15,874 nt of DNA from Candidatus Hydrogenedentota bacterium (GTDB lineage Bacteria; Hydrogenedentota; Hydrogenedentia; Hydrogenedentales; SLHB01): assembly GCA_029974275.1 (NCBI GenBank), contig JARKSN010000209.1, forward strand, positions 1 through 15,874, written 5' to 3'. The notes under the pieces were generated by a model. It did not search any database, was not told where the DNA came from, and saw only the letters and a list, made by a program, of their open reading frames with translations. Positions 1 to 15,874 of the stretch are shown piece by piece; the first letter of the stretch is position 1, and each line of letters opens with the position of its first letter. Made by a program: the position numbers and the translations under genes.

Positions 1-2
1 TG

Positions 3-368
3 ATGTCTGATTGTGTGCGTTCGGCCGCCGCCGCCCAAGCCGAAAAACGAGTGGAATCCTGGGGCAGCCTGGAATGGATCGCCAGCAAGCAGATAGGGAA
101 TGCCAAGGGGCTTACGTTGGGACGCGTCATCATCAAGCCGGGCCAATGCAATCCCCGCCATCGCCATAACGCATGCGAAGAGATTCTTTATCTGCTCGCC
201 GGCACGCTCGAACACAGTGTCGGAGAACAAACGATCGTTTTGCGCGCCGGCGACACCTTGACGGCTCCGGCGGGCGTTTTCCACAACGCCGTCAACATCG
301 GCGATGTCGACGCGGACATGATCGTGGCGTACGACTCGGGCGCGCGCGATTTTGAACTGGAAACGTAA
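3..368 (+). CDS. Cupin-domain protein (cupin_2-like)
   Basis: Cupin motif 1 PGQCNPRHRHNACEEILYLLAG (H-x-H...E) and motif 2 PAGVFHNAVN. The window begins TGATG, consistent with overlap with an upstream stop codon. Confidence 0.85.
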   Translation: MSDCVRSAAAAQAEKRVESWGSLEWIASKQIGNAKGLTLGRVIIKPGQCNPRHRHNACEEILYLLAGTLEHSVGEQTIVLRAGDTLTAPAGVFHNAVNIGDVDADMIVAYDSGARDFELET

Positions 369-370
369 CC

Positions 371-1138
371 ATGCCCTATACGATCGATAACCTTACGGTC
401 AGTCCGTGTTCGAATCCGGACATGACCCTGGAGGACGCGCTTGCCGCCTATGCGGCCATTGGCTATCGCGCGTTCGAGGCATTCACGGGATGGGCGAAAT
501 CGGCCCTTGACATCGAGCGCGACCCCGCCGAAAGCCGGGCGCTTGCCTTGCGGCATCGAATGCGGTTCGCGTCGATGCATCTGCCGCCCATCGAAGACGA
601 CGCGGAGGCGTCCGCGGACCGGGCTGTGCGCGCGACCGCGTTCGCAAAGGCGCTGGGCGTTGGCGTGGTCATCTACAAGGCGACGAGCCGCCCAAACTAC
701 ATCAACGGATCGGCCCGATATCTTGCCGGCATCGAAGGGCTTGGCGTCACTCCCGTGCTGCAGAACCACGCGGGCTCGCCGATCTCCACCTTGGCGGATT
801 ACCGCGACGTGATTGAAGGCATCGGCGATCCGCGCATGAAAACCTTGTTGGAAGTCGGCCACTTCCACACGATGGGGGTTTCGTGGCGGGAAGGATGCGA
901 TTTCCTTGGCGACAGCATCGCCCTTGTGCACGTGAAAGACCAGATCGGCCCGCAGTCGGTCCCGTTCGGAACCGGCGAGATCGATCTCGCCGCGCTGTTC
1001 GCGCATATGGACGCCGCAGGGTATGCAGGCGATTTCGTCATCGAAATGGAAGTAAAGGACACGGAGAACACGTTGCGCTATCTGGCCGACGCGCTGGAGT
1101 TTTTGAAGTGGAACTGTCTGGAGCCTCGTCATGAGTGA
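371..1138 (+). CDS. Sugar phosphate isomerase/epimerase family TIM-barrel protein (AP_endonuc_2, xylose isomerase-like)
   Basis: Motifs TLEDALAAYAAIGYRAFE, LQNH, LEVGHF, LVHVKD, VPFGTGEIDL and GYAGDFVIEME. Starts 2 nt after the cupin stop. Confidence 0.88.
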   Translation: MPYTIDNLTVSPCSNPDMTLEDALAAYAAIGYRAFEAFTGWAKSALDIERDPAESRALALRHRMRFASMHLPPIEDDAEASADRAVRATAFAKALGVGVVIYKATSRPNYINGSARYLAGIEGLGVTPVLQNHAGSPISTLADYRDVIEGIGDPRMKTLLEVGHFHTMGVSWREGCDFLGDSIALVHVKDQIGPQSVPFGTGEIDLAALFAHMDAAGYAGDFVIEMEVKDTENTLRYLADALEFLKWNCLEPRHE

Positions 1139-2108
1139 GCCTCGTTTGTGCATCGTCGGGGCGGGCAGCCTGTCGACGCGCCGCATTTATCCCTACATCG
1201 GCGCGGCGGGCGCGCAACTCGTCGGCGTGTGCGATTTGGATGCCGGGAAGGCCGCCCGCAATGCGCGTTTGTGGGGCGGAACGCCCTACGGCAATGTCGA
1301 CACGATGCTCGACGCCGAACGCCCCGATGGCGTGATCGTCTGCGTCGGCCCCGCGCAGCACGCGCAACTCGCGCCGGCGATCATGCGCAGGGGAATCCCG
1401 GTTTACACCGAGAAGCCGCCCGCGTTGACGGCGGACGAAGCGCTCCGCGTCGCGCGCGTTTCGAAAGAGACGGGCGTCCTCTGCACGACCGCATTCAAAA
1501 AACGCTATGCCACGGCTTACAGCCGCGCGAAGGAATGGCTGGCAACGTTCGATCCGAAGGATTTGTATTCCATATCCATCGATTACGCGTCCGCGCAATA
1601 CCCGAATGCCGACGAGGCCTCGTCGTTTTTGCTCGATTTTGCAATACATGCCATCGATCTGATCGGGCATCTTTTTGGCGACGTCGCGGAAGTCTTTTGC
1701 TTCAACAAAGGCATGGACGCGTACGCCGTCAGCTTGCGCTTCGCCAACGGCGCGACGGGATCGATGAACTTGACCGACGGACGATCTTTTGGCGTGCCGA
1801 CCGAAGAGGTCGAGATCACCGTGCGCGGCGGCAACTTCATGACGATCCACAATTCGTCCGCGTGGCGCATCACGGAAAATGGCGCGCCTGCCGAATGGCG
1901 AGAGCCGCCGACCTTTGTCAGCGGCGGCGACAGCGGCAACGACACGGGCCACCTCGCGGAGATCGTCGATTTTCTCGCCGCCATCCGTGAAGGGCGCAGC
2001 ACCCGATCGAACATCTACGAGAGCTACAAATCCATGCTGCTCTACGAGGCGATCAAGACTTCCGCCGCACAAGGCGCGGCGATACGCATCGCATACGAGG
2101 CCGTCTGA
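1131..2108 (+). CDS. Gfo/Idh/MocA family NAD(P)-dependent oxidoreductase
   Basis: Rossmann IVGAG, family motif VYTEKP and catalytic LLDFAIHAID (D-x3-H). Overlaps the upstream gene by 8 nt. Confidence 0.92.
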   Translation: MSEPRLCIVGAGSLSTRRIYPYIGAAGAQLVGVCDLDAGKAARNARLWGGTPYGNVDTMLDAERPDGVIVCVGPAQHAQLAPAIMRRGIPVYTEKPPALTADEALRVARVSKETGVLCTTAFKKRYATAYSRAKEWLATFDPKDLYSISIDYASAQYPNADEASSFLLDFAIHAIDLIGHLFGDVAEVFCFNKGMDAYAVSLRFANGATGSMNLTDGRSFGVPTEEVEITVRGGNFMTIHNSSAWRITENGAPAEWREPPTFVSGGDSGNDTGHLAEIVDFLAAIREGRSTRSNIYESYKSMLLYEAIKTSAAQGAAIRIAYEAV

Positions 2109-2234
2109 CGCTTTGGCTGGCGCCCGATTTTCGGAGGGGGAAGCCTCCAGGGACGGAAAGGGCGCGCATTGGCAGAACCACAAACGCTTCACGGTTGAAG
2201 CACTATGCCTGGACGCGAGACGCCGCCTCTTCGT

Positions 2235-4139
2235 TCACTCCTTACGCCGCGGATCGACCGAAAACGCCACGCCCGCCGGAGGCGCTTGACTAAAGGGGCC
2301 TGCTTCGAATAGGCCGGATCGCCGCGCGCGCCCAAAGAAATCGGCCGTCAGCACGTCTTTGGCCGGAGCGGCGCCGGGCAAGATTTCGGGGAGATCGGGA
2401 AACGTGGCCGGCAGCGCGACGCTCGAGGTCATCGTAAGCAGGAGCTTTTCGCGATCGAACTCCACGGCGATCTCGGCCGTCTTGGAATGCGTATCTTGCC
2501 CCTTGGCCTGCCATGCGGCGAGGTCCATCTCCTCGGGCTTGACATCGAACTCCCCTTCGCGGAACGGCAAAGACCCTTTTGCGACGTCGATGACGTTGAA
2601 GTCGGAGCATGTCGTCGCGTTGGGCCTGAAGACGGCCACGGGGTATCCCGTCAGGACATTGCCGTACGCGCGGTGGTGGTTCTGGAAGGGCGGGTTGAGG
2701 CGCATGGGATTGCCGGGGTTGAAGTGAATGGCCGATCCGGAACCATGGACGATCAGGTTCTGCATGACCATGAGTCGCTCGGCGTCGTGTTGATAGACTC
2801 CGTTGCTGGCCGAGTTGATGACGATGTTGTTGTCCACCAGGTTGATTTCCTTTGTGATCTCCACAAAGATGGCGCCCAGGTGATCGCCGCCCGTGTTGGC
2901 GACCAGGTTTTGCGTAATCCGCGAGTTGAGGATTTCGCCGTCAAGCCAGATGCCGGGGCCGTGAGGCGTGTCCAGCACGGCGTTGCGGCGCACCAACGAG
3001 TGCTCCGTCCGGTGAATCTTGATGCCGGCCGACTCATAGTGTTGCATGATGGGCATCGTGGCGCACCGGACGATGAGATTGTCTTCCACGAGCATGTGGA
3101 CATTGCCCATGTTATGCCATGCCGATATCGACGAGACGCCGCAGTCGTGGATGTAGTTTCGACGCACAACGTGATAGCCCTGCGCCTCGCCGACGCCCAG
3201 CGACCACCACTGCCCGCCGAGATCGACGCCCAAGGTGTTGGCGTGGCCGATCTCGCAGTCTTCGATGATCCAGTGATGCCCGCGCATGGCGCTGACCAGG
3301 CCGCGTTGCGGCGGCGGAATCGGCACGCCGTTTCCGCTGTGGAACATCTTGAGGCCCTTGATGCGGATATAGTTCAAGTACGGCGTGACAGGGGCAAAGA
3401 CTTGTTCCCGCGTGGTGATCTCGATCATGCGCCCGGAGGGCTCGGCATCGTTGGGCAGGCGGACATGAACGCGCATGCCGTTGTCCTCCACCCAAAAACG
3501 GCCGGGCGCGGCGGCAAGCGCGCCGAACTCGCCCACCTGTTCGAGCGGCGATCCGTCCACAAAGATCTGCCCGCGCCTCCATTCGAACGAGGGATAAAAC
3601 TTCCAATCGGTCTGATTGGTCTGCGAAGGGAAATTCGGCAAGGCGAAAACATTGGCCCCTTCGAACATGCGCGACGTCAGATCGGCCTCCCACGTCGTCA
3701 CGGAGCCCAAAGTCATGTACTGCGTCTTGCGCCATGCGGGCGTCCAGACGTCGGATCCCTTCAAGACGACTTCTTCGCCAGGCGCGGCCTCGTAGGAAAT
3801 CATGGCGTCGGGACCGGCGCCGCCGCGGACCGGCTTCACCCATTCGCGGTAGACGCCCGCGTGGATGACGACGCGATCGCCGGGCTGCAACTCCTGAGCC
3901 GCGCGCGCGATGGTCTTCCAGGGACGGCGCTCGGAACCTTTGTTCGCATCGGAGGCATGGCGCGCGTTCTGCGCCACATGAAACGTTCGCTTGAAGGCGA
4001 GCGGCTTCTCCCAGGTGTCGAACACCGAGCCGTCGGGCAGCTTGGCCGTCTCAAAGTCGGCCGCGTTGACGCTCCACGCCGCCACAAGGCACCCAAGCGC
4101 CGCAAGCCCCCGTCGCGTCCAATCCCCTACGTATCGCAT
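2235..4139 (-). CDS. Secreted right-handed parallel beta-helix protein (DUF1565/GH120-like N-terminus; putative carbohydrate-active enzyme)
   Basis: ATG at 4139 follows a strong SD (AAGGAGGGAGG). Signal peptide MRYVGDWTRRGLAALGCLVAAWSVNA, then GSERRPWKTIARAAQELQPGDRVVIHAGVYRE and Asn/Ile-rich beta-helix turns (IIEDCEI, VVRRNYIHD, LVEDNLI, ITQNLV, LVDNNIV). Confidence 0.82.
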   Translation of the reverse strand: MRYVGDWTRRGLAALGCLVAAWSVNAADFETAKLPDGSVFDTWEKPLAFKRTFHVAQNARHASDANKGSERRPWKTIARAAQELQPGDRVVIHAGVYREWVKPVRGGAGPDAMISYEAAPGEEVVLKGSDVWTPAWRKTQYMTLGSVTTWEADLTSRMFEGANVFALPNFPSQTNQTDWKFYPSFEWRRGQIFVDGSPLEQVGEFGALAAAPGRFWVEDNGMRVHVRLPNDAEPSGRMIEITTREQVFAPVTPYLNYIRIKGLKMFHSGNGVPIPPPQRGLVSAMRGHHWIIEDCEIGHANTLGVDLGGQWWSLGVGEAQGYHVVRRNYIHDCGVSSISAWHNMGNVHMLVEDNLIVRCATMPIMQHYESAGIKIHRTEHSLVRRNAVLDTPHGPGIWLDGEILNSRITQNLVANTGGDHLGAIFVEITKEINLVDNNIVINSASNGVYQHDAERLMVMQNLIVHGSGSAIHFNPGNPMRLNPPFQNHHRAYGNVLTGYPVAVFRPNATTCSDFNVIDVAKGSLPFREGEFDVKPEEMDLAAWQAKGQDTHSKTAEIAVEFDREKLLLTMTSSVALPATFPDLPEILPGAAPAKDVLTADFFGRARRSGLFEAGPFSQAPPAGVAFSVDPRRKE

Positions 4140-4294
4140 GTCGCCTCCCTCCTTCCGGATTGCGTCCCCGCGCCGCCGAGGTCGCCGCCTCCGCCCAAAC
4201 CGTGTGTCGATGCAACATCCTTGCGCCGGGAACCCAAACACATAGCGGTCAGATCGCGAGTCGGAAAACGCTGGGCCGCGCAACGTTCCGAAGA

Positions 4295-5974
4295 CTATTG
4301 GGATCGCGCCGCCCGCCGTCGCGTCAACCATCCTGCCAGCAAGAGCGCCAGCGCGCACGGAACGGTTTGCAGCGGCATCGAAACGGGGCTTGCCGCGTCG
4401 TACGGATCGGTCCCTAGAGATTGTTCCGTGCGATCGGAGCGTCCATCGCCATCGGAATCCAGGTCAAGGTAGTTGGGAACGCCGTCGCCGTCGATGTCTT
4501 CCGCGCCTTCAATTATGTCGAGAATGCCGTCGTAGTCGCTATCGGGGTTGGGGGCTCCGGCGAAATACACGCCCGTCTTGAACTTGAACAGGTCGCCTGT
4601 GCCGCCGGGGAGATCGATCGTCAAGCGGTATTGGACGCCGCCGAGATGCTCCAGCGGCACGTCTTCGACTTCGCCAGTGAGTCGACTGAGGCGTTGCAGC
4701 GCCGTGATGCCGGAGCTGCCGAAATCGAAGGTCATTTGAATGCGCTGGGCCGTTTGGTCGGCGGTCGCCGTCGGCGAACTCAGGCTATTGAGGACCATGA
4801 AATGGGGTTCATCGGGATAGCTGGGATGCGAGAACGACGGGTCCAGGGGCTTGAACATTCCAAGAATGACACTGCCGGGGTTGCCGTTGTTTTCTGTGCC
4901 GAGGTTTGTGGCGGTGATGGCCGTGATATACGGACATGAACCGACTTGCCATTCCGCGCAGTCTGTTGGCAGTGGAATCTTACTGCCGTTTGGACGTTGG
5001 CCCAAGACGAACCGCACATCGGCGCTCAGTAAATGCGTGAGGGCCGGGCCAAGGTTCAGTGCCTGCCTATTCGTCTCCGCCATCAGCGGAAAGAGCGCTG
5101 TGGGCGAGGTATCGCCGAGCCCGTCGAACAAGATAGGATTCAAGTCCGTCGCATTGGGTGAGTTATAGAAGAAGGCCGTCAGGTAGGTGAAACCAAAAGC
5201 AAGCCCTGAGAACACGTCGAGGCGCAGTTCAGACTCTGACACCGTATGGTTCTGGATCAGCTGATTGCCTCCCCATGTTTGCAGGTATTTGCCATAGGGA
5301 ATGGGGTGTGCGCCAGTCCCGTCGTTGCCTCGCAAGGCGCGAAGGCGCTCCTTGGCCATCGCCGCGTAGAGGAGTGTTGGACTACCGCCATGCACAAAGA
5401 ATTCAAGCCCATTGAAACAATACAGGTCAAACATCAGCAGATCCGGCTGTGCCGTCGACATATAATGCTGAAACTGGGCATCCGTCCAGGGTGCGCCATT
5501 TTGGTTTGTGAACGACAGCGTATTGGGATACTGTGCCCGCCAAGAGGTGAGGAAATTCGTTGCGGTTTGTAGGTTTGTCGGATCGGTAAGATCTTGCTCG
5601 TCCCCGTATTGCAGGCTCACGAGATTGTCGACATAGGGCAATTGATCAGTTGCCAGACCTCCCCACCCTGCTCGGCCCCATGGGATGCCGGGAACCGGCC
5701 CAAAAGTCGATGCAGCATCAAAGGTTTCGCCAATAGCGATTGCGGCCGTGAAGTTCGATTGTGCCCAGGTATCGCGATTGAATGACGGCATCTGAGCAGG
5801 GAAGAACCAGGCATTAATTTGCAGCCCTCGGTCGAGCAGGATTCTATGGCCGCGCCCGAGTTCTGCCGCGCAGGCGGAATTGGCGCCCGAAATGGTCAGT
5901 AAGCAGGCAAAAATAAGCAGTAAACAAAAGGGCTTTGTGCAGACGACGTGTGGTTTTGCGACGACGTGAAACAT
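4295..5974 (-). CDS. Secreted/surface-anchored hypothetical protein: possible glycoside hydrolase-like domain, thrombospondin type 3-like DxDxDG repeats and C-terminal sorting-like tail
   Basis: ATG at 5974 follows GGAGG. Hydrophobic signal peptide ending ...SACA. Repeats DSDYDG, DIDGDG and DSDGDG. C-terminus MPLQTVPCALALLLAGWLTRRRAARSQ. Catalytic function is inference only. Confidence 0.72.
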   Translation of the reverse strand: MFHVVAKPHVVCTKPFCLLLIFACLLTISGANSACAAELGRGHRILLDRGLQINAWFFPAQMPSFNRDTWAQSNFTAAIAIGETFDAASTFGPVPGIPWGRAGWGGLATDQLPYVDNLVSLQYGDEQDLTDPTNLQTATNFLTSWRAQYPNTLSFTNQNGAPWTDAQFQHYMSTAQPDLLMFDLYCFNGLEFFVHGGSPTLLYAAMAKERLRALRGNDGTGAHPIPYGKYLQTWGGNQLIQNHTVSESELRLDVFSGLAFGFTYLTAFFYNSPNATDLNPILFDGLGDTSPTALFPLMAETNRQALNLGPALTHLLSADVRFVLGQRPNGSKIPLPTDCAEWQVGSCPYITAITATNLGTENNGNPGSVILGMFKPLDPSFSHPSYPDEPHFMVLNSLSSPTATADQTAQRIQMTFDFGSSGITALQRLSRLTGEVEDVPLEHLGGVQYRLTIDLPGGTGDLFKFKTGVYFAGAPNPDSDYDGILDIIEGAEDIDGDGVPNYLDLDSDGDGRSDRTEQSLGTDPYDAASPVSMPLQTVPCALALLLAGWLTRRRAARSQ

Positions 5975-6014
5975 GTTCCCTCCGGATGGATTGCTATTTC
6001 GCAATGCAAGTGGG

Positions 6015-6027
6015 TGTCATTATGACA
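6015..6027. promoter_or_regulatory. Perfect palindrome TGTCAT-T-ATGACA, candidate operator in the leader of the 4295-5974 gene
   Basis: 6-bp perfect inverted repeat between the predicted promoter (6072-6100) and the RBS. Regulator unknown. Confidence 0.35.
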
Positions 6028-6071
6028 TGCGCTATGTGAAATGCCCTAAAATCTCTGTAGGACGCCTTCTT

Positions 6072-6100
6072 AGTCTAGGCGGAGTCGTGGGTTTTGTCAA
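6072..6100 (-). promoter_or_regulatory. Sigma70-type promoter TTGACA-N17-TAGACT
   Basis: Consensus -35 at 6100-6095, 17-nt spacer, -10 at 6077-6072; about 100 nt upstream of the ATG at 5974. Confidence 0.6.
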
Positions 6101-6128
6101 TTGCGAATGTGCAACAATGCTGTAAGAT
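6101..6128 (+). promoter_or_regulatory. Sigma70-type promoter TTGCGA-N16-TAAGAT for the GH42 gene
   Basis: -35 at 6101-6106, directly abutting the divergent -35; -10 at 6123-6128; 42 nt upstream of the ATG. Confidence 0.45.
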
Positions 6129-6170
6129 GTCGGCAGTTTGTGTGTTGCGCGATGAGGAAGGAGTCGAGTC

Positions 6171-8318
6171 ATGAGCGTTTTGCCATTCATGCTGTTTGGG
6201 GCGCAGTACTATCGGGCGCCGACGCCGTTGCGCGAGGATTGGGCGCGTGATATGCAGCAGTTCAAGGAGCACGGGTTCAACACCTTGAAGTTCTGGGCGC
6301 AGTGGCGCTGGAACAACCCGCGGGAAGGGGCGTTTGTCTTCGACGATCTGGACGAGTTGATGGATCTCGCGGCGAAGAGCGGCCTCAAGGTCATCATCAA
6401 TGTCCTGTTCGATTGCGCGCCGGCGTGGCTGTTTCGGAAGGACTACGATGTGCGCATGCTGACGGCGGATGGGCGTCGGCTGGGTCCGTGGGCGAGCCCT
6501 TCGCGGCAGACTGGCGGCGCGCCGGGGCCGTGTTTGAATCATCCCGAAGCGCGCCAGTATCGCCTGGCGTTTCTTGCCGCGACGGTGGCGCGCTATGCGG
6601 ATCATCCGGCGTTGCTTGTCTGGGATACGTGGAACGAGCCCGAACTCAACGGCAGCGTGATGAGGACGCCGCGCATCGAGGATATGCTCTGCCACTGCGA
6701 GCATTGCCGTCGCGCCTTGATACAATGGCTTCTCACGCGGCATGGCTCCCTCGATGCCATCAATCGGCGTTGGGCGCGAAACTACCAACGGATCGACGAA
6801 CTCGAATTGCCGGTCTGCCCCGGCGCCTACCTGGACTTCGTCGATTTTCGCCAGTTCCAGACGCATGTCATAACCGAAGAACAGCGCCGGCGTTATGAAA
6901 TCGCCAAGGAACACGACCGCGTCCACCCGGTGATGTGTCACACGGTGCCCATGCCGTTGCTGAACCCGGTGACGTGTTGCGCGGATGAGTGGGCGTTGAC
7001 CCCCTGGAGCGATTGGGTGGGCAACACGGCCGGGTGCGTTCCCGAATCGGCCGATATCCTTTTTTCTTCCGGCAAGGGCCGCCCGGCTATCTGTTCTGAA
7101 ATTCATGCCTTGCCGGGCATTGGCCTCATGCGCCCCAAACCGCTCGACATGGCCGAGTGCAAGCGGTATATCTTCACGCCGTTGGCGCACGGCATCAAGG
7201 GCTTCGTTTTCTGGCAATACCGGCCCGAACGCCTCGGGGCCGAATCGCCCGCATGGGGATTGACCCGGCCCGATGGGTCCCCCACGCCTTGGCTCGAGCA
7301 CTTTGCGAAGCTGAATCGCGTGCTGCAGGAGGACGAGAATTTTTACCTGAACGCCCAACCGACCGGCCCAGAAGTCGGCCTTCTGTACGATCCGGCCAAC
7401 CACGTGCTTGCGTGGTGCGCGCAGGGCAGTTTCGAGATTCACGACGCGGCGGTATTCGGCGCCTATCGCGCGCTGTTCGAGGCGAATTTCCGCGTGCGTT
7501 TTGTGCGCCCCGAAGACCTGCCCGGCGAGAACGGATCCTTGAGCAACCTGCGAACGATTGTTTTCCCGTTTCCCTATGCACTCGAACGCGCCACCGCGGA
7601 AGGGCTGCGGAAATGGGTTGCAGACGGCGGCGGCTTGATTGGCGAGGCGTTTTTTGCGGATTTTGATCTCGGTTCCGGATTGCATAGCGTGATAACGCCC
7701 GGCCACAGCCTGTCGGAGGTCTTCGGCGCGGTCGAGGGGATTGGCATGCCGTATCACGCCGCGATCCACGTCCCCCCGCAGGCCCAAGATGTGGCGCCGG
7801 AGAGCCTGGGACCGAAAATGCGCACGACAAAGGACCTGCCGGGGCTTGCAACGGGGCACGCCGCGCACGGATACCTAACGCGCACGCCTCTGGCGCCGTC
7901 GACCGCCCAGGCGCTTGCCGCCTTCGACGACGGCGCGCCGGCGATCGCGGTCAACGCATTCGGTGCGGGCAAGGCCGTTCTTTGCGGAACGCTGCTGACG
8001 GCGGCGGCTTCGCGCGACGATGCCGCCCGGCGGCTGTTGCAGGCGCTTGTCGTCTCGCTGGACGATCGTTCCAGGCCGGCGTTTCATGGAGACGGGACGG
8101 TGCGAATTGACTTGTTGCAGCGTGGAGACGAAATCGCGCTGGCGATCCACAACCTTCGCGATGTTCCTGCGCGCGGTCGCGTGACGGTTCCGGGGATGTC
8201 TGCGACGGCGCCGTTGTGCGAAGTGGAGTCGGGGCGATCGCTAGCGCCATCCTCCGAGAGCGAGGGCTGGGAACTCGCACTCGATGGACACGCCGTGGAG
8301 ATGTTTCGCCTTACGTAG
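6171..8318 (+). CDS. Beta-galactosidase, glycoside hydrolase family 42-like, with trimerisation domain
   Basis: FGAQYY start, WNNPREGAFVFDDLD, acid/base motif WDTWNEP, Zn motif CHCEHC, likely nucleophile CSE, FVFWQYR, and C-terminal LRKWVADGGGLI and NAFGAGKAV. SD GAGGAAGGAG. Confidence 0.88.
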   Translation: MSVLPFMLFGAQYYRAPTPLREDWARDMQQFKEHGFNTLKFWAQWRWNNPREGAFVFDDLDELMDLAAKSGLKVIINVLFDCAPAWLFRKDYDVRMLTADGRRLGPWASPSRQTGGAPGPCLNHPEARQYRLAFLAATVARYADHPALLVWDTWNEPELNGSVMRTPRIEDMLCHCEHCRRALIQWLLTRHGSLDAINRRWARNYQRIDELELPVCPGAYLDFVDFRQFQTHVITEEQRRRYEIAKEHDRVHPVMCHTVPMPLLNPVTCCADEWALTPWSDWVGNTAGCVPESADILFSSGKGRPAICSEIHALPGIGLMRPKPLDMAECKRYIFTPLAHGIKGFVFWQYRPERLGAESPAWGLTRPDGSPTPWLEHFAKLNRVLQEDENFYLNAQPTGPEVGLLYDPANHVLAWCAQGSFEIHDAAVFGAYRALFEANFRVRFVRPEDLPGENGSLSNLRTIVFPFPYALERATAEGLRKWVADGGGLIGEAFFADFDLGSGLHSVITPGHSLSEVFGAVEGIGMPYHAAIHVPPQAQDVAPESLGPKMRTTKDLPGLATGHAAHGYLTRTPLAPSTAQALAAFDDGAPAIAVNAFGAGKAVLCGTLLTAAASRDDAARRLLQALVVSLDDRSRPAFHGDGTVRIDLLQRGDEIALAIHNLRDVPARGRVTVPGMSATAPLCEVESGRSLAPSSESEGWELALDGHAVEMFRLT

Positions 8319-8424
8319 CAGCCCGTTGCAAAAGTCACCGCGGCCTGTGCGAGGCCGCGTGGGCGCAGACTTTCCAGGATGCGGACAACCTCTTCGGATA
8401 CCGCATCTTGAGCGCAAGGGCTGC
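8318..8424. repeat. ~107-bp self-complementary element (MITE/REP-like or structured leader)
   Basis: Terminal inverted repeat GCAGCCCGTTGC (8318-8329) / GCAAGGGCTGC (8414-8424). Internal stems AAAGTC/GACTTT, CGCGGCCT/AGGCCGCG and CAGGATGCGG/CCGCATCTTG. Confidence 0.5.
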
Positions 8425-8531
8425 CGGTTGAACCCTTACACAAGGAAGCGATAGGATCGCGCCATCTTCGTCGCTTGTTTTGCCGGCGCGGGGCTGTTTT
8501 CCGAAAATCGAACTTCACGAGGAGATACGCT

Positions 8532-10061
8532 GTGTCCACTGCAACAAAACTCACGGGAGCCCTCCAGGCTTATCTCGCGAAGACCTCTCCGGATCAACTG
8601 TCCGCGGAAGCCTTGGGGTATCTGGCGAATTTGACGGCGGTCGCGAACGTGGCTCCGGCTGCGGCGCGGGCTATCGTCCACGAACTGGCCGACCAGCGCA
8701 GCCATCTCAAACTCATCGCCAGCGAAAACTACTGCTCGATCGCAACGCAGTTGGCGATGGGCAATCTGCTCACGGACAAATACGCGGAAGGTTTTCCCGG
8801 CCATCGTTTCTATGAAGGCTGCACGAACGTCGACGACATCGAATCCTACGCGTGCGACCAGCTCCGCAAGCTGTTCGGCTGCGACCACGCCTACGTCCAA
8901 CCACACAGCGGCGCCGACGCGAACCTCATCGCGTATTGGGCCGTCTTGCAGACGCGCGTCGAGAACCCAGCGCTTGAGGCCAAGGGCATTAAAGACGTCA
9001 AGACGATGTCCGACGCGGATTGGACCGAGTTGCGTCACCTTTTGGGTAACCAAAAACTGCTGGGCATGGATCTGTACTCCGGCGGGCACCTCACACACGG
9101 CTATCGCCTCAATGTGTCCGCGAAGATGTTTGATGCCTACACCTACGGCGTAAGCCAAAAGACCGGCCTGCTCGATTACGACGAACTCGAAGCGCGCGTG
9201 CAGGAGGTCAAGCCGCTCATTTTTCTTGCGGGCTACAGCGCCTATCCGCGCAAGATCAATTTCAAGAAGATGCGCGAAATCGCCGATCGCGCGGGCGCGG
9301 TGTTCATGGTGGACATGGCGCATTTCGCGGGACTGGTCGCGGGCGGGGTTTTCGAGGATGACTACAATCCCGTGCGCCACGCGCATGTCGTGACGTCAAC
9401 CACGCACAAGACCCTGCGCGGACCGCGCGGCGGCATCGTGCTGTGCACGCAGGAGTTCGCCGACGCCGTCGACAAGGGTTGCCCGCTCGTGATGGGCGGT
9501 CCGCTGGGGCACGTCATCGCGTCAAAAGCCGTTGCGTTCACCGAGGCCAACACGCCCGCGTTCAAGGCCTACGCACAGAACATCGTGAAGAATTGCCAGG
9601 CGCTCGCGCAGAACTGCATCGACGAAGGCCTGACCATCGTCAGCGGCGGCACCGACAATCACCTCGCGCTGATCGACGTCACGCCGTTCGGCTTGACGGG
9701 CATGCAGGCCGCCGCCGCGGTGCATTCCTGCGGCGTCACCCTCAACAAGAACACGCTGCCCTTCGACATCAACGGCCCGTGGTATTCGAGCGGCCTGCGC
9801 ATCGGCACTGCCGCCGCCACGTCGCTCGGCATGGGCCTGCCGGAGATGAAGGAGATCGCGGGCGTCCTCAAACTCGTCATCTCGAACACGAAACCGGCGA
9901 TCATCGAGTCCGGCGCGAACCAAGGCAAGCCCAGCAAGGCCAAATTCGCGCTTGACGCCGCCGTGCGCGCCGAAGCCCAAGCCCGCGTGAAAGCGCTGCT
10001 GGATCGTTTCCCTGTTTATCCAGAGCTCGATCTGGCCTTGTTGCAGCAGTATTTTGGATAG
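8532..10061 (+). CDS. glyA: Serine hydroxymethyltransferase, long insert-containing type
   Basis: Motifs LIASENY, DKYAEG, VQPHSGADAN, GGHLTHG, DMAHFAGLVAG, PLP-lysine TTHKTLRGPRGG, GGTDNHL and SGLRIGT. GTG start at 8532 follows SD GAGGAG. Confidence 0.96.
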   Translation: MSTATKLTGALQAYLAKTSPDQLSAEALGYLANLTAVANVAPAAARAIVHELADQRSHLKLIASENYCSIATQLAMGNLLTDKYAEGFPGHRFYEGCTNVDDIESYACDQLRKLFGCDHAYVQPHSGADANLIAYWAVLQTRVENPALEAKGIKDVKTMSDADWTELRHLLGNQKLLGMDLYSGGHLTHGYRLNVSAKMFDAYTYGVSQKTGLLDYDELEARVQEVKPLIFLAGYSAYPRKINFKKMREIADRAGAVFMVDMAHFAGLVAGGVFEDDYNPVRHAHVVTSTTHKTLRGPRGGIVLCTQEFADAVDKGCPLVMGGPLGHVIASKAVAFTEANTPAFKAYAQNIVKNCQALAQNCIDEGLTIVSGGTDNHLALIDVTPFGLTGMQAAAAVHSCGVTLNKNTLPFDINGPWYSSGLRIGTAAATSLGMGLPEMKEIAGVLKLVISNTKPAIIESGANQGKPSKAKFALDAAVRAEAQARVKALLDRFPVYPELDLALLQQYFG

Positions 10062-10231
10062 ATTCGCCGCGATTCCGCGTGCGTTGCCGCGAGAAATGCG
10101 GGCTATGGCGTTCTCAAAAATGGCGCAGGCATGTTGTGTGCATAAATTCTGAAAACGCTTTGCGGAAAGCGCCGGCCATAGTGCGGCTCTGGAGGCTGTC
10201 TGAAAGCGCATGCGCCGGGCCGCGCGGCCGG

Positions 10232-10945
10232 TCACAGCATGTTGTGCGATTCGAGGAGCGCGGTATCGGCCAGTATGGCGGCGGTAGGACCGTCGGCGGC
10301 GACGCGGCCTTGGGATAGCAGGATGGTGCGGGGGCATAGGGCGTTGACCAGCGGCAGGTCGTGGGTGGCGACGATCATCGTGGCGGAGAGCTGCCGCAGA
10401 AGGGCGATCGCGTCTTTGCGTCCGCGCGGATCGAGGTTGGAGGTCGGTTCGTCGAGAACGACGATGGCCGGGCGCATGGCCAGCACCGTTGCGATCGCCG
10501 CGCGCCGTTTCTGCCCCTGACTGAGGTGGAACGCGCACTTGTTTTCAGCGCCGTCGAGGCCTACCGACGTCAAACATGCGCGCACGCGCGCCGCGACTTC
10601 GTTTTCGTCCAATCCCATGTTGCGCGGCCCGAATGCGATGTCGTCGAACACGGTGGGACAGAAGAGTTGATCGTCAGGGTTTTGAAAGACGAGTCCGACG
10701 CGACGGCGGATGTCGCGCCGCGAAGCGCGTTCGAGCCGGATTCCTTCCACCGTGATGGTTCCGGAAGTGGGCAGAATCAAGCCGTTGAGATGCAGCAGCA
10801 GCGTCGATTTTCCGGCTCCATTGGCGCCGATGATCGCGACGCGTTCGCCATGGGCCAGTTCAAAAGCGATGCCGTGCAGCGCCGCGGCCCCGTCCGGATA
10901 GGCGTAGGATACGCGATCGATGGCAATCGCCGGTCCGTGGGTCAT
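10232..10945 (-). CDS. cbiO: ECF transporter ATPase (NikO/CbiO)
   Basis: Walker A GANGAGKST, Q-loop VFQNPDDQLF, signature LSQGQKRR, Walker B VVLDEPT and H-loop ATHD. ATGA overlap with the Q gene stop. Confidence 0.92.
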   Translation of the reverse strand: MTHGPAIAIDRVSYAYPDGAAALHGIAFELAHGERVAIIGANGAGKSTLLLHLNGLILPTSGTITVEGIRLERASRRDIRRRVGLVFQNPDDQLFCPTVFDDIAFGPRNMGLDENEVAARVRACLTSVGLDGAENKCAFHLSQGQKRRAAIATVLAMRPAIVVLDEPTSNLDPRGRKDAIALLRQLSATMIVATHDLPLVNALCPRTILLSQGRVAADGPTAAILADTALLESHNML

Positions 10946-11712
10946 GCCAACCCCCAGCGCACTGCCACGGCAAGACATGCCATGGCGGCGACGAATCCAT
11001 AGTCTTTCGCGCACATGGGCGCGCTGGTTCGCGCGGGCAGGCGTCCTTCAAAGCCGCGGGCGAGCATGGCCAGGTGAATGCGTTCCGCGCGGGCCCACGT
11101 CCGCAAAAAAAGCGTTCCGATGATTTGGCCGACGACGCCCGCGCGCCACAGCCAACGCCCTCCGTATCCGCGCGCATCGCGGGCGTGCTTCATGCGCAAC
11201 GCTTCGTCGGCGAGGACAAACACGTAGCGGTAGGCGAAGCCGACGGTCATCGTGAACGCCCGGGGCAACCCCATGCGTTCCGCTCCGTGCAAGAGATCGG
11301 CGAGCGGCGTTGTGCCGGTGAGCAGCGCGACGCTCAACACACCAATGACGCTTTTGACCGCCACATTCCAAAACACCAACAGCCCGGAATAGGGGATGCG
11401 CGGGCCGCCCACGCCAAGCGTATAGCCCCCGCTTGCATGCGGACCGTCGAAAAACGGCAGGGACACGCCGACCATCGCCACAAAGGGCAGGATAACGAGC
11501 GAGCGGCGCAGGAGATAGATCCACGGGAGGCGCGAGGCAACGGATGCAACCGCCAGAATCGCGCCATACCCCGCAAACGCGAGAAACGCCGAAGGAGGGG
11601 TGCTAACGCTGATGACCGTCAACGCCAGAAACGCGGCGATCTTCGCGCGGGCGTCCACGCGGTGAAGGGGACTGTCCAGGCGCGCATGGCGTTCAACGAC
11701 GTCGGGGTTCAT
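10942..11712 (-). CDS. cbiQ: ECF transporter transmembrane T component (NikQ/CbiQ)
   Basis: DSPLHRVDARAK start, several TM segments, YRYVFVL, two conserved ARG motifs (RDARG, AMLARGF) and RAERIHLAM. Confidence 0.92.
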   Translation of the reverse strand: MNPDVVERHARLDSPLHRVDARAKIAAFLALTVISVSTPPSAFLAFAGYGAILAVASVASRLPWIYLLRRSLVILPFVAMVGVSLPFFDGPHASGGYTLGVGGPRIPYSGLLVFWNVAVKSVIGVLSVALLTGTTPLADLLHGAERMGLPRAFTMTVGFAYRYVFVLADEALRMKHARDARGYGGRWLWRAGVVGQIIGTLFLRTWARAERIHLAMLARGFEGRLPARTSAPMCAKDYGFVAAMACLAVAVRWGLA

Positions 11713-12025
11713 GGAACGTTGCCGAGGCGCGGCGGCGCGCGGCCCATTTCGCCAAACCGAGTCCCGCGCCAAACGTCGCAAGGACGCCGGCAAAGCCCGA
11801 CAGGGCCGTCGCCATGGTTTCGCTTGCCACGCCGGGAGCGGCGTAATCGGGCGCGATCGCGAAGGCCCAGAGGGGCCGATCCACGGCGTCATGGCGAAGC
11901 CCATTCGCTTCCGTCACCTTCTCGAGGCCGTCGGGCGACGGCGACGCAAACGGCGACAGGAAGGTCGCCAGGATCAACGCGACCCCCAACGCCGCCGCAA
12001 GAAACCAGATATCGCGCCGGCTCAT
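11693..12025 (-). CDS. PDGLE-domain membrane protein (NikN-type accessory component), 110 aa
   Basis: MSRRDIWFLAAALGVALILATFLSPFASPSPDGLEKV...PDY... plus a second TM helix. ATGA overlap with the M gene stop at 12022-12025. It is the C-terminal part of ORF 11693..12628. Confidence 0.88.
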   Translation of the reverse strand: MSRRDIWFLAAALGVALILATFLSPFASPSPDGLEKVTEANGLRHDAVDRPLWAFAIAPDYAAPGVASETMATALSGFAGVLATFGAGLGLAKWAARRRASATFHEPRRR

Positions 12026-12696
12026 TCGTATGCCTCCTCGAGAGGCGGCGCGACGAGACCTTGGCGCCATGACGCGATCAAGTGAGGGCGAGAGGCCATC
12101 ACGGTCGAAAGAATCGCGACGGTGATGATGGCCTCGCCGATGCCGATGATGGCGTGAATGCCGGCCATTGCGGGCAGCGCCGCCTGCAACGGAATTGTGC
12201 CGGAAAAAGCCAGTTCGCCGGCGCATGCCGCCGACGCCAGGACGACGGAAGACCAGGAGGCCAACGCCGCGCTTGTCAAAAAGCCGGTTCGCGTCTGCGG
12301 CAGCAGGGCTTGGAGCGAACGGAACACCGCATACCCGCCAATCCCGCCGACGATGCCCATGTTGAAAATGTTGGTTCCGAGCGCGGTGAGACCGCCGTCG
12401 GCAAACAGCAAACACTGCAACGTCAACACGACCGTCATCACGAGGCAGGCGTTCAAGGGACCCAAGGCGATCGCCGCGAACAGCGCCCCCAGAAAATGAC
12501 CGCTCGTGCCGGCGAACACCGGGAAATTCAGCATCTGCGCCGCGAAAATGAATGCCGCCGTCACGCCAAGCAAGGGGGCATGATCCTCTTGGAGCGTCTT
12601 GGCGGCGCGGGCCGCAGCCCTTCCGCAAACCGCCGCAGCCACGGCGAACGCGGCCACGTTCACCGGCCCGCTCACCATCCCGTCGGGTATGTGCAT
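12022..12696 (-). CDS. cbiM: ECF Ni/Co substrate-binding S component (NikM/CbiM)
   Basis: Diagnostic N-terminus MHIPDG, plus FAAQMLNFP, GTSGHFLG and LFADGGLTALGTNIFNMG. SD GAGGTG. Confidence 0.94.
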   Translation of the reverse strand: MHIPDGMVSGPVNVAAFAVAAAVCGRAAARAAKTLQEDHAPLLGVTAAFIFAAQMLNFPVFAGTSGHFLGALFAAIALGPLNACLVMTVVLTLQCLLFADGGLTALGTNIFNMGIVGGIGGYAVFRSLQALLPQTRTGFLTSAALASWSSVVLASAACAGELAFSGTIPLQAALPAMAGIHAIIGIGEAIITVAILSTVMASRPHLIASWRQGLVAPPLEEAYE

Positions 12697-12718
12697 GGAA
12701 TCACCTCTTGCTTGTCAG

Positions 12719-12745
12719 GTAATACGTCGCATACGAACGTAATAC
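12719..12745. promoter_or_regulatory. NikR-type operator GTAATAC-N13-GTAATAC
   Basis: Two identical quasi-palindromic 7-mers (12719-12725, 12739-12745) 13 bp apart, covering the predicted TSS of the MNQO operon. Matches the general GT-N3-AC, 13-bp spacer form of NikR boxes. Confidence 0.7.
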
Positions 12746-12746
12746 C

Positions 12747-12775
12747 ATTATGCCGCATGCCGCGCCCCGAAGCAA
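12747..12775 (-). promoter_or_regulatory. Sigma70-type promoter TTGCTT-N17-CATAAT of the MNQO operon
   Basis: -35 at 12775-12770 and -10 at 12752-12747, 1 bp from the operator. Confidence 0.6.
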
Positions 12776-12884
12776 CAAAACGCGCCTGGACGCCGCGCCG
12801 GGGGGCGAGGGGAGCATAGGGGGAAGAAGCCGTTTCCTCAAAGCGTTTGATCCAACACGAACCGTCGCGGCTAGGTCGCGCGCC

Positions 12885-12923
12885 AAAAAAGGAGGAGCGG
12901 CGGGCCTTGGGTGCCCGCCGCTC
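12885..12923 (-). terminator. Rho-independent terminator
   Basis: Perfect 11-bp stem GAGCGGCGGGC/GCCCGCCGCTC with a 7-nt loop, followed on the minus strand by CTCC-TTTTTT. Confidence 0.72.
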
Positions 12924-13124
12924 GTTGCGGGGAGTATCCGAAACCTTTTATTCGTGCGTCTTTTGGCGCAAGATGCCACGAACCATTGTCCTGAAACCAT
13001 TGGGCTGCGGTCTGTTGGCCTCAGTACTCAGCAAAATGGGCCGTTCCTGGCCTTGGTTTGCAAACGACGACATGGTGCATTGCCGTCGTTGGCCCGGTCC
13101 CACCCGCTGCGGTATTCGGATACC
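12885..13124 (-). ncRNA. Candidate structured small RNA (~190-nt folded core, ~240 nt with terminator), family unassigned
   Basis: Bounded by a consensus promoter and a terminator. The predicted 5' end GGUAUCCGAAUACC pairs with GGUUUCGGAUACU (12945-12933). Internal hairpins AACGACGGCA/UGUCGUCGUU and UUCGUG/CACGAA. No ORF with a well-placed SD. Confidence 0.55.
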
Positions 13125-13130
13125 GGCCCC

Positions 13131-13159
13131 ACTATATCGCAACATATGGTGCGTGTCAA
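13131..13159 (-). promoter_or_regulatory. Sigma70-type promoter TTGACA-N17-TATAGT
   Basis: -35 at 13159-13154, 17-nt spacer, -10 at 13136-13131; 11/12 consensus. Confidence 0.75.
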
Positions 13160-13323
13160 TCTATTTCTCAAAGGTCATTTTTGGACATGAATCACAATAT
13201 ATAGATTTGATGTAAAGACCAACACATCATATAGGTGCTTCTTAAAAAGAAAAAAGGATATGACCGAAGCTAAAGCGCTCTCGCTTCGTGGTGTCGTCTT
13301 TCGTCAAACACAATATATTGTGT
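13137..13323. promoter_or_regulatory. Cluster of four NrdR-box-like operators
   Basis: Compared with consensus acaCwAtATaTwGtgt: tcgCAACATATGGtgc (13137-13152), tcaCAATATATAGatt (13192-13207), acaCATCATATAGgtg (13222-13237) and acaCAATATATTGtgt (13308-13323, perfect 16-bp palindrome). Confidence 0.68.
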
Positions 13324-13464
13324 AATCTTGCGCTTCTGGAAAATGGGGTTGTCGGTCAGGCTGCCCTTTGCCTCGCGCTCGGAAGACCTGCAGGCGGACA
13401 CAGCGGTCGCCTCGAACGCGACGAGGACGAGAAAAGCTGGTTTGTCACGGAAGAGGGGAGCAGG

Positions 13465-13504
13465 AGAAAACAAGAAGCGCTGGTTTTTGTGAAACCAGCG
13501 CCTC
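13465..13504 (-). terminator. Rho-independent terminator of the small peptide gene
   Basis: 13-bp stem GAGGCGCTGGTTT/AAACCAGCGCTTC (one G-U pair) with a 5-nt loop, followed by TTGTTTTCT; 26 nt after the peptide stop codon. Confidence 0.7.
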
Positions 13505-13530
13505 AACAAACGAGTCTAATGATTCGAGAA

Positions 13531-13623
13531 TTAGAACCACCAGAACAGCAGCACCGCAAGCGGAAGCAGAATCCACCAGCCCCAGCTACCGAAATCAAAC
13601 AGATCTTTCCAATCCTTCTCCAT
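13531..13623 (-). CDS. 30-aa Trp-rich small membrane peptide MEKDWKDLFDFGSWGWWILLPLAVLLFWWF
   Basis: SD AGAAGGAG 7 nt before the ATG, TAA stop, its own promoter and terminator. Charged N-terminus plus a ~17-aa hydrophobic helix. Below the ORF-track size cutoff. Confidence 0.75.
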   Translation of the reverse strand: MEKDWKDLFDFGSWGWWILLPLAVLLFWWF

Positions 13624-13716
13624 TGTCTTTCTCCTTCTGTGTTTTCCTGACCGTTACGCCCCTCTCTGGGCAGGCGGTTTGTTCACTATCGAAAAACCGC
13701 CACCGATAACGAGCAT

Positions 13717-13745
13717 ACTATAATCATTTGTACAGGCAATGTCAA
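13717..13745 (-). promoter_or_regulatory. Sigma70-type promoter TTGACA-N17-TATAGT of the peptide gene
   Basis: -35 at 13745-13740 and -10 at 13722-13717; predicts a ~87-nt 5' UTR. Confidence 0.75.
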
Positions 13746-13878
13746 CTCTTTTTCATTACTACCCAAATACTCCCATCGCATCACTATTTTTTGCAGCGGA
13801 CCGGGAGGCCGGGCGGCGAGTTTTCCGGGAGATCCGCGTCGGCCTCTTGTCTTTTGGCTCTTGCCCCCGATTTTTGGA

Positions 13879-13884
13879 TATAAT
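13879..13884 (+). promoter_or_regulatory. Candidate -10 element (TATAAT) for glgA
   Basis: Perfect TATAAT 75 nt upstream of the ATG. No good -35 at 17 bp. Confidence 0.35.
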
Positions 13885-13959
13885 GCGTCCAGGAACGCCT
13901 GTTCCGGATGTTTTTCACGTGCGGAGGGCGCTTCCAGGGTGGTATCGAGAGGAAAATCC

Positions 13960-15441
13960 ATGCCGATGACGTCAAAGCCGTTGAAAATTCTGTACGTTTG
14001 TTCGGAAGTGTCGCCGCTGGTGAAAACGGGCGGACTGGGCGATGTGTCGTACGCATTGCCGAGGACGCTGCGGTCGTTGGGGCACGATGTGCGCGTGGCG
14101 ATGCCGTGTTACGGGACGATTCCCTTCGAGGTCCGCGGCGCGCAGGTGGCGATGTGCATTGCCGATATGGGATGGACCACGGCGTACGGCGCGCTGCGGC
14201 AGACCCATGTGCCGGGCACGAGCGTGCCGTTGTATCTGGTCGAGCATGACGGGTATTTCGACCGTCCGAATCCGTATGGCGGGCCGGAAGGCGAATACTG
14301 GGACAATGTCGAGCGGTTCAGTTTTTTCAATCTGGCGCTGTTGGACGGCATCGCCAATACCGGCTGGACGCCGGACCTGGTCCATTGCCACGATTGGCAT
14401 GCGGCCCTCATCCCCGCACATATCAAGACTCGTTTGGCGCGGCATCCTGTCTGGGGCGGCATGCCGACGCTCTTTACCATCCACAACCTTGGGTATCAAG
14501 GGCGGTATGCGGGGGGGATGTTTCCGAAAACGGGGCTGAGCTGGGAATATTTCACGCCGGAACACCTTGAGTTCTACGCCGGCATCAACCTCATGAAAGC
14601 CGGGATTGTCTTTGCGGACGCGCTCAGCACGGTCAGTCGCCGCTACGCCGTTGAAATTCAAACCCCTGAGTACGGACATGGCCTCGACGGCGTCTTGCGG
14701 ACGCGCGCCAAGGACCTCTACGGCATTGTCAATGGCGTCGACTACGACAAATGGAATCCTGCCTGCGACCCGCGCATCGCCGCGACGTTTACGGCGGACG
14801 CTGTCGAGGGCAAGGTCGTCTGCAAGTCGGATTTGCAGCGGCATTGTGATTTTCCAAAGAGTCAGGCCCCCTTGTTTGGCATGGTTTCCCGGTTGACGTG
14901 GCAAAAGGGCATTGATCTGCTGGTCGACATGATTGACGCCATGCTCGAACAAGACGTGCAACTCGTCGTTTTGGGAAACGGAGACGCTTATTACCAGGAT
15001 CGTATGGCGCAATCGGCGCGGCGTCATCCCAAGCGCATGCGGCTGTTCCTCGGATATGACGACGTCCTGGCGCATCGCATCTATGCGGGGAGCGATTTTT
15101 TCCTGATGCCTTCGCACACCGAACCGTGCGGTCTTAGTCAGTTGTACAGTCTCGCGTACGGGACGCTGCCGATCGTGCGTCGCACGGGCGGCCTTGCCGA
15201 TACGGTTCAGCCCGTCACGCGCGCGAACCTGGCCCGCAACAAGGCCACGGGGTTCGCGTTCAGCGCCGCCACGGCCACGGCCCTTTCCAGCGCCGTCAAT
15301 CGGGCCATCGCCCTGTACGACGACAAGAAGACGCTCGCCCAGATGCGCCGCGCCGCCATGCTCGAAGATTTTTCCTGGAAGCACTCTTCCCAAGAGTACG
15401 AGCGTCTTTACCGCAAGGTTGTGCGCAAGCATGTCTCCTGA
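13960..15441 (+). CDS. glgA: Glycogen synthase (GT5)
   Basis: SEVSPLVKTGGLGDV (KTGG motif), HCHDWHAAL, FTIHNLGYQG, GIVNGVDYDKWNP, SRLTWQKG, PSHTEPCGLSQL, RRTGGLADTV and DFSW. SD GAGAGG before the ATG at 13960. Confidence 0.96.
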   Translation: MPMTSKPLKILYVCSEVSPLVKTGGLGDVSYALPRTLRSLGHDVRVAMPCYGTIPFEVRGAQVAMCIADMGWTTAYGALRQTHVPGTSVPLYLVEHDGYFDRPNPYGGPEGEYWDNVERFSFFNLALLDGIANTGWTPDLVHCHDWHAALIPAHIKTRLARHPVWGGMPTLFTIHNLGYQGRYAGGMFPKTGLSWEYFTPEHLEFYAGINLMKAGIVFADALSTVSRRYAVEIQTPEYGHGLDGVLRTRAKDLYGIVNGVDYDKWNPACDPRIAATFTADAVEGKVVCKSDLQRHCDFPKSQAPLFGMVSRLTWQKGIDLLVDMIDAMLEQDVQLVVLGNGDAYYQDRMAQSARRHPKRMRLFLGYDDVLAHRIYAGSDFFLMPSHTEPCGLSQLYSLAYGTLPIVRRTGGLADTVQPVTRANLARNKATGFAFSAATATALSSAVNRAIALYDDKKTLAQMRRAAMLEDFSWKHSSQEYERLYRKVVRKHVS

Positions 15442-15874
15442 CGCCATAACCGTCGAAACCCGTTCCCCCGAGCAAACCGAGCGCCTGGGTCGGCGGTTGG
15501 CGGCCCTGTTGCCGCAGGGGGCGGTCGTCGCGCTCTTCGGCGAATTGGCCAGCGGAAAAACCTGCCTCGTGCGTGGCATGGCGAGCCATGTCGCCCGCGA
15601 CGTTCCCGTGCACAGTCCCACGTTCACGATCGTGAACGAATACGGCGATGAGGAACGGCTGTATCATCTTGATCTCTATCGGTTGAGCGGACCGGAAGAA
15701 GCCGCGGGGATCGGGTGCGAGGAGCTTTTCGAACCCAACGGCGTGTGCGTGGTTGAATGGGCCGAGCGCGCTCAGGACCTGTTGCCGGCGCGCCGGGTGG
15801 ATGTTCTGCTGGAACATGCCGGCGAGGACCGCCGCCGTTTGATCGTTGTCAACCATGGCCTTCTGCCGCAGGGG
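15431..15874 (+). CDS. tsaE: tRNA threonylcarbamoyladenosine biosynthesis ATPase TsaE (truncated by window end)
   Basis: Manual translation MSPDAITVETRSPEQTERLGRRLA...LFGELASGKT...VHSPTFTIVNEY...LYHLDLYRL...VVEWAER. Overlaps the glgA end by 11 nt. Confidence 0.93.
   Translation, partial: MSPDAITVETRSPEQTERLGRRLAALLPQGAVVALFGELASGKTCLVRGMASHVARDVPVHSPTFTIVNEYGDEERLYHLDLYRLSGPEEAAGIGCEELFEPNGVCVVEWAERAQDLLPARRVDVLLEHAGEDRRRLIVVNHGLLPQG

Follow-up and report, generated by a model that had tools for sequence, protein, structure and literature searches.

What kind of gene, if any, lies between positions 12885 and 13159 of a 15,874-nucleotide stretch of DNA from a Candidatus Hydrogenedentota bacterium (GCA_029974275.1 JARKSN010000209.1:1-15874)? 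The whole stretch is termed the window here and positions are counted from its first letter. An initial annotation made from the sequence alone had described the minus strand of this interval as a possibly undescribed non-coding RNA gene with its own promoter, an end-to-end closing stem and a terminator. The present analysis established that the locus is a previously undescribed, stand-alone structured RNA gene that is ~240 nt in the window and 150-258 nt elsewhere. Beyond the earlier description, the RNA proved to be conserved across the phylum and its promoter was found to carry an array of sequence motifs corresponding to operators of NrdR.

Promoter, boundaries and fold of the RNA gene

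The promoter TTGACA-N17-TATAGT that had been proposed for the RNA was present on the minus strand with 11 of 12 consensus matches (-35 hexamer at 13159-13154, 17-nt spacer, -10 hexamer at 13136-13131). It was the only promoter-like site seen by the scan within 12400-13700, where the mean for shuffled sequences was 0.6. The 11-bp hairpin annotated as a terminator also was recovered: at 12923-12895 there is a GC-rich hairpin of 11 pairs, with CTCC and T6 behind it, which was terminator-like by scan. The minimum free energy (MFE) fold of 13130-12885 had a value of -110.2 kcal/mol compared to -86.1 +/- 5.0 kcal/mol for 200 dinucleotide shuffles (z = -4.86), and none of the shuffles folded as well (0/200).

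The MFE fold contained both the end-to-end closing stem (13124-13111 paired with 12945-12934) and the multibranched interior noted previously, comprising the helix CAGCGGGUGGG/CCCAUUUUGCUG (13109-13099 with 13040-13029), a 10-bp hairpin at 13090-13063, and UUCGUG/CACGAA within 12982-12950. The direct repeat CAAUGGUU exists as described, with copies at 13002-12995 and 12988-12981, but is probably incidental because the second copy sits in a junction that is variable among homologues. The features of the gene and its upstream region are collected in Table 1.

Table 1. Positions of the structured RNA, its helices and conserved elements, its promoter and the upstream NrdR boxes in the window.
Feature	Positions	Strand	Details
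RNA, ~240 nt	12885..13126	-	predicted 5' end ~13124; 3' end in U run 12890-12885
Promoter with NrdR box D in spacer	13131..13159	-	-35 13159-13154, box 13152-13137, -10 13136-13131
P1 closing stem, 13 bp, around four-way junction	12934..13124	-	13124-13111 with 12945-12934; 10/13 pairs covary (sequence-only alignment)
Arm P2/P2b/P3	13029..13109	-	P2 10/10, P3 7/8 pairs covary (sequence-only alignment)
P4 hairpin CUGAGGCC/GGUUUCAG, loop AACAGACCGCAGCCCAAU	12991..13024	-	9/9 stem pairs covary on phylum alignment
P5 hairpin with conserved loop element CUUGCGCC	12950..12982	-	fold and alignments
Unpaired conserved element UCCCCGCAAC between P1 and P6	12924..12933	-	alignments
P6 hairpin, loop CACCCAAGG, then CUCC tail and U6	12885..12923	-	hairpin 12923-12895
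NrdR box A, distal, perfect 16-bp palindrome	13308..13323	.	25.9 bits (nrdR-upstream matrix)
NrdR box B	13222..13237	.	13.0 bits
NrdR box C	13192..13207	.	18.9 bits
NrdR box D, promoter spacer	13137..13152	.	14.2 bits

Conservation and covariation across the phylum

Homologues were sought by BLAST with a 286-nt region over the genome of origin and 60 relatives. The RNA is present in a single copy in its own genome, and candidate second copies amounted to chance matches of 15-43 nt only. Clear homologues were recovered from most of the 60 relatives, with the 3' half best conserved. Twenty-nine homologues were aligned with MAFFT from sequence alone, and a consensus structure was derived by majority vote over the individual minimum-energy folds. 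Changes on both sides of a pair were observed at 33 of the 66 pairs in this alignment, and 88.9% of cells could pair compared to 29-43% when the partners were slid; shuffles reached any of five measures in 0/500 trials. A second alignment of 66 distinct sequences from across the phylum was fitted to a covariance model, and its counts therefore lean towards the structure: both-sided changes were found at 56/66 pairs, with 90.1% of cells pairing versus 38-47% with slid partners. The conserved structure exceeds chance by far.

The covariance model, which was built from the sequence-only alignment and matched the RNA of the window at 12885-13126 with 167.8 bits, was searched in 135 genomes of the phylum, in which the named relatives are Candidatus Hydrogenedentota. 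The RNA was detected in 112 of these genomes, and in 74 of the 86 that are at least 90% complete. Nearly every positive genome contained one full-length match, with lengths of 150-258 nt. By family the tally was 44/53 (f1), 14/14 (f3), 10/10 (f13), 13/15 (f5), 17/23 (f11) and 5/6 (f10); in three families represented by single genomes the model found no match. The model produced 0 matches at E <= 1e-4 in 121 sampled genomes of Planctomycetota, the phylum of a Phycisphaerae genome; in five genomes from other phyla its matches were confined to short hairpin-like stretches scoring <= 34 bits. A pattern scan for the 3' hairpin listed matches at 80 loci, of which five were true (155-236 bits) and belonged to organisms named Hydrogenedentota, Hydrogenedentes or Hydrogenedentales; the other 75 of the matches listed were GC-rich chance hairpins from other phyla at <= 34 bits, a result that does not itself show restriction to the phylum. 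The RNA is a one-copy family that spans the phylum Hydrogenedentota.

The alignments also revealed which parts of the RNA are held constant. The internal loop of the P2/P3 arm at 13062-13053 has the family consensus CCGCAGCCCA, from which the window copy has diverged to UGCAAACCAA. The same consensus occurs in the P4 loop, which is 15-18 nt long in the family and whose CAGCCC is nearly invariant phylum-wide. The P2-P3 arm is missing from 150-190-nt forms of the RNA in other families of the phylum, which retain P1, one CAGCCC hairpin, UUGCGCC, CCCCGCA, P6 and the tail. The family P5 has the stem CCGUG/CACGG and a loop containing CUCUUGCGCC, the equivalent stem in the window being UUCGUG/CACGAA. 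After P1, the family consensus consists of unpaired CUCCCCGCA, the P6 hairpin with loop UUCCCAAGG, a tail rich in C, such as CCUCC, and a run of U. The CCCCGCA motif is invariant in 29/29 aligned homologues and nearly so across the phylum, and 10 of the 12 pairs of P6 covary phylum-wide, with one pair, for example, appearing as GC 33 times and as AU 32 times. Both the P6 loop CCCAAG and the C-rich tail are conserved, and every single-stranded element that is conserved across the phylum is C-rich. The gap between the P6 stem and the U run is 4 nt in the window and ~6-8 C-rich nt in most homologues, some of which are without a U run. Pairing between the loops of P5 (CUUG) and P6 (CAAG) was considered and rejected: the P5 loop remains unchanged in homologues with altered P6 loops and the two loops therefore do not covary.

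Comparison with known RNA families

No match to any of the 4227 families of Rfam 15 was obtained at gathering scores in the whole window, at E <= 10 in the RNA when 12600-13400 was searched, or at E <= 0.1 to the RNA in 20 divergent homologues. The covariance search against Rfam, with 6S RNA and riboswitches to which the initial annotation had drawn particular attention, was thus negative: models for Cobalamin, NiCo or other riboswitches and for ribozymes gave no match at E <= 10 in 12600-13400, and the model for 6C RNA (RF01066) had no match in the window or in the 20 homologues. The only other Rfam matches were a chance PhotoRC-I match on the opposite strand inside cbiM, and a tRNA with a weak YrlA overlap downstream in locus L262.

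The assertion that the RNA is not 6S, SRP, tmRNA or RNase P RNA also held, with no model match at the locus and with the true genes on other contigs of the genome: 6S RNA at C106:10988-11171 (60.3 bits), the small SRP RNA on C81 (72.2 bits), tmRNA on C112 (179.3 bits) and RNase P RNA on C248 (313.8 bits). The rod with a large central bubble that characterizes 6S was not recovered; fold and covariation instead yield a junction of P1, P2/P3, P4 and P5 with a separate 3' hairpin. Repeats of GGA in loops, as in CsrA sponges, were not found in the homologue alignments, in which the conserved loops are C-rich; CsrA is encoded in the genome. In the literature outside subscription journals, no NrdR-controlled non-coding RNA and no RNA of this phylum were found. 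The suggestion of an undescribed non-coding RNA is upheld by the lack of an Rfam match to a family that is backed by phylum-wide covariation.

Independence from neighboring genes, coding potential and transcripts

In the window, the RNA and cbiM share a strand and the RNA lies 190 nt upstream, an arrangement that raises the prospect of a 5' leader or attenuator (riboswitch) for the downstream cbiMNQO cobalt/nickel transporter operon in which the hairpin and U run could attenuate transcription. The initial annotation had considered a leader improbable, as the operon was thought to have a promoter of its own. The latter point was not confirmed: no clear second promoter reached the scan threshold, and only a weak TTGCTT-N17-CATAAT was noted by eye, which leaves the leader reading compatible with the promoter scan. 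Nevertheless, cbiM, cbiQ, glgA and tsaE were found within 1.5 kb in 0/29 homologous loci. No downstream gene family was common to these loci, one upstream neighbor recurred in only 8-9 of them, and the flanking genes that could be named were diverse (heptosyltransferase-like, pilin-like, ArsP permease, ferredoxin, RimK). As the neighboring genes differ between genomes, the RNA is not a cbiMNQO leader. The failure of all riboswitch models, cobalamin and NiCo included, to match at E <= 10 and the presence at the promoter of an NrdR operator motif rather than a metal-responsive one also argue against the leader, which is very improbable and already close to refuted.

The promoter is a constant companion of the RNA. 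All 30 sequences, including the window, possess a -35 element, a 17-nt spacer (18 in one by the choice of the script) and a TAnnnT -10 element, and the distance from the latter to the start of the conserved GGUGUCUG is constant in 30/30.

A small-protein mRNA or a dual-function RNA is the least credible of the alternatives and was rejected, as neither of two shared GTG-start frames is conserved and each is broken or shifted in many sequences. One of them, a frame of ~31 codons (VTLLRQ...), is open in many homologues, but is cut to 9-18 codons in 10/28 sequences and shifted in others; its GTG is inside the P5 stem without a ribosome-binding site, and no stop codon precedes the U run. From the other shared start, the products range from 4 to 79 residues and show no similarity. 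Furthermore, the length differences among the RNAs are not multiples of three, and entire arms are missing from some. Frames open over at least 90% of the length were present on the antisense strand in 11/30 sequences and on the sense strand in 3/30. With its own promoter in 30/30 sequences, neighbors that are not conserved and no conserved open reading frame, the locus is a stand-alone gene as had been proposed.

Of the words sampled from 12860-13340, a fraction of 0.41-0.44 is present in 13 metatranscriptome runs. Three of these, from three studies, include contigs of 191, 211 and 200 nt that correspond to 12927-13117, 12911-13121 and 12929-13128, respectively, with 100% identity. All three are wholly inside the RNA (12911-13128), bearing in mind that RNA libraries can contain DNA. 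A related homologue was represented by a 160-nt contig at a depth of 74.6. No contigs covered 12600-12898 and 13129-13500 in the three RNA runs. A DNA run (X3) was itself fragmentary, with 12951-13119 and 13139-13423 covered, and the uncovered flanks in the RNA runs consequently are no evidence of transcript ends.

An array of NrdR boxes at the promoter

The conserved promoter spacer CCACnATATnTTGTGG is a 16-bp palindrome. A first matrix was made from the 30 RNA-promoter boxes and scanned over the whole genome. The top matches were at 13308-13323 in the window, in a tandem pair directly upstream of nrdR (C334:20887-21333), which was identified by its Zn_ribbon_NrdR and ATP-cone domains, and at a site upstream of nrdD. 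To avoid circularity, the matrix was rebuilt from 39 distinct boxes located upstream of nrdR in 30 related genomes of the family. With this second matrix, 18 of 30 nrdD loci had paired boxes upstream of the gene, at a distance of 31-34 nt, and seven others had one box. NrdD is the only reductase class found in the genome, in which no PF02867 match was obtained.

At the fixed promoter-spacer position of the RNA, scores with the second matrix were at least 14 bits in 25/30 homologues, a value reached at 42 of 4.38 million genome positions. Among 40 further loci from other families, a promoter box (>= 9 bits) was present in 39 and upstream boxes in 36. The distal box at ~-156 from the -35 element exceeded the 95% null in 26/30 homologues, and the weaker second and third boxes near -90 and -58 did so in only 14/30 and 16/30, respectively. 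In the 11 homologues in which boxes 2 and 3 both scored at least 6 bits, the start-to-start distance was 28-32 or 41-42 nt. As controls, sequences in front of the genes for 6S, tmRNA, RNase P and SRP RNA reached no more than 7.4 bits, and a spacer box was present in only two of 92 genomic TTGACA-N17-TAnnnT sites, the second of which precedes fliQ-fliR-flhB-flhA. In the genome, the structured RNA, and not the reductase, has the strongest NrdR boxes that were found and also the largest number of them.

NrdR that carries dATP and ATP binds pairs of 16-bp boxes with spacers of 14-17 or 24-27 bp; tight binding needs both boxes of a pair, and four-box arrays are known (PMC12051234). Boxes B and C in the window, which are 30 nt apart start-to-start with a 14-bp spacer, are inside the 14-17 bp class that is bound by NrdR. 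For the promoter box, no partner exists at the canonical spacing of 15-16 bp, and its nearest neighbor starts 51-69 bp away in most homologues, such that repression would require looping or higher-order binding. The lack of a canonically spaced partner for the promoter box is the main weakness in assigning the array to NrdR. Nonetheless, the box patterns make it highly probable that NrdR binds the promoter of the RNA in vivo.

Proposed regulation and mode of action

As a whole, the interpretation favored here is that the RNA represents a new trans-acting family in the NrdR regulon for deoxynucleotide supply, a proposal that is judged to be almost, but not quite, evenly balanced between right and wrong. 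Its components differ in strength. NrdR is a repressor that senses dATP and ATP, and most likely represses transcription of the RNA: a repressor bound at the box between the -35 and -10 elements would exclude RNA polymerase, with further phased boxes upstream. Under such repression, a shortage of deoxynucleotides would lead to production of the RNA alongside ribonucleotide reductase. It is very likely that NrdR occludes the promoter when dATP is sufficient and that induction of the RNA goes along with that of the anaerobic reductase NrdD.

Action of the RNA in trans is predicted with reasonable confidence. The four-way-junction scaffold would display the CAGCCCA loops, CUUGCGCC, CCCCGCA, the CCCAAG loop and the 3' CCUCC tail. 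By analogy with 6C RNA of Actinobacteria, whose C-rich loops bind several mRNAs including dnaB without chaperones (PMC6486639), the C-rich loops and CCUCC tail might pair with G-rich, Shine-Dalgarno-like mRNA sites without Hfq, and pairing at several mRNAs could tie another process to the supply of dNTPs. The genome, which is rated 100% complete, yielded no Hfq gene. Base pairing through the C-rich loops is put forward tentatively, with the balance somewhat against it, and is the weakest step of the proposal. In 14 genome pairs, the conserved single strands were not complementary to nrdD leaders above shuffled controls by duplex energy (z -1.5 to +2.0), with the CCCCGCA element included for one of the 14 pairs. 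Two other candidates for pairing were set aside. A complement of 9 nt where the nrdD leader of this genome starts has not been kept in relatives, and genome-wide 10-mer complements near start codons comprised dozens of candidates on uncertain open reading frames that are uninterpretable without annotation.

Invariant motifs of 10-17 nt and an elaborate conserved scaffold are less typical of small RNAs that pair through a seed than of RNAs that bind proteins or ligands.

The main rival to base pairing is that the RNA, still gated by NrdR, would act on a conserved protein as a scaffold or decoy, sequestering or assembling it as 6S or CsrB do, with the repeated CAGCCCA and CCCAAG loops and the invariant P6 hairpin as binding sites. 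Long invariant loop motifs that recur two or three times per molecule at similar positions on the 3' side of loops are consistent with this role, and fit it as well as they fit base pairing. The sequence and loop of P6 are conserved beyond the needs of a terminator with the stem still covarying, and the single copy per genome across the phylum is reminiscent of housekeeping ribonucleoprotein RNAs. The contigs in several RNA libraries, including the deeply covered related copy, and the failure to detect an mRNA target in the nrdD leaders or the 10-mer scan also accord with protein binding. Yet there is neither a candidate partner nor a conserved neighboring gene, the GGA loop repeats of CsrA sponges are lacking although CsrA is encoded, and the RNA is not a 6S-like rod in a genome that has a true 6S elsewhere. 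Overall, a protein-binding RNA is considered rather unlikely.

A ligand-sensing or catalytic RNA that acts alone, such as a trans riboswitch-like sensor of a nucleotide-related metabolite, would account for the four-way junction, the highly conserved junction and loop nucleotides and the strong covariation, all of which are seen in aptamers and ribozymes, and the context of a nucleotide-pool regulon suggests candidate ligands. On the other hand, no gene that the RNA could control is regularly found downstream, many families do without the large P2-P3 arm, no pairing that competes with P6 was seen in the MFE fold, and no riboswitch or ribozyme family was matched. Sensing or catalysis, with P6 in the sensor as an expression or stability platform, is viewed as distinctly unlikely.

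The layout of the 3' domain, a conserved hairpin of 10-12 bp followed by single-stranded CCUCC and a U tail, invites one additional analogy. P6 with the CCUCC/U tail might conceivably mimic the 3' end of 16S rRNA (helix 45 and the anti-Shine-Dalgarno), although the likelihood of this is small indeed. If so, a decoy derepressed from NrdR would titrate Shine-Dalgarno sites or a factor that recognizes the 16S 3' end. Translation initiation would then be slowed at low deoxynucleotide levels, and an RNA would couple protein synthesis directly to the supply of dNTPs.

Relation to known systems

The 6C RNA, which consists of hairpins whose loops are rich in C, is much smaller. The RNA described here resembles 6C (RF01066; M. 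tuberculosis 6C/B11) in being a stand-alone, phylum-conserved RNA of GC-rich genomes with conserved C-rich loops, but the two have no sequence or model similarity, and the Hydrogenedentota RNA is distinguished by a junction fold of 150-258 nt, longer invariant motifs and the NrdR operator array. The C-rich loops of 6C are functional surfaces that operate with no Hfq or ProQ, and 6C is linked to replication genes such as dnaB (PMC6486639). By this analogy, the best guess is that the RNA works like the small RNAs with C-rich loops typified by 6C.

In common with 6S (RF00013), the RNA is of similar size, occurs in one copy, has its own strong promoter and is represented by contigs in RNA libraries. 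It differs in its multibranched junction without a rod and central bubble, in the absence of a model match and in the location of the true 6S gene elsewhere in the genome. A similarity to Cobalamin and NiCo riboswitches is peculiar to this window, in which an RNA with a hairpin and U run precedes a cobalt/nickel ECF transporter; their models do not match, and the cbi association is absent in 29/29 homologous loci.

Orphan structured RNAs that are restricted to a phylum, such as Bacteroidales-1, Chloroflexi-1 and Acido-1, have been revealed by comparative genomics. The RNA shares with them a stand-alone gene, a distribution in one lineage and definition by covariation. Unlike these RNAs, whose models do not match it, a candidate transcription factor and physiological signal can be assigned here from the promoter boxes. 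The covariance model can be used to annotate the RNA in Hydrogenedentota genomes and metatranscriptomes (sampled from wastewater, activated sludge and anaerobic digesters), and the predicted regulation offers a starting point, tied to function, for studying a new family of RNAs from a phylum that is known mainly from metagenome-assembled genomes.

NrdR is described as a repressor specific to ribonucleotide reductase genes (PMC12051234), and nrd-boxes of P. acnes are described at nrd operons only (PMC3848588). The boxes at the RNA promoter match the NrdR operators of nrd operons in that the same 16-bp palindrome precedes the organism's own nrdR and nrdD and boxes overlap the core promoter, and the array in the window is similar to that of the nrdAB region of L. 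monocytogenes, which has four boxes (PMC12051234). In contrast to nrd operons, the gene that would be controlled is a non-coding RNA, and the spacer box stands alone with partners that start at least 51-69 bp upstream. The RNA is a new structured-RNA family with a new regulatory affiliation, predicted from its operators to be control by NrdR. If this prediction is correct, a circuit that senses dNTPs extends to an RNA effector.

Promoters and NrdR-like boxes elsewhere in the genome

Besides the promoter of the RNA, only one TTGACA-N17-TAnnnT promoter in the genome carries an NrdR-like box in its spacer. This promoter is located at C298:22730 on the minus strand (locus L300) and its box scores 18.2 bits. 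The flagellar export genes fliQ-fliR-flhB-flhA are situated downstream. A canonical pair of NrdR boxes that overlaps the -35 and -10 elements precedes nrdD (contig C268, locus L194:2480-3000), which possesses a 5′ leader of ~470 nt; the nrdD leaders in relatives span 125-580 nt and show no sequence conservation. A class I or II reductase (PF02867) was not detected in this genome.

Further high-scoring NrdR-like boxes were noted in the genome (table). Genes preceded by such boxes include ftsK, a B12-binding radical-SAM gene with three boxes upstream, and a PEP-CTERM-type AAA ATPase gene which also has an nrdR-type promoter and a leader of ~240 nt. Two more boxes are in regions without clear gene assignment.

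Positions of features in the window and of high-scoring NrdR-like boxes in the genome
Feature	Position	Strand
cbiM, PDGLE-domain (CbiN-like) gene, cbiQ and ABC ATPase gene	window 10232-12696	minus
GTATTAC direct repeat (two copies at a distance of 20 nt)	window 12719-12745	
Weak -10-like CATAAT	window 12753-12748	
Long stretch separating the operator array of the RNA from glgA	window 13324-13860	
Terminator-like hairpin	window 13544-13515	minus
Terminator-like hairpin	window 13504-13474	minus
NrdR-like boxes	C325:8974, C24:2434, C167:27258, C167:27316, C57:13398, C222:15092	

Regions flanking the RNA gene, and the 16S rRNA gene

The cbiMNQO genes form an ECF-type cobalt/nickel transporter operon, upstream of which no riboswitch was detected. 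The GTATTAC direct repeat sits between the CATAAT motif and the cbiM start (12696), and possibly serves cbiMNQO as an operator or a leader element. The long stretch separating the operator array from glgA includes the two terminator-like hairpins, as well as open reading frames of 79-120 aa on both strands that are without Pfam or NCBIfam matches.

The 16S rRNA gene (C113:80-1465) covers model positions 9-1387 and is broken off at the contig end, and therefore the anti-Shine-Dalgarno tail of the organism is absent from the assembly.

Conserved elements in the short forms

The short forms of the RNA in f11, a family of the Hydrogenedentota (loci L284-L288 and L295), have no separate hairpin loop for the CUUGCGCC element. 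Instead, CUUGCGCC pairs with GGCGCAAG to produce a stem that presents the CAGCCC loop. Thus, both conserved elements are retained in f11, but in a different structural arrangement.

Follow-up and report, generated by a model that had tools for sequence, protein, structure and literature searches.

Four NrdR boxes in a 15,874-nt contig of a Candidatus Hydrogenedentota bacterium (the window, by which we mean this whole stretch of DNA) would together be a true NrdR operator at the promoter of a free-standing structured RNA gene, a reading to which we assign a probability of roughly three in four. Regulator and motif are known; judging by sequence comparison, what would be new is the RNA-gene target and an unusual operator layout that is conserved across the phylum. 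An earlier note on this DNA had put forward NrdR control of a small RNA at this place, and the proposal has since gained support: nrdR is present in the genome, the same motif lies on the nrdR and nrdD promoters, and the box in the promoter spacer is found in 85 of 90 RNA loci. We infer a link from dNTP status to RNA regulation. The elements concerned are, in order of position:

12886..13126, minus strand: structured non-coding RNA of 241 nt, covariance model score 199.9 bits, one copy in the genome
12895..12923, minus strand: intrinsic terminator, an 11-bp stem and then a T run, with the loop CCCAAG conserved across the phylum
13131..13136, minus strand: -10 hexamer TATAGT; metatranscriptome contigs end just downstream, at 13117-13128
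13137..13152: NrdR box 1 (P box), within the spacer between the two hexamers of the RNA promoter, reading GCACCATATGTTGCGA in the RNA sense
13154..13159, minus strand: -35 hexamer TTGACA, promoter match 11/12, invariant in a 12-sequence alignment
13192..13207: NrdR box 2 (U1 position), 55 bp upstream of box 1
13222..13237: NrdR box 3 (U2 position), 30 bp from box 2 and 85 bp from box 1
13308..13323: NrdR box 4 (U3 position), a 16-bp palindrome identical to the consensus, lying 171 bp upstream of box 1

Four boxes at the RNA promoter

Mismatches were counted against the NrdR box consensus ACACWATATATWGTGT, from which boxes 1 to 4 differ at 5, 3, 5 and 0 positions, with 8/10, 10/10, 8/10 and 10/10 matches in the 10-bp core; the description of one perfect box, one 10/10 core and two 8/10 cores in the earlier note was thus accurate. 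Published mutagenesis found box positions C4, A6, A8, T9, T11 and G13 to be critical (PMC13584703, available to us as an excerpt), and these are kept at 6/6 in boxes 1, 2 and 4 and at 5/6 in box 3. On a matrix made from relatives' boxes the four score 11.5, 11.3, 11.8 and 26.4 bits, respectively. Box 4 is the sole perfect consensus match in the 4.38-Mb genome, where a composition model predicts 0.001 (1 seen), and it is also the top matrix match genome-wide. Boxes with at most two mismatches are likewise in excess (6 seen genome-wide vs. 0.7 expected), as are those with at most three (19 vs. 10.9). Five-mismatch 16-mers number 489 in the genome, with 0.37 expected per 240 bp of the local composition, and boxes 1 and 3 would not be significant by score alone; they are validated by position, because boxes occur in relatives at matching distances from the RNA start. 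The pattern of the six critical positions, CNANATNTNG, occurs 694 times in the genome, about once per 6.3 kb, and seven times in the window where shuffles give 2.91, three of the seven falling inside the 187-bp stretch that holds the boxes.

That stretch is AT-rich, as had been remarked (41–46% GC vs. 60.5% for the genome), and the earlier observation that box 1 fills the -35/-10 spacer also holds: the near-consensus promoter on the minus strand has a 17-bp spacer, of which box 1 takes 16 bases. The starts of boxes 2 and 3 do lie 30 bp apart, so that the notion of boxes spaced by three helical turns stands for this pair; it fails for the promoter box, which is without a partner at that spacing. 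The linker between boxes 2 and 3 is 14 bp, at the edge of the tolerated 14–17 bp, while boxes 1 and 4 lack such a partner; this sole canonical pair does not cover the promoter but sits farther upstream, beyond the -35 hexamer.

A conserved structured RNA gene

BLAST detected the 3' half of the RNA in 22 of 40 relatives (23 of 41 when the source genome is counted). A covariance model, built from a 12-sequence alignment whose consensus structure showed compensatory changes, extended this to 111 of the 133 genomes of the order and 111 of the 135 of the Hydrogenedentota phylum, nearly always with one copy per genome and with scores of 46 to 248 bits across 12 families. Among 91 distinct sequences, compensatory change on both sides is seen in 36 of 46 pairs, and 93.7% of cells are paired, vs. 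41–52% when the partner columns are slid. The RNA of the window has a fold energy of -102.7 kcal/mol (z = -3.75) and an architecture of four helices plus the terminator; invariant throughout the phylum are the closing helix, the GCAGCCCAA loop, the CUCUUGCGCC loop, a CCCCGCA single strand and the CCCAAG terminator loop.

Rfam 15 gave no match in the window at gathering scores and none for 12600-13900 at E ≤ 10, and ARAGORN found nothing in the window. The 6S, SRP and RNase P RNAs and the tmRNA all lie on other contigs of the genome, and the RNA described here is therefore a further conserved RNA. On its sequence comparisons, it is an uncatalogued, phylum-wide, single-copy conserved gene family. 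A coding reading of the region was ruled out by indels that do not come in threes and by the covarying helices. A scan with a pattern derived from the RNA proved unspecific in GC-rich genomes (120 stretches, with the covariance model confirming one of 80 loci, L024) and was rejected.

About a fifth of the sampled words of 12700-13700 were present in ten metatranscriptome runs. Whole contigs that fall inside the RNA with zero mismatches came from three runs of three studies (12911-13121, 211 nt; 12929-13128, 200 nt; 12927-13117, 191 nt), and a fourth run from a fourth study contributed a contig that matches over 12991-13120 and runs on into the sequence of a relative. Together these RNA contigs cover 12911-13128, and their 5' ends fall just downstream of the -10 hexamer; the flanks and 13142-13549 are uncovered by the contigs of the four runs, which is not evidence of silence. 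Such contigs carry neither strand nor level and may include DNA carry-over, and we treat them as supportive of the presence of the RNA in RNA libraries, not as proof.

On the same strand downstream of the RNA come cbiM (190 nt away), a PDGLE-domain gene, cbiQ and an ABC ATPase gene; upstream is a starch-synthase gene, beyond a small 30-codon gene. The latter (13533-13625, minus strand) encodes a hydrophobic Trp-rich peptide with no Pfam family and is served by a near-consensus promoter (13745..13717) and a terminator (13504..13474) of its own; a single metatranscriptome contig spans 13553-13697.

Conservation of the boxes across the phylum

We examined 90 of the 111 RNA loci, that is, the window and 89 relatives from 12 families, leaving out the 21 weakest or fragmentary matches, and called a box at 10.5 bits on the matrix from relatives' RNA-promoter boxes. 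The promoter in relatives is laid out as TTGACA, one base, a 16-mer close to CCACWATATRTTGTGG, and then TAnnnT. A spacer box of at least 10.5 bits is found in 85 of the 90 loci and in all 12 families sampled, counts that are not independent among kindred genomes and thus overstate the support. An independent test on the six critical positions gave 6/6 in 77 loci and 5/6 in eight. As to the five loci below threshold, two (L205 and L220) were shifted by the model start and have their box at another offset, and three (L166, L216 and L224) are degenerate; one relative (G019, loci L166/L015) has the RNA and nrdR with the box absent. The upstream DNA around the boxes is too diverged for BLAST and the RNAs themselves spread over 46–248 bits, from which we conclude that the promoter box is under selection. 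The TG of an extended -10 element comes, in relatives, from the 3' end of the box, whose conservation may in part reflect promoter function.

The boxes farther upstream are also far from random. Above the same threshold 106 were seen upstream of the promoter box, vs. 2.0 ± 1.3 (maximum 6) in composition-preserving shuffles, and they fall into three clusters:

U1, 50-62 bp from the promoter box: box in 8 of 85 loci
U2, 83-102 bp from the promoter box: box in 35 of 85 loci
U3, 129-171 bp from the promoter box: box in 45 of 85 loci

Within 220 bp there is one box in 26 loci, two in 27, three in 26 and four in six. Those of the window, at 55, 85 and 171 bp from box 1, occupy each cluster once, so its four-box layout represents the fullest form of a phylum-wide design, and the four boxes are best described as one instance of a putative conserved multi-box operator. 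The window's promoter box, at 11.5 bits, is the weakest among the loci that keep one, and its distal box is perfect. A partner for the promoter box at 31–32 or about 42 bp is present in none of the 85 loci. Helical phasing depended on the period assumed (Rayleigh R of 0.22 at 10.5 bp and 0.57 at 11 bp) and is confounded by kinship.

NrdR and its motif at reductase genes

The earlier note had made its proposal hinge on the genome having nrdR, and the gene is there: TIGR00244 matches at 205.9 bits (cut-off 124.65) on C334:20893-21333, and the protein sequence has the typical Zn-ribbon and ATP-cone. Each of the nrdR and nrdD promoters carries a pair of boxes: at nrdR they are spaced by 33 bp and cover the -35/spacer and the start site, and at nrdD (C268:118570-118640) they are spaced by 32 bp and lie around the -35 and -10 hexamers. 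With the window excluded from its making, the matrix from relatives' RNA promoters has 36 matches of at least 12 bits in the 4.38 Mb, among them the nrdR promoter boxes (19.6 and 15.0 bits) and an nrdD promoter box (17.0 bits). The suggested check by weight-matrix scoring and comparison with the boxes at nrd genes thus ranked box 4 first and recovered the nrdR and nrdD boxes. Six regions were checked in relatives: a box lies upstream of nrdD or a class I/II reductase gene in three of them, and is absent upstream of three NrdD-like genes with two ATP-cones. The gene nrdR occurs in 125 of the 133 genomes of the order, including the relative whose promoter box is absent, and a test of nrdR against box presence is therefore powerless.

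The reductases of this genome are NrdD and a second NrdD-like protein; a PF02867 gene (class I or B12-dependent reductase) was found nowhere in it, at 100% estimated completeness. The second NrdD-like protein (C222:79-2571) has 830 residues and two ATP-cones, with no NrdR box upstream of its gene, and in one relative (G035) the counterpart of that gene is found some 2.7 kb downstream of nrdR. The nrdD start codon is separated from the box-bearing promoter by a leader of about 450 nt (C268:118650-119098). The other strong matrix matches, on C167, C24, C222, C57, C193, C325, C329, C336 and C298, lie next to genes whose families are unknown or unrelated, and no replication-related regulon was seen among them.

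Alternative explanations

In relatives a small zinc-ribbon gene (PF09723) often lies upstream of the RNA and points away from it (20 of 29 family loci). Only box 1 might then act on the RNA, with boxes 2–4 serving a promoter on the plus strand, in relatives that of the zinc-ribbon gene and here a promoter-like site, TTGATG-17-TATAGG (13208-13236), which overlaps box 3; we read this site by eye, and the promoter scan did not list it. The only canonical pair, boxes 2 and 3, stands clear of the RNA promoter. We consider this division of the boxes unlikely, though it is the likeliest of the alternatives. The U3 box occurs equally often whether the zinc-ribbon neighbour is absent (5 of 9 loci) or present (11 of 20), and in the source genome the zinc-ribbon gene is on another contig, C73, with no box above 8 bits, so that the boxes stayed with the RNA; nor does any conserved plus-strand gene follow the boxes in the window.

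The palindromes might also be bound by another regulator, or reflect mere promoter architecture in the form of an AT-rich spacer with an extended -10, whose TG is indeed overlapped by the 3' half of the promoter box in relatives. Such readings seem improbable to us: the same 16-mer with its six critical positions lies on the nrdR and nrdD promoters of this genome, it recurs on reductase promoters in half of the relatives' regions checked (3 of 6), and upstream boxes remote from any -10 element retain the full palindrome.

With cbiM only 190 nt downstream on the same strand and terminator read-through conceivable, the RNA could be a cis-acting leader or riboswitch of a cbiMNQO cobalt-transport operon, and NrdR would then control cobalt uptake. 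This is very unlikely. Comparison of the cbiM-glgA interval, which the earlier note had recommended, placed neither CbiM nor GlgA near the RNA in any of the 29 family loci, and the genes downstream of the RNA in relatives differ in identity and strand. Rfam, even at E ≤ 10, finds neither a cobalamin riboswitch nor one of another kind, the genome is without a B12-dependent or class I reductase, and the RNA contigs stop within the RNA, which is a weak hint in the same direction.

The note was right that the window has no ribonucleotide reductase gene; its further thought was that an nrd gene, since lost or moved, had left its promoter here as a relic and the RNA as a leftover leader. Nothing was found in favour of this, and it can be set aside with near certainty: no NrdD homologue was found up to 1.5 kb from the RNA at any of the 29 family loci, and a PF02867 gene stands beside it in none of 54 family genomes (18 have one elsewhere, the nearest 15 kb away on the same contig). 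The RNA ends in a terminator of its own, has a covarying structure and is single-copy in 111 of 135 genomes. The relic and cobalt-leader readings alike fail because nrd genes, cbiM and glgA are absent beside the RNA in the 29 relatives.

Proposed mechanism and comparison with known NrdR systems

If the boxes form an NrdR operator of the RNA gene, plentiful dATP would yield dATP/ATP-loaded NrdR, whose binding at box 1, in the spacer between the two promoter hexamers, would keep RNA polymerase out. NrdR at the 14-bp-linker pair of boxes 2 and 3 and at box 4 would aid repression at box 1, and boxes 55–171 bp apart would probably be joined by protein bridging or DNA looping, which we propose because the promoter box lacks a partner at canonical spacing. 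When dNTPs run low, NrdR would leave and the RNA would be made together with ribonucleotide reductase.

As far as the excerpts of two studies go, NrdR needs two boxes with a 15–16-bp linker, linkers of 14–17 or 24–27 bp being tolerated, and a lone box is unbound by E. coli NrdR (PMC13584703, PMC12051234). The layout predicted here agrees in part with the reductase operators of E. coli (nrdAB, nrdHIEF, nrdDG) and S. coelicolor (nrdAB, nrdRJ), as far as the material on them extends: the 16-bp partial palindrome and its six positions are the same, a box overlaps the RNA polymerase site, and for one pair, boxes 2 and 3, the linker falls at the edge of the tolerated range. It differs from them in its target, a non-coding RNA gene and not a reductase operon, and in that the promoter box has no partner at 15–16 or 24–27 bp and that up to four boxes extend over about 190 bp. 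Multi-box operators with proximal and distal sites are known from Listeria monocytogenes nrdAB (four boxes) and S. pneumoniae nrdHEF (three), as excerpted (PMC12051234); Listeria has two canonical pairs with 15- and 16-bp linkers, whereas here there is one pair, with 55, 85 and 171 bp to the promoter box. Box placement outside the reductase genes, and without a canonical partner, has a parallel in P. aeruginosa topA, where according to the available part of the report a single NrdR box mediates activation rather than repression (PMC4409342). In that case NrdR activates a protein-coding gene; here the box lies in the promoter spacer of an RNA gene, so repression would be expected, and extra boxes lie upstream.

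Within the literature searched, itself seen partly in excerpt, topA was the only non-reductase NrdR target that we found with experimental backing (PMC4409342), and the structural literature, to the extent consulted, terms NrdR an 'RNR-specific' repressor (PMC9110341). Our full-text search, which had supplements, RegPrecise and Rodionov and Gelfand 2005 outside its scope, returned no report of an NrdR-controlled RNA. The boxes, read in this setting, suggest that NrdR may also act through an RNA. If true, an RNA output kept across a whole phylum would be added to dNTP sensing, and a new RNA family seen in wastewater metatranscriptome assemblies would gain its first functional handle. The operator would also be a natural test of NrdR at lone or widely spaced boxes, against which in-vitro data argue. 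The proposal could be put to the test with a heterologous NrdR, because such proteins bind foreign sites, at least in the part of the mutagenesis study available to us (PMC13584703).

What the RNA itself does can be addressed with low confidence only. Its C-rich conserved loops and the frequent neighbouring zinc-ribbon gene lead us to guess that it may act in trans as a regulatory RNA or be the RNA component of a ribonucleoprotein, relaying dNTP status to other genes. Fur and RyhB exemplify a metabolite-sensing repressor that governs a regulatory small RNA. The arrangement proposed here resembles theirs in outline, in that the repressor of a metabolic regulon gates an RNA gene and could carry the signal to further targets; the RNA, with 241 nt, four helices and a terminator, exceeds typical base-pairing small RNAs in both size and degree of structure. 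We ran a duplex-energy scan of three conserved unpaired segments of the RNA against 5547 heuristic translation-start regions, in which neither the nrdD mRNA (ranks 1815, 5220 and 4596 of 5547) nor the nrdR mRNA (1815, 1451 and 214) gave a signal. A bolder view, which we entertain as speculation and would not bet on, is that in this phylum NrdR is not reductase-specific, and that its strongest and most elaborate operator guards an abundant, phylum-wide structured RNA as the post-transcriptional arm of dNTP control, possibly through a ribonucleoprotein with the neighbouring small zinc-ribbon protein, and with repression by DNA looping between non-canonically spaced boxes in place of the textbook tandem pair.

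Additional observations

The PF09723 gene mentioned above encodes a small zinc ribbon of FmdB type and lies about 300 bp upstream of the RNA on the opposite strand (20 of the 29 family loci, L143-L171); its product is a possible protein partner of the RNA.

A stand-alone NrdR-type zinc ribbon of 62 residues (PF22811, 43.8 bits; L002:581-769, plus strand, on contig C172 of the source genome G000) has no ATP-cone and follows an ORF of 176–196 residues, with weaker similar matches in a few relatives; it could be a competitor for NrdR boxes.

Two NrdR-like boxes of 17.6 and 21.8 bits (C167:27258 and 27316), 58 bp apart, lie between a divergent AAA_22 gene and the gene of a 669-residue protein without a Pfam family. 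Another strong box (20.1 bits, at 15092) lies in an AT-rich intergenic region, C222:14860-15110, together with several 9-mers that by eye we take to be DnaA-box-like, and this region is a possible replication origin with an NrdR site.

The same short sequence is found at the ends of contigs C192, C260, C44, C193, C73, C331, C61, C127, C121 and C74, which suggests a mobile element that broke the assembly, and this repeat may be the reason that in the source genome the zinc-ribbon gene is found on another contig than the RNA.
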